Source: Podarcis cretensis (taxonomy: Eukaryota). From it: a stretch of DNA of 64,000 bases. Below the pieces are notes generated by a model, which saw only the letters and a list, made by a program, of their open reading frames with translations, was not told the origin of the DNA and did no database searches. The DNA is taken from NCBI GenBank assembly GCA_951804945.1, contig OX638152.1:71610001-71674000 (forward strand). The letters run 5' to 3'. The position numbers and the translations under genes are program-made. Positions within the stretch are counted from its first letter, which is position 1, and each line of letters begins with the position of its first letter. Of this stretch, positions 1 to 64,000 are shown one piece after another.

Positions 1-3000
1 CATGTACCACAGGATCATTCAAGATGATGCTAATCTGGTTGATATGTAGCCAATTTATGCCTGAATCTTCCCTTATTCACAATCCATAAAATAATTTACT
101 GATATTCTACTTACAGACTGGTGAACTGAGGGCTTTAACAGAGATTGGGGTTCTGAGCCCGCTTTTCAAAAGCAAATGCTAGCTGTTATTTAACATTGGC
201 TCTCTAGTGGGGAAGAATTCACATGGAAGGTTTTATCCTATGCTGACTAATCTAGGAATAAGACCAACTATGTCCAGTGAGATTTGCTTTAGAGTAATAA
301 TCTGTAGGATTGGCCTGTAAGATCTTTTTTTAAAAAAATATTTTTTTCCTGTGCTTTGAATAAGGCAAAATAAATTATTTCCCTGAGAGCAAAGCTCTTG
401 GAAAGCTTTCTGCTCTGGTTGAGACCCCTGTGAATGGAATAAATATGTGGATTTTAAAACAGAATAAATCCATTATTTCTCCTGAATCCCCTTGCCCCCA
501 TATGGTAAATCTTACACTGTTGCAAAGGACTTGGCCTCAGCAATCTGGAACATGGGATGGTGCATGAGGGGCTGCAGATGGAAAGGGGAATAATGTACAA
601 ATATCCTTTCCTGCCTTCCATCCACAGAAGCCTCCACTGGTTTGCAGAGCCTTCCATGAATAGAGGGATAGAACTGGATACAATCCATTATTTGGACATG
701 TTGCCTTAGCCAAGATAGCAGGAAAAGGTAGTTAATGGACCATTGCATGCCTCTCATTAGGGCAGTATGTTTTTCCATTGTCCTGATATATGAGTGCATC
801 CATGAGTGGATGATGATGATTCAGTGTTTAAGATGCCATTTCTATTTTATTACCATAGATCTATATCTAGAACTGTAAGGTGCTCTAGTAATTTCAAATC
901 ATTTTTATACCAGTTCAGTATTGCTTCCAAATGCAAACACTTATAAAAATGACCAAAGTGTCTGAACAGTTATTTATTTCTCTAGACAACATATATCTTA
1001 GATTTCACTGCTTGCAAACTTTAACTCATTTGAACTTATTGGGTTTTTTTTTTAATGGAAAGCCCCCTTTAGCAACTGGCCAACTTGACAAGGAAGAAAT
1101 CAGGGCCTTCTTCCATCTGGATACAATATAGGAAGAACAATGAAGATAAATGGCGCTGCAAGCCATCAGAGTAAATATCTGCTGTTCAAGTATGGCTTTG
1201 TCCTCCTCCGGATACTTCCCAGCCTCTGAGCTTGTGTGTCCTCTAAATTTGGTGTTGACTGATGTTCATCACAGCTGGAAAGGAGCACAGAGATAGAAAA
1301 GCCCAGAAAACCCATCAGCATATCCCTCTCTAGTGGCCCTACCAACTGTAAGCCCCTTGAGATTTGTAAGAAGTGGGAAGAGAAAAACACCAACTTGGAT
1401 ACTCTTGGTGATGGCTTGAGCAGGGTGAAAGGTGTTAAGCTGCTCAAAAGCTACAGAGTGAGTCTGTTGATACAGAGTGAGGCCTGCTTTGTGTGAGAGA
1501 CAGAGGGAGAGTCAGTGAGTTGCCTCAGATGAGAAATGGGGTAGACAGAAAGTGGTACTTTAGTGGTAGGGAAGGTTTGAGTTCACTGGTAGGGAATTCA
1601 GGAGGGCTGGTGGGGAATTCCATTACTACTTTATATGTAGGGATGGAGGAGGAATTCAACTCAGTTCACATTTAAAGGTGAGCTTACTTAATTCACACAA
1701 GCATCTTTCAAAATTTGCATTTCTCTGAATATTTGCAGTATTGTTCTCCAGTCAAGTAAAGTGTACAAAATTCCATATATCTTACATGTTAGTGAAAATA
1801 ACATACAAAATGCATTATACTAGGGGGAATTGCTTGCAAAATGTGTCTGTTTGTCAAAAGTAAATACATAAATGTGCTAGGGAAAATGCTGACAAATTTT
1901 CATGAAGATTTTCTTTTAAATGGAGAGAAACCAAAATTGATACATTTGTCCACTGTCATTTCCTTTTTTTTTAAAAAAGCCCAGTTTTGTGGTAGAACAC
2001 ATGTCTTGCATGAAGAAGTTTACATGTTCAATCCCTGGTATCTCTAGTTTGGGGGTAGCATAAGGGAAACAGATCAAATAGGTTATGTGAAAGACTTCTA
2101 CCAGAGACTGCAGATACTTGCTATCAATCAAAATTAGCTATACTGGGCTACATGAACAAATAGTTTGATCTGGTATAAGAAAGATTTCCATGTTCCTGCA
2201 GTTCTGTTAGTATCTCTCTTATTGCTGGAGTCTTCGTCTCTGAGGGGCAACCTAATTTTAATAGCTTTCCCAGTTATCTACTTTCTCCTAACCTGGTGAT
2301 AACCAAGTGTTTTGGACTATGATTCAATTTATCACTGATGGAAGCAGGGGCCGATGGGAGTTTTAGTTCAACAACACATTGAGGACATCTCATTGGCTTC
2401 TGCTATTCTAGAATTTGGGACATATGCCCAAATTGCTCCATTATTAGAAACAGTGGTGTGAATTCCTATCATTTGGTTCTTCTCTCATCAGGGGACTTAT
2501 AAAACCATTTCAGTTCTCATGTGATTTGAAGGAATAACACACCCAGCACGGGCTGTCATAATGGTTCATATAGCAGCCTTGTTTGGTGAAGCTTTTGCAA
2601 TTCCACAGCATCTGTAGTTGGGATTTAATGGACTTGGAATTATCTTTGTTCAGAATGAGAAGTTGGTTTCTATATTGGGCTGCACCCATTAAAGATTATG
2701 TAACACATCACTGATAACATCAGGCAATTTCTTGTCATTTTTATAATGCACTGTCAGACTTTGAGAGAAATAATGTTTAAAATGGCTTGCTTTATAATTA
2801 TATCTCAGAAAAGAAAAGAAAAGAAAAGAAATTACACCATTGAGGCTGCTTACTTTACAGAGTTCATCAAGCTGCACAATCTATTGGTTCCCATGGGAAA
2901 TTCAAGAAGTACTAGTGTGAAAATAAAAAAGAAAGAGCTAAGTGTTATGTTTTCTTTTACAAGTGGGTTTGCCTTTCTTAAATCCTTGATGGAGGATCTC

Positions 3001-3281
3001 CTTAAACCTTTTCTTTTGGCAAATAATATCAGAGAAGTGCTTTCTTTCCTGATACTACCCATTATTAGTGTTCTGCACTGGTTCGGTGTCCTTCCCAAGC
3101 CACTCAGGTGATTTTTTTCACATTCCCCAATTGGATTTTACTATTAATGAGGTATCTCAAGTTGAATCTAAATGCTGCAGTTTTAAAGCAACCTCTGCAT
3201 ATTTTTAAAAAGTGAAACCACCCTAACTAAGGAGATGCCCTGAGCTTAAGAGGGAAGGGGGTGGAGAGGTGGTGGTGATGA

Positions 3282-3436
3282 CAGGCCCATGCGGCGGGGG
3301 AAGCTGGGTGCACTTGCGCCAGGACTTGGTGGGCTAAGTTGGCCAGTGGGCCCTGCCAGGGGCTTGCCAAACTTACATTACCATGCTAAGAACAAGACTC
3401 CCGCCCTGGGCCTCAGGCAATCTCTGCACAGGCCTG
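3282..3436. mobile_element. hAT-type MITE
   Basis: CAGGCC...GGCCTG termini, near-perfect 8-bp TSD (G/A)GTGATGA. Confidence 0.6.
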
Positions 3437-4842
3437 AGTGATGATGTGTGTATGTGTGAAGAGATCTTTCACTTTGGTGGTTTTAAATACTGCAAATTAT
3501 TTCCCCAGGGCACTGCAATCGCATTGATTGGAAGTGATTTGAAATTAATATAAAGAACCAAATCCCCCCCCCACTTCTTTTCATATGCATCTATGCTGTG
3601 TATTTTGCTCCTACACCCACTCCTTTCCTTATGCAATCCAGGGGACAGATCTCTCTTCCTGGGGAAAGGGGCTGCATCCCCCAAAATCCAGGTTGGAAGG
3701 CAGACGCCCATTCCTATTACTGACCCTCATGGTGACAGGGTCCTTGCTGAGAGGGTGATGCTTTTCTCACCACAAAACCATCACATGGGGAAACTCCGCA
3801 AGTTGAGGAGGGGAGCTATGTGGCCTCAAATTCATGGAAGGGTGTAAAGGAGGCTGCAGATGATGTGTGAGAAGGGTGGAGGTTGGTTGTGTTTACGTGC
3901 TCCCCTTTGCATGGTTGCTTATCATGAATGCCCAAATACCATTGTAGAATTTGTGTTTTTCACTGTTTTTCATGACAGACTGATGGTTCCACTTTCGCGG
4001 AATTGAACTGGGTCACATGAACAACTCATATCGGAACAGAGCAGGACCTTAAGAATAAACTTAGTTGTGGTGAATGGTGAATCACACTAGGCACGCAAGC
4101 CTGCTTTCCTTTCTCTGTGTCTATCTCTCTTGCTGTCTATATGCATGCTCTTTAAATCCTTTAAAATGTTTACCGTTGCCTGAGGCATATTGAGCCTTCA
4201 TCTAGAAAGAACTAAATTGACTCTCATTTGCATGTGGCAAGGTGAAAAAGAACTCAGTATTGACTTATTTTGGCAAACAACTGATGTATACAAATGGAAT
4301 CTATAACAGGTATAGACATTTGTTTTCTGAACTGTTTACTGAGAGAATTCATAAAACGCTAATACTGCACAAGTCAATGAAGGATTCATTTTGCTGTTTA
4401 GCTCGGGTCTCTTTCTATTACATTGCTGAAATAAGATTGCCTAGAATCCTGTCATGCAGCTTTAAAAAGACCCAAAACTAAACCAACAAGGGGCAGGTGC
4501 TAAATCTAAAACTGAATTAACTGAATGGGGCTTCATGTCCAGATCACATGATACACTTTTTGGTTGTTTTAGTCTGTAGAATGATTAGGTGTAGGGGTTT
4601 TTTTTTTTTTGGGGGGGGGTAGAGCATCATGGTCGGAGGACCCATCCCAAGATATGCAGCATTTTTCCATTTTAGTCCTGTAAGGTCATTCAAACAACAC
4701 ATTGGTCCCTTCAATGTTCCCTTTGAAAGGGGGGTTGTGTATTAAAGCAATCCAGGAATTGTAGCTCAGGGAGGGGAATAGGGGTCTTCTAACAATTCTC
4801 AGAACCCTTAACAAACTACAACTTCCAGAATTATTTGGAGGA

Positions 4843-6354
4843 CTTTAAGTCGTATTATGAATCAGCAGCTTTTTGCTGGCTGAAAGAATGGCTGCTTCTT
4901 CAGAACACAGACATTTTGGACTTAGAAGGTTTCGACAATGCTTTTGGGTGGCATGCATATCTGTGGTATGACAAGGTTAAAGTGCATAAGGCTTTTAAAA
5001 ATCATATTGTCAGAAGAACATTGTTTAATGTCTGGACAAGATATAAAGACTTACTTGAAAATAAAACCCCAAGGTGGTTATCACCTATGGAAGCGAAGGC
5101 TCTGAAAAACTCAATATGGAGGTCAATTGGCCAAAATATTGGGAGATTTTGGAACAGGAAGGTGACAAATTGAAATTGCAGAGTTTCAAGAAATTAAAGG
5201 ATAAAGTGAGAGATTGGCTTCATTATTTTCAAATAAGGGAGGCTTATAATCTAGATAAAATAATTGGTTTCCAGGTGGAAAAATCAAAACTAGAAACAGA
5301 ATTGTTAGAATCCAAAGCTAAGACACTATCAAAAATGTATAATCTGCTGCTGAAATGGAACACTGAAGATGAAACGGTAAAATCTGCTATGATAAAATGG
5401 GCACAAGATATCGGCTATAATATTATGTTTGCTGACTGGGAACAGTTGTGGACCACAGGTATGAAATTCACGGTATGTAATGCCTTAAGAGAGAATATTA
5501 TGAAAATGATATACTGGTGGTACATGACCCCAGTCAAGCTTGCAAAAATCTATCATCTGCCCGATAATAAATGTTGGAAATGTAAAGAGACTGAAGGTAC
5601 ATTCTTTCACCTCTGGTGGACGTGCCCAAAGATTAAGGCTTTCTGGGAAATGATCTATAATGAATTGAAAAAGGTATTTAAATATACCTTCTTGAAGAAA
5701 CCAGAGGCCTTTCTCTTGGGTATGGTCGGCCAAGGGGTGTTAAAGAAGGACAGAACTTTTTTTATGTATGCTACAGCAGCAGCAAGAATACTCATCGCAA
5801 AGCATTGGAAGATACAAGACCTACCCACCTTGGAAGAATGGCAGATGCAAGTAATGGACTATATGGAATTGGCTGAAATGACTGGCAGAATCCGAGACCA
5901 GGGAGAAGAGTCGGTGGAAGAAGATTGGAAGAAATTCAAAATCTACCCACAGAAACACTGCAAAATTATTGAATGTTAATGACGTTGGAATGAAATGAAG
6001 TGGTTCTAGTAATAGGGTAAAATAAGAATAGGCAAGAAGGGATGGATTTTGGATGAAAATTTGAAGTTAAAATATGTGATGATAAATAATTAAGGGTACA
6101 ATATGAGGCTATGAATTTGCTGAATAAATCTTTAAATGGAATACAAAAAAAGGGAGGTGTGAGGAAGTCACGAAAATAAGTAAATGAATGTAAGATATTA
6201 TAAAAGAGGGATTTTTTAGATTTTATTTTTTCTTTTTATGTTGAATTTTGGTTTTTGTATTTTTGTATTTTTTGTGTTTTTTTTGTGTGTGTCATTATTT
6301 TGTAACTCTTTTTTGTTAAAAATTGAATAAATATTATTTAAAAAAAACCAACAC
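4843..6354 (+). mobile_element. 5'-truncated L1-clade LINE (ORF2 C-terminus, 3'UTR, poly-A)
   Basis: CWKC...GTFFHLWWTCPKI cysteine-rich domain; T-rich 3'UTR, AATAAA, A tail; 14-bp TSD AATTATTTGGAGGA (4829-4842, 6355-6368). Confidence 0.92.
4844..5979 (+). pseudogene. L1 ORF2 C-terminal fragment with one frameshift near 5105
   Basis: ORFs 4835-5173 and 5074-5979 join if one A is added to the A-run in CTGAAAAACTC. Confidence 0.85.
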
Positions 6355-6399
6355 AATTATTTGGAGGAAGCCATGACTGTTTAAAAAGTATGATAGCAC

Positions 6400-6688
6400 T
6401 TTGGAGTAAGTTTGTTTCCTCCTGCTCTGAAGGGTAGAACGTGAACCAATGGCTTCAAGTTACAAGAAAGGAGATTTTGACTCAAGATCGGGAATAACTT
6501 CAGTAAGATCTGTTCAGCAGTGGAACGTACTCCCTTGGAAGGTGGTGAACGCTGCTTCATTGGAGGCTTTTAAGCAGAAATTGGATGGTCCTCTCCCATG
6601 GATGCTTTAGTTGAGATTCCAGCATTGCAGGGGGTTGGACTAGAAGACCCTTGGGGTCCCTTCCAATTCTACTATTCTATGATTCTAT
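6400..6688 (+). mobile_element. CR1 LINE 3' end
   Basis: AATGGCTTCAAGTTACAAGAAAGGAGATT...GGTCCCTTCCAATTCTAC and (ATTCTATG)n tail. Confidence 0.88.
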
Positions 6689-7144
6689 CAAATGTATAGT
6701 GTGAATATGGCCAAGTTCTGTGCACATCTACTTGGCCATAAGGTCCACTGTGGGGCTTTTACCCACTGCATAAAACTGTACCCTTAGAATATAGGTCTGG
6801 TTCCTACCTGTGTTTATAATATGTGATATCTGGAAAGTCTTGGCTAATGTATTAGTTCTTCAATGTGCACCAGTTGTCTCTTTGGTTTACTGGGAGCTGG
6901 GGTTATATTATCAAGAGCATCAAAGGAGGTTTGCCAACAAATGAGTCTCCAGAAAAATGGAAAGATGGTGATAAATTAATGAAAGTAAGGTATTTTTCAG
7001 TACCTCTGACAGATATCTAAGCCTTTACTTCATAGTTGCAATGCCCTACAACCCATATATGTCATACAAAAACTACGATTTATTTATTCAATTAATGTTT
7101 ATACAGACTTTACCCCTAGCTTATATCTTGAAGACTTCTGTTTT

Positions 7145-7285
7145 GGATAGCTCAGTTTGTTAGAGTGTGGTGCTGATAATGCCAAGGTTGCAGGTTTGAT
7201 CCCCATATGGGACAGCTACATCTTTCTGGATTGCAGTGGGGGACCAGATGATTCTCAGGGTCCCTTCCAACTCTACAATTCTATG
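7145..7285 (+). mobile_element. tRNA-Ile-derived SINE with CR1 3' tail
   Basis: Head GGATAGCTCAG...TTAGAGTGTGGTGCTGATAATGCCAAGGTTGCAGGTTTGATCCCC resembles tRNA-Ile; tail GGTCCCTTCCAACTCTACAATTCTATG. Confidence 0.8.
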
Positions 7286-8557
7286 TTTTAGGGAAAAGTC
7301 TCCTGGGAAAGTTTCCTGAAAAGTCATATTGAAATAAACTTGGGATGCCACATTTGCACAGTTCCCATTCATTTCAGTGGTCCTCATTTGGACAAACTTC
7401 CCAGTTAGATTAGGAACAGCAGTGTTGCAGAAAGGTCCTTGTTAGTGAAAATGAAAGAGAAACGATGCAATTTCTAACAGTCATGGCAACCAAACAGTTT
7501 TACTGATCAGTGCTTCCTTTGCTTATAAAAGAAGAATTCATTTCAAGGAACAGATTATTCATATGGTTTATGAAATGAATTCCTCATTAAAGCTGAAGGC
7601 ATGCAAGTTTTGAAAGAGAGGAGGACAATGACATAAAATAAATTATCTTTATTGCCCAGAGACATCAATGATCTTGCTGTGCTATCTTGAATGTTTTGGT
7701 CCCCTGTGAGATGATTCTCCCCACTTCATAATAGTCATATATAGTCAAGTTGCTGTATTAGGAACTTATTTAGGACTGTATGACTAAGCTCACAAGTAGG
7801 CTATTTAACAAATCTGAGGTGTTGCTGCCAGCTCTTCCCAGTTCCTGTTCACTAACTGCTCATCAAAGTTCAGGGCCAGACTATGTGTGATATTCTCCTT
7901 TATGAGTTTCAGTCTGTCTTTTTCCTTTTCTTTGGTAGAATACAGCCGCATAAGTCAATTCACATGATGGGGTTGCTCTAAAATGCTCCACAGAAAGTGC
8001 TATTTTAGTATTCTATTAACTCCCACCTCACATGTTTCAATACTCCTGTAAACAAAATATGCACATACAGGGGAACTTGTGAGTGGGATTTGCTGGAGAG
8101 TGACTGCCTTCTGCTGCAGCCTTCTGTGCTGATCTTTTAGGAGAAGAAAAATGGTTGGAAAAGGTGTTAGTGCTGTGTGAACATAACGCTGCAAACAAAT
8201 CTGGAAGGGTCTTTGTTGTTGTTAAATATATTTGTCCCAAAGTGGAAAATGGGTTGTATCCTACTAAAGGCATATCCACATTTCCTCTTGTCCTGCTGAT
8301 TACCCTCCTCCCCGAAAACTGCACTTTAGTGCTCAGTCAGAGCAAATGGCAATCAGGTTACCACAGATTGCTGTTTGTTCCAATTTAAAGCTAAAGAGTG
8401 GGTTTTTCCTAGAAGAGGAGCAGGGCAAGGGAAAAACCACTCAGGCCTGTGCTTTCCAGGTATGGGACAAACCCTAAGTTTTCCAGTCAGTGTAAGGAGC
8501 TATGGAATATTCTCTCCCTCTCTTCCCACTCAGCCCTCTGGAGCACAAAACAAAATA

Positions 8558-8675
8558 ATCATAGAGTTGGAAGTGACCCTGAGGATCATATCGTCCAAGC
8601 CCCCTGCAATGCAGGAATATGCAGCTATCCCATAAGGGGAGCAAACCTGCAACTCTCTAACCAGCTGAGTTATCC
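8558..8675 (-). mobile_element. Same SINE family as 7145, internally deleted
   Basis: Reverse-complement similarity to 7145-7285. Confidence 0.7.
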
Positions 8676-9384
8676 AATATGTTAAACAGATTTAGGTATG
8701 TTTGTAAGGGCACAGAGGAAGAGAGAGATGTTCTGTTGTGCAAGCAAAAGTCATTGTACTAAGCAGGCAACCCAGTTTTATTGTTGTACCAAATGGGTAA
8801 AGCAGGGGTGGAGAACTTGTGGGCCTCCAGATGCTGGTGGACTCCAGCTCCCATCAGCCCCAACCAGTATGGCTAGCAGTCAGGGATAGTGGGAGTTTTC
8901 CATCCCTGGTGTAAAGGTGTAAGATATCAGTGTGTTTCTACTTTGGCCAGATGCCAAGAGGCAGGCACCAACTTTTAAATAGTACCTGAAGAGGTGGGAG
9001 GAAATAAGCCAGTGCAAATTGCAGTCAGGGGCCCTAGCCAAGTCTCTTCTGCCAAACACACAGTGCCGCACGTCGTCTTCAACACTTCCCTCCTCCAGTT
9101 CACTGTGATGGCAGCACACTTGGACAATTACCCATTGTGATTAAAAGCTAGAGCTGTTCATAAAAATGGAAGATCCACCCTCCTCCACCTCTTCCCCTTT
9201 TGAGCTCAGGGTGTTTCCTCACTCAGCTTGTTTTTTTTTTTTTAAAAAAAATGCAGTTGCTAGTTAAACAATGCAGTATTTATCGGGCACCGGAATCCAC
9301 ATAACGATTTGGAACTTTAGGGAGCTCCTGATCTGACACAAGATGCTGATGGCACAATAAGACTCAGGAATGTATCATTGTCAC

Positions 9385-9526
9385 CAGTGCTATTTTTCTA
9401 GAAAAAGAGGTGGCAGAACTCAGCATGAACGCCTCCCTTGTTCTCTTATAATGGCAATGGCAGACACCTGAAAGATGCTGGAAATGAGTTCTAGTGAGTT
9501 CTGGCTGGGGGGAAAAAAAAGCTCTG
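9385..9526. mobile_element. hAT MITE
   Basis: CAGTGCTATTTTT...AAAAAAAGCTCTG termini; 8-bp TSD ATTGTCAC. Confidence 0.85.
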
Positions 9527-11459
9527 ATTGTCACTTGAATCACTCCTTTCCAACTCATAATTTGAAAACTATACAGAGGGAGGGAGGGAGCCGCCTCAAT
9601 GCCCACTTGGGCAATACTACCCTGGTTCAAATCTGCTGGGTCAACCAGAGCCAGTCTGTGCCCTTCATCACTTGCTCACCCTAAAGGCAAGCAAATGGAG
9701 CTCAGTAATGCTCACTGCTGCTTGCACAGTTCAGCATCCATCAGTGTCAAAACCCTTGAGCCAGCCAGAGATGAGAGGTAGGCAGGTTGACAGCTCATTT
9801 AGCTTCCAGATGCATGCCCCAAAGTTAATCAGGGGTGCCCAAAATTCCTAGTCAGTCCTACACAGGGCAAACAGCTCATCCTACATAGATACATGGGAGG
9901 GCAGGTAAGTTACCATGGAGAGTGCTCACGGGTGGAGTAGGCTTATAAAGGTTCACCTTATTCTCCCTGACTAACAAGATCTCTCCAATATCATGATACA
10001 ACCATGGCCCATAGAAAGAAACCACCCTGCTGCTGTAAGTGGAGGAACAAATTTGCCCCTGCCCAAGCACCATGGAGAGGTGCTTAACCAAATGGATATG
10101 AATGGCACTACTTGCGATTCATAGGATTCAGTGCTTAATTTAACACTCGAACTTTGAAACCTCACACCTTTAACAGATGTTTACCAAATCAACTACAGGC
10201 ATAACCTTGCAATATCCATGAATGTATGACCTATTGTAAATGGCCACAAGATGAAATTGTGTGGGAATATACTTGGTGTGCAAGGTCATGTGTTCAGTTT
10301 GTTGGCAATGCAGCTGAGTGACACTTTCAAATAAGATGCAAACTGCTGCATAACAGTTTGCAGCCCAAGGTTACTATGATTCTTTCCTTATGCCGTTCAA
10401 TGCTTATAGAAATAGTTTTTTAATATATACTGTATATATATTATTGTAGCTGGTTGCAAGCTTGGGGCAAATTGCCCTGATTTCATGATGAATAGCATAT
10501 TGGGGTTTTACTGGGACAGAATGTTCTGTGTGTGCTGAAAAAGTGGCACATTATCCTAAGGATCATTGTGTTGGTCTAGGATAATTGTAATCCATAAACC
10601 TTTGAGAAACACAAGTCAATTCCACTTTTAGAGCTCAATAGAAATATAGGTCTTCTATTTGTTGGTCTCCTATATATAGCATCACCTGTTTCTTATTTTT
10701 ATAACCCCATTATTCTACAATATGACAGTGATGCATTACTGTATTGGTGATGAGACATTACACTGAGCAGTTCCATATATCAAATAACTTTCTCAGACAT
10801 TGGGCATCTGACCTTTCCTTCTTTTTTAAAATGCCAACCAAGTCATATTATTCCATATTACTGCTACTGTTATCATTATACCTTTACCAAGATTACTATA
10901 TCTAAGTTATTTGACTTGATAATTACTACGTCTAAGGTGCAGCAATAGCAGACTGTGTAGCCAGCCCCTGAAATGTATTACTGCCGAGCAAAAATTGCTA
11001 TCATCTTTTCCTGCCCAAAATAATTGTTTGCGGACTGTCGGCCCAATCTTGTGCTCTCGGCTTGTACTGCCATGTTTAAATTGGCAGCCATCCAACTCCT
11101 AGGGAAATTAGACAGCTATCCATTTCTGCCTTGCATACCATTAAAAAATAATAATTTTCATATAGCACAATAACACATGAGTAACAGAGACAGACAGTGT
11201 TGTGTGGTGTGTGTGGTGGTTAGAGTGTTGAACTATGTCCTGGAAAACGAGTTTGGAGTGATACTCAGCCAGGAAGCGCAATGGGTGACCTTGGGGCTAT
11301 TGCTGTCTCTCAAGCTAACCCACCTCACAGGGTTGTTGTAAAGAGGACATGTGGAAGGGAGAACCATTAAAGTAGGCTGAAATATAAATACTATGAATAA
11401 ATGAATGTTTGTGTACAGGATAATGTTTTGGTGGCTCTGTTGATCCCTGTCAGCTTCCA

Positions 11460-12300
11460 ATAATGTTATTAATTTATTAGAGCACCATCAGTGTGCATGA
11501 CACTTCACAGAACAGAAGAGCAGAGGAGAAGCTTATGTTTGAAGTTCTAATGAAGGGGAAACACAAGGGGAAGGGAAGGAAGGTGGAGGCAGGGATAAAC
11601 AGAGAAACAGGGGTTTGTTGCATGCATTGGTTGGAAAAGAGCATGGGCATTAGTAGGTTGAGTGGAAAAGGTGGGATTTGTGGAGGTAGTGAATGAATGA
11701 AGAGAGATGACATTATGGAAGTGGTTTAGGCATCAGTTCCACGCATATGGGGCACCAATAAAGAAAGGATGGAGTCTTTTCAGGTGACAGGAAACCTTCA
11801 GGAAACTGAAGGTGTTGAAGCTGGTAGATTAAAGAATGGGTGTGTTAGGTTATAAATTAGAGAGATAAGGAAGGGCATGGCCATAAAGGCAGCTGGCACG
11901 AAGCCAGAGTAGAGGCTGTAGGAGGAATATCATTTGGCCAAAGAGACAAGAGAGGTGAATGATTTTGGTAACAGGGTGCTGGAGAGATGGGATGATACAA
12001 TGAAGCACTAGAAAGGAGAGGCTTGCAGGTAATGTAGGTGAGAGATCAAATAAACTAGAGGTTTCGCCAGAAATCTTTAAGGTATCCAAGTACAAGCTTT
12101 CACCCTTGACAAAAATCTACCAATCCTGTGTTGTTGTTGTTGTTTTAAAAAAACCTTTCTTCGCATCCTCCCATCCCCATCAAAGCCAGAGTTTTATCCC
12201 TGGTCCTCTGTGCCATTGCCTTAGTCCAGCAGAGCACAAAATCAGGCTGTCAGAGAGAGAGCCACTTTTCCAATCAAACTGCTCATTTCCTTCCCTCCTC
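11460..12300 (-). mobile_element. Ancient L2-like fragment
   Basis: Purine-rich + strand and L2-like 3' end; highly decayed, boundaries approximate. Confidence 0.45.
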
Positions 12301-13467
12301 ATTGACTGTAACTTTGATGTATAACAGTGAAGAGGCAGATTAAAATAAACACTATGAAGTACCTTTGAAAATGAATAGAACAGCTCCTCATATTGCTGAA
12401 ATTGGTAGTGGTATCACTGTCTTTATGCACCGAGATTTATGCTGACAATGATTTAAACCAACAGGGTTCTAAAATCATGATAATCCACTGTAATGAATTT
12501 AATTAGAACCGCACTGTAGCAATTGGCTATGACTTATAATGCCGCCTAGCAAAATAAACTACAATGGTGATTATGCTGTTGTGTGGTGTAAGATGAAAGT
12601 TAAGGGAAATGGAAGGCCATAATTGCTTTTCAGCTTTCTCCTAGCATTGTGTTGTAATGGATATAGTATCCTTATCGTACATAAATTGCAAGGTAATTAT
12701 TTCAGATCTACACCATATATCCTTTTCAAGTAATGTGCAGGATAAAAATGTATTTAGGCAGTTGTCTTTTTATCTTTTGTTTGCTCCCAGTGCTTCTCAA
12801 ATGATGGTTTGAGGACCACCAACAGGCCTCAGTCCATTTTCAGGTTGGCCTCAGTGTCTCCACCCATCTTGCCCCTGGTGAAAAGCTACAGCTTTTTCTT
12901 GGACTGATGCCAGAACCAGCAGCTCCCTTTATGCTGTTTGTCAAAGTTTACTGTAGCTGCCTTTCGGGATATCATCACCAAACTTGTCAGGATATTTTTA
13001 AAAAAAGTTCCTGAGGTGTGAGCAATGGCCACAATCAATGTTTGGCTTCCAGCTGCCATTTTGAATCAAGATGGCAGAATATAATGTGACTTTGGCTTGG
13101 CTTCACCTGTTTTCTGCCATAAGTTCAGCCACCTCTTGAAACATTATTCCCAAACTCGGCATTCAAGGTGGCAGTAGTGGACTTGAGTGGAGTTTGGATA
13201 CTGGCTACCATTTTGAATCAGGATGGTACACCAAGATGGAACTTTGACATTACTTGTCCCATTTTTGGTGTGATAGTTTCAAATTCACAAATTACCTTAA
13301 TATTGAAAAATCACTCCCTCCCCAAAAAATTTCCCAGGCAATGCCAGACACTCCCCTCTAGTAAAATTGTATAAAATTGCAATGTTGTAATAGTATATTT
13401 TTACATTGTTGTAACCTGTCATGGGATCTTATGGTGAAGGGTAGGTAAGATATCTAAAAAATACTGA

Positions 13468-13468
<1 letters not shown>

Positions 13469-13500
<32 letters not shown>
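13469..13500 (+). repeat. (TG)n microsatellite
   Basis: Seen directly. Confidence 0.95.
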
Positions 13501-13503
<3 letters not shown>

Positions 13504-14890
13504 TTAAACCTTACAAAATGATAGAATGGGACTATGATTGAGCACACAGAAACCTGACATGGAATGGTGCAATCTGTCCATAGTGTTAAAAGTAGAATAC
13601 AAACAAAAAAGCAAACCTGAAAGGAGGATGTTGGAATGGTTGGTAAAGAATCCAAGAGAAATAGCTTAAGTTTAAGTCAGGAACTAGTTTTCAATATTTC
13701 TTGGATGTAACAGGCCATACTGTTTTATATAGTTACAGGAAAATCTCATTGATTTTGACTTTCCTGTTTTAGATTTTTCATGTTTTCAAAATATCCTGCA
13801 TCATTTATGTCATGCCCTTCTATGCCAGCAATTGTAATTTGTAAATCACAAAGTCATGTCAGGGAATCATCTAGACACAAAGGATCCTAGCGTATGTATG
13901 TTTGTTTTGTTAACATTAAAAACTGCCACTAAGCATTCCAAGTGACAGTTCTTTGATATACCAAATGCCATTACAGGAAATCATTAAGTGCACAATTAAT
14001 TGGTTCAAAAATTAATGTGATGCCAATGGTAAAAGGAAGCTTTCTTACAATTTTGTTGTCACAATAAGCATATTATTTGATAAAGGTAATTCAGTACTAC
14101 AAAACTTCTATTATATCTCATTAAAACAAAATGACTTTTTAACTGAAATACTGCAATGCCAGAAACTGCAAGATTTGTCTTATGATTAACAGCATAGTTT
14201 GCTGTAGTTCTGTGACAAGAAATAGGAAAAGAATCCAGGACGTAACAGCTTAAGACATGCTTGTTTTTATGCTGTCCTGATTTTTTATATTTTGCAACTT
14301 AGATGGTTTGTTTTGGTGCTGCTGATCAAGGATTTGCTAGTGTTTTCCCATTGTCCTGCTGCTGTGCTTAATATATATCTATACTTGTTTTTAATTATGA
14401 TTTGAATAAAAGAGATCTGAGGGCCATTTCTTTGGGGGGGGGGTGTGTGTGGAAGAAATAGAGTACAAGCTTCCCATTTAAAAAATGCATTGTTATAAGG
14501 TGGGTCTTCCAACATAATTATATAAGGCTCCAAATTATGATCCTATACCCATTTTACCCTGTAGTAAGCCTCACTGAAATTAATGGGCCTCACTTCTGTA
14601 AAAGATTGCATTATAAAGGTGTCCTTTCCCCATTTTCTTCTTTAAACCACTCTACGTCCGACCTCACCTGATAATTAGTTATGTGCATTCTCTTCATCAA
14701 AATAGGGTTGTGCCAGCACACTGGATGGAATTGATTTAAAAAGCATTATCTGCACCTGTGTAAATTTGTCTAGTGAAGTAATGGGTAGATGAGAGAGAAG
14801 AGAAACTAATTTTGCCAACAGTGTACTGTATATCACTTCGGTCTTTCGTCATTTGACTTCTGCTTGCTCAAATATAACTGATATACATTT

Positions 14891-15254
14891 AAAGCCCTTT
14901 AAAGCCCTAAACGGCCTCGGTCCAGTATACCTGAAGGAGCGTCTCCACCCCCATCATTCTGCCCGGACGCTGAGGTCTAGCGCCGAGGGCCTTCTGGCGG
15001 TTCCCTCACTGCGAGAAGTAAAGCTACAGGGAACCAGGCAGAGGGCCTTCTCGGTAGTGGCGCCCGCCCTGTGGAACGCCCTTCCAGCAGATGTCAAAGC
15101 GATTAACAACTACCTGACATTCAGAAGACATCTTAAGGCAGCCCTGTTCAGGGAAGTTTTTAACGTGTGATATTTTATTGTATTTTTGCTTTCTATGGAA
15201 GCCGCCCAGAGTGGCTGGGGAGGCCCAGCCAGATGGGCGGGGTATAAATAATAA

Positions 15255-15297
<43 letters not shown>
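14891..15297 (+). mobile_element. L2-clade LINE 3' end with (TTA)n tail
   Basis: FKALNGLGPVYL...RAFSVVAPALWNALP; CpG-rich, so young. Confidence 0.9.
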
Positions 15298-15298
<1 letters not shown>

Positions 15299-15415
15299 AA
15301 AGCTCCTCTTTACAAATTATCCCCTGTTTTGCAATACTCTTCAGATCTTATGTTACATTATGGATTCCGTGGGTGGGGCGGCGGTGGGGGGGGGGTTACT
15401 CACAAATAATAAATA

Positions 15416-16097
15416 CAGGGATGGAAGAGGAATGACATTCACTTTTCATCATATTGGGAAATTCACACTTGGACCAAAAAAGGAAGCTATCCTTTGAAAT
15501 GTGCACATCTCAAAAACAGCAGCAACAACAACCTATCCAAAAACATGGATATTTGTATTTTATTTTATTTGTTTCATAAAATTAATATGCTATATGCAAT
15601 CTGTGATCTTTTTAAAAAAAATCTTTCTAATCTTAAATTCAGTTATTCACGTTTCCACATCAGGTTGTGCATGTATGTTTGTGTGTCCTCATGAAAATTC
15701 ATCAGCATCTAAGTGTGAAATTTTCCTGATACACATATTTTAGTAAGCAGTTTTTGACTAATATACATGTTTTGTAAAACAACTTAGCTAACATAATGCA
15801 TTGGGGTATGTTATTTTCACTGCTATATGCATTTTTATGCACATTTCCTCTGGTACATTATTTTACTGTTTGTAAATATCCTTGAGCTTTTATTACAATC
15901 AAGTATATAAATGTTAATTCAATTCATTAAACAGCACGTGTATCTCCATGCATATTACTTGACTGGAGAAAAGTGTGAATTTCATGCATATTACTTGTGA
16001 ATTTTTGAAGGATGACTATGTTTCAGGTTGCATATTATTTCAAAAAGTGTGAATTATGTAGGTTTGCATACCAGGTTGAATTTCTCCCCCATCCATG
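15416..16097. mobile_element. Old AT-rich DNA-transposon-like element (relatives near 1637, 27790, 37130)
   Basis: CAGGGATGG...CCATCCATG termini; shared internal AT-rich blocks. Confidence 0.45.
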
Positions 16098-17388
16098 CAC
16101 AGAGTGTACTATGTTTTGGAATATTCTGCTGAGTGCAAAAGAGAATACAGAAATAGAAACAAAAACTTCACATTCCACAGAAATTTTACACACAAGGACC
16201 CTGCCACCTTGAACCTCTAGGCTTCATTGAATGCAGTGATTCACCCCCTTCGCCAATCAAATCAAGCTCTCCTGATTACAGTATGCAGGCGTTCTGTCCT
16301 TGCTGTGTTGTTATTCTTTAAGATGGTCACCTTCTGTGGTCATAGTTCTTCCCCCTTTTTTGTTGGTGAGCATGTTGGCTCACTAGGTAAATACATAAAA
16401 CACCCACTGAGAGTGCTTGCTGTTCAGTATGGATTTATTATCTGTAAAATCCTTTCTGCAAACAATGTACTCTGCAGGATTTGTTGCCAGTGGCTTATTT
16501 CAAAACCTATTTTTGCTACTGCCTGAGGTGATTGTCTAAGGCAGATCAGAGTTCTTCATCATTTTCTTTTCTGTAATTTGTTCTGTCTTCCTTTTTCACT
16601 CGGCTACATGACATACCAATCCCTTGATATGACTGATGGAACTGGGTGTGACGTCTCACATGTCATCCTGTAATAGCTGACCGGGGAAGAAAAAAGTTGT
16701 GGCATTTTCAAAACTTTTAGGTTGTCTAAGTGGATTTGCTGAAATTCAATTTATACACCAGCACTTACACTCTCCCCCCCCCCAAAAAAAAATGTCTCTT
16801 AAGAGAGGAGGCGAATCCACATTGAGGATGAAGAGATGAAATGTCCTGGTAAAAATGTATAGCTAGATATGCCTCTTCCATAGAAATCTAAAGTAACCCA
16901 AATTGGGCAGTAACCCAAATTGGGCATTTGAGTTCTTCATTCTTTTCTGTAATTCTTGTGTCCCCTGTCTGTTATATGACATATCTCAAAATCTGGACCT
17001 TAAAGGGAAAACTGCTCCTTACATGCAAACACATAGACCGAATCCCTCATATGTATCCTTTTGTTCAATGCTGAGATGCTCTGATTCTGAGTGGAGAAGT
17101 AAAGGAAAAGAAAGACTCCTTAATCATTTCCCCTTGTATTTTTTCCACCTGAAATTTCCACCTGAAAGTAACTTTGAGCAGAAAAGTGGGATATGGGGTT
17201 AAGCACTCTCTCCACATGTCAACCTCACTCAGAATTATAGCTCCTTGAGATTGCTTTTCATTAAAAACGAAAACTGTCAAGACATTACCTTTACTTATAA
17301 GGTCTAGGTTGCATATAATGTGCTCTGATGTTGATTGCCATTCCTTTAATGCCTGTGAAACCATTCCTGCCCCCTGCCCCCAGCATGT

Positions 17389-17783
17389 TGTTAGTTTCTG
17401 TTTGCCACTGAGCAGCTGCTTAGAGTCACAAGGCTCTGTTTACATTCCAGAGACAGTACAGGCTGTTGGAAGTCTCACGGGAGACGGGATGTGACATTAG
17501 TGGTTTCCTGTTCCTTTGTTCCTTTGTTCCTGTTGCTCTCTGCTTTCATAGAGAGAGGATGTGTTTTCCTTTGCTGTCTGCATAGAAGATAATAAAACTC
17601 TTTAGCCATGTAGCTCATACTATCTTATCCTTCCGCATGCTGCTGGAATCTCTGCTGAATGGGGGAACGTGCCTTGGAGCCTTATCAGAGGCTCAGGTCA
17701 TTAATTATCGTCGGAGGCGATTCCAAAGGACTCGGCTGGAGGAAAATGAGCTTTATCAGCTTGGCCAAGTGCAGATTCTGACA
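17389..17783 (+). mobile_element. Solo LTR related to the Copia LTR
   Basis: TGTTAG...ATTCTGACA; TSD CATGT (17384-17388; intact at 17851-17855 after the duplicated end); AATAAA at 17591; 3' part similar to the Copia LTR U5. Confidence 0.78.
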
Positions 17784-17888
17784 CGTCACACCGCCATCTT
17801 GGAAATTTCACCAAGAGCTTTATCAGCTTGGCCAAGTGCAGATTCTGACACATGTCACACCGCCATCTTGGAAATTTCACCAAGAGCT
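17748..17888 (+). repeat. 67/69-bp tandem duplication across the LTR-host junction
   Basis: Units 17748-17814 and 17815-17883 bounded by GAGCT microhomology. Confidence 0.92.
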
Positions 17889-19059
17889 GTTCATACAATA
17901 TGTCACGATCATTACTGCCTCAAGCTTTGGAGATACTTTCAGAGCAACGCTCCCTTTCTCAGGTGGTGTCTGTGGGTAAGACTTGCAACAGAACCTGAAC
18001 AGGATGAAACATCTGAATATCACAAAGTGGTCACAAAGATAAAGCGGAAATCCTTACCAGGGTTTCCATTGATTGGTAAAGAATATGAGAACTAGTTTTG
18101 CCATCCCTGTTGCATTTTAGTATGTTACACTGTCCATCCTATGGTAACTTATGCCCATGTTATCCCTTTCTTATGGCTAAAGATGGTAGATCTTACGGCA
18201 TAAAACAGAGAAAACGTTTTCAGTGAAATGCAATGGGAAATAGTCATGCCAAACATATGACCCAAAGTGAGTGTGGCTCAATATTCTACCTCCTAATAAA
18301 GATATTCGGAGAGAATATCTAGCTAAATGTCAGGGTATGCTAACAGAACAGACTTCACTGTCACTGGAGTGAGTTACTTAAAAAAGGCAAGTGCTGGAAT
18401 ATGGCATTTTTAAACGAAGCCATCACAGCATCAGGCTACACAAACTTAATTCAGTTAATATTCCAAAGGATACATCACTCCCACAAAATGATGTGTTGCA
18501 TAACCCTGAGCTCCTTCTCCTGTAGGGAGAAGACACACTGACAATGGAGTGAAAAATCATTAGGATACCTGCATTGCAGTGAGCAATTGTTGCTTCCTTG
18601 GAACTGAATGGCAGGACCCCACTTGCCACAAGGACTATATCATTCATTTCTTATGATGTATGCCAGAGTCGGTCAATTACTGCCAGAGCTCAAAGGCTGT
18701 GTTTTTTATAGAGCAAAAGATGCACTCCATTGAAAAAGTGAGGGAGGGAGAGAGAGAGAGAAAGAGAAAAGGGGAAAGCTGCAGAAAGAGAAAAAAAGGG
18801 AGAAGGCACAAGAATGCCTTATCAGCTCTTTCAACCTTAGACTAGAGAACTCACTCAATTTAGCATCCATAATATCTCCACAGTGCTATAAATAAAGATA
18901 TGGGCTTGCCATGTGAGAGGCAAGAGGGGAAGGGTGAGGGAATAAGTTAACACACACAAACACAGAAAGGGTAACAAATGTTTGGTGAAACGAGCCAATT
19001 GTTTGCTTGCTCTGTCATCCAAGCCAGAAATATGTACATGTATGTGGTGTGTGTGTGCA

Positions 19060-19230
19060 TTTAGAGCATTTGCTTTGCATGCAGAAGGTCCCAGGCTTCA
19101 CCCACAATATCTCAAGGTATTTGCTGAGGGATACTTCCACTGTGAATTCCGGAGAGCCATTGCCAACCAATGTAATAAAGCCTTAGGTAGATGGACCAAT
19201 GGCCTGGCTCAATTCAAGGCACCTTTTAAA
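19060..19230 (+). mobile_element. Old tRNA-Ala-like SINE (relatives near 1985, 30150, 33130, 53900)
   Basis: AGAGCATTTGCTTTGCATGCAGAAGGTCCCAGG head and AGATGGACCAATGGCCTG tail. Confidence 0.55.
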
Positions 19231-21228
19231 GCACCCAATTAAGCACCCAATTTATAATATCTGCGAAAAGGCAAGCAGCTCTCAGTATATGCAAGAATAA
19301 TTCTGCAAGAGAAATTATATGGCATTTCCCTCATCTACCCAGGTGTCTTTTCTGCATAGGAAGCACAATGCCCCTAGCAGCTTCCTTCTGTCTTAGGTTT
19401 CTAATGTAGCAGAGAGACAGAATCGCAAGCTTAAAGTGCCAACAGCCAGCAGCTTTCTAGTGGCATCATTTTGTTTTCTGCTGTTGTTGTGTAAAAAAAA
19501 ACAGCAGCAAAAACCCAGCAAGGAAGATTCTCATGTCTCCCACCCCACCTGCAAATGGTTGTCTCATTTCTTATGGATTATCTAATTCTCACATCACCGC
19601 CTGCATTTTCCCCCCTTTTCACAGCTTTCTATCTTTGTGAAACATTAAGGCTGATATGCCATACATGTTCATTTTTATGCCTGTACTTGAACTACTCACT
19701 CTGTTCGGCTGCTTCGCTCTGATTTTTTTTCTTCTATACCAAGGCACCCGCTCTGCAATCCCCTGATACAGGAGGGCTGCCAAACTGCTGCAGGCTTTCT
19801 GAACATTACAGCCCTGCAAAATGTCAAATGATCTTCCAGTGAAGCTTGCTGGCTCAGTGGTATCTATTCATATGCTTGGAACATCTCCCTCTGGGCTTCC
19901 TCGAGCTTTCTCTTCTAATCCTTTCGTTCCCTCAAGAGCCCATCACTTGGCATATTGATTTCGCAACCCCCTATTAGCCAGACCAGGCATGGTATTCTCA
20001 GCTGAGCTGGTTCCACAAGCTCCTCAAGACTCCTGATGCAGCCTGTGATCCAGGAAGCAAAGCCATGCATTTGTCGCAAAAATCCTGCTTATTCTGTGTG
20101 GGGAATGGCAGGCATTTACTGCACTTTCAAAACATCTTATACAAGTTTGGATGGAACACTAATGCAAATTTGTTGATGCTACCTATAGAGATGGGGAGGG
20201 GTGGAACATAGAGACAGGGTCTTTGTTAAACATTAAGCAGAAGAAAACTAGAACAATCCACTTCAGTATTTAAATTAATTCAAATGATTAATTAATTAGT
20301 TCGACATTTACTTTGTTCTTTAATGAATAGTTTTTCACCACCTGTGTCTACGGTTTCTTGTCCCTTCTGGGCTTGATAGCTCCTCAACCCTCATGGGAAA
20401 CTTCCTGTATAATTGCACAATACAATGTAACCTTTATTTGAGGATCCAACTTGATGTGCCGATCTGCCTCATTTCCCCAAAGATTGCTGCTGTTCTTTTG
20501 CCATGTGAAGCCACTGCTTTTCAACTACGACTTTCACATTCTTCCTTCCCAACATTTCTTAGTCTTTTGTTGTCTTATATTCACATCTGTTTTTGCTTAG
20601 ACATTTCCTTCTGTGACCTCTTTCTCTTGTGATTTTGATCCTTACTCCTTTAATTGTTGTTGTTGTTACTATAGGTATTCTGGGTTCCTGTTCTATTTTA
20701 TTTGCAAGTATAATTATTCCTTCCCAAATAAGTCTGTAATAGTTATGTTCGAGCTAAGAACCAGAAACAGAGGCAGAATGACTATCAAAGGACTGGAGTG
20801 CAATTCCAGTGACAGCTGAGATTCCTTTAAGGCAGGGAGATAGGGAGCCTCAGGTTCCAAGGAACAAATGTGGCCCTTGGGACTCTCCTAGGCCATGACC
20901 TCTCTCCTCAAGCCACACCCTTCACTGGTCCTGCTCCATGTCCTCTTCAACTGATTGCCTAGAATTTGTCTGAATGGAGGTTGTGTGTTGCTTTGTGAAT
21001 GTCAAAACATTTGAGTTTTGTGTGGCCAGAATGTAACCTCCTGTAGAAAAGTGAGAGTCATATGTGTTTCTCAGCTCACTTTTCCCTCTTCCTGCCTACC
21101 CCTGGCATGTACACACACACACCAGGTTGGCTATCCTGAAGTGTGGGCTTCAGATTGAAAGAGGTTCTCCAACCCTGCCTAAAGAGACTGAGAAGCACAA
21201 GGCTTGCACCAATCAATCTAGGAGGAAC

Positions 21229-21721
21229 TGTCAGAATTCATGGTCGATCAGAGGTATGTGCCTATCTCTCCAGGCACCGGCTGAATTCTTTCGACCTCCC
21301 TCCGGCGACTCCCGGCAGGAAAAACACACGAGGTCCGTTCCGGCGATTTTCCTCAGGCTGTGAGAAAAACACACCAACTGCTTCTCCTCCTCCCTGCTCT
21401 CCAGCATATCCCAGGGAGGGGAATCAGACACAGACAGAAATGTATCTACATGTTTTTTATTCCTGTCTTCAGCAGTCAAACAGTGAAAGATGTCTGCTCT
21501 CTTCAACAAACAGAGAGAAACTCCAAACTCCACCCATGTACATCCTGTACAGGTCATATGACACACACACTGAGCTAACATCCGGTGCTCAGTACAGAAT
21601 GGACTGCCCCTTTGTTTCCATGGCAACAGTCACAAACATCCTGTCTGGCTTTGCAGCCACAAGCAGCTGACTGAGCTGCTGGAGCCTTTGCTTGCTGCAG
21701 CATTGCTGCTTTAGAATAACA
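21229..21721 (-). repeat. 3' LTR of Copia element (493 bp)
   Basis: Preceded on minus strand by PPT; AATAAA on minus strand at 21456-21461. Confidence 0.96.
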
Positions 21722-23824
21722 TACTCCCCCTAAAGTATCAATGCGTGCTGCGAGCAAAGCGTCATCCAGAGAAGAAAACAAACAGTTGTTATACTTATAA
21801 CACTCCCCTGTTGTTTCAGTTCCACCCTTGGAACTACCCGCCACTGGTTTTACCAATGTACCTCTCTGGTTGTGTGACTTCAAAGGAATGAGTGCATCTG
21901 CATTACCTTGGTTAGCAACTCTCTGTTGTGCCTTTGTCTCTGACTCAGACACAGCTTCAATTTGACCTTGGTCGTTTACAACAGCAACACATGCAATAGC
22001 TTGGTTGGCAAACTTATTTGAATACCTCTTGGGTGGTACACCCTTCGTTGCTCTCTCAGACCTACGTAAGAGGTGCTGCTCTCCCTTGCTTTCTGGTTCA
22101 GCCTCTGAACTCTCTGAAGAACCAGTACTAAGCTTAATCAGTGGGTCATCCTCCTCTTCTGAGGGTCTAGTCATTACGTGAGATTTCCTCTCAATGACTG
22201 TGACAACTGAGCTGTCTGAGCTATCGCTGTCATCATCAGTACTACTGAACTCAATAAGATCAAACTCATCATCATCATCATCAGAATCATCATCATCACC
22301 TGTGGGAAATATGTGAACAATCACTCTCTCCTGTTCAGGAGCACTCTCTAGGAATTTTGTGAGAATCACCTGTCCAGATTCAGACAAAATTACTCTGTAG
22401 AGACCCTTTTCATAACCCACAAAAATGCCTCTGGCATTCTTTACTCCACCTGGAGCTTCTGTCCTCACATGAGACCCAAAAACCTTGAAATGGGCAACAG
22501 AAGGTTTTCTGTGGAACAGTTTCTCAAAAGGAGAACATCCCAAGTCTTTTGAAACCTTTCTCAACCACGTGTAACAAAATGACATTAGTGACTCAGCCCA
22601 GTACTCATGTGGCAGATGTGAACTAAGCAATTGCGCATGCATTCCCTTTTGCAATTCTTTGTTCACCCTAACACAAACACATCTGTTCCAAGCTTCTTCG
22701 GAAGCTGCAATTTTGTGTCTTATCCCTTTCTTCTTCAGGAACCTCTGGAAATCCTGTAAGAGAAAAATTGGCTTCTCATCTGTGCAAAGACAATCTATGT
22801 CAGCATCATGCATATTTTTAACCTTATCACAAAACTCTTTAAACCTTTCTAAGGCTTCTTTCGGTCTCTCCAAAAGATAAATCCAGACAAAACCTGTAAA
22901 AGAATCAACACATATTAGGTAATACTTTGCATTGCCTCTAGATGGTGCTAAAGGACCAATCACATCAGCATACACCCGCTGAAATGCCCTGTCGACCCTT
23001 GAGGTGACCTGCTTGGCGTTCTTCTTGGCTACACCTGCAAAAGAAATCATGTTAGAATCACAAGAATTACATTCCATGTAATCACTTTGATTAAAAGTCA
23101 ACAAATACAGTCCATCTTTCTCTTTGGCAGAAAGATACAACTCTCCATCTTTGTAGATCTCGCAGTTCTCATCATCATAGGACAGTTTTAGTCCCTTCTT
23201 GGCGATCTGCGAAACGCTGAGCAGATTGTACTTCAACTCTGGAACCAAATAAACATTGTTTATAGTCAAGTTCAGACTTTTAAGATACACAGTCCCAATT
23301 CCGGTCGCTTCTAGCTCTTGACCGTTGGCTTGTTGTACAACGAAGCTTTGCTTCTTAAACGACAAAAACAAATCCCTGCGATGGGTCATGTGAACCGTCG
23401 CTCCCGTGTCTAAAACGAAGGAATTCCCCACTTGTGGTGTGGCTTTTAGGGACATCAAAGCCTTTGCAGGCTTCGCCTGTGACTTGGCATGACTTCTGCC
23501 TGACGCCTCAGACTTCGTGGAGCTTCCCTTGGCTCCTTTGTTCTGACGTGGCTTCTTGCAGTACCGCTGAAGATGCCCAGTCTGTCCACAATTGTGGCAT
23601 CGGACAACGTTCAAAGCTACAGCGTCTCCTCCAGTAGCTACAGCAGTGGGGGTGTCTGAACTCCGTTCTTCCCTCCCCCTGTCCTTGACTTCCAGGGCGG
23701 CAAGTCTGTCATGTTCACAAAGAACCACGGCAAAGACCCTGTCCGCCGTTAGATCAGCTGCTGGGAGAGACCCCAGCTGACTGGCAACCGTTTTGTAAGT
23801 CCGATTCAGGCTGTTGATCACCAT
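21575..23824 (-). CDS. Copia Gag C-terminus, CCHC zinc knuckle, aspartic protease, catalytically altered integrase, acidic tail; no RT/RNase H; runs into 3' LTR
   Basis: CHNCGQTGHLQRYC (23558-23599); FVLDTGATVHM (DTG at 23402-23410); NVYLVPELKYNLLSVSQI; YADVIGP...CTD...GIRH...LPHEYWAE...SPFEKLFHRKPSVAHFKVFG; GIFVGY; LRRSERATKGVPPKRY followed by no RT motifs. Confidence 0.9.
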   Translation of the reverse strand: MVINSLNRTYKTVASQLGSLPAADLTADRVFAVVLCEHDRLAALEVKDRGREERSSDTPTAVATGGDAVALNVVRCHNCGQTGHLQRYCKKPRQNKGAKGSSTKSEASGRSHAKSQAKPAKALMSLKATPQVGNSFVLDTGATVHMTHRRDLFLSFKKQSFVVQQANGQELEATGIGTVYLKSLNLTINNVYLVPELKYNLLSVSQIAKKGLKLSYDDENCEIYKDGELYLSAKEKDGLYLLTFNQSDYMECNSCDSNMISFAGVAKKNAKQVTSRVDRAFQRVYADVIGPLAPSRGNAKYYLICVDSFTGFVWIYLLERPKEALERFKEFCDKVKNMHDADIDCLCTDEKPIFLLQDFQRFLKKKGIRHKIAASEEAWNRCVCVRVNKELQKGMHAQLLSSHLPHEYWAESLMSFCYTWLRKVSKDLGCSPFEKLFHRKPSVAHFKVFGSHVRTEAPGGVKNARGIFVGYEKGLYRVILSESGQVILTKFLESAPEQERVIVHIFPTGDDDDSDDDDDEFDLIEFSSTDDDSDSSDSSVVTVIERKSHVMTRPSEEEDDPLIKLSTGSSESSEAEPESKGEQHLLRRSERATKGVPPKRYSNKFANQAIACVAVVNDQGQIEAVSESETKAQQRVANQGNADALIPLKSHNQRGTLVKPVAGSSKGGTETTGECYKYNNCLFSSLDDALLAARIDTLGGVCYSKAAMLQQAKAPAAQSAACGCKARQDVCDCCHGNKGAVHSVLSTGC
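21722..21735 (-). promoter_or_regulatory. Polypurine tract
   Basis: Minus strand TTTAGGGGGAGTA immediately before TG of the 3' LTR. Confidence 0.85.
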
Positions 23825-24273
23825 GAAGCAAAACCCTCCTGCAGACGGAAATTGCGTTCCACCATCTGCTGACGCAGAAATTTCATTTCCGTCAGGTGCG
23901 CTTGAACATCTCCATCAGGCGCAAGCCTCAGGTTAGTCAGCTTTTCAAAATACAGCAACGCTGAAGAACCTGCATCTCTCTGATGTGTCCTTCTCAGCGT
24001 GTCCCAAACATCTTTCGCGTGCTGTAAATCTTGTATATGAATAAGCTGAGAGTCTGACATGCACAGAATTATAGCGGTTCTGGCCTTCACATCCTGTGAC
24101 TCCCAAACAGGCGTTGGTGCTGCAGGGATGGGGTTCTCAATCACCCCAAACAGTCTCTGATTCTGCAGCAAGGCCTTCATCTTAATAGACCAAGATGCAT
24201 AATTCTCATTGGTCAGAAGGGGCGGAGAAGGCAGACCCCCCCCCTTCTTGGCATCCATTTTGAGTCCTTGCAT
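23818..24273 (-). CDS. gag: Copia Gag N-terminal/capsid part (continues into 21575-23824 after a -1 frame change)
   Basis: LTNENYASWSIKMKALL, WESQDVKARTAIILCMSDSQLIHI, AKDVWDTL are typical Copia Gag motifs. Confidence 0.88.
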   Translation of the reverse strand: MQGLKMDAKKGGGLPSPPLLTNENYASWSIKMKALLQNQRLFGVIENPIPAAPTPVWESQDVKARTAIILCMSDSQLIHIQDLQHAKDVWDTLRRTHQRDAGSSALLYFEKLTNLRLAPDGDVQAHLTEMKFLRQQMVERNFRLQEGFASW

Positions 24274-24763
24274 TGACTCTCAAACACAAGCCTCTAAAAT
24301 CCAATAGCTGGCTTGTTTACACTCTGTGCACCTGGCAGCTCTAACACTGGCTGCTTGGAAAGTCCCTTCCAACAGTTCCTTTGTAAGGGCCTAGTCTAAA
24401 CACGAGCTGTTTTAGCCTCTCTGGGCACAGCCTGACTTCCAGCCCTTATCTTGAAACTGGCCTGCGTTGCTAAGCAACCACATTCCTTTCCTTGGACAGG
24501 AAAAACCACAGGAATGTGTGGAATGCAGACTCTTCTCTCTCGGAGCTGTTTTTCCCAAACGTTGCTCCCGTGAAGCAGAGAATTAAGCCATCTGCATACA
24601 CACTCTTAAGCCCGAAAATCTCATACCTGGGCTCCGTAGCTTGGCTTTCAGCTTCTTCTGGTCAGCTTCTAGCTGCAGAGAATCAGCCTCCATCTCAGGC
24701 TTCCATGGAGAGGGATGAAAATAGCAGCTCTGCTCCTATTTCTGCAGACTTCCATGGATCGTA

Positions 24764-24783
24764 GAAACCATCCTCTGCTACCA
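24764..24783 (-). promoter_or_regulatory. Primer-binding site for initiator tRNA-Met
   Basis: + strand GAAACCATCCTCTGCTACCA equals the 3' 20 nt of vertebrate tRNA-iMet including CCA; 1 nt from the LTR. Confidence 0.93.
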
Positions 24784-24784
24784 A

Positions 24785-25277
24785 TGTCAGAATTCATGGT
24801 CGATCAGAGGTATGTGCCTATCTCTCCAGGCACCGGCTGAATTCTTTCGACCTCCCTCCGGCGACTCCCGGCAGGAAAAACACACGAGGTCCGTTCCGGC
24901 GATTTTCCTCAGGCTGTGAGAAAAACACACCAACTGCTTCTCCTCCTCCCTGCTCTCCAGCATATCCCAGGGAGGGGAATCAGACACAGACAGAAATGTA
25001 TCTACATGTTTTTTATTCCTGTCTTCAGCAGTCAAACAGTGAAAGATGTCTGCTCTCTTCAACAAACAGAGAGAAACTCCAAACTCCACCCATGTACATC
25101 CTGTACAGGTCATATGACACACACACTGAGCTAACATCCGGTGCTCAGTACAGAATGGACTGCCCCTTTGTTTCCATGGCAACAGTCACAAACATCCTGT
25201 CTGGCTTTGCAGCCACAAGCAGCTGACTGAGCTGCTGGAGCCTTTGCTTGCTGCAGCATTGCTGCTTTAGAATAACA
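24785..25277 (-). repeat. 5' LTR of Copia element (493 bp)
   Basis: Minus strand TGTTATTC...AATTCTGACA, followed by PBS; no difference from 21229-21721 seen by eye. Confidence 0.96.
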
Positions 25278-25377
25278 GGAACTAGGGTTCTACACCCGAA
25301 GCCTGGGTGTTCAGGTCATGCAGACAGGTGAAGCTGCCAGTGTCCCATTGCGCCCTTCTTCCCAATATTCTCCTAGC

Positions 25378-25800
25378 CAGTGCTTTTTTTCTAAAAAAAT
25401 GTTTAGGGATGCTCTCATTTTGACTCAAGAAAATCACCATTTTATAGTTCAAATTGGGAAAAATAAATACAGTAAATGGACAAAGAACATGAATTACCTC
25501 ATATTACACAGCTGACATCTCACAGCAACGTCCACATTGTCATGAGGTTGTGTGCACTAACATCTTCCCTCCTATTTCCAACTCCTACTTCACACATTAA
25601 ATGCTTGCTTCCGTCAGACTCGGAAAACATCATGACAGGAAATGAGGCCTCCATGGGGGGTAGCAATGGAACTGATGATTCACCATGCTAGAGAAGAAAC
25701 TAAAAATTTTAATTTTTTTTAGTTTCTTCTCCCATTAGATTCACAAAATGTTTAGGGGTATGCGTACCCCTGCGTACCCCCATTTTAAAAAAAACCACTG
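25378..25800. mobile_element. hAT non-autonomous DNA transposon
   Basis: CAGTGCTTTTTTT...AAAAAAAACCACTG termini; 8-bp TSD CTCCTAGC. Confidence 0.88.
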
Positions 25801-28800
25801 CTCCTAGCAAACAGGCTGGTGTTGTGCATTTCAGTGAGCAATCTGGATCCGTAACTGCTAGCTACAGGATTACTTTCTGGAAGTGGGACCCAGTGAAGTG
25901 ATGGGCTCCTTTCCTTCTTCTCCTCCCACCTGGTGCCACCACTCCCCGCTGAGAACACAATTATCTCCTGCCACAAGATCTCATATATATATATATATAT
26001 ATAACCTCTGTCATTTTTACTGATTGATTTTATTTGCTTTGCATATTCAAAAGTTGTATCTAGGTTCAGGCAGCCTCAATCGCAGAATGCTGTCATTTTT
26101 ATTACAAAAATTAGGTTACAAATGCAATGATCACTTAGGCTTTCAAGAAGTAGAAACCGCAGTTTTGAAATTATTCTGGTGGTGGGTTAACTGCTACCAT
26201 AATTTCAGTTCACTTTCTTAGATCTGACATTCTGACATGAGCAAAGAAATTTTTGTGCAAACAACTCAAAGGGCTTTAAAGAATCTTTGACAGAAACTGG
26301 GGGTGGAGATTTATGGATTAACATTCCCTTAAAATCACTTACTAGGAATAGAATGTTTGGGACATGGGAAATGGCAATATAACCATCTTCCATTCTGTCA
26401 ATATCAGCATCTCATAATAATATCCGGGGAGAAAAAGAACAGTGTAATTACTTTCTTACATTTGGCAGAAGATAAATAGTGAGCTGTGTTTACTCAAATA
26501 TGTTAATCAAGTATGGCAATTAATTTAAAATCAACTGATTATTTGCAAGTTATGGAAGAAACCATCCTTGTTAATAAATATCTTTTCACATAATTTATTT
26601 TTGCCAACTTCAATGTCTATTAAAATATTAGAGATCAATTATTAATGCACTTAGGCTTAAAAATGCATATATGGACATCAATTGCAAATGTTTCATTCAG
26701 TTTAAATGCATTGTGAATTCAATTCCATGCCTAATATTTGGCTGACATTTGGGGAACTTGACTGAAGGCTGTGCAGTGGGAATGGAAATCTTCAGGAATT
26801 TTCTCCAGATGCAACATTAACATTTTATATATTTCTTTGAAACGCCTTGCTTATAAACAGTATAGCAATGCCCAAAAAATATCCTTTCATGCAAACAAAT
26901 GCTTGCACAGAATTTTTCACTGTATCCAGTGCTAGTCATAATACTCAAAGTAAACCCACTGAAATCAATATCAACTTAGATCTGACGAGTTCAGTGGGTC
27001 TACTTTGACTTCAGTGGGTCTACTTATTTTTTGCAATAAGTGAAAATACAGGTTCCTTCATGCAAATAACCATTGCTAGAATAGTGACCATTCAGTCAAA
27101 AGAGGCTTCATAATTATTTGAGGGGGTGGAGCTATTTCTCCCACACAACATGTGAAAAATAGAAACAAGAAGTTCCCAATGCATCACTTACAGTGTGTAA
27201 ATAAAATTGGGTAATTCAGAACTCCAGAATTTGGGGAGAAACATGGATAAGGAGAGTTTCTCTAGAGGTTCTCAGTATCTATGGAGAGATACGGAGAGTG
27301 ACAAGTTATGGCAGTATTCATGGAAGAAGTAATCCATATGGAGCAATGGAGCCCTGGTTATAGTGAATCAGGCCATTGACATGTATAGCCTAGAGTCTAC
27401 CAAGGTTCAGAGTGCAATGCTGAAGAGTCTCCAGCTATGGAGTCAAACCAGGTTTACGGTCCTGAATCTTACCCTGGAGATGAGACCACTGAGCCTGTGA
27501 CTGAGAGACAGGAGCACACACAGCAACCGACTACCAGCATCTAGAGGTCCACAGCCAGGGCCCACATGGGAACCTTCCACTAAACCCAAAAAAACCAGTG
27601 GCTCCCACCACACTACACCCTGCCAGTCCAGTAGTTCTCACCAGAAGAGAGTCATGGAATGGGGAATGCCCAACTTCAGGCCAGATTATTGATACTTTAA
27701 GGCTCTAAAGTTATCTGCAAGGGGACAGGTAGCCCAGGGACAAATCTCAGATCAACTTATATTGGGGTAAGTTGCTCACTTGGGTTGGATCCACACTCAT
27801 CTGGTTTCTGAATATTTTGGAAGTCAAACGGACTTCCAGAATGGATTCCATTCAGCTTCCAAGGTACGACTGTATTCTGAGAGATAAATGTGTATTGTAA
27901 GAAAATATATTTAAAAATAAATAAGTATTAATTTCTATGCAGACGGGGGAAATCACAGATTGATAAATATATGTGTTGGACTAGACTTAAAAAGCAAATA
28001 CATGTGAAAGTTAATGGATCGTCCTCATCCCATCCCTAGAGGAACCACAGAGGTGTTCTAAATACATATCTTCCTGTTTTCCTTTATGTCATTTTAGAGA
28101 GTTTAAGCCTATCATGAGCCAGTTGTGCAGCTACCAAGACATCATAAATATAGTTTCTGAGCCTTCTTAGTGTTTTCTCACATAACTGGCTTTCCACAGG
28201 GCAGAAACAACATGTAGAGGCTTTTCAAGTACTTACCCTGCAGCTATCAATCGCTCAGTTGGAACTGGCCCTAATACAGAATCTATCCATCATATTACAA
28301 GTCATTAAAGGTACATTCAGCACTATGCCCTACTGCTGTTCCCGAATCATCCCTCGGCAATACCGCAAAGAGTCTTTTCAATCACACAAAGAGAAAGCAT
28401 CACATTTTGCCAACACGTGGTGTGTGTGCTTTGTTTTTTTTGTGGGATATGTTAATATGAAATACAGTACACATGACTGTTGCAGTAAAATTGTGTAAGC
28501 GCTGTATATCTACAACCACTTAGGTTTACAACAAAATGCATTCCTTTTTAATATCATCACGAACTCAATAGCAAAAATTGGATTTATTTTTTAAAAATGC
28601 TTTCAAAACTTTGTGCATATTCTAGCCAAAGCTCCTGTTACAAACCAATTACTATATGTGGGATGGATATGGGGATGTTTAAAGAACTCCGTGAGCAAAG
28701 GGGGAAAGATTTTGTGAACATGAGGCTTAAACACCACTAAATTGCTCTGGAGTTAGAATGGGATATGATTGTTTCCTCCAGGGAATTGAAGCACCAAATT

Positions 28801-31318
28801 AATATGAATGAAAATAATTCTCAAATATCAAAGTCTAATCTTCTACACTGTTGTGATTACATACTTTTTGGATTTTTGTTAATATGCCTGTGCCTGTTGA
28901 GACAAAGTGTAGTGGATTATATTTTACTCCCTGTCACTTTCAGAAGCAAATGTCTCCACACTTTGCTTACACTTATGAATGTTAAGTGCAGAAATTTGCA
29001 TTGATATGAAGGCATATTTACAATATGTGTGCATGTGAGTACTCTATGTGCATGTGTGCTCTTATCATTTTAGACTGGGATGGGGCACTCAAAGAAATCC
29101 AAAGTTAAAATAACTGAACTAACAAACAGTTTATCAATAAAGGGTGGCCAACGTGGTGCCCTCCAGATATTGCTAGATCCCAACACCCATCAGCCCCAGC
29201 CAGCATAACAATGGCCAGGAATGATGGGAACTGTAGTCCAACAACATCTAGAGAGCCACTGACACACACACACACCACATCCCTGTCCTTGGGATGTCTG
29301 CCCCATCCTGCCTCATGTTGGCTATCCCTCAATTCTCTTTCCCCTTTTCTCTCTCAGCAACTCTCTCTCCACAACAAAGTTCTGCTTCAAAAATTGTCCA
29401 AGAAAACCAGTTTCCCTTTATCTTCTTTATCAGTTAGCATTTGACCATTACAACAAGCAGATTATCTGGGGTTCTAGCCCCCTTTGCTTCCCCTTTTCTA
29501 GGAACCTTGAGTGCCAGCAGAAAAGCCTATCTATACGACCCAGTCCTCCATAAAAAACAACTAAGAATCTTGTGGCACATTATTTTCTTCAACAGACCAG
29601 GGTGCTTATTCATTTGGAAATCCTCCATCAGAGGAAGAGTATATGGGTTCCTGGATGCCTCTTTTCCATGCAGGACATCATAGACAACAAAGCAGTGGAG
29701 AGCACAGAGAAAGAGGGAGAAAAAGAGAAGCATCCCAAAGGACCTCTTCCTCCATTCAAGGCCTCAACAGTGGAGAAACCTAGATACACACACACACTAG
29801 AACTCTAGACCAACCTCAGCATGCCACACTAGTGAGAACTGAACATAAGAAGCAGACAGACAACTGTAGGGTTGCCATATATCGAAAAGTGAAAATCTGG
29901 ACAGAAACGTTGTTGAGCTGTGGTTGGCAACCCTAGCACAACTGATCTGTCTAGCAACAGCTCTCCAGAGTGTAGACAGAGGACATTCCCAACCCTAGGG
30001 CTGGCCCACCCATGAGACACACTGATACAGCTGCTTTGAGCAGGGGAATCCAAGGGGGTGCCATTGCCACAGGTGCCCCACCCGCTGCTGCCAGAGATGC
30101 AAGATGTCACTGGGACCCAGAAGCTGTGGCCACAACCGTACAACTCCAGTAAGTGAGACTATGGCAGGGGTAGGGAGGAGGGCAGTGAAGAGGGACATAG
30201 CTCCCCTTCTATGCGTGCTGGATTTTAAACCTGATACCTTCTGCATGAAATGGAAATGCTCTACCAGTGAGCTACAGCCCTTTCTTTCAGATTGTAGCAT
30301 CTATCCCAAAGGCTTCTCTGCTTTTTTCAAGATATCAATAGTGGGAGGAGGCGAAACCTCAAAATATGTACCCCAGATCACCTCAGCAGGCCACACCAGG
30401 GACAACTGAAAGTTAGGCATGTCAAGCATGTCTCTTTAAAAAGAAAACAATAGGTTCTATTTGCTATGTCCATAGATAGACTCTGTCTGAAGCCTGATAT
30501 GTGGATAGAAAGAAAGAAAATTCCCAGTGGGAAATGTCTGCCAGCTAACAGTGCATTAGCATGGTTCTTAAGGACACTTAAAGGTGAAAAGGAACTATTC
30601 ATTGCTCTCAAGAAAGTATCTAATCAGCTTTGCTAGCTGTTGTAACTCTGCATTTTCACAGTTTGAGGAGGCAACAGTAAGTGTAGCTTTTAAATCAACT
30701 ATGGCATTTCCCCCCTGTATCTAACAGAAACAAATAACAATGTTCTAACCATTACAGTATTCATCATAGATGTGAAGGTAATTTCTTAAGGTGATGGCTT
30801 AAAATTCAGCATAGGAGCTCTGAACTGGCATGTGAAAAGATGGTCAGCCACAGTCATCATTCTGGTGGTTTGACCTAATACCAGTGGACCATACATTTGT
30901 AGCAGCATCACAAGTTTCTGGCTGAAAAATCCCGGTTTCTTATCTTGCTGATGTTTAATATTGATCAAGGCACACACAATAACTTTGACAGTCTTCTTGA
31001 ATAATTACACAGTTGTGTCTGACTTTTTCTGATTGAAATTCTGGGTAAGTGCTGTGTGCACGGAATGTGCAACACTAGAGAAAGTATCGAAACTTTAGTG
31101 TTTTTGCTCAACCCATCATCCAGCAACTTCATAAAGTATCATTTTGACAACAGGTGCATAATCCATCAATATATAAATTTCAGTTCAAGTAATCTAAATG
31201 CAACCTAGAAAATCTATGCCACACCCCAAAACTCTAGGAAAAAGCATTAAATATATCATCTCTATGTGTTGACTAGGGCTTCCATAGAACACCCAGCAGT
31301 GAGTTGATATAAAAAGTA

Positions 31319-32363
31319 CCGTATTTTTCGCTCTATAACACGCACCTGACCATAACACGCACATCGTTTTTAGAGGAGGAAAACAAGGGAAAAAACATTC
31401 TGAATGAAACAGTGGATGTATCATTTTTGTGCTTCATGCTGTGGCCACAGACATGTGATCTGATGGTGAATTTGGGGTGACCCAATGCAAAAATCTTGAG
31501 GATCCATGTAGATCCATGCTTTGTAACCACATTTTTGCACCATTGCAGCCCCAGGCAACAGTGGGTGCGTGATTTTGGGGGGGGCAGGCTGTAGCCATGG
31601 ACACGCTATGTGCTCTGATGGTGAATTTGGGCTGACCCAATGCAAAGATCCTGAGGATCCATGTGGATCCATGCTTTGTAACCACATTTTTGCACCATTG
31701 CAGCCCCAGGCAATAGTGGGTACGTGATTTTTGGGGGGCAGGCTGTAGCCATGGACATGCTATGTGCTCTGATGGTGAATTTGGGCTGACCCAATGCAAA
31801 GATCCTGAGGATCCATGTGGATCCGTGCTTTGTAACCACGTTTTAAGTGGGGAGGGAAGGAAAAATATAGAAGGGACAAGGAGCACGAGAGGGGTGTGCG
31901 GAGAAGCAGCTGGCTAAGAATGCAGGAGAGGGGTTTAAAGGGGGGGGGAAAGGAAGGCAAAAGTCCACCCACCCACTCAAGCCAGCCCCCCCTCTCTCTC
32001 TCTTATCTGCATGTTTTCCGCTGCCTGCGAGTCCCCAGACGCAGCAGCAGCAGCAGCACCGGAGCGGACACTCTGCTTTCCTCTCTACTTGCCTGGAGGG
32101 GAGGGGATTTCACTGCTCTTTGTTCCGTCTGAGCAAACAGCAACTGAAACAGAACAGGGTGGGCAGTAAGACCCTGAGGCAAAATGCAGGAAAGCAGCAG
32201 CCTTCTCTCCTCCGTGACAGCACAATATGATTTTTGCCTGATTTTTGCCATGCACTTGGGACAAACGGCTCCAGGGACCACACATTCGCTCTATAACACG
32301 CACAGACATTTCCCCTTACTTTTTAGGAGAAAAAATCTGTGTGTTATAGAGGGAAAAATACGG
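31319..32363. mobile_element. Tc1/mariner-pogo-type non-autonomous element with internal minisatellite
   Basis: TA|CCGTATTTTTC...GAAAAATACGG|TA termini. Confidence 0.88.
31453..31839 (+). repeat. ~154-bp tandem repeat, 2.5 copies
   Basis: Units start at 31453, 31608 and 31762. Confidence 0.9.
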
Positions 32364-33386
32364 TATCTTACAGAAAAACCTATACACGTCTACTTCAGAA
32401 GACAGCTCAGTTGACTTCAATGGCATTTACTTCCAAATAAGTGGGCACAGGATTGTAGATTTTAGGTATTCTATGGAACTTCTTTACATTGTCAAATGGT
32501 TAGGCAACATTTCACACCAGAGGCTCACCAAGAAATTAGTGCGGACCCTTTAAGTAAGTATTTCATTTCTATTTCATCTTTTTGACAAGGAACTCAAGGT
32601 GGCATAGGTGGCATGGTTAATGGCCGAAGGTCACTAAGTGAGCTTCATGACTGAGCAGGGATTTGAACTCTGGTCTGCAAGGTTCTAGCCCAACACTCTA
32701 ACCTGGAGCCAGCCCAGCCATTAGGCAGGATGAGGCCACTGCCTCAAGTGGCAGCATGCTCATGAGATCTCACCTCAAATCACTCAAGATCTTGAGGAGT
32801 ATGGGAGATCTCATTCAATTTTGGGTGAGATCTCACCTCAAACTGGCACGATATTGCCTGAAATCAGTGCCAATGGTGGCAGCGCTTCTCCACCAGTGGT
32901 GGATGTAGCAAGGCGTGTGTTTACTTCAGGCCAGGAGGTAGTGGCAGAAGCAAGGTAGGTGGTGGTGGCAGTGGTGGAGCAAAGCAGCAGTCTCCCCTGC
33001 ACTGATCACTATGCCAGACTGGCTCTTAATGATACCATAGAGAAGAGGCAGAATGTTCTAGCTTACAAATGGATGGACACATGAAACTTACACAGACTGG
33101 AAATAAGCTGGTATGTCTCTCCCTTGCCACAGTGGTCGAGCTCACACATTGCATGTGGAAGGTCCCACAGCCAGTTATAGGCATCTTTTTGGCAAGGCTA
33201 AAACCCTGGAAAGTCACTGCCAGTCAGTGCAGACAATGGTGAGCTAGATGAAATAAAAGTCTGGCTTTGTTAAAGACAGTGCAGGCAATATTCAGAACAA
33301 AAGCAAAACTCAGAACAGAAGGCAGCTTTCTATCTTTCATTTCCCATGCATTGTGACTGTGGCAATATTTGGAACTGCCCACTTGA

Positions 33387-33389
<3 letters not shown>

Positions 33390-33448
<59 letters not shown>
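33390..33448 (+). repeat. Compound (TC)n(TG)n microsatellite
   Basis: Seen directly. Confidence 0.95.
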
Positions 33449-33455
<7 letters not shown>

Positions 33456-34335
33456 GGAGGGAGGGAGGGAGGGAGGAGGGAGAGGAGCCTCAACAATTTA
33501 CTTCAAGGCTTAATTGGAAAGGATTTCACATAAGGAAAAGTTTCACTTGTGTTCCTGTGTGTCTCCTGTGGCTTTATCCATTTTTTAAATACTTGGGTTT
33601 TCTTTCGTAGGTGCACTGAGAAAAGATGGCTATTCAGTAATGAGTTGCGAAATGCCCTATCCAGTAACTTACAGGAAGTGAATACTTACAGTAAAACTGA
33701 CAAGATAATAGGCAGCATGCTGAGATAGACCTGTGCTGGTCACATTACAGATACAGAAATTAGCTCATTATAACAATTCAACTGTTTCTTAAAAGAAAAA
33801 AAAAAAAACCCAAAACTTTCTTCTCTACAAAGGCATGGAATTGAGGTTCAGGTATGTGCTGTGTGTTTATTAGGCCTGTCAGATGATTCATTGGTTGATT
33901 AATCAAATGCCTTTTTAACTGATGATTCAATAAATTAAGTAATTAAATTTAAAGAGATACATATGACTGAAACCTCAGTATAGTTCCCAGATTGTGTATG
34001 AATGCTTTAGTTCAAGAATTAGCCCTAGAAATTTCCCTTGCGAAACTGGAATTCAGGAGGAATAGACCACGGGAGAACCAGAACAATGCAGGAATTGGGC
34101 TGGGGAAATAATCTCTTATTAAACATATGCTGACACTTGCACTACATCCCCTCTCCTCCCCAGTCACAAAATTAGAAAATTCGTCTAGGACGGATTGAAA
34201 AATGCTATCATCTATACTATTTCTGATCACAGCTTCCTGTAGTGAGATCTAGTCTAGCACTCTTTCTTACCTACTATATGTATTTTTTTACATGTAGACC
34301 CTTGAAATCAATGGGTTCTGCTCAAGAGAAATAGA

Positions 34336-34466
34336 TCATAGTATTGGAAGGGACCATGAAGGATCATTTAGTCCAAACCCCCTGCGATGCAGGAACATTT
34401 TGCCCAATGTGGAACTCGAACCCACAGCCCTAAGGTGAAGAATCTCATGCTCTACCAACTGAGCTA
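34336..34466 (-). mobile_element. tRNA-Lys-derived SINE with CR1 3' tail
   Basis: Minus strand TAGCTCAGTTGGTAGAGCATGAGATTCTT...GTGGGTTCGAGTTCCACATTGGGC followed by CR1-like tail. Confidence 0.75.
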
Positions 34467-35134
34467 TACAAATGTGGAGAATCACCTGGTTACTTTCAAG
34501 CTAAAACTGCAATCCTGGGCTCAGTTACTTGGGAGAAGGTCCATTAAACTCAATGTGACTTAATTTCAAGCAGGCATATACAGGGGATTTTGCATTGTCT
34601 AAATCAAGGTATTGGCACATTTTAAAAACCAAGACAGAAAGTAATAATGCATGAAGTTTAGCACTATGAAAGACTAGAAAGCAGTGTGCTTGATTTACAT
34701 ACTCTACTTATCAGTTTCCGTTAATGCAGCCATCACCATTAAACTATTAATTTTCTATTTCTTAACTCTAACAAATGATAATGCCATTCATTCATTAACA
34801 CTGGAAAGTGAAAAATATTGACCCATTAAACCTTTGATGAATCCACTCTAAGAGATAATTCTTCTCTGTAAGTTTGTTCTTAATTCTAGCTTGTCTGTGT
34901 GATTGGTTTTATTTTTGGAAGGGATTTCTAGTCTTCAGTGCACACAACTAATATTCCCACTCTCCTACTCCAGAGACCAGCACTATACAACCATTCACAT
35001 CAGGAACACATTGTGATGAGACAGAATATAGATACTGTATGCATGCTTTGAGTAACTCCTTTGGAAGAGAAAAGCAGGTGGTTGCATCCAACTAAACTAT
35101 TCCAAGTAGACCCATTGAAATTAATGGATTAAAG

Positions 35135-35270
35135 CAGTGTTTCCCAACCTTGTGCCTCCAGCTGTTTTTAGACTACAATTCCCATCATCCCTTGCCACTG
35201 GTCTTGCTAGTCAGGGATGATGGGAGTTGTAGTTCAAAAACAGCTGGAGGCACAAGGTTGGGAAACACTG
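35135..35270. mobile_element. Palindromic hAT MITE (136 bp); degraded relatives near 2285, 8803 and 29140
   Basis: Near-perfect fold-back CAGTGTTTCCCAACCTTGTGCCTCCAGCTGTTTTT; 8-bp TSD GATTAAAG. Confidence 0.92.
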
Positions 35271-38200
35271 GATTAAAGGCAGCCATGCCCAATAATTTCA
35301 ACATGCCCTCTCCAAGCAGGACTAACATAGGATCCAACCCAGAATATAAAGTTTTGCATAAATAAGTTCTAGTGGTTTTGCTAAAAGCAAATCCCATCAT
35401 TGGCCACCACAGGCTGAGCCAATTCTGCATACTGTTTTCCTGCTCCAGAAAATATTACTCCAATAGATTCAAATTATTTAGGCTAGGAAAGACTAAAGTT
35501 TCATCCAAAGATTTTTCTTTAATCTTTGACCTCACCTGTAAGTCAGAACTCAACACTTAAAGCCTAAATATTCATGGAAAATAGCTTAAGGAAATTGTGT
35601 TGGTTTCTGGTAGAGCTGTCAGGTTTGAGGGGGTTCCAAGAAAAATGCCACTCCACATATTCTCACACTGATTTATCTCCATTCCATACTGCCTTCTCCA
35701 AGCATCATTTATATTGATCATTCATAATGGCTTGTGTTCATTATGCTGGTGGGGCAGTTATATGGAAACATGCTTTCAGTTCCATTTGAACCTCCCAATC
35801 TTTTGGGGCTGTCATGCTATAGGCCCTTGTCCCATAGTTTCCTGCTGTAATTCTATAAATTCTAATACTACAGATTTTCGGAGGGTTGCCCCGTTCTTGT
35901 TGCACTATGTGGAAGAGTGGCCATAATGGGGTGACACTGCTGAAACATTGCAGAACAACTAGTAAAGCACAATAGTGTGTGGTACCACTATGAAGTTTTT
36001 CCAAGCAGATGTGCTGCTGGTGGAACAAGCTCCAAAGAGTCACACTCATTGTCTTCAGGTCTCAGGATGCTTATGCACCAATGTGGGGCATGGTGTGCGA
36101 ATGTGTGTGTGTGTCATTTTCTCTCTTTAAAAATGACAGATATCATGGTGGCTGCCATTGTGACAACATCAGTTGGGGCCTCTTAAGGGCTGTGCAGCCC
36201 TCAGACATTCCCCAAGCACTCTGTCTGCAATGATGTAGTTTCTTCTATCCACAGAGTGAAAAATTGGGACCCAAGCCTATATTTGCTGTTATTGCCAGAT
36301 ATCTGTATCTGCTATCATGGAAGATCTATCCAAAACCAAGAATGGACAATAAGCTTCCCAACAATCCAAGTTAGGGATCTACAAACTAACCCATTCTCTT
36401 CTAAATGTGAAAACAGCTGAAAGAAGCAGCCATCATTTAGCAAGCCCCCCTGTTCTGTTTGCATCTGCTTTTGTTGCAACAGGTACAAAAAACATAAACA
36501 AACAAATAAATTGGCATGAAGGATGAACATTGGCATTGCATGAGCTCTCCCAAAACCCATTAATCCAGCAATATACTCCTTTGGTGCCCTTTCTGTATTC
36601 TTCTGGTATCATTAATAAATGCAGAGTTTGTCAAGCAGGGGAGCACTGCAAGGAAAACAATTTACAAAGACCGAGTAGGTGGTACAATTTGGTCACCATA
36701 AGCTGATTGGCATTGTAGGTGGAATTCTGAGTTCTAGAAATGTGTTGGGAGCTGCTTTGTACACAACCATGGCAGATCTGTCATTTCTTTCTATCTGTCC
36801 TGCATGTTTAGGTGTGCATTTATTTTTAAAGAGCAGAATTAGCCATTCCTTTTCTGCTACAATTTAAATATGTCTTGTACCATCATCATCATCACCATCA
36901 TCCTCTCTCTCCAAAATCAGTACATTTCCATGGTTTGATTATTGATGGGGGCCAAGCTACACATTTTTTTTTAAAAAAACACCCATACACCTTTTAAAAT
37001 ATAAAAGTGTACTTCAGATGCCAACTTTTTGTTTTGATTGCTCCATTGAATGACCTTTTAAAAAAAGTAACAAAAAGTACAAAAACAGTTCAATCTCTTC
37101 CCATCAAAACCAAACTAATCCAAACCCAGTTCTAGGCTTTCTCTGCCACTATTTCTCCAGGTGAACAAAATCCAATTTATATGCATCTCAATGTGAAACT
37201 AGCAAATTCACATTTCTCCAATCAGTATGTAAACCGAAACACATCTATCGTTTGAAATCCACACTTCTCCAAAATTTGAAATGCAGCTCTCCATTCAGCC
37301 AACATGTAGGAAAATGCATATATTGCTGCTGGAGTGGGGTGGCAGTCTGCAAATTGTTGAGGAAATGTGGAAAACTGAATTTAACGCTGAGCAATTTAGA
37401 CAACTGCTCTGTAACCCCAAGTGTGCTATTTTTGTACAGCATACTGTGACTCTTCTTCCCAACTGGAAAGAGTTCAAATAATATCCCACTCCAACAAAAA
37501 TGGTACGTACACCTCAATGCTGCCAATTAAAGATTGCACTCAAATTACAAGTGTCAAAATGCTGAAATACTGTCAAATAGGAAAATATCAAATACAGAAA
37601 GGGTAATATCAGATGACAGGTAGCAATTATTTAATATTCATCCCTGGAAATCAAAAGAGGTAGAAAATGTCAAGAACCACAGAATTTGACCCAAACTTAA
37701 TTTGATTCTGTTTTCATAATTGCCAAAATATTTCTATTTTTGGTGTTTAGATTGCATAGATGCATAAACTCCACCAATGAAGAAATACTCTCCCAAATGT
37801 CTGTGAACTCTGCTGTTCTTGCCTGTTGGTTTTATGCTGTGTTTTGACTTTTTAAAATTTCAATAACATAAGCCTTCAAATTTTTATTGCAATTCCACAC
37901 AATGCTCTATCTGCCTGGAGACAGAATTTACATTTGATGCCATTTCTTCCTGGCAGGTACAATGGCAGAATCAGAATAAAAGCAAGCTCTTTGATAAGCA
38001 TGAGAACTCATTTAGATACCTGGGTGACAATTCTCATTCAGATACTCTCATAAAGACCACATTTACATGCCAGCAATAGGAGACTATAAAGAGGGGAGAA
38101 ATAATAACATTAAAGAAGCTCAATGAAATATTAATGTTGCCCTGTATGCGCTCCATTATGGTGCATGCAAACTCTGTAGGTTTACAGTTTTATGGGAAGG

Positions 38201-40849
38201 CTCCAGGCTGTTATATTTTGATCTCACTGTTGGTTTCAGACCTTTGACTTGATGGCACCATTTCGAATTCACCGTGATGTAAAAAGCAGTGGGAGGCGGC
38301 AGATTGTATCACGATGCAATGCAAAAACAAACTTGCATAATAGAAATTATCTTCAGAGAAACAATAACTGCATGAGAAATATGCCAATTTATATTAAATT
38401 CATTGGCAGATACAAACATCAGCTTCTTGGGCAGGGTGACATGTTCTTCCTGATCCCACACAGGATGACAAGTAGATTTTGGATGCGATAAAGCAACCAG
38501 ACGTACCCTTCTGATCTTGAATTTTCTGGCCTCTAAAAGCAGGGAAGTTCAAAGATCTCTAAACAGTGCAATTCTGTGCAAGTCTGCTCAGAAATAAGTC
38601 ACAGTGAGGTCTATGCTTGTGTTATCCTTTGCAAGCAGACTTTGTGAGGCTGTAACATTGCTTACACCAGAGTAGGAGGGAGTGGGGTGGGCTGAGACAC
38701 TGCTTTGAAATGAACCTGTGAACTGCATGTGTTTTGTTAAAAATCTTGGAAATGCCAGAACTTTAAAATAGCTGTAGCCCTGCTGCCAGAAGAAAAGTCA
38801 TGGCAGTCAGCTGAAGGGAGGACCTCAGTGTTCCACATTGACAATCTTTCCCCTCCACTGATGCCCTATCTCTATCCCCATGTTGTTTGCAAAGGGTGGG
38901 AAATGCTGACTTTGTCAATTTGGTCTGGCCAGTGGATGCAATGCCCTGATCCATTTTGGAGTCATGGGGACTTGCGGTCATGGTCTGAGATGCTCCACTG
39001 CTGTGCTCTCTCTCTTGTTCCCTTCCTCGTAGGCAATGGCTAACATTTCATCACTCAACTTGTCAGCTGAATGTAGTAGGAAAATTCTAGCCCTCTTCAG
39101 TATGCAGTGTGAAGAGGACCATGGGGGACCATAGGCAAACTCTGAGAACCCCATAGACCTTCCCATCTTGAGCAAGAAAATCTTAAGAGGGATTGTAAGC
39201 ATGTTCAGCTTGATTAAACACATCTACAAACCTTTTTCAAACCTTTCCAGTCAAAATGGGATGGCTGGAATAGGAGTGAGTGGAGACAGCACACACAGTG
39301 GGCACTGGAAGCAGGGCTGGTCTCTGTGTGACTCCATACCTTCTACACAATTTGAGATATATACTGTTGAGGAAAAGCACTTGAACCAGGATTTTGCTTC
39401 TTTTGTTTCATTTGTGATGCCCATTTCACACTTCTCAGCCATCACACTGGTTTCATTGAGTGACAGAAGGGCATGTACAAACTCCCCACGACTCCCTTTT
39501 CTGTAAACAGAACTTACATTCCTAAGCTCGGAAATGAAATATCAAGGAATGTCCAAACAGGTTCTTCTCACACCCTCTCCAAACTGACAGAGGATAATGA
39601 TGACATCATAGCTCAGGAGGTCATGGCGGTTTCATTCAAAACATTTTTCTTTTTAAAAAAGCAATTTTCTCAACATATTTGGTATGCGCTATATGAAATA
39701 TGCTATTAAATCATGTCTCTGAGTCTATGTCTGTATAACGCTAAGCCCTCAATAGGATTTCTTTATCTAGGCCTAGCAGTTCTTAGACACCAAATGACGA
39801 CAACAAAGAGGTTCTACTTCAAGCATATATTAAAGGTCTGAAAGTCAACTGGGATTCTCCATTAATGTGACTGTAAGGAAATTACCAGCTAAATTCAGAT
39901 TTCTGGTGTCACACACGGGTCATGAAAAGCACCTGTCATTTGATGGGGCTGGAAGTGTAAGAACTGCCTTTAGGAACATGCATTCATAAGATAGGGATCA
40001 GGGAAAATGCTAAAATCAACAGTTTTGCAGAGGCTATATACTGTATTTGAAAAGGGGGTATCAAATAGGAGAAAACTACTGTTCCTTTACTCTCTTATGA
40101 GTATAAAGAAAGTGGTTTCTCTCATCTGAAAATGCTGCATTTCATTTTTTTTTAAAAAAAAAACAATACCCTTGCTTCTTGTTGATTATTTTCACTCTTT
40201 TGGGTCTTGCAAAAGAAGCTATCAAAATACAAAAATGTTCACAAAAGTACAGAAAAAGGATGCCAAGAAAGTTTAATTAAAATGAATTCCCTTCTGTGGG
40301 GTGAAAATTGCAGCTTTCGGAAATATGTAGACATGGAATTCTTTTTTTTTTTTTTAAAAAAAAGAATAATTCTGGTAGAAAGGGCGGGGGGGGCACCAGA
40401 ACAAATGAATCTTCTGCATATTCAATGCAGTCAATCTGCATGAGAATGGCTTGGCTAAGTCATATTTAAATGAATTGTTTTGCTACTTGGATTAAAAATA
40501 AAATAGGAAAAAGCAATTTGGTTTGTCTCCGATAGCTTTCTAAATTGACTACAGACAAGCTATCATGGAGCTCCATAAGGAAATTCATTGTCTTTCAGAA
40601 ATAGAGGTATTTCATTCAGAGAGTGGATGATCAGTTTTGAAAGCTGAATATCCAGTCCCTACACAGAAAGCTTTTCCCCTCCTTAATGTTTTCCATTTTA
40701 TGTGTTACTGTATCCGCTCCAAATTTCAACAGGGATTTACAGATGTAAGTGACCTATGCTCAGATTTGTGGTGCATGCAAATTTATTGCTGTGCACACTT
40801 GCCTCTATTTAGTACCACAGGACTTAAACTAGGAGATGTTGTTGTATTT

Positions 40850-42200
40850 TTATTTGTTTATTCTTTATTCACTTCAACAATCTGTATATCACTTAACCGC
40901 AGTCATCACTAAGTGGTGTACGAGACCCAATACAGTAAGGTGAAAAAATGAGTTAAAATGATAAAATCAGATTTCAATTCAAAAGCCTGCTGGAATTCTA
41001 ATAATAAGTTCAGGCATTCAACAGTGTCTTGTCTGACCTCAACTGATTGGGAGTTCTCCCAAACTGATTACAAGCAGCTCCTAGTGGGTAGAAGATTTGT
41101 ATCTCACCCAAGGGGCACAACTCACAGTGACTGCCCCAAATACCAAGTAAGGCAGGGATAGAAGAGATCAGATGGTCCCTGTGGTATCCTGGGCCCAAGC
41201 TAAGGACCTTGTAAATTAATGCAAGAACCTTGAACCTGACCTGGTACTCTATGGGCAGCCACTGAAAACTTTTGAGCAATGGTGTTATGTGCTGGCAATA
41301 GACTGTTCCCATCAACAATCTAGCCACTGCATTCTACACCAGCTGGAGGCTGCAGACCAGGCCAAGGGTCGCTCCACATTGCAGTAATTGAGTCTTGAGA
41401 TTACCAATGCATGAAACATTGTAGGCAAACAATCCCTGTCCAAGAATGACCACAGTCAGTGTAGCAGATGTAGTTGGTAAAAAACATTCCTAGCCCCTGG
41501 GAGTACTTGAGCCTCTAGCAACAACTTCCAAAGCTGTCTCAGAGAGAGTGCAATCCTATCCAGGGCAGGCAACTGGCCAGACTCCCAGTCACAGGAACAC
41601 CAGCCACAGTGCCTCCATCACCCTAGGGTTCAAGCTCAGCTTACTGGCCCACTCCCATGCCACTGCTCCACTCAGACAACAGTGCAGATCATTCACAGCT
41701 TCTCCTGACTCGGATGTTATGGAGAAGTAGAGGTGTGCCTCAAGATTCTGAATGACCACAGCCAGCAGCTTCAACTATATTTTAGACAGCATTGGGGGCA
41801 AGATTGTACTCTGTGGTACGCCATAGTGCAAAAGTTCATGGGTCCAGAGCATAATCTCCCAGTGCTACTCTCTGGACACAACTCTGTAGGTAGGAGCAGA
41901 ACCACTGTAGAATAGTGTCCCCAAGACTTATCCTACAGACTCAGTCCAGCATCAAAAGCCACCAAGAGAGGCAGAGCCACACTCCTCTTGCCCTTCTTTG
42001 TATATCGGTCATCCATCTAGATAATTTGAATTCTTCAGGAACTTCTGCAATAGAACCTCAGCCACAATCTTCTCCACCACCTTACTCCAAAAGGGGGCAT
42101 CTGCAACTGGACGGTCATTGTGATAATAAACTCCCATCATCTCTAAATACTGGTTTTGTGACAGCTAGAATTCAACAGCAACTGGAGGGCACCATATTGC
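40850..42200 (-). mobile_element. Old L2 LINE fragment
   Basis: Minus-strand ARLL...HITPLLKSFQWLPIEYQVRFKVLALIYK; boundaries approximate. Confidence 0.75.
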
Positions 42201-45200
42201 CTACTCCTGCCTTAAACTAAGAAAAGCAGGATATATTTATTTCTCATTGTCTTTCTCACCAGGGGTGAAATGAGGCTGCTGAAGCGACATTAGAAGCAGG
42301 GATGAATATTCACAGAGATTTTTGCATTCAACTTCATTTCACTGATTTGCACTGCAGGATACAAATTCTAATATTTGTTCAGAAACACATTTGAGTTCCT
42401 TCTTTGAAAACCCCTGCCTCATTCAGTGCAGAATTTCAGCTCATGCATGTTTCTTTTTAAAACAAAAACAAACAAACAAATCCAGATGTCTGAAATAAAA
42501 TGTCAATATTTAATTACATATCAGTAATTGAATATATGGAAATAAGTAAATATGAATGTTTTGGTCTCTAGATTGAGAAGTGAGTATGAGAGCAAATGAG
42601 TTACCAAAGGCAAGCCAGAGATCTCACAGCCAAGCAAATATTTGCATCTACGTTTTCCAAATCTAAATTTAATACGTTGCCATTGCCTTATGACAGCATC
42701 CTCAGCAATGTCTGCATACAGAAAACCACATGAAATAGGATGCTGCTATTCTCTCCACATCACTGTTTATCCCTCTCAGCTCATGCCATAAGCCACCTTG
42801 GTTTTCACCTATTGAAAGGCAGCATACCAATGAAATAATGATGACAATGATGATGAGCAGTGCCTTTGAACTAGGGGAAAGGGATCTTTGCACCACCCGA
42901 AGCCATCCATCCATCAATATCATAAAAGGAAATGAGTGTAGGATTATATTCTTTATGTACAAAAAAAATCAATCAAATGTTAATAACAAAAAAGCTGCAA
43001 TTATGAAAGCATGTTTGTGTTAATGTCCTTAAAGCGTTTCATTTTGACTGCACTTAAATGTAAAAAAGGAGGGTGTCAATCAAATGAAATAAATATGCAA
43101 AATTAAATTAAACATTATTAATCTTCCATCTGAGTAATCAGTTTAATTTAAACCCAAATAGCAACTAGCTATGAAAACAAAAAGAAAAGTTAGCTGCATT
43201 TTTTTTAAAAAAATGCTCTTTTGAAAATAGCTTTTAAACATTTCCAGGAAATGAAAAACAAAAGAACAGAGTGCCTAAGACATGCAAACACATTCCTGAA
43301 TTTCTATGTGCAATTTGGCATCATCTTTGCAAATTCCTAGAATTTTGTTTCCCTTTTTCATAGCTCCCATTGTATACAGTTGTGGGGTTTGGGTTCCCTC
43401 CCTTACTTGTGTTTTAAAAAAACAAAGCAAAACAAAAAAACAGGCTTTTATGTCACAATTTCTTTCTCAACAGCATTTCATGGTAGACACTGGGCTTTAT
43501 CTTTCTGTGCCGTTGATAAGGATCCAAAATGTAACACTTGAGTCCTTAAGTTTGGTATACTCTCTGACAGTATCTGGAGAACTAAGAGCAGCCTTGTTAT
43601 TGGCAATACAGCAGCAGGCTCTGTGCTGTTCGTTCTCTTTCATGATACCATTTTGATTGCTATAAAATTGCTTTAAAATGGCACCGATTTATATTGTACC
43701 AGAAGAAGAAATGCTTGAGGAAAAGGAAATTCCATCCATTAAAGTCTATTTCCTTTAACTGCTCAGCTGCAAGAAGATGCAACAGGAAAGCTTGAAATAG
43801 GCACTGCTATGCTGTAATGTGTGACAATTATGCTAAACAATTGCCATTTTCTGAATTCCTGTTTAAAAGGAAATGTTATTCTTGTGATATTCCTTTGGTT
43901 TCAGTCTACATTCCCCATTACGCTGACTTTCTCGCCAATAGTTGTCTACTTGTTTGTATACATAACACACAACCAATGCTTATGAATCCTAGATATATTA
44001 ATCAACTTAAGATTTTACAAAGAGATTTTACCAAAGCTTTCCCAATGTGGCTTAAATATGAAGCTTACACATGAAATACAGATAGAAAAATAAACTCATT
44101 CATATTATAATGTTAAAGCAGCAGTTTCCAAATAGTATTCTACAGTCCAACATATTTATTTTCACTCCAATACAACCTGAGAAAAGTTCTATAGGCATTT
44201 AACAATACGACATAGCAATCTAGGAGCCAACTCCTGGGGGCCAAGGTCCTTTTGAACCCCTCAATAAAACATTTCAGGGGACCATCCCCCACAAAGTTAA
44301 TGGGCATTGCCTTTCAAATGGTGTGTGTAGGCCACATCATGTGATTGATTATGGACCCCCTGGGAAACTCAACAAACCTGCCGTACCTGGAACTAGATGT
44401 GGTAAGTACAGCTGAATGGGACACAGCCATGGACAGTATCATTCACCTTGGGCCTATCCATAAAAAGCAAGTCCAGAATGAAAGTCTAGGGTGATGCTCT
44501 CTGTTTCCTGGAACTCTTCTCACTGTGAGACTTTTGAGAATGAGCTGAAAGTTTGTTTGGACCCTGGGTGAGAACTCAGAGGCTGAGAAGAAGGGTATGT
44601 CAGATGGAAAATGAATTGGTAGTAAGATATATAGATATATATAGATATAGATGATATAGATATATAGTGTTTACTTTTGCTATATTTAAGTTGTTTGTTG
44701 TTGCTTCTTAGATATATTCTTAATATGTCAAGTGGTATAGAAATAATCAATAAATCAAACAATGTGATTATCATAATTTAGGCAAAATGCCCCACAAACT
44801 GCAGACACTCACAAGGACCTCACTAAACAGATGCCTGAAAAAGCTGCATTTCAGCAATCAAAGTCAACTGCTATATTTAGTAATTTAGTTATTTTGCATT
44901 ATGCAGATTAGTATTTTTAAAATGTATCAAAGCACCTGTTATGTTATTTGAATCTATTTTCTCTCTTCCCAAGCATTCATAGCTTTACTATTTAGAGACC
45001 ATATCAGAGGGTTTTTATATAAAGCCTGCATCTCCTGGAAGCTAAGAATGGAAGCTTCATTCAAATTTTGACAGTATTTTCCTCTGGCTTTTTTTTTTTT
45101 AAACCTGTTAAAATGCTGCTCTTGGAACTAATTACTTGTAAGCAGTCACTATAATATGATTACATTTCCCTATTAAAACTGTAACTGGGAATTGAAATAT

Positions 45201-47797
45201 TGGCAATGGCAAGTCATTACACCTGCTAGGTGAAATGAAACTCTGTGTGTGCGTTCTTTTCTGTTTGTATTTATCTGTAGTGTAGTTCCTCACACAGTGA
45301 AGTTAACAGTAGAAGTCCTGGGATATATGCAAGGAGTCCACTATGTTGTTCTTCCCTAGGCAAGTGTTTCTGTAATTTCTAAAGCATTCAGAATTGGCGG
45401 GAGCAGGGGCCAAAGCACGAGTTTCATCCATGTAGCCCAGGCCTTTAAAAAGTTAAGCATCATCACCATCACGAAAATGAACTACTGTATTTCAAAAAGC
45501 AATTTACAAAGCAGGGTCAGGGATTGTTACCGATGTATCATCTCCTGTTGCATTATCAAGTGGAAGAACTGAGCAGACAAATAATATTTAGCTTATTGAC
45601 AATTTCAAATTAATAAGCATCTTCTTGAAGGTTCCAGACCTTGAAAGAACTGTGCTAAGGTGGCTTTCACACCCCCAAATATGTAGGGCCTTTCAGCAAC
45701 AAGATACTTTGGCACTTAAAATGTTAACTTCCACAGAAGAATGTGCAGCCATCAATGCATTTTGCCAAGCTAACATGCCATGTCTTGCAGGTGACTGCAG
45801 CATCTGGAAACAGTCAGGTCATGTACTGGGAGGAGCGCAGCAAGATGAGATGCATCAGCACAACCAGAAACCTTCATCTGCCCCAGCTGCAGCAAAACAT
45901 ATCTATCTTGTATCAGTCTTTACAGCTGAAACAGGTGCTGTAACTCTCCGACAGTTGACTTCACTCTCGAAGGACCAGTCTACCAGATGGATGCCAACCA
46001 ATAATATGCAACCCATGAGGTCTTAAAGAGCACTTAGATATAATACCTATCAACATGGTGTGTCCATGCTGTATTTTCATCTGAATGAATTTTAACAAGG
46101 AAAAACCAACAAGAACAATATGATATAGATATATTGTTTCAATATAGTGGCTACTCCTTTTTTTAAATCTAATTACCAGAATTTTTTCTGCCACAACAAA
46201 ATGATTTCATGGCTGTATGATTAAGTGATCTAATAGATGTTCCAACAGCAGAAGACATCAATGTTTTACTAAGAGTGAAGGAAACCCATTTTCTGTTGCC
46301 TTTTAGTCACAGGTAAGAAGCAATAGGACACTTTATGGGGTTAAATAAACAAAGAGATTTTTTTCCAGTGTTGCACAAGCAGCAAGTAATGTCAAGGATA
46401 TTTCTAATTCCCTGAACTAAATGTGGTATTTATCAAAGCTTTCTTTCTTGATAATGATGCCACCTCTTACAAGGTTAAAAATCTTTAAGCTCAATTTTAC
46501 GCTTCTAGGATCTGATGTTAAGTTCCTCGGGTAGCTCTAGTGATTCTTTCATCCCATCAGTCAAATAAAGAAAATTGATTCAGACCCTGTACAGAAGCAG
46601 AAGCAAAAATATGCATGGTGTGCTAACACTGCTGCAAAATCCATATTCCGAGGTGAAGATCTATAAAATAGCTTTATAAAACAACAAAAGGGTAGAACTT
46701 AGGCTATACTGAGTCTTTGCAAAAGAAGTGCTTGCAACATGTTTTCCCCAATACGTTTTTTCCATCTCGTTCGTTAAATGTCCATTCCCCAAATAGCTGC
46801 TGATTTGGTGCCATTTCTTCAGACGTCTTCCTGATTTGAAGTAAACAAGGAATGCGTAGTAACTGTGATAAAGTCGTGAGTATCATTAGCCAATCAGACT
46901 TGGCTATGTGATGTTGCTGGGTCACTTCAGAGTAAAGGCAGTGCTTCCTGGGTCAGCAAATACTGCATTAATGTGAATATAATGTGCCATTGAATATAAT
47001 GTGCACCTCAATTTTCAAAACCTTGAAACCAAAAAAGTATTTGTGGTGAATGTAAATGCACCATTGAATCTAATGTGTGTCATAATTTTTGTGACATAAT
47101 TTGGCTAAAAAAGTTGCACATTACATTCAAGTAAATATGGTGCTAGCATGCTTTTGCTATAGTATATTTCCTCCCTATGACTGTGAAGAAGAGGAATTTT
47201 GACAGTTGTAAAAGTTCATGAAAAATGTCCCAATTTTGTTCAGCATTTGTAGAATATTTTGTGTAAAGAAAGGAGCATCTTTTCTACCCAGAATTCCTTG
47301 GGTCAGCTAGATCAAAAGGCTACATGTTCCATTTCGCAGTCAAAGCAACCCAAGTGTTGGTTCCAATGTCTGCCAATAAGCAACTGTTTTGGCAATATGG
47401 CCAACTGATTTCATGGAGGAAGGCCCACCAGTAATGAGCTGCTGTGCTCATTAGGCCTTACACTCAACCAAGATTGTGGAGATGGCGTTTTTGCTAATAA
47501 AGCGTTAACTCCAACTTTGGACTGTGTGATTACTGACCGGCACACTCTGTGACAGTGTAGTAAGAATGTCTGTGGGCTGAATCATATTTAATATGTGGTT
47601 GAAAATGGATGGATGGATTGATTGATATAATCACTGTGGGTGAATGAGGCATCAGGTTTTATTCTGTCACTAATGCACAAAGTCCCCTTGCCACAAAATT
47701 TCCCCATGAACTTCTTTGGAGTGGGCAGCACTGGGCAAGCAAATGGATACTCACTGTAGAAGCTCTGGAACAGGGCAACTTAACCTTACAGGACATA

Positions 47798-48162
47798 CCG
47801 TATTTTTTGCAACATAACACTCACTTTTTTCCTCCTAGAAAGTAAGGGGAAATGTCTGTGCATGTTATGAAGCGAATGCCTGCGGGTGGCGGGAGGGATC
47901 TGCTGCAGTCGTGAGCAGAGGATCCATGGTTCCCCTCCCTTCCCTCCTCCATGGTTACAAAGCATGGATCCACATGGATCCTCAGGATTTTTGCATTGGG
48001 CTACTCCAAACTCACTGTCAGATCACATGTCTGTGGCCACAGCATGAACCACAAATATCATATATCCCCTATTTCATTTAGAATATTTTTTTTCTTGTTT
48101 TCCTCCTCTAAAAACTTCGTGTGTGTTATGGTCTGGTGCGTGTTATAGAGCGAAAAATACGG
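47798..48162. mobile_element. Shorter, oppositely oriented copy of the 31319 family
   Basis: TA|CCGTATTTTT...AAAAATACGG|TA; shares the GGATCCACATGGATCC block. Confidence 0.85.
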
Positions 48163-48218
48163 TACATCATAGGATTCTCTACATTTCTGTTAGCTCCTAT
48201 AGTCTTCAATTACCATTA

Positions 48219-48571
48219 CAGTGGTGCCTCGCAAGACGAAAAGAATCCGTTCCGCGATCCTCTTCGTCTAGCGGTTTTTTTGTCTTGCGAAGCAAGCCCA
48301 TTGACAGCTTAGCGGATTAGCGCTATTAGCGGCTTAGCGGCTTTTAGCCGCTTTTAGCGGCTTAGCGGCTTATCGGATAAGCGGATAAGCGGTTTAGCGA
48401 CTTAGAAAAAGGGGGGGAAGGAAAAAAAAAACGCAGGAACTCGCAAGACATTTTCGTCTTGCGAAGCAAGCCCATAGGAAATTCGTTTTGCGAAGCACCT
48501 CCAAAACGGAAAACTCTTTCGTCTAGCGAGTTTTCCGTCTTGCGAGGCATTCGTCTTGCGGGGCACTACTG
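48219..48571. mobile_element. Tigger/mariner-like MITE, CpG-rich (young)
   Basis: TA|CAGTGGTGCCTCGCAAGACGAA...TTCGTCTTGCGGGGCACTACTG|TA; internal TTAGCGGC repeats. Confidence 0.88.
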
Positions 48572-49398
48572 TATACCACTTGAGAATGTGGTTGTTCTAT
48601 TTTATTATTATTATTATTTTGCAAACCTATTTGATTTATAATTGAAATGATACTTCATAAAGAGTCATACAACAGGGATTTTGATTTAACTTTTCTCACT
48701 GTTGTGCTAAGCATAAAATTTTCATTCCCAGACTTACGAGTCTCTTGATCCCCATCCTTCGTTTGTTTTTGTTAATATTCTGAGGCTGATTTTGAATTAA
48801 CCAACAAGAATGCTGGGAACGCCTGTATTAACACAAGTTACTACACTGATTTTTTAAAACAGACTTATACATTTTCCTCAAGTGGAAGAATGTGCTTAAT
48901 AGAGTAGATCTCATTGCTCCCATACTGCTAGATGAAATTGCCACATTTTTTTCCTCTCTTTTAAAGAAGCACCCAGGGTGTAACACACCATGGGCTTCTG
49001 CGCTTTTCTTTTGTCTGAATGGAATATACACAGGTAATAAAAATTAGGGATAAGTTTCAGCTGAGTAGTTGTAATTAGAACGGAACGAAAAGGGGAAGTG
49101 CTTTTCAATGAAATTTTCCCAAGCCAAGAAAAGCACGTCTATTGGCCATTTATCACAGCCCCTTGTAAAAGGGGGGATAAAACGTTCATGGGAAGCAGAT
49201 GTCAGTGGGTGAGAGAATCCTTTGTTGTTGCCAAGACAACTGAGTCAATGTTTTGTCATTCTCTGCTGTCCCTACAGTGCTGCGTAGAGAAACCTGGAGC
49301 ATTTGCTCAGTTGCCCTGGCAATGGGAATGCACTCCCACCCTCTGTATCCCTGCCCGCAAATTGTGGACAATTTGCATTCAGTCATATCACCATATAG

Positions 49399-49859
49399 CC
49401 AAATCTTATTGGCTACATGTTACTGGATATTGACTACATGTTACTGGACATTGACTGAGATTAGTCAAGGCAAGATCCTAGCGAAAAGGTAGGAGGTAGC
49501 AAAAGGGGGTGGGGGGCATCAGTGGCTTCTGACAGATGGGAACCACTATGAAAAATTGTAGGATTAAATTTTGTGTGGCGGTGGTGGCGGAGCAATTTGT
49601 AAAATCTTTGCTTTCCCCTCAAAAGCTTTTCAAGACTGCAAATTTAGCACAGCCTTATCTCTCATTGCCCTTGCGAAAAAGAGGAATTGTTGCTTCCTGG
49701 ATTTTGTATGTCACATTTCATACCTCTAGATATCTGCTTTCAAATCCTGAGCTATGTAGCCGTAAGAGTCAAGGGCTCTGATATAGCTGTAGAATCTTGC
49801 CTTGACTAATCTCAGCCAATGTGGGATCATATCCAGTACCATGTAGCCAATAAGATTTG
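49399..49859. mobile_element. MITE-like element with ~80-bp terminal inverted repeats
   Basis: CAAATCTTATTGGCTACATG...CTGAGATTAGTCAAGGCAAGAT mirrored at about 49794-49859. Confidence 0.65.
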
Positions 49860-49949
49860 AGGCAGCCCCATATGTATTAGGATCAAAAAGCAACATCCAA
49901 TCAGTTTGACAGGGGCAGTTGCATGACTTTATCACCTGATTGTCTTTAA

Positions 49950-50465
49950 NNNNNNNNNNNNNNNNNNNNNNNNNNNNNNNNNNNNNNNNNNNNNNNNNNN
50001 NNNNNNNNNNNNNNNNNNNNNNNNNNNNNNNNNNNNNNNNNNNNNNNNNNNNNNNNNNNNNNNNNNNNNNNNNNNNNNNNNNNNNNNNNNNNNNNNNNNN
50101 NNNNNNNNNNNNNNNNNNNNNNNNNNNNNNNNNNNNNNNNNNNNNNNNNNNNNNNNNNNNNNNNNNNNNNNNNNNNNNNNNNNNNNNNNNNNNNNNNNNN
50201 NNNNNNNNNNNNNNNNNNNNNNNNNNNNNNNNNNNNNNNNNNNNNNNNNNNNNNNNNNNNNNNNNNNNNNNNNNNNNNNNNNNNNNNNNNNNNNNNNNNN
50301 NNNNNNNNNNNNNNNNNNNNNNNNNNNNNNNNNNNNNNNNNNNNNNNNNNNNNNNNNNNNNNNNNNNNNNNNNNNNNNNNNNNNNNNNNNNNNNNNNNNN
50401 NNNNNNNNNNNNNNNNNNNNNNNNNNNNNNNNNNNNNNNNNNNNNNNNNNNNNNNNNNNNNNNNN
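49950..50465. other. Assembly gap (516 N)
   Basis: N run. Confidence 1.
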
Positions 50466-50485
50466 TTTAAGTGGCTACAACCTTT

Positions 50486-52220
50486 TTTTAAAAAAATAAT
50501 ATTTATTAAAAATTTTCCAGAATAAAAAGGAAAGATAGCAAGAAAAAAACAAAAAACAAATATGATTTACACTTGGTTTCAGTGGCATCTTTCCCGGACT
50601 TCCCCCCCTCCGCCTCTTGTATTCCATTTCCCATAAATTGATTCCACAGATTCTTACCCCAAATTTTAAAACCTTATTTGTAATTTTAAATAACCCATTT
50701 ATTCCAAATTAATTTATCTTATTTATCTTAATGAACCATTTCTCCTTATATTTTATATAATTCCCTAAGATCGACCCCATTTCCCTTCCACGAATTCCCC
50801 TATTTTCAAACAACAAACATGAAAAAAGAAAAGAAAGAAATAATATATAATTTTACAGCCTTTGGATTCCAAATCTCCCCCCCCCCCCATTCCCCGGTTC
50901 CAATCCCCAAAGTTCATCCATTGTCTACTGCCAGCCTGGTGTCTCCACGTCTATATCTCAACTCCACTTTGCCGTCTTTGATAGCTTTTAATTTCAGAAA
51001 GTCCAATCTCGAAAAAACTCTCAGAAAAAGTCATTGTTCTTCCATCCAGACCTCTATGTTTAAGAGTCTAACTTAAATTCTATTTCTTGGTCCTTTTAAA
51101 GTCTGGATGTTCCAAATACTCCGGCTTCAAATTTGGTCCAGCTCTTATTCCTCAGGTTGCTTTTTCCTGTTCTGCTGCAGAAACCTTCTAATTCAGAAAC
51201 TTCTTGTTCTCCACAGAGGCTTTTGTTATTCAGGAACATAACTTGCGTCAAGTCCCTTCCTTTCTTCAATAGATAAATCCATTGTCTCCTTTAGTATAGA
51301 AACCTCTGTAGACAAAATAATGCTTCGTTTTTGCAGCTTTCCCAAGAGATAACAGATCCTGCTCAAATTCATAGTATTTTTCCACTTGCTGCTACTGTTG
51401 CAATGTCCCAGCCTCCCTCTAGAGGGAATATGGTAACTTAATTTCTTTCAAAATCAGACCCAAAAGTCAAATAACTTGTTGCCTTTATTTCCAATAATTT
51501 ATGTCCAAATTGTAACAAATCTAACCAGCAAAGCCATCGTAACAAAGTTCTCTTTTATTTTCCTGCTTTGACAGCTATTTTGACAGCTGTCAAAGTTTCT
51601 GTGTCTCTTCACCAGTCTCTCATAGCGGATCGTTCCCGGTTCCCGGGGGGGTTGCATTTTAGTTCCCACAAATCAGTCTTCTCCTCCAGCACAATTATTG
51701 TAATTTCCCTTCGTGAAGTTAAAAATTTTTTTTCAGGTAAACAAGTTCATCTCTCGATCTTAGTTGTCAAATCCTTGCGTTGAGCCATCTACAACAGGGG
51801 GGGGGGGCGGACTTCTTTTTTGCACTCCCCCCGCTCGCTCCAAATTCAAAGATCAAATTTCCCTTTTAAGTCCAATCAATTTACTCACGGGTTGTTCCTT
51901 TTAGTCCAAATCCGAAATTTTCAAAGAAGAAGTCGTTGCTCTCCGCCGAATGGCATGCGGCTTCGCTGGGCAGGGGAAGCATTGGACTCACAGCACCACA
52001 CCCCCCCGTCACCCGCTCCGCAGCCTTTAAAAAGGCTCCTTCGCGGGTCGGGGGGCGCAAACGGTGCCCGCCGAGTCACCAAGTCCATGGGCATCTCCGC
52101 CCATGGTTTTTGAGGGTCCCCGCGTCGCCAGCACGGCAGGACCCGACCCCTACCCAGCCGACTCCCTCCGGAGCTCGGAGGGAGTCCGCCATTCGGCGAT
52201 GGCGCCGACCCGGAAGTCTG
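50486..52220 (-). mobile_element. Complete short non-autonomous L1 derivative (HAL1-like)
   Basis: Minus strand starts near GACTTCCGGGTCGGCGCC with CpG-rich 5'UTR and ends with AATAAA and an A-rich tail; TSD ACAACCTTT (50477-50485, 52221-52229) at a TT/AAAG site. Confidence 0.75.
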
Positions 52221-55200
52221 ACAACCTTTAAATATTACATATATACCACAGGACAAACGCATAGAAAAGTTGTTCTTACTATTTTGCCATGATGTGAAGG
52301 ATATCAGAGGGTATTTCATATCATAAGAGGAGGTGAGGCCTGGTGACTTAGCAGTGAGTGACCAATCTTGGGTATTCCACTTCAAGTAAAGCCCAGGGAA
52401 AGACATCATAAGATAGCTTATGATTCAGGGGCCAGAAGACATGCAAACAAATACCATTTTTTCAATTAAAAAAAAAAATGCAGACTCTAGTGCCAGGACA
52501 CAAAGAGCAAAGAGACTGCAGCAGATCTGAGTAAGGTCCAGACCAGACTATTTGGCAGTGACTCCACTGTTTTCTGAGAGGAAATTGGATGCTTCATGTG
52601 CCAGCTATGCCACTCCTCTTTTGATGCCTGGCCACTGTTGATGCAACATCTCATCCAGGTGAGCTCCCAGCAACCTGTATGGGACAGCTCTCTTGTTCTT
52701 GAAGACTCCTGGTCCCTGATAGCTTAGACTGCTCCCCAACATAGCTAGTGAGAGGAAGAGCTAAGCCACACAACTCTAGTGGCTGGAAGAGGACACTATG
52801 CAGGTCTGAAACCCTGGTAGTGCACCATGGCTTATTCTATTACATGACTGTAATATGTTCCTTGTTGTGTTAGTAGACTTATGAAGCAGAGGATCTTGCC
52901 TCAGTCAAAGGCCGAACTGGGGGTGGGGGGTGGGATGCTGCAGCAGCTGCCACAACTATGACATCCAATGGAAGGCGAGAGCGGGGGCGGGCACCAGATT
53001 TTGGCATTGCACAAGGCACTACTGAAATTTGAGACACCAAGGTCCGCCACTGCCTCAGTGCAGGTTATGCTCCAAGCCCCAACTCTACAATTTAATGGCA
53101 TTAGCATAAAACAGCATTGAGAAGGGATTAAAGTTACATGATTCAAGTGTCATATCTCAAGACATTTTCCACTCAGTTGCCTTCATCTTTGTTTATCATG
53201 CATGCAGCATGATAGCTAAATTTCTGTAAAACATAAACTGAAAGTATGTTAATCTCCTCTATAGAATGAAATAATTTGCATTTAAAGCTATTTGCCAATA
53301 AATTAGAACCTATGGTAATCAATTGTTGTGTGTGTGTGTGTGTGTGTGTGTGTTTTAAAAAGCCTTGACAAATACTACAAATGGTTATAATCCCTTGAGG
53401 GGGAAAGCTGTAGCTAATTTCTTAGTATGATTAGCTTCATATCAGCAAGCCAGCAGGGAAATAATTATGCGTGAAATGATAAGTAGGCATTTATATTTGC
53501 TGGAGTAAGGTTTTGTCTTTAAACAAAAATAAAAAAATAAAAAAAATTGCTTCAAGCTCTGGTATGGAGTTCAATGAAGGTGGTTCACATATTGAAACAT
53601 TTTTCATGCAATAAAAGAGCCAATTTTAAATGGGGGACTGTCGTAGACCAAGTCAGACCTTTAGCTAAGCATTGGCTTGCAGTGGCTCTCTAGGGATTAA
53701 GTCACGAGTCATTATCAGATCTGCCTGGAGAGCAGAAAGAAGATGAAGAGGAATTAGCTCAAAGCTAAACTGGGCAGCTCCATCCCTTTGTGATTGGTCA
53801 CCTCACCATAGGTAACCTCCTCAACCCTTCTCTTGGGAAATTCCTTCAAGAAAGGGTGGTGATGATGCAAAGCTGTCATTGCTAATGGTAGAACACCATT
53901 CTCAAATCTACTTAGATATATGCCAGGGATCAAACTTAGGACCATCCACATGCAAAAGCACGTGCTGTGCCCTTAAGGAATAGTTGAATTTAAGGGACTG
54001 CACTATTGAGCTCTGTTATGATGGAAAAAAGAACAGGCAATACTGTTCTTAAGGCTATCCTAAGCCTACATGTCTTCTCTTTATTTTATTAACTGAATCA
54101 TGTTCATAGCCCCATTGGCCAGCTAATGCAGATGTACAGAAAGAGACGCACACAAAAATAGTTTCATGCCAGAGACATTAGAGATTAGGTTTCATATGTC
54201 TAGTGTTCCACCAATGCGTCCCAATTCATTTCCGCATTTTCATGACCAAAATAGATTGGACAGTCTATAAGGCAGAAAGGACATTTATCACATTATGAAG
54301 TAGTAAACCAAGGGCTGCCATCTAGCGTACAATTGATAGGAAGTCACAATCAATCCCAGCTTCCACACAAGTGTATATATAACATGTGCAGAGGTTCCAT
54401 GAAATCAAAATTGGTGCTTTGCTAAGAAGTCCACCATGAAGCTTATAGATAGAGAACTATGAAATGGGCTGAAACTATGAAACCTTTTGACCACGTGGCA
54501 TTTTATCCTCCCACAACTCGATCACCCAAGATTTCAGGTCTAAATCTTACATTCTAGCCACTTCACAATGTTCATGCAACATCCAGCTGGGATATCAGCC
54601 CATTTTTATAAGTCCAGAAAAATCCAAGGTTACATTGGACTGGCCTGAGTTTATATCGTAATTTTCCACAGGAAAGATTTGTCATCAGGTCTTCCATTTT
54701 TTAATGGTTACTTCTTGATAGCTACATAAAAATGAACAGGTCTTCTCAGGGGTCCAGAGAAACCCAGCCCTCTTCCAGCTTTACGATGTGCACAATTAAA
54801 AGAGAAGGCCAAACACCACAGGAATGCAGCAATAGGAACTATGTGGCTGGGGGTTGTTGTGTAGCTTTGAAATATTCAGTGAGTTACAATTACTGGAAAT
54901 AAAGTTGAAAATCATTAGGTCCCAATATCATTATGCTACTTAATAATATGTAAAATGAATTATTTCTGCAATGGCTCAATAATTATTTCAGAGAGAGAGA
55001 AAGAGAGCATGATCTCGCTAAAGTTTCTTTAGATGTTTCAGTTCCCACTATTTCCAAGAGGAAATTAAGCACATGCACACATCTCTGTTATTGAAAGCAG
55101 TGATGAAGTGTATTTAGGCAGGCTAGATTGTGCCCACTGCTTCTACTCTCATTGTTTCATAATTTCTTGTATCCATATAAAAAGAAGTTAGAAATCAGAG

Positions 55201-55810
55201 TGGGGTTGAATTATGAATCCCTTTGTTCTGCTTTGTTATAAGGAAAAAAACACAAAACCATAATTCTTCAGCTTGGAGGAGTCTAATAATAAGATAGGAA
55301 AAAGTACCAGCCGTGTAGTAATACAAATTTAAATTATGATGCCTATGGCTATGGTGCTTTCATTTGGCAATTATAATTATTGCTCAGTTTCTTGTAGTGG
55401 CTGAGCATGGAATTGTCCTTCCAAGGTACTGTCATTCCAATTTAGTTCAAAATATGCTGATGAACTTGAAGAAACAAAAGTATATTCTTGAAAGATTAAT
55501 TTATAGGATAAATGAGTGTTGAATCTCTTTGTTCTCAGGCTTAGTACACTGTGCCAATTAAATTAATTAGTAATCCATGCTTATTATTAAAACTGTATAA
55601 CTCCTTGGAAGATTAGCAAATGTAAAATGTAAAAAAAAAAAAAAAAAAAAAAGCATACTAGTGTAGCCTTAATTCATCTGTGCTCAGGAATGAAATGAAA
55701 TAGTTAATATGATGCAGAGGAAAATAATAAACCCTATTGTATATCTCCCTTTTCCACTGCGGCAGGAAGAGTTGGATAGCCTAGAAATACCATCAGCCAG
55801 GCTCAATGGT

Positions 55811-56177
55811 GTAAAGGTAAAAGGTAAAGGACCCTTGGATGGTTAAATCTAGTCAAAGGCGACAATAGGGTTGCAGTGCTCATCTCGCTTCAGACTGAGG
55901 GAGCCGGCCTTTGTCCACAGACAGCTTTCCAGGTCATGTGGCCAGCAGGACTAAACCACTTCTGGTGCAACGGAACACCATGATGGAAAACAGAGTGCAC
56001 CGAAATGTCATTTACCTTCCCACTGCAGTCGTACCTCTCTATCTACTTGCACTGGCATGCTTTTGAACTGCTAGGTTGGCAGGAGCTGGGACAGAGCAAC
56101 GGGAGCTCACTCCATTGCGGGGATTCGAACCGCCAACCTTCTGATTGGCAAGCCCAAGAGGCTCAGTGGTTTAGACC
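55811..56177 (-). mobile_element. Sauria SINE
   Basis: (ACCTTT)n tail, GGTCATGTGGCCAGCA core, tRNA-like head GGTTCGAATCCCC. Confidence 0.9.
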
Positions 56178-57311
56178 TGGTAGGAAGTTGTATAGGTGAG
56201 GCTAGTGAGAAGACTAAAGGATCTATGTTATATCATTAAAATAAAAAAGACAGATGCTCTATCAGAGGCTATGGCAAAGTAATTTTAGATTATAGCCCCA
56301 GATGTACACTCTACTCTCTAGTTGGTTGGTTTTTGAAATAAAAGTGTAAAGAAAGATTCTTGCCAATTGGCTTCCAGAGATATATTCCAATATATAAGTG
56401 GTGGCAGGGAGGCACGTGGGCTCCACTTCAGTCAACAAAATATCTTGGGCCAATACTGGGCAGATAGCATTGTGTTATTCCATACATAAAACCTGCACAG
56501 ATAGCACTGGAATGATTATGTCCTCCCCATGGATTGTCTATTTCATCTCCATTCTTTACTTGAGTTCCCTATATGCAGTTACATCACAATGACTTTTTGT
56601 TGTTGTTGTTGCACAGAATATAGATCTCAGAATCAGTCTGGGGATGTTTTCATTCTGCACAGAAGGATCCGATTTGGATTTGTGTATGTGGAACAGTTAT
56701 TTGGGCCTGTCAAAACCTACTAATGTAGGGTGATAAGCTGGTTGAAACACTCAAACGTTACTAAGCAAACTATTGAAAATACCGTATGTTTCAGGTGGAT
56801 ACAGCATTGAATTCAAGCGACAAGTGAATGCAGATGAAACACCAGTGATAAGCACTCGAAATGCAATGTGAATGCAAGTTAAGTGATTTTCTTTCTCTTT
56901 CTTTTTTAAAGGAAATGGAATGTAATAAAGTTCTTTTCTGTCTTGCTGATCCTATTGACATCTCTTGACATTTTAAAAAAGAGGAGTGCACAAAAATCGG
57001 TATTTTTTGGCTATCAAATTTTACAAAATTGAAGAGGGCGAAAAAGTAAGATGCTTTTAGAAAGATGTTGTTTGAATAGAAGGAAGAACAAAGTCCTCTT
57101 CAGTCATTCTCAAGATGAGTTAAGTGAACACATGGGCAGCAGGAGTGAAAGTGCTAGTTCCACCCTCTATGGCTGTTAACAGTCTCCAACCATGAATTGA
57201 ATGGTTTGCCATTTCAAGCAGGGAGCCTCTTGTACCTATACAGAACTACTTGTGTTTTTGCAACCCTGGAAAAATCATAGTTCTGATACACACAGAAGTT
57301 AAAAAGGCTCC

Positions 57312-58137
57312 TGTCAGGGGTTCAGGAGCAGAGGCACAGGGAAGAGAGGAGATGGAGAGCGAAGGGGAAGAATCCGAGGGGAGCGTAGGAGAAGAGGACA
57401 GTGGACCGAGGGATTCCATGAGCCTCTCCAGCGAATCGGAATATTTACAGAAGGGGGCGCCAGTGGCCAAGGGTAGGGGGTTCCCAAGGGGAACGCCCCA
57501 GGAGCAAGGGGGCAGCAGGGACTCCCAGAGCAGTAGTTGGAAATCAGGACCAGTTTCCCCACCAGAGTAGAGTGGGGGGGAAGAGTCCCAAGGATCGGGG
57601 CCAGTGCATTCCCCACCAGGGAGAGAAGATGAGGCAGGGCTGACCACACCTCCATCGGAGAGTCAGACAACGGAGGGGAGGTCAGATCCGGCCAGTATCC
57701 CGGAAGAGGGAAGCAGTGACAGAAGTAGTGTAACGGTCAGGAGGAAGGTCACTGGGTTGGCGCGAGAGGCAAGTTCAAATGTACAGGAGCGCGGGGCAGC
57801 AGAGAATGAAGATTGGGAACCGGGTCCTAAAGCCCGCCGGAGGGAGGGGGAGGAGCTAAGCGACTCAGCGTCGGAAGAGTCCAGAAAGGGCAATGCCCCA
57901 GCGGGCAGGAGGACCCAGAGGAGGAGAGAGCAGCGTAAAAGGTGGAGCAGGGCTAGGATCTTAAACTGGTGTCATAGGGGAGGAGACTCAGACGGTACTT
58001 CGCCGGTCTAGGCTTTAAGACGTAGAGCTGCGCGCTGCGGCTTTGAAATGGAAACTGAACCTCAATAAAGACTTTTGTACATAACGACAGCCTAGCGTTG
58101 GTCCTCTGTGAGCTGGGACCTAGAGGCAGCTCTGACA
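57312..58137 (+). mobile_element. Solo LTR (Gypsy/ERV type), 826 bp, young
   Basis: TGTCAG...CTGACA termini; 5-bp TSD GCTCC (57307-57311, 58138-58142); AATAAA at 58064; CpG retained. Confidence 0.92.
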
Positions 58138-59386
58138 GCTCCTGATTCATACCATTGCCAGTAGCCACCCTCCAATGCATGATGGGTGACTGGGATGGCA
58201 ATGGGGGCAGAACTACCATTTTCTTCCCCACTGCTCTTCTTCCAACATGTGTTACTGAACTTGCACATAGAATGCCTGCAGAGTGCTTATTTAAAATTCC
58301 ATTGATCCATCATTGCCAGCAAACAATGAATAAAGCTTGTGACAAAATTAAATAGCAAAAAGTGGTTAAATTTATGAAATATAATACATTAGATCTGCAA
58401 TGCAATCAAATCAAAGGAGTTCTAGAAAGTGAGCTTATTTAATAAGGAAGGATTAAATTTCTCCCACATTTACAACCATTATCTGTGGCCGCACATAAAA
58501 GGCTTGGAAGTAAATTCTTCCTTCATAGATAAATTCTTCGAGCTCCTCTACTACAAGGTTGTGGCTTGTTGCAACCAAACAGTAACCAAGAGAAGAAAGA
58601 AGTCTTCCTTATGGATCAATCCCATGAGTGCTTCAAAAATGTCTGTAACTGTTCACATGGCATGAGAAGGGTAAAATCTAATACAAAGGCTGAATGTCAA
58701 TTTGCCTTGAATATGTCATAAACTATCTGAATTTACATATGGCGTGTAGCTAACCTTTCCAGACTTAGTATCTAACACAGGAAGTACCGACTTCATAACG
58801 CAGCAAATTGCTCTTCAACATTTCTTTGCATCAACAAATAAGGATTGTTTTTCCTCCACATTTTATTAGATAATCCTTGCAACAATAGATACTAATTTTG
58901 TCTCTTACCATAAAATGTTCATTTTGGCAATACTATATCTTCTGGAAGAAAGCAGCCCTTTACAACGTGACAGAGAAAAGTAATTTCTTTAACAATATAT
59001 TGAAGACAAAGCCTCCGAATGTAAATACTTGGTGGTAGAGGAACAGAGGGAAGAAATTACTCGATAGGTTATTTGTCTAGTTATGTTTGTAAAAATAAGT
59101 GCTAAGTCCACATTTTCTGTGGCAGTAGACTGGAGAACTGCATTGAGCTGGTGATTTCATTTTAATGGCAGGGACACTAGACTTTACAAATAAAGATTTC
59201 CTAATGTTTGGTCCAAGTCACAACACTGATACATGCAATGGGCAGGATCTACAGAGTCCGAAATGCATGCCAGATGTTTCTGCCAGTTGTTTGCTGCAGC
59301 CCCTCATCATACATTGAATCCAATGGTGTGGGGTGATTTTTTACTCCCTTTTGAATTTCTCTCCCTTCCCTTAGTCAAGTGTTTTA

Positions 59387-59454
59387 ACTCACAACAGTAT
59401 TTTAATGCATGATTGGATTACTTCTAATGTATGCATTAAAATACTGTTGTGAGT
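59387..59454. repeat. Perfect 24-bp inverted repeat with 20-nt spacer
   Basis: ACTCACAACAGTATTTTAATGCAT / ATGCATTAAAATACTGTTGTGAGT. Confidence 0.95.
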
Positions 59455-60127
59455 CGAGGCCCCGCTCCCTGCTTTGTGATGAAATAAGACACATGGACAC
59501 AAATATTTTAGGTTAATGGGCTAAAAAAGGCCACAACTTTATTGGTTACAGAATGTGAGTGGTATTGGCTTAGGTAATGGATCCGGACAGACTATACTTG
59601 ACTCCTGCCCGCTCTGCAGGGAATCACGCAAGGGTTAACAACCTGTAGGGGGAGCTTGTTGATGCAAATCAACTGGAAGCTTTCCACTAGAGTCACCGGG
59701 GGGTCGTGCCATGGCCCTAGCCACCACAGGAACCACAACTGCTGGATTCCTTTAACAGAATACCCTTCAAGAGGAAGCACATTTTCCAATGCCTAACCGC
59801 CAAACCTTACAAAGTTGTGACGATTTGCTACAAGGTAGACAAAAAACCAACCTGCCAAGTGAAAAAAAATCCTACCAGGCCCCCTCAACAGATGGCCAAC
59901 CGAGGTCCATAGCAAGGTCAGATGTTGAGCGCAAGACCTAGAGGGAGGGTGGGTGGGAGATCCGAGGAAGCTGGAGCAAACAGGAGCAGCTCGTGGGCCC
60001 ACAGCCGTGTAAATGTGGCCAAACCACGCCCCCCAGCCAGCCAGGGACATAACGCGGGCCCTGGACTCCATGACGCCAGGGGTGCAGCCACGCCCGCTAA
60101 GAGCATGGGATGTGATTCCCGCTCACA
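59445..60127 (-). mobile_element. ERV/Gypsy-type LTR, preceded by a PPT-like tract
   Basis: Minus strand AGAGGGGAGGGGT|TGTGAGCGGG...CCAATAAAGTTGTGGCC...CTCACAACA; no TSD found. Confidence 0.65.
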
Positions 60128-60388
60128 ACCCCTCCCCTCTGGGAAGAGGAGAGGCTTTTTTTATTGCAATTCCTTTTGGAGCCTAAATTTTGATTGAAAT
60201 CAACACCTGCATTTATGTACAGAGTACTATGCAAACTGGAACACTGAGTTCTGTTCTATGAAAAGCAAAATGCCGCTTTCCTATAAAGATGAATTGAGAA
60301 GCCTATGGATGTGAGGTTTAGGAAGACTGCAGTCAGTTGCTTCTTCCAGGGAGCTGTGTGCACCAACTTTGGCCCTATCTGCATTGTA

Positions 60389-60629
60389 CAGTGGTACCTC
60401 GGGTTACATACACTTCAGGTTACAGACGCTTCAGGTTACAGACACCGCTAACCCAGAAATAATACCTCGGGTTAAGAACTTTGGTTCAGGATGAGAACAG
60501 AAATTGTGCTCTGGCGGCACGGCAGCAGTGGGGGGGGCATTAGCTAAAGTGGTGCTTCAGGTTAAGAACAGTTTCAGGTTAAGAACGGACCTCCGGAATG
60601 AATTAAGTACTTAACCCGAGGTACCATTG
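60389..60629. mobile_element. Tigger/mariner-like MITE nested in an older MITE (about 60371-60934)
   Basis: TA|CAGTGGTACCTCGGGTTA...TAACCCGAGGTACCATTG|TA. Confidence 0.88.
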
Positions 60630-61355
60630 TATATCTGCACTGTATATTTAAAGCAGTATTTTGCTTCCCCCCCCCCAAAGAATCCTGGGAACTGTAATTT
60701 GTTGAGGGTGCTAAGAGTTGTTGGGAGACCCTCATTCCCTCACATTTCCCAGAGTTCTCTGGGTGGGAAGAGGGTCTGGCTGTTAAACCACTCTGAAAAC
60801 TGTAGCTCTTCGGATGGAAACAACAGTCTCCTGATAATTCTCAGCACCAAACAACAGTTCCCAGGATTCTTTGGGAGAACCCATGAGGATTTAAAGTGCC
60901 ACAAAGCTGCTTTAAATGTATAGTGGAAATGGGGTATTCAGCTCTGTGGCTTGGATCTCTGGGATTTGTAGGCAGCACACCCACCTGATACCTCCTGGTG
61001 CTTCCCACAAATCATGATCATGACCAAAGTTGTCTGCATTGCCATGAAAATAAGTTTCCCCTCCCTTTCATTTGTGCTGCCTTATTTCACACATCTGACT
61101 CAATCTTCCGTATAGGATTCCCACCTTTTTTCTGGCAAAATACAGGACAGGACGGAGCAGTTGAAGGATGTTTTTTTCTCTCCATCTGGTGCTGAAGCGA
61201 CTTCAAAGCAATCAATTACAATGTATTGCAGCCTAACAGGATGTCTCCTCTGAAATTTGCCACGCATGTGCACACATGAATTTGTAAATCTGTCTCTGCT
61301 TGGCTACCCAGAGCTTAAATGCATGAACTTTCACACACCTTTTCAAACCCATACA

Positions 61356-61598
61356 TGGTATAGTGGTTAAGAGCAGTGGACTTGTAATTTGGTGAACAGG
61401 GTTCGCTTCCCCACTCCTCCACATGCAGCTGCTGGGTGACCTTGGGCTAGTCACACTTCTCTGAAGTCTCTCAGCCTCACACACCCCTCAGAGTGTTTGT
61501 TGTGGGGGAGGAAGGGAAAGGAGAATGTTAGCCGCTTTGAGACTCCTTAAGGGTAGTAATAAAGCAGGATATCAAGTCCAAACTCTTCTTCTTCTTCT
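61356..61598 (+). mobile_element. Squam3-like tRNA/CORE SINE with (CTT)n tail
   Basis: GGTATAGTGGTTAAGAGC head, GGGTGACCTTGGGCTAGTCAC core, CTT repeats; older relatives near 11195 and 32590. Confidence 0.8.
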
Positions 61599-61934
61599 TT
61601 GGAGAGAAAGAAATATGGGACAAAACTGTATCAATACAGGACATAGCATTTTACATTGAAATACGGGACAACCCTGTATTATTCAGGACAGATGGCAGCC
61701 CTATCCTGATGGGGGCATTCCTATCAACCTTCACTGTGCCATGGCCTGGCCATATTGCACCTGGCTGGGATGGGCCTGGCACAGTATTGAGCATCCTACC
61801 TACCTCACATTACTGAAACCAATATGCAAACCAAAACACAACTATCCTTCAACATTTGCATTTCTTCAACTAAACAAAGTTTATGAGGAAGCATTTATTG
61901 GGGAATGTGTGCACAAAAGCACATGATACTCATG

Positions 61935-62607
61935 GCTATCCATGGAGGCACAGGTTAATTCTGTGTCCAGGGCGGCTGTCTACCAGCTCCACCTGGTACG
62001 CAGACTGAGACCCTACCTGCCCACAGACTGTTGCGCCAGAGTGGTGCATGCATTAGTTATCTCCCGCTTGGACTACTGCAATGCTCTCTACGTGGGGCTA
62101 CCTTTGAAGGTGACCCGGAAACTGCAATTAATCCAGAATATGGCAGCTAGACTGGTGACTGGGAGTGGCCACTGGGACCACATAACACCGGTCCTGAGAG
62201 ATCTGCATTGGCTCCCAGTATGTTTCTGAGCACAATTCAAAGTGTTGGTGCTGACCTTTAAAGCCCTAAATGGCCTTGGTCCTGTATACCAGAAGGAGTG
62301 TCTCCACCCCCATCATTCAGTCCAGACACTGAGATCCAGCACCAAGGGCATTCTGGCAGTTCCCTCATTGCGAGAAGTGAGGTTACAGGGAACCAGACAG
62401 AGGGCCTTCTCGGTAGTGGCGCCCGCCATGTGGAATGCCCTCCCTTCAGATGTGAAGGAAATAACCAGCTATCTTACCTTTAAAAGACATCTGAAGGCAG
62501 CCCTGTTTAGGGAAGTTTTTAATATTTAATGCTGTATTGTTTTTAACACTCGATTGGGATCCACCCAGAGTGGCTGGGGAAACTCAGCCAGATGGGTGGG
62601 GTATAAA

Positions 62608-62650
<43 letters not shown>
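61935..62650 (+). mobile_element. L2-clade LINE 3' fragment with (TTA)n tail
   Basis: ISRLDYCNALYVGLP...LQLIQNMAARLV...HITPVLRDLHWLPV; same family as 14891. Confidence 0.92.
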
Positions 62651-62653
<3 letters not shown>

Positions 62654-64000
62654 CCATGACATGTACGGGACCTATTTCCTTCTTTAAGGCTAGCTTTGAT
62701 TACCATGGAGGCAGGGGGTAAGAAGAGAAAGTAATATGTCTCTAAGAATCAAGGCCTATGATAAAATGAAGTTGAAGAATGGATTATTCTTACTCATTTG
62801 GTAATAATACAGTGGAAGCATTTGTGACAATGCTCGCTCAAGCAAAACTCAGTATTTAGAGTTTGAAAACAGAGTCCTTTTAGCAGCTACGTGTCTTTGT
62901 GTCAAACAAGGGGCGGGGGGGGGGAGGAAACAAATACTACCCAATAGTTTAAGGTTAACAGGGCCAGGGTAGAATGAATTCATTTTTGAAAAGAGAACTT
63001 GAGTTAACACCAATCCATAGTGGAAAGAAGAAAAACAAGCTTCTTCCTTCGAACTGTAGTTCCCTGGCATTATAGTCACACATTTATCTCAGGCAGATCA
63101 CAGAAAGACATAATAATCACCTCCCTCTCACTCTGTGATGTTTCTTCACTAGTTTACTGCATAAATCAATACTTCTACTGCAGCAATACGTACATGCAAC
63201 TGTTCAAAGGTATAGTGAGATCCTCAAATGTTTCTGGGTCACCTTTGTGTAGAGGACAATTACAACTCTCTTTCTTAACCAGCAGCGGGGCCATCATCGA
63301 TGGGACACCATGTCACCATGCTAAATGCTGGGAGGAATGAAATAAGAGTGCAGAGGAGTGGAACTAAATTTAATCTATCGAGCACAAATTTTCTTTGAAA
63401 CGTTGACGATGACCCAGATATTACCACTGTCTGAAGGCACTGAGAACTAGACCAAACTGAAAAATGGTGCTGCTTCATAAAGCCATTTACACAGGACGAT
63501 TTAATAGGTGGTACGACAATAAAAACCTCACAGATTACAGAATGATTTGTGAGTTCTCACAAGGAAGATATTATTCAAGAGTCTTCATCTGAGTACCCCA
63601 TTCCTAGAGTTATCCCATTCATTTGTGTGTATGGCTTCATATTATTCTAATTAGCATTTCTAAAAGACTTCTGCACGACCACATTTCTCTCCTGGAATTA
63701 GTGCTTGGACAAACCTTTTGTGGTCATTTATTTCAACCATTTGAGGGGCAGGGAGCAAAGCAAACATACCTTCAAAGAGAAGTGAGTGAAGTTTGGAGAA
63801 TGTTTCCCTATTTTTCAGGGGTGGGGCCTCTGCTTAGTTCATTTCGTGATATGAGATTTGTGGTGAGTCTTTATTCTCCTTAAACAGCATGAGTAGAATG
63901 TCACATTCAAGGACTGCCTCTTTCCATCTGAATCTACCCAGACCCTTCTCTCCAGGGAAGTTTGCCTGGCGCCTACATTATACATCTTTAGGTTCCAGGC

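What the first reader, a model, noticed from the sequence alone, without database searches (positions are those of the whole stretch)
21229..25277. Recently mobile, RT-less Copia element that keeps Gag, protease and an open pseudo-integrase: candidate satellite/parasite of a helper Copia
Seen: LTRs identical by eye, a perfect TSD, and intact PBS and PPT, so the insertion is very recent. After the conserved LRRSER...PPKRY linker, where Copia RT normally begins, there is no EP/WxxAM, YVDD or RNase H motif, and the frame runs through the PPT into the LTR. The CCHC knuckle and protease DTG are intact. Known: non-autonomous LTR elements exist (plant TRIM, LARD, TR-GAG; mouse ETn), but I do not know of a vertebrate Copia with this Gag-PR-deadIN layout. 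Inference: the integrase has many substitutions but no stops, which suggests a lineage that has propagated without RT for a long time while its protein stayed under selection. It would supply its own capsid and borrow RT and active IN in trans.
Basis: partly seen in the sequence, partly recalled or inferred. Interest (0 to 1): 0.85.

Follow-up and report, generated by a model that had tools for sequence, protein, structure and literature searches.

The report
RT-less lizard Copia with dead integrase
This is a very young insertion of a lizard "jumping gene" family that lost its reverse transcriptase long ago but has kept its capsid, protease and a catalytically dead integrase as one open, conserved reading frame, so it almost certainly copies itself with enzymes borrowed from a complete relative.

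Summary
The structure is real. It is a 4,049-bp Ty1/Copia element on the minus strand (21229-25277). It has two identical 493-bp LTRs, a 5-bp duplication (GGAAC), a 20-nt initiator-tRNA-Met primer site and a polypurine tract. It encodes Gag, a CCHC knuckle, protease and an integrase-like domain that has lost its HH zinc ligands and its catalytic Glu. There is no reverse transcriptase.

- In this copy gag is split by a one-base frame change at 23830-23836.
- A roughly 55-residue degenerate RNase H remnant survives behind the RT deletion.

The RT-less layout is family-wide. Copies in Podarcis lilfordi (77-79% identity) and Zootoca vivipara (43%) share the tail and the dead-integrase substitutions, and their frames stay open. 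Chance retention under neutral drift is about 2e-9 for the Zootoca copy. Replacements are also more conservative than neutral expectation (0/2000 simulations).

A second RT-less lineage with an intact integrase (P0030) is sister to an autonomous Copia (P0179). It resumes almost at the same junction.

No helper was identified, and no dN/dS could be computed, because no DNA of relatives could be fetched. Verdict: a new variant of a known kind (a partly coding, non-autonomous LTR retrotransposon), of moderate to high interest.

The parts
21224..21228 (.). Target-site duplication, left copy (GGAAC)
21229..21721 (-). 3' LTR in the element's sense, 493 bp. Its first 144 nt are read by the long ORF.
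   Evidence: 100% identical to the other LTR; AATAAA at LTR position 261
21575..23914 (-). Long open frame: 779 codons plus stop, first ATG at 23824. It covers Gag C-terminal part, CCHC, protease, integrase-like domain, acidic linker, RT stub, RNase H remnant and LTR read-through.
21722..21775 (-). Pre-PPT stretch of 18 codons with a family-conserved motif. It ends in the polypurine tract AGGGGGAGTA (21722-21731).
   Evidence: no match to the C-terminus of P0179
21776..21931 (-). Degenerate remnant of the N-terminal part of RNase H, with catalytic Asp lost
   Evidence: Smith-Waterman against P0179 post-linker 348-406: 63 against shuffles 30 +/- 4.6; 13-mer 53 against 14 +/- 4
21932..22072 (-). 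RRSER..PPKRY linker plus about 30 residues of RT N-terminal stub. The RT deletion junction lies at 21932|21931.
22073..22345 (-). Acidic, low-complexity linker (Asp/Ser runs), predicted disordered
22346..22540 (-). Integrase C-terminal SH3-like domain, 97% identical to the P. lilfordi copies
   Evidence: Pfam SH3_retrovirus
22541..22993 (-). Integrase catalytic-core fold with the triad reading D, D, V (the Glu is replaced). Other residues invariant in active integrases are lost too.
   Evidence: PDB Ty1 integrase 7z0h E=1.5e-7; model matches the PFV integrase core with TM up to 0.81
22994..23092 (-). Remnant of the integrase N-terminal zinc domain. The HH half is deleted (about 55 residues missing compared with P0030/P0179). 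The CC pair is still present in this copy.
23093..23428 (-). Aspartic protease with intact D-T-G (within 23396-23413)
   Evidence: Pfam Pol_BBD 72 bits
23558..23599 (-). CCHC zinc knuckle of the nucleocapsid part of Gag
23830..23836 (-). Site where the two gag reading frames meet: a one-base frame change inside a G3T4 run
   Evidence: no stimulatory structure downstream; relatives are in frame here
23818..24273 (-). Gag N-terminal ORF, 151 codons. The last 4 residues are out-of-frame read-through before the stop.
   Evidence: Pfam Retrotran_gag_2 positions 1-113 of 172, and DUF4219
24274..24763 (-). 5' leader between the PBS and the gag start
24764..24783 (-). Primer-binding site, 20 nt complementary to the 3' end of initiator tRNA-Met, one base after the LTR
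   Evidence: PMC7744096 primer
24785..25277 (-). 5' LTR in the element's sense, 493 bp
25278..25282 (.). Target-site duplication, right copy (GGAAC)

Best explanation
This is a recent insertion of a lacertid-lizard family of non-autonomous Ty1/Copia retrotransposons.

Shown:
- The family keeps every cis signal it needs: LTRs, an initiator-tRNA-Met PBS and a PPT.
- It keeps one long frame for Gag, nucleocapsid knuckle, active-looking protease and an integrase-shaped domain.
- It has lost the whole reverse transcriptase, most of RNase H, the HH half of the integrase zinc domain and the integrase catalytic Glu.
- These losses are shared by copies down to 43% protein identity, and the frame has stayed open.

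Inferred:
- Its RNA is transcribed from the LTR and translated into Gag-PR-pseudoIN.
- It is packaged and copied by RT/RNase H, then inserted by an active integrase, all supplied in trans by an autonomous Copia of the same lizard clade. P0179 and the P. muralis protein P0180 are the nearest known examples.
- The clean 5-bp duplication and TG..CA ends show integrase-made insertion, which the element's own D-D-V integrase without HH very probably cannot perform.
- The dead integrase is kept because it still does non-catalytic work, for example polyprotein or particle architecture, or binding of the helper's IN or RT. In Ty1, C-terminal integrase residues are needed for recombinant RT activity (cited in PMC3103432).

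This individual copy carries a one-base frame change in gag. As assembled it could not supply full-length Gag. It either acquired the change during or after its last copying, was mobilised wholly in trans, or the run is mis-assembled.
For: - Anatomy.
- RT absent.
- Same tail and junction in P0001 and P0029.
- Shared derived integrase changes (Glu to Val, Lys to Pro, Asn to Leu, HH deletion) in the window copy, P0001, P0002, P0004, P0008 and P0029, while CCHC, D[ST]G and structural integrase residues are kept.
- The dead-integrase family is one clade (99) inside a lizard Copia clade (100) that also holds autonomous P0179.
- Neutral simulations give P(no stop) of 0.0025 (P0001), 0.005 (P0002) and about 2e-9 (P0029).
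- Replacements against the P. lilfordi copies have mean BLOSUM62 +0.31/+0.43 (integrase-like part +0.63) against a neutral expectation of -0.42 +/- 0.15, 0/2000.
- Against the Zootoca copy the integrase core is as conserved (48%) as protease (47%) and Gag (40-43%), and linkers are less so.
- The model is confident for Gag helices, protease, integrase core and SH3, and disordered after residue 527.
- Copies lie on at least three P. lilfordi sequences, plus P. muralis and Zootoca.
Against: - No helper with matching LTR ends and PBS was found. The nearest autonomous protein is only 37-43% identical per domain, which is far for Gag co-assembly.
- No DNA of relatives was available, so no dN/dS could be computed, and protein-level constraint cannot be cleanly separated from RNA-level constraint.
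- The RNase H remnant and pre-PPT stretch, which have no predicted fold, are as conserved as or more conserved than the real domains. That points to RNA-level constraint or to recombination.
- Comparison proteins are gene models, so only open copies are ascertained.
- This copy's own gag is frame-broken.
Confidence: 0.7

Rival explanations
1. The frame is kept open for RNA-level reasons, not because the integrase-like and tail peptides do anything. Possible reasons are avoiding nonsense-mediated decay, coupling translation to packaging in cis, or preserving cis-acting RNA or DNA signals near the PPT. Only Gag and perhaps protease would matter as proteins.
For: - The frame runs through non-domain sequence into the LTR in both the window copy and P0001.
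- The disordered RNase H remnant and pre-PPT stretch are 94-96% identical to P. lilfordi copies, more than the integrase core.
- The tail has no predicted fold.
- P0030 stops 8 residues after its junction, so the tail peptide is dispensable there.
Against: - Replacements in the integrase-like region are markedly conservative.
- Structural integrase residues (Trp, Gly and Tyr columns) are retained while catalytic ones are lost.
- The integrase core is as conserved as protease and Gag at 43% overall identity.
Confidence: 0.17
2. There is no long-lived RT-less lineage. RT-less copies are thrown off again and again by an unsampled autonomous master, through a deletion hot spot or through reverse transcription of a spliced RNA, and each dies quickly.
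For: - RT-less P0030 is sister to autonomous P0179 (67% identity; tree).
- The AU test rejects one RT-less clade, p = 0.0013.
- Even so, P0030 resumes within 3 residues of where the window family resumes on P0179.
- The window junction reads AAG|G, which is compatible with an exon junction.
Against: - The window, P. lilfordi and Zootoca copies share dead-integrase substitutions and the HH deletion, which no RT-bearing protein shows.
- They form their own well-supported clade.
- An exhaustive search of 1.84 billion representatives found no RT-bearing protein closer than 34%.
- The residues of P0179 at the 5' boundary do not encode a GT donor at the junction as aligned (inference).
Confidence: 0.07
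3. The open frames belong to host genes domesticated from a Copia, and the window copy is only a decayed relative of them.
For: Relatives appear in annotated proteomes under host gene names, such as FAM168A isoform X1 and vomeronasal type-2 receptor 26-like.
Against: - The window copy has identical LTRs, a TSD, a PBS and a PPT, so it transposed recently.
- P0001's frame ends inside LTR-derived sequence, just as in the window.
- Several paralogous copies lie on different P. lilfordi sequences.
- The host names are chimeric or mis-assigned models; P0029 is Copia-like from end to end.
Confidence: 0.03

Closest known systems
TR-GAG and GAG/PROT-retaining non-autonomous LTR retrotransposons of plants (PMC4350172; sugar beet survey PMC13570524)
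   Same: LTR, PBS and PPT are intact, enzymes are missing, and a capsid ORF is retained ('semi-autonomous'). Some sugar beet families also keep partly decayed POL fragments.
   Different: - The plant elements keep Gag alone or Gag plus protease, and their extra POL pieces are described as decayed.
- Here one frame spans Gag, protease and a full-length integrase fold that is catalytically dead but conserved down to 43% identity.
- The host is a vertebrate.
BARE-2 / BARE-1 of barley ('a parasite's parasite', Tanskanen et al. 2007, cited in PMC13570524)
   Same: A Copia-superfamily element that depends on a related autonomous partner for a missing protein.
   Different: BARE-2 lacks functional Gag and keeps pol. 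This family is the mirror image: it keeps Gag and protease and lacks RT. No partner has been identified here.
Mouse IAP I-delta-1 and ETn/MusD (from general knowledge, not tested here)
   Same: Vertebrate LTR elements with internal deletions that are mobilised in trans by full-length relatives and can be very active.
   Different: They are class II ERVs, not Copia. ETn is non-coding and I-delta-1 is a recent deletion derivative. Neither is known for long-term conservation of a dead integrase.
Autonomous squamate Copia elements (P0179 here; Copia-6_ACar-like insertion in corn snake OCA2, PMC4657000)
   Same: Same superfamily and the same lizard/squamate clade, with the same Gag-PR-IN order and linker. 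These elements show that autonomous Copia have been recently active in squamates.
   Different: They carry the HHCC domain, an intact DDE triad, RVT_2 and RNase H. The window family lacks or has inactivated all four.

Membership tests
Ty1/Copia LTR retrotransposon | Paired LTRs with TG..CA ends flanked by a 5-bp target-site duplication | tested here: met
   493-bp identical LTRs and GGAAC on both sides
Ty1/Copia LTR retrotransposon | PBS complementary to initiator tRNA-Met, and a PPT before the 3' LTR | tested here: met
   20-nt exact complement; AGGGGGAGTA at 21722-21731
Ty1/Copia LTR retrotransposon | Copia-type Gag, and domain order PR, IN, RT, RNase H with integrase upstream of RT | tested here: met
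   Retrotran_gag_2, DUF4219, Pol_BBD, rve and SH3_retrovirus in that order. The RT stub and then the RNase H remnant follow the integrase. The element sits in a Copia clade.
Ty1/Copia LTR retrotransposon | RVT_2 reverse transcriptase | tested here: not met
   No Pfam hit. A local Copia HMM scores below zero beyond the linker. By descent it is a Copia member, but not an autonomous one.
Non-autonomous (helper-dependent) LTR retrotransposon | Lacks a function needed for its own replication but keeps the cis signals | tested here: met
   RT absent, RNase H truncated, integrase HH deleted and Glu replaced by Val. LTR, PBS and PPT are intact.
Non-autonomous (helper-dependent) LTR retrotransposon | Has transposed in that state and forms a multi-copy family | tested here: met
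   Identical LTRs plus a TSD. Copies with the same tail occur in P. lilfordi, P. muralis and Zootoca. No genome-wide count was possible.
Non-autonomous (helper-dependent) LTR retrotransposon | An identified autonomous partner sharing LTR ends, PBS or leader | not testable with these tools
TR-GAG | The single ORF encodes Gag only, with no protease, integrase or RT, and the element is under 4 kb | tested here: not met
   Protease and an integrase-like domain are present. Length is 4,049 bp.
LARD / TRIM | Non-coding internal region | tested here: not met
   A 779-codon open frame with recognisable domains
Programmed -1 ribosomal frameshift site (considered for the gag frame change) | Slippery X_XXY_YYZ heptamer, downstream stimulatory structure, and conservation of the two-frame layout in relatives | tested here: not met
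   The heptamer pattern is present at 23830-23836. The downstream 90 nt fold no better than shuffles (z = -0.02). P0029, P0030 and P0179 read straight through in one frame.
Domesticated Copia-derived host gene | LTR-less, single-copy, syntenic locus | tested here: not met
   LTRs, TSD, PBS and PPT are present. Multiple paralogous copies exist.

The most novel reading that the evidence does not exclude
A lizard Copia clade repeatedly spawns RT-less Gag-PR-IN satellites at nearly the same junction, by a hot spot, by reverse transcription of a spliced RNA, or by recombination of co-packaged RNAs. One such satellite has persisted long enough to turn its integrase into a conserved non-catalytic adaptor that recruits the helper's RT or IN to its own particles. 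That would make it a pseudo-enzyme evolved by a parasite of a parasite.
Probability: 0.22. Interest if true: 0.78.

Novelty: new variant of a known kind. Interest (0 to 1): 0.57.

Why it matters
Non-autonomous LTR elements are usually treated as decaying debris or as non-coding hitch-hikers. Here a vertebrate Copia lineage has discarded its polymerase but held on to capsid, protease and an inactivated integrase under constraint across deep divergence.

That gives a natural system for asking three things:
- which retroelement proteins must act in cis;
- what integrase does besides catalysis;
- how helper and satellite retroelements co-evolve.

It also shows that Copia elements are still mobile in lacertid genomes. 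In practice it flags mis-annotated 'host' proteins in lizard gene sets.

Tried and rejected
- **Programmed -1 frameshift in gag.** The heptamer fits, but there is no downstream structure and relatives are in frame. Rejected in favour of a plain frame change or an assembly error.
- **RT N-terminal remnant of about 80 residues in the tail.** A MAFFT alignment suggested it. The Copia HMM gives no score beyond the linker, and the significant match is to RNase H instead.
- **Pre-PPT motif as the pol C-terminus (AD.LTK region).** The 17-mer has no better-than-chance match in P0179.
- **Looking for DNA of relatives.** Two scans of viral contigs and two of metagenome contigs found nothing. As a result there is no dN/dS, no comparison of LTR or PBS with a helper, and no test for GT/AG at the deletion boundaries.
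- **Profile search with a family alignment.** It returned only P0029 and two grass Copias, so it was uninformative.
- **Careful mixture-model tree.** The quick LG+G4 tree was used instead.
- **Pfam on eight other long ORFs of the window.** No hits.
- **P0030 junction.** The short matches are not significant by score alone (P = 0.14-0.21). Only the coincidence of position (about 0.014) supports a shared site.


Full report
**What is there**

The element lies on the minus strand at 21229-25277 (4,049 bp).
- The two LTRs (21229-21721 and 24785-25277) are identical over all 493 bp.
- They start with TG and end with CA, and are flanked by GGAAC on both sides.
- No other copy or fragment of the element exists in the window.
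- One base after the 5' LTR lies a 20-nt stretch (24764-24783) that is the exact complement of the 3' end of initiator tRNA-Met. The same 20-mer is used as the iMet reverse primer in PMC7744096.
- A polypurine tract, AGGGGGAGTA, abuts the 3' LTR (21722-21731).
- Zero differences in 2 x 493 bp means a very young insertion. If I assume a neutral rate near 1e-9 per site per year (my assumption, not measured here), the 95% upper bound is roughly 3 million years.

**Coding content**

Pfam finds the following:
- Copia-type Gag (Retrotran_gag_2, DUF4219) in a 151-codon ORF (24273-23818).
- In a second frame that is open for 779 codons (23914-21578): zf-CCHC, Pol_BBD (the protease region, 72 bits), a weak rve hit (22 bits, below the curated 32.6) and SH3_retrovirus.
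- No RVT_2 and no RNase H.

An HMM that I built from 61 full-length Copia polyproteins scores the tail below zero beyond the RRSER..PPKRY linker. The long frame passes the PPT and ends 144 nt inside the 3' LTR.

**Two corrections**

1. Gag is split in this copy.
   - Compared with relatives, the first frame is correct up to the residues encoded just before 23833.
   - The second frame is correct from 23830 onward.
   - The frames meet inside a G3T4 run at 23830-23836.
   - That run happens to fit the X_XXY_YYZ pattern of -1 frameshift sites. However, the 90 nt downstream fold no better than shuffles (z = -0.02), and the Zootoca copy P0029, P0030 and P0179 all read through in one frame.
   - I therefore take it as a plain one-base frame change or a homopolymer assembly error, not a programmed shift.
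   - For comparisons I read the gene through with X at the break, in scripts only.
2. The tail holds an RNase H remnant.
   - Residues encoded by 21931-21776 align with positions 348-406 after the linker of the autonomous relative P0179. That is the N-terminal part of its RNase H domain.
   - The Smith-Waterman score is 63 against 30 +/- 4.6 for shuffles (0/500). The core 13-mer scores 53 against 14 +/- 4 (0/3000).
   - The catalytic Asp column is not kept.
   - The deletion therefore removed about 317 residues of RT, from roughly 30 residues into RT up to the start of RNase H. A second loss removed the rest of RNase H.

**The integrase**

I compared the family with columns that are at least 85% conserved in the 61 full Copias.
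- The window copy keeps both Asp residues but has Val in place of the catalytic Glu.
- It lacks the Trp-His...His half of the zinc domain; about 55 residues are missing compared with P0030 and P0179.
- It has lost several residues that are invariant in active integrases (Lys, Gly, Glu and Asn columns).
- It keeps structural residues (Trp, Gly, Tyr and Pro columns), the CCHC knuckle and the protease D-T-G.
- The closest solved structure by sequence is Ty1 integrase (7z0h, E = 1.5e-7).
- An AlphaFold model built with a 50-row alignment is confident (pLDDT above 90) for Gag helices, protease, integrase core and SH3. It is below 50 for everything after residue 527.
- The modelled core superposes on foamy-virus integrase cores with TM up to 0.81. 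That confidence leans on true integrases in the alignment.

**Relatives**

All close relatives are from lacertid lizards:
- Podarcis lilfordi P0001 (79% identity), P0002 (77%), P0004 and P0008;
- a P. muralis chimeric model, P0003;
- Zootoca vivipara XP_060129920.1 (P0029), at 43% identity.

The source species of the window is not identified. Nothing suggests human sequence.

P0001 has the same tail residue for residue in long stretches and ends at the same LTR-encoded residues. P0029 is a single 869-residue frame: Gag (unbroken), CCHC, protease, integrase-like domain and tail. It has the same HH deletion, the same Glu-to-Val change and the same conserved motif before the PPT. It has additionally lost both Asp residues. 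The RT loss and the integrase inactivation therefore predate the split of these lineages.

**Constraint**

So dN/dS was not computed. I ran three substitute tests.

1. Retention of the open frame. I mutated the window's own codons neutrally (kappa 2) until protein identity dropped to the observed value.

   | Comparison | Mean stops expected | P(no stop) |
   |---|---|---|
   | P0001 | 5.3 | 0.0025 |
   | P0002 | 5.4 | 0.005 |
   | P0029 | 20 | about 2e-9 (Poisson) |

   Indels were ignored, and all observed indels are in frame.
2. Conservativeness of replacements. Replacements against the two P. lilfordi copies have mean BLOSUM62 of +0.31 and +0.43, and +0.63 in the integrase-like part. Random single-base non-synonymous changes give -0.42 +/- 0.15 (0/2000).
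3. Per-domain identity against the Zootoca copy. The integrase core (48%) is as conserved as protease (47%) and Gag (40-43%). The basic and acidic linkers are at 22-33%.

Caveats:
- The comparison proteins are gene models, so only open copies are seen.
- The fold-less RNase H remnant and pre-PPT stretch are also conserved: 48% and 41% against Zootoca, and 96% and 94% against P. lilfordi.
- Against P. lilfordi the identity is mosaic (SH3 97% but core 74-77%). That points to recombination between subfamilies or to RNA-level constraint near the PPT. This is unexplained.

**A wider clade and a second RT-less lineage**

- The exhaustive search and a search with P0030 revealed P0030. It is 845 residues long, with four near-identical variants on 3.1-3.8-kb Logan contigs.
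- P0030 encodes Gag-PR-IN with an intact HHCC and D,D,E. Its frame ends 45 residues after PPKRF, so it is also RT-less.
- P0030 is 67% identical to P0179, a 1,338-residue polyprotein with RVT_2 on a 4.9-kb ENA contig. P. muralis XP_077779123.1 (P0180) is a partial relative with an intact integrase.
- In a quick LG+G4 tree of the Gag-to-integrase region, all of these form one clade against ten outgroup Copias (SH-aLRT support 100). The dead-integrase family is one subclade (99). P0030 pairs with autonomous P0179 (99).
- An AU test rejects a single clade of all RT-less rows (p = 0.0013). The group was named after the tree had been seen.
- Despite this, the last residues of P0030 find their best ungapped match on P0179 at post-linker position 350-352. 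The window family resumes at 349. Those scores are not significant alone (P = 0.14-0.21), and the coincidence of position has a chance of about 0.014.
- So RT was lost at least twice at nearly the same place, or RT-less 3' ends have been exchanged by recombination, or both derive from a recurrent event such as reverse transcription of a spliced RNA. I cannot decide between these without DNA.

**How it most likely works**

Shown:
- All cis signals are intact.
- The insertion is recent and clean, with a 5-bp duplication.
- RT is absent.
- The integrase lacks its catalytic Glu and the HH zinc ligands.
- The frame has been under constraint.

Inferred:
- The element is transcribed from its LTR. It makes Gag-PR-pseudoIN and is packaged.
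- It is copied by RT/RNase H and inserted by an active integrase provided by an autonomous Copia of the same clade.
- The pseudo-integrase is retained for a non-catalytic role. A precedent for such a role is that recombinant Ty1 RT needs C-terminal integrase residues for activity (Wilhelm et al. 2000, cited in PMC3103432). The family keeps the SH3-like domain and an acidic tract at that end.
- Autonomous Copia elements have been recently active in squamates, as shown by the corn snake OCA2 insertion (PMC4657000).
- The weak point is the helper. The nearest autonomous protein is only 37-43% identical per domain.

**Comparison with what is known**

- Plant TR-GAG elements and the GAG/PROT-retaining families of sugar beet (PMC4350172; PMC13570524) are the closest in kind. 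BARE-2 is the mirror case.
- Mouse I-delta-1 IAP and ETn are vertebrate analogues (from my own knowledge).
That is absence in the library searched, not proof of novelty. Repbase could not be consulted.
- I rate it a new variant of a known kind.

**Limits**

- No copy numbers, no dN/dS, and no comparison of helper LTR or PBS were possible.
- A mobilisation assay is listed under referred steps.

Noticed in passing
Proteins P0029, P0001 and P0003 (relatives, not in the window): Public annotations give host gene names to models that are wholly or partly this retrotransposon. Zootoca XP_060129920.1, 'FAM168A isoform X1', is Copia-like from end to end. P. lilfordi CAI5771638.1 and a P. muralis protein, both named 'vomeronasal type-2 receptor 26-like', contain element ORFs; P0003 fuses one to receptor exons.
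   Followed up: partly
Proteins P0030 and P0176-P0178 against P0179 (Logan and ENA contigs): A second RT-less Gag-PR-IN lineage with a fully intact integrase, 67% identical to an autonomous Copia. It has four variants differing at 2-5 residues. The host organism is unknown.
   Followed up: partly
window 21231-21626 and 24787-25182, minus strand: Each LTR holds a 131-codon ORF in the element's sense orientation, in a different frame from the read-through of the long ORF. This may be chance.
   Followed up: no
window 32647-32720 and 34409-34466, minus strand: Two tRNA-like sequences: ARAGORN calls tRNA-Ser (aga), and Rfam gives a tRNA hit of 31 bits just above threshold. They are probably SINE-derived or pseudogenes.
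   Followed up: no
window 49950-50465: A run of 516 N (gap or masked). It was left untouched.
   Followed up: no
window 5074-5979 (+) and seven other ORFs of 121-162 codons: Long ORFs elsewhere in the window have no Pfam match. No host gene was recognised around the insertion.
   Followed up: partly
window 22346-22540 compared with 22541-22993: Identity to the P. lilfordi copies jumps from 74-77% in the integrase core to 97% in the SH3-like part, and stays at 90-96% near the PPT and LTR. This is a mosaic that suggests recombination between subfamilies.
   Followed up: partly

Follow-up and report, generated by a model that had tools for sequence, protein, structure and literature searches.

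Can an integrase that has lost its catalytic centre still be of use to the element that encodes it? The question is raised by a domain in the 64-kb window (the whole stretch of DNA analysed here) that retains an integrase scaffold without a complete active site, and for which an initial annotation had proposed two possible roles, either as a pseudo-enzyme that recruits the integrase (IN) and reverse transcriptase (RT) of a helper element into particles, or as a dominant-negative competitor. That annotation made no mention of the absent RT and RNase H, of the wider family or of the changed primer site.

Anatomy of the element

The domain belongs to a Copia-type LTR element of 4,049 bp (window 21229-25277, minus strand) whose coding content comprises Gag, protease and integrase, without RT or RNase H (RH). 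The 5' LTR (TGTTAT...CTGACA; 24785-25277, minus strand) and the 3' LTR (21229-21721, minus strand, with AATAAA at about 21461) are both 493 bp long and 100% identical, and the element is bordered by a 5-bp target site duplication (25278-25282, with the other copy at 21224-21228). The primer binding site (24764-24783, minus strand) presents 20 nt complementary to the 3' end, CCA included, of a host tRNA-Met(CAT), whose gene was called in the host genome by ARAGORN and which we take to be of the initiator type, while a polypurine tract (21722-21734, minus strand) ends in GGGGGAGTA before TGTT. LTRs with TG..CA ends, a primer binding site, a polypurine tract and a short target duplication are all hallmarks of Ty1/Copia elements, and the gene order is likewise that of Copia, with the integrase straight after the protease and remnants of RT and RH after the integrase.

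All coding features lie on the minus strand. The reading frame opens with an ATG at 24258 into a Copia-type Gag capsid (23700-24258, 3' end approximate; Pfam Retrotran_gag_2, 3.3e-17, and DUF4219), followed by a CCHC zinc knuckle of the nucleocapsid (23552-23602; zf-CCHC, 5e-4), which is weakly constrained among young copies, and by an aspartic protease (23099-23419; Pol_BBD, 5.7e-20) with an intact DTG that is kept in 52/52 intact copies. The integrase region consists of a remnant of the N-terminal zinc finger, the CxxC half only (22985-23098), a catalytic core with a remodelled post-D2 motif and catalytic loop (22475-22984), and a C-terminal SH3-like domain (22337-22474; SH3_retrovirus, 2.3e-5) that is 91% identical within the lineage. 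Beyond these lie an acidic linker with an RRSERATKG.PPKRY motif (22020-22336), the motif being common to the element and the autonomous family described below, and, at 21780-21871, short putative remnants of RT (its start, NQRGTLV) and RH (TTGECYKYNNCLF). The remnants are weak matches, in the expected order, to the autonomous families B and B2 (E 0.015; 63% over 19 aa, E 2.8e-4), and may mark the deletions that took out RT/RH. No RVT_2 match was obtained in the intact copies L088 and L175, compared with one in the autonomous relative L069. The ORF stops 145 nt inside the 3' LTR. In the window copy the gag ORF is split by a small private frameshifting deletion near 23835, and an unbroken ORF of 878-910 aa was found in 26 of 29 other loci.

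Elsewhere in the window, two repeat copies at 14896-15291 and 62255-62650 are 84-86% similar and end in (TTA)n with SINE/LINE-like 3' ends, presumably of the Sauria type. We also noted, at 31316-31892, 47795-48165 and 35129-35276, a 155-bp tandem repeat, an inverted relative 16 kb off and a 64-bp hairpin (92%), together with an open frame of 304 aa at 5065-5979 that has no Pfam match and lies in a G- and A-skewed region.

Loss of the catalytic residues

The initial annotation had described a D,D35E triad turned into D,D35V, and the residues bear this out. On the minus strand D1 (GAT, 22964-22966, in YADVIGP) and D2 (GAT, 22778-22780) are in place, and the position of the third acidic residue, D2+36, is occupied by valine (GTT, 22670-22672), with F+10, F+13, G+18, I+19, H+21, R+37 and N+39 all in register. 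This valine falls, gap-free, opposite the E of 9/9 autonomous Copia integrases of the genome and opposite the catalytic E of Ty1 integrase (PDB 7z0h_W), so the register is no alignment accident. The motifs EKPIF, SEEAWNRCVCVR, CNSC, LPHEYWAE, SPFE..HFKVFG and GIFVGY were likewise all found. Alignment to the rve profile was equivocal, giving an E-value of 1.8e-4 but a score of 22.2 bits against a cut-off of 32.6, with the autonomous relative L069 reaching 57.4 bits.

The HH half of the zinc finger, reported missing, was removed by one deletion of about 50 aa that also took the protease-integrase linker and is present in 9/9 lineage rows aligned. The CNSC (CxxC) half said to remain does so in the window copy but is absent from several subfamilies. 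The GGEF motif and the P..P.QNG loop are gone as well. Of the features of an active DDE retro-integrase, both the D,D35E triad and the HHCC zinc finger are therefore lacking, and the RNase H-like core fold with an SH3-like C-terminal domain is retained in the predicted model. To call these losses specific was too strong, the domain being just 38-40% identical to its nearest autonomous relative; the idea survives in that the change is concentrated on the active-site face.

Copies and subfamilies

At least 150 copies were returned by a protein search, with identities of 97-100% and, in most, a frame of about 900 aa, and a 23-mer spanning the LTR end and primer site occurs 115 times in the genome. 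The first 30 loci had been picked by similarity to the integrase itself, so counts of valine fixation use a separate sample of 60 of these 115 loci, fetched in list order with the window copy left out and hence independent of the integrase sequence. Fifty-nine of the 60 are full length, measuring some 4 kb or a little under and differing from the window copy by about 5%, and 52 passed a strict intact-ORF filter. Among the 52 scored copies of this sample, 35 have identical LTRs and 47 a 5-bp target duplication. All 59 full-length copies lack the E (58 V, 1 G), and in all 59 the core and SH3 region is open and complete, with D1 and D2. Had other copies carried E and NGGEY, the window copy could have been regarded as simply decayed; neither was seen in any sampled lineage copy.

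Older subfamilies ranging from 95% to about 50% protein identity share the valine, the D-EKP motif, the deletion and the loss of RT, the third position being V, or in one copy I, in all 17 subfamily rows. V is also present in all 14 copies that lie closest to the most diverged lineage member, no RT match was found within 1.5 kb on each side of them, and no intermediates (E without RT, or the reverse) were seen among the copies nearest that member. Valine is also present in 3/3 Podarcis lilfordi proteins, and the zinc-finger deletion likewise occurs in proteins of that species. Close named proteins came only from P. lilfordi (74-81% identical), and among the best 150 of 137,422 representative-library matches the lineage signature was carried by a P. 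lilfordi protein alone. The lineage looks narrow in the libraries searched, which hold few repeat-derived animal proteins. One P. lilfordi protein labelled 'vomeronasal type-2 receptor 26-like' (P0004) is a piece of the element.

Several copies deserve separate mention. Five loci (L141, L149, L227, L228, L231) form an older subfamily in which the Gag N-terminus is quite different and the protease and pseudo-integrase are kept; L141 and L149 lack the zinc knuckle. Three young copies (L150, L020, L093) have deletions upstream of the protease and keep the pseudo-integrase, the LTRs of L150 being 99.8% identical, so that some mobilisation may take place without a complete Gag of their own. Five old copies (L225, L226, L229, L230, L233; G000:C8:87.87-88.08 Mb) lie on one strand at a spacing of ~47-59 kb, probably as a tandem segmental duplication.

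Selection on the domain

To estimate dN/dS among the 52 intact young copies, site counts were weighted by a mutation spectrum taken either from the leader or from four-fold sites. The core stands at 0.38-0.42 (p 2e-6 to 2e-5) and SH3 at 0.30, close to gag (0.35-0.41) and protease (0.39-0.48); the linkers, zinc-finger remnant, acidic part and tail reach 0.66-0.89. The portion of the ORF that lies within the LTR also gives 0.4, which speaks against a reading in terms of protein alone. A codon model fitted to 17 copies spanning the subfamilies (14 for gag) gave 0.25 for the core (p 1.6e-35 vs 1), 0.28 for SH3, 0.23 for protease and 0.15 for gag, against 0.61, 0.56 and 0.60 for the zinc-finger remnant, acidic linker and tail, all dN/dS values in both analyses being inflated by post-insertion decay. 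A grid fit restricted to charged and amide sites put core and protease alike at ~0.3, SH3 at 0.15 and the tail at ~0.7; here each site was classed by its most frequent residue, a crude surface proxy that can bias omega. This constraint at charged and amide core sites suggests a surface in use, not a buried core alone.

Synonymous change is low in some windows (0.07-0.15, against 0.22-0.46 in protease) and lowest at codons 626-675, so RNA-level constraint or recombination contributes to the constraint signal, and recombination between copies is likely. Around the SH3 end, at about 22260-22410 of the window, it is very low (0.07-0.11), and this stretch is a possible RNA signal, such as a splice site, a packaging element or an internal purine tract. 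Neutral-rate decay is nonetheless not what the domain displays, with dN/dS of 0.25-0.42, and with E absent from the sampled copies the reading as a pseudo-enzyme maintained by selection is supported.

Structure and history of the domain

AlphaFold2 predicts an integrase fold with the usual order of strands and helices (pLDDT 90.8 and pTM 0.86 in the best of five models, pLDDT 67-85 in the other four), from a 19-row input alignment that included active integrases and so helped the model toward this fold. All of the Foldseek matches listed for the model are retroviral integrases. A joint fold of protease and pseudo-integrase was of low confidence (pLDDT 53, pTM 0.44).

In the IN tree the stem of the lineage measures 0.87 substitutions per site against 0.26 for family B, and short branches follow; in the gag tree the relation is reversed (0.37 against 0.72), and the protease stems are 0.37 and 0.93, at a node supported by just 64%. 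Different parts of the domain have fared differently. Helices 43-61 and 125-143, which by analogy with retroviral integrases we take to be the core dimer helices, are 0.53 and 0.49 identical to family B, compared with 0.32 and 0.36 for the same helices between B and other families. Conversely, the post-D2 motif, loop and E-helix are just 0.12-0.25 identical to family B (post-D2 0.17, loop 0.12), and the post-D2 motif and catalytic loop, the segments best conserved among autonomous families, are the least B-like in the lineage. Within the lineage, however, the post-D2 motif and former E-helix are 0.87 identical, and two residues of the modelled domain, E72 and E112, occur in 10/10 lineage rows and 0/9 autonomous rows. 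The active face thus went through a burst of change and then came under new constraint, a course to be expected from a shift in function and not from decay.

A candidate helper

Several autonomous Copia families in the genome are intact and young. Family B (L067-L070, L075, L077-L080) is the nearest autonomous relative of the lineage, at 34% over Gag to integrase tail, and its sister in the gag, protease and IN trees, with many full ORFs and LTRs of 98.2-100%. We take it to belong, probably, to the Mtanga clade. The label follows from PMC11889832, which in its available text found Mtanga as the only clade in lepidosaurs and describes squamates as rich in Copia. The short stretches TGTT..ACA at the LTR termini and GGGGGAG(T/G)A at the polypurine junction occur in both the lineage and family B (the tract of family B reads GGGGGAGGA before TGTT), and LTR similarity does not extend beyond them.

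Activity at the same time, use of the same primer site and conservation of LTR termini and polypurine tract are taken as signs of partnership in PMC9744471. Near-identical LTRs are found in the lineage and in family B alike, whereas the primer sites address the same tRNA-Met(CAT) at different places. In 19/20 autonomous loci (1 unresolved), and in the older B2 copy L203 as well, the site is an internal one of GGTTAT type that matches the anticodon arm; in the lineage it is the 3' end of that tRNA, matched over 18 nt in 41 of 60 copies, 20 nt in 4 and 11-13 nt in 14. An RT-bearing element with a 3'-end primer site was found in 0/38 loci checked (18/18 and 20 of 45), the RVT_2 search having scored 150 of 1,394 candidates, of which 20 were inspected. 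The primer site of L137 matches the tRNA over 36 nt and ends where the internal site begins, which, from its sequence, suggests a copied full-length primer and indicates how a switch of site could arise. An unrelated young LTR element with a distant integrase lies at L207 1988-8499 (787-bp LTRs at 99.7%). Family B is the likely helper of the lineage, and other helpers, including non-Copia elements, may also serve.

Possible roles of the pseudo-integrase

Loss of one DDE residue abolishes integration and RT is absent, so both RT and a catalytic IN must come in trans. The proposal that we favour, to which we give close to an even chance, is that this RT-less and recently very active Copia lineage uses its selected D,D,V domain as a cis-made, non-catalytic subunit that recruits helper IN-RT, likely from family B. 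In this model, the single ORF would supply Gag, protease and a dead core with SH3, and the polyprotein would assemble with its own RNA. The pseudo-core would then pair with a helper core via the retained helices, in the manner of outer intasome protomers, and this pairing would bring helper Pol into the particle or onto the element's cDNA. In Copia elements IN lies just before RT, and recruitment of helper IN/RT, as first suggested, would fit the anatomy of the element as read from its sequence. According to the available text of PMC9144474, intasomes include core-only partners and DDE mutants function in mixed multimers; protomers that give their core without engaging the viral DNA ends can be likened to a domain that has kept its core and lost its active site and N-terminal domain. 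The gag-pol fusion of IAP 1delta1 similarly acts in cis, with enzymes in trans, and so accounts for the success of that subtype, in what is available of PMC6466679.

Support for the helper model comes from the dimer-analogue helices, which stayed closest to family B when the active face did not. Part of this likeness is common ancestry, and conservation of the two helices may reflect self-dimerisation or folding instead of helper contact. The primer site, which differs from that of family B, and the LTRs, which agree just at their termini, speak against family B as the helper. The zinc finger aids oligomerisation of integrase, and its loss counts against the multimer model, as does, for the need of a pseudo-integrase subunit at all, the success of Gag-only and Gag-protease elements that have no integrase. 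In yeast, Ty1 IN given alone in trans did not rescue reverse transcription, nor did Ty3 CA-IN (PMC5371799, available text), which counts against simple recruitment of RT. A dedicated pseudo-enzyme, be it outer protomer or adaptor, that captures the Pol of another family, coupled with a priming site moved along the same tRNA, is a plausible combination with somewhat less than an even chance; if true, such a lineage would amount to a natural separation-of-function mutant in which the non-catalytic side of Copia integrase can be seen in isolation.

The selection data would fit equally well a self-contained pseudo-integrase that remains fused to the protease and either self-dimerises for protease activation and maturation or binds its own RNA, with no helper contact. 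Continued fusion is envisaged because the deletion likely took the cleavage linker: a small-residue linker before the zinc finger was removed at the same junction in 9/9 lineage rows, although the position of the cleavage site is a predicted one. HIV DDE mutants retain RNA-binding and maturation roles in the available text of PMC9144474, but Gag-protease elements, Sabrina among them, manage without a module of this kind, going by the accessible part of PMC9744471, and we regard this explanation, the main alternative, as rather unlikely while giving it serious weight. It is improbable that the domain is a useless passenger, kept only because a misfolded or truncated version would be toxic to Gag, expose the RNA to decay or interfere with an RNA signal that overlaps it. 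Such constraint would suit the extension of the single ORF into the 3' LTR, the preponderance of in-frame indels within the ORF (19/25 listed events, against 5/24 in the leader) and the low synonymous change near the SH3 end. However, core and SH3 remain at 0.25-0.28 in an ORF whose flanking parts have relaxed to about 0.6, charged core sites are constrained, and new lineage-specific residues have become fixed on the former active face; moreover, an in-frame deletion could have dropped a useless domain as RT was dropped, yet 59/59 full-length copies keep it whole.

Cryptic catalysis, in which a new acid (the fixed E right after D2, or an E five residues past V) replaces the lost E and the domain still integrates, could draw on the retention of D1 and D2 in 59/59 young copies, on the fixation of E72 and E112 and on the precise insertions. 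With the zinc finger, GGEF motif and P..P.QNG loop also lost, and a working integrase present in the same polyprotein of the helper that is needed for RT, we consider it very improbable. The same low standing falls to the idea that the domain poisons helper intasomes, whether as a dominant-negative competitor or in the manner of a host restriction factor. A product presumably made one-to-one with Gag, unless spliced, might favour the parasite in competition through such poisoning, but the copies are dispersed, mobile and freshly integrated (35/52 with identical LTRs), so that a working helper integrase is needed, no fixed host locus was seen, and family B is still abundant and intact. As a main role the competitor of the initial annotation is thus less likely, selection having been measured among copies just integrated with clean 5-bp duplications; selection in such copies points to a domain that aids the mobility of the element encoding it. 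As for ordinary decay of one dead copy, the private gag frameshift of the window copy would agree with it, but fixation of V in all sampled subfamilies and in the proteins of a second assembly, with dN/dS far below 1, refutes it and leaves it virtually no probability.

The pseudo-integrase bears on two matters of wider interest. Ideas on how non-autonomous LTR elements capture RT and integrase from distant helpers have come for the most part from DNA motifs, and what is known of the non-catalytic functions of retrotransposon integrase comes mainly from engineered yeast and HIV mutants. Here a natural experiment has removed catalysis and zinc finger and kept core and SH3 to 50% divergence, with at least 150 young copies, and the conserved surface offers a direct map for testing. 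RT-based surveys of animal Copia miss such elements, and P0004 is a case mislabelled as a host gene.

Comparison with known systems

RT-less elements with Gag or Gag-protease have been described in plants, namely TR-GAG (PMC4350172), RLG_Sabrina_SA (PMC9744471) and RLG_Quinta (PMC11302176). As far as the available texts of these reports go, the plant semi-autonomous elements resemble the lineage in having LTRs, a primer binding site, a polypurine tract, a 5-bp duplication, one intact Gag ORF and no RT, and in their long coexistence with an autonomous partner; TR-GAG shares the length of about 4 kb (PMC4350172) and Sabrina_SA the protease (PMC9744471). The same texts present them as without integrase (TR-GAG is defined by that absence, and Quinta has a DUF), whereas the lineage keeps core and SH3 under selection with a dead active site. 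The lineage therefore combines the intact Gag and missing RT of Gag or Gag-Pro semi-autonomous elements with an integrase that these lack, and with a protease that TR-GAG lacks as well. It further differs in its reptile host and in a primer site unlike that of its candidate helper.

Mouse IAP 1delta1, for which Saito 2008 is reportedly the primary paper, offers a second parallel. In the available text of PMC6466679 it shares with the lineage an internal deletion, a single Gag-Pol fusion ORF and enzymes supplied in trans, and is described as a highly successful subtype with a cis-acting fusion protein; IAPs are endogenous retroviruses, and 1delta1 is a deletion variant within that family. The lizard lineage, in contrast, shares just 34% identity with its nearest autonomous relative, and the active face of its integrase has been rebuilt.

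Family B has the same gene order, the motifs GPLAPS, RFKEFC, YWAE, GYEKG and RRS.RATKG.PPKR and the same junction of polypurine tract and LTR, but differs in possessing HHCC, D,D35E, RT/RH and an internal tRNA-Met primer site. HIV-1 class I (DDE) mutants and outer protomers offer a parallel to the pseudo-integrase as catalytically dead integrase that folds, and they can serve in mixed multimers, on the available text of PMC9144474. The HIV-1 cases were made by engineering, or are places taken by a single wild-type protein, whereas the domain of the lineage is a separately encoded, naturally selected paralogue. In the openly accessible literature covered by our searches, no report was found of a non-autonomous LTR family with a selected, catalytically dead integrase, or of the lizard family itself, although Repbase or Dfam may hold a consensus entry for the latter. 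RT-less Gag and Gag-protease elements are thus already known, and the selected dead integrase is a new variant among semi-autonomous LTR elements.
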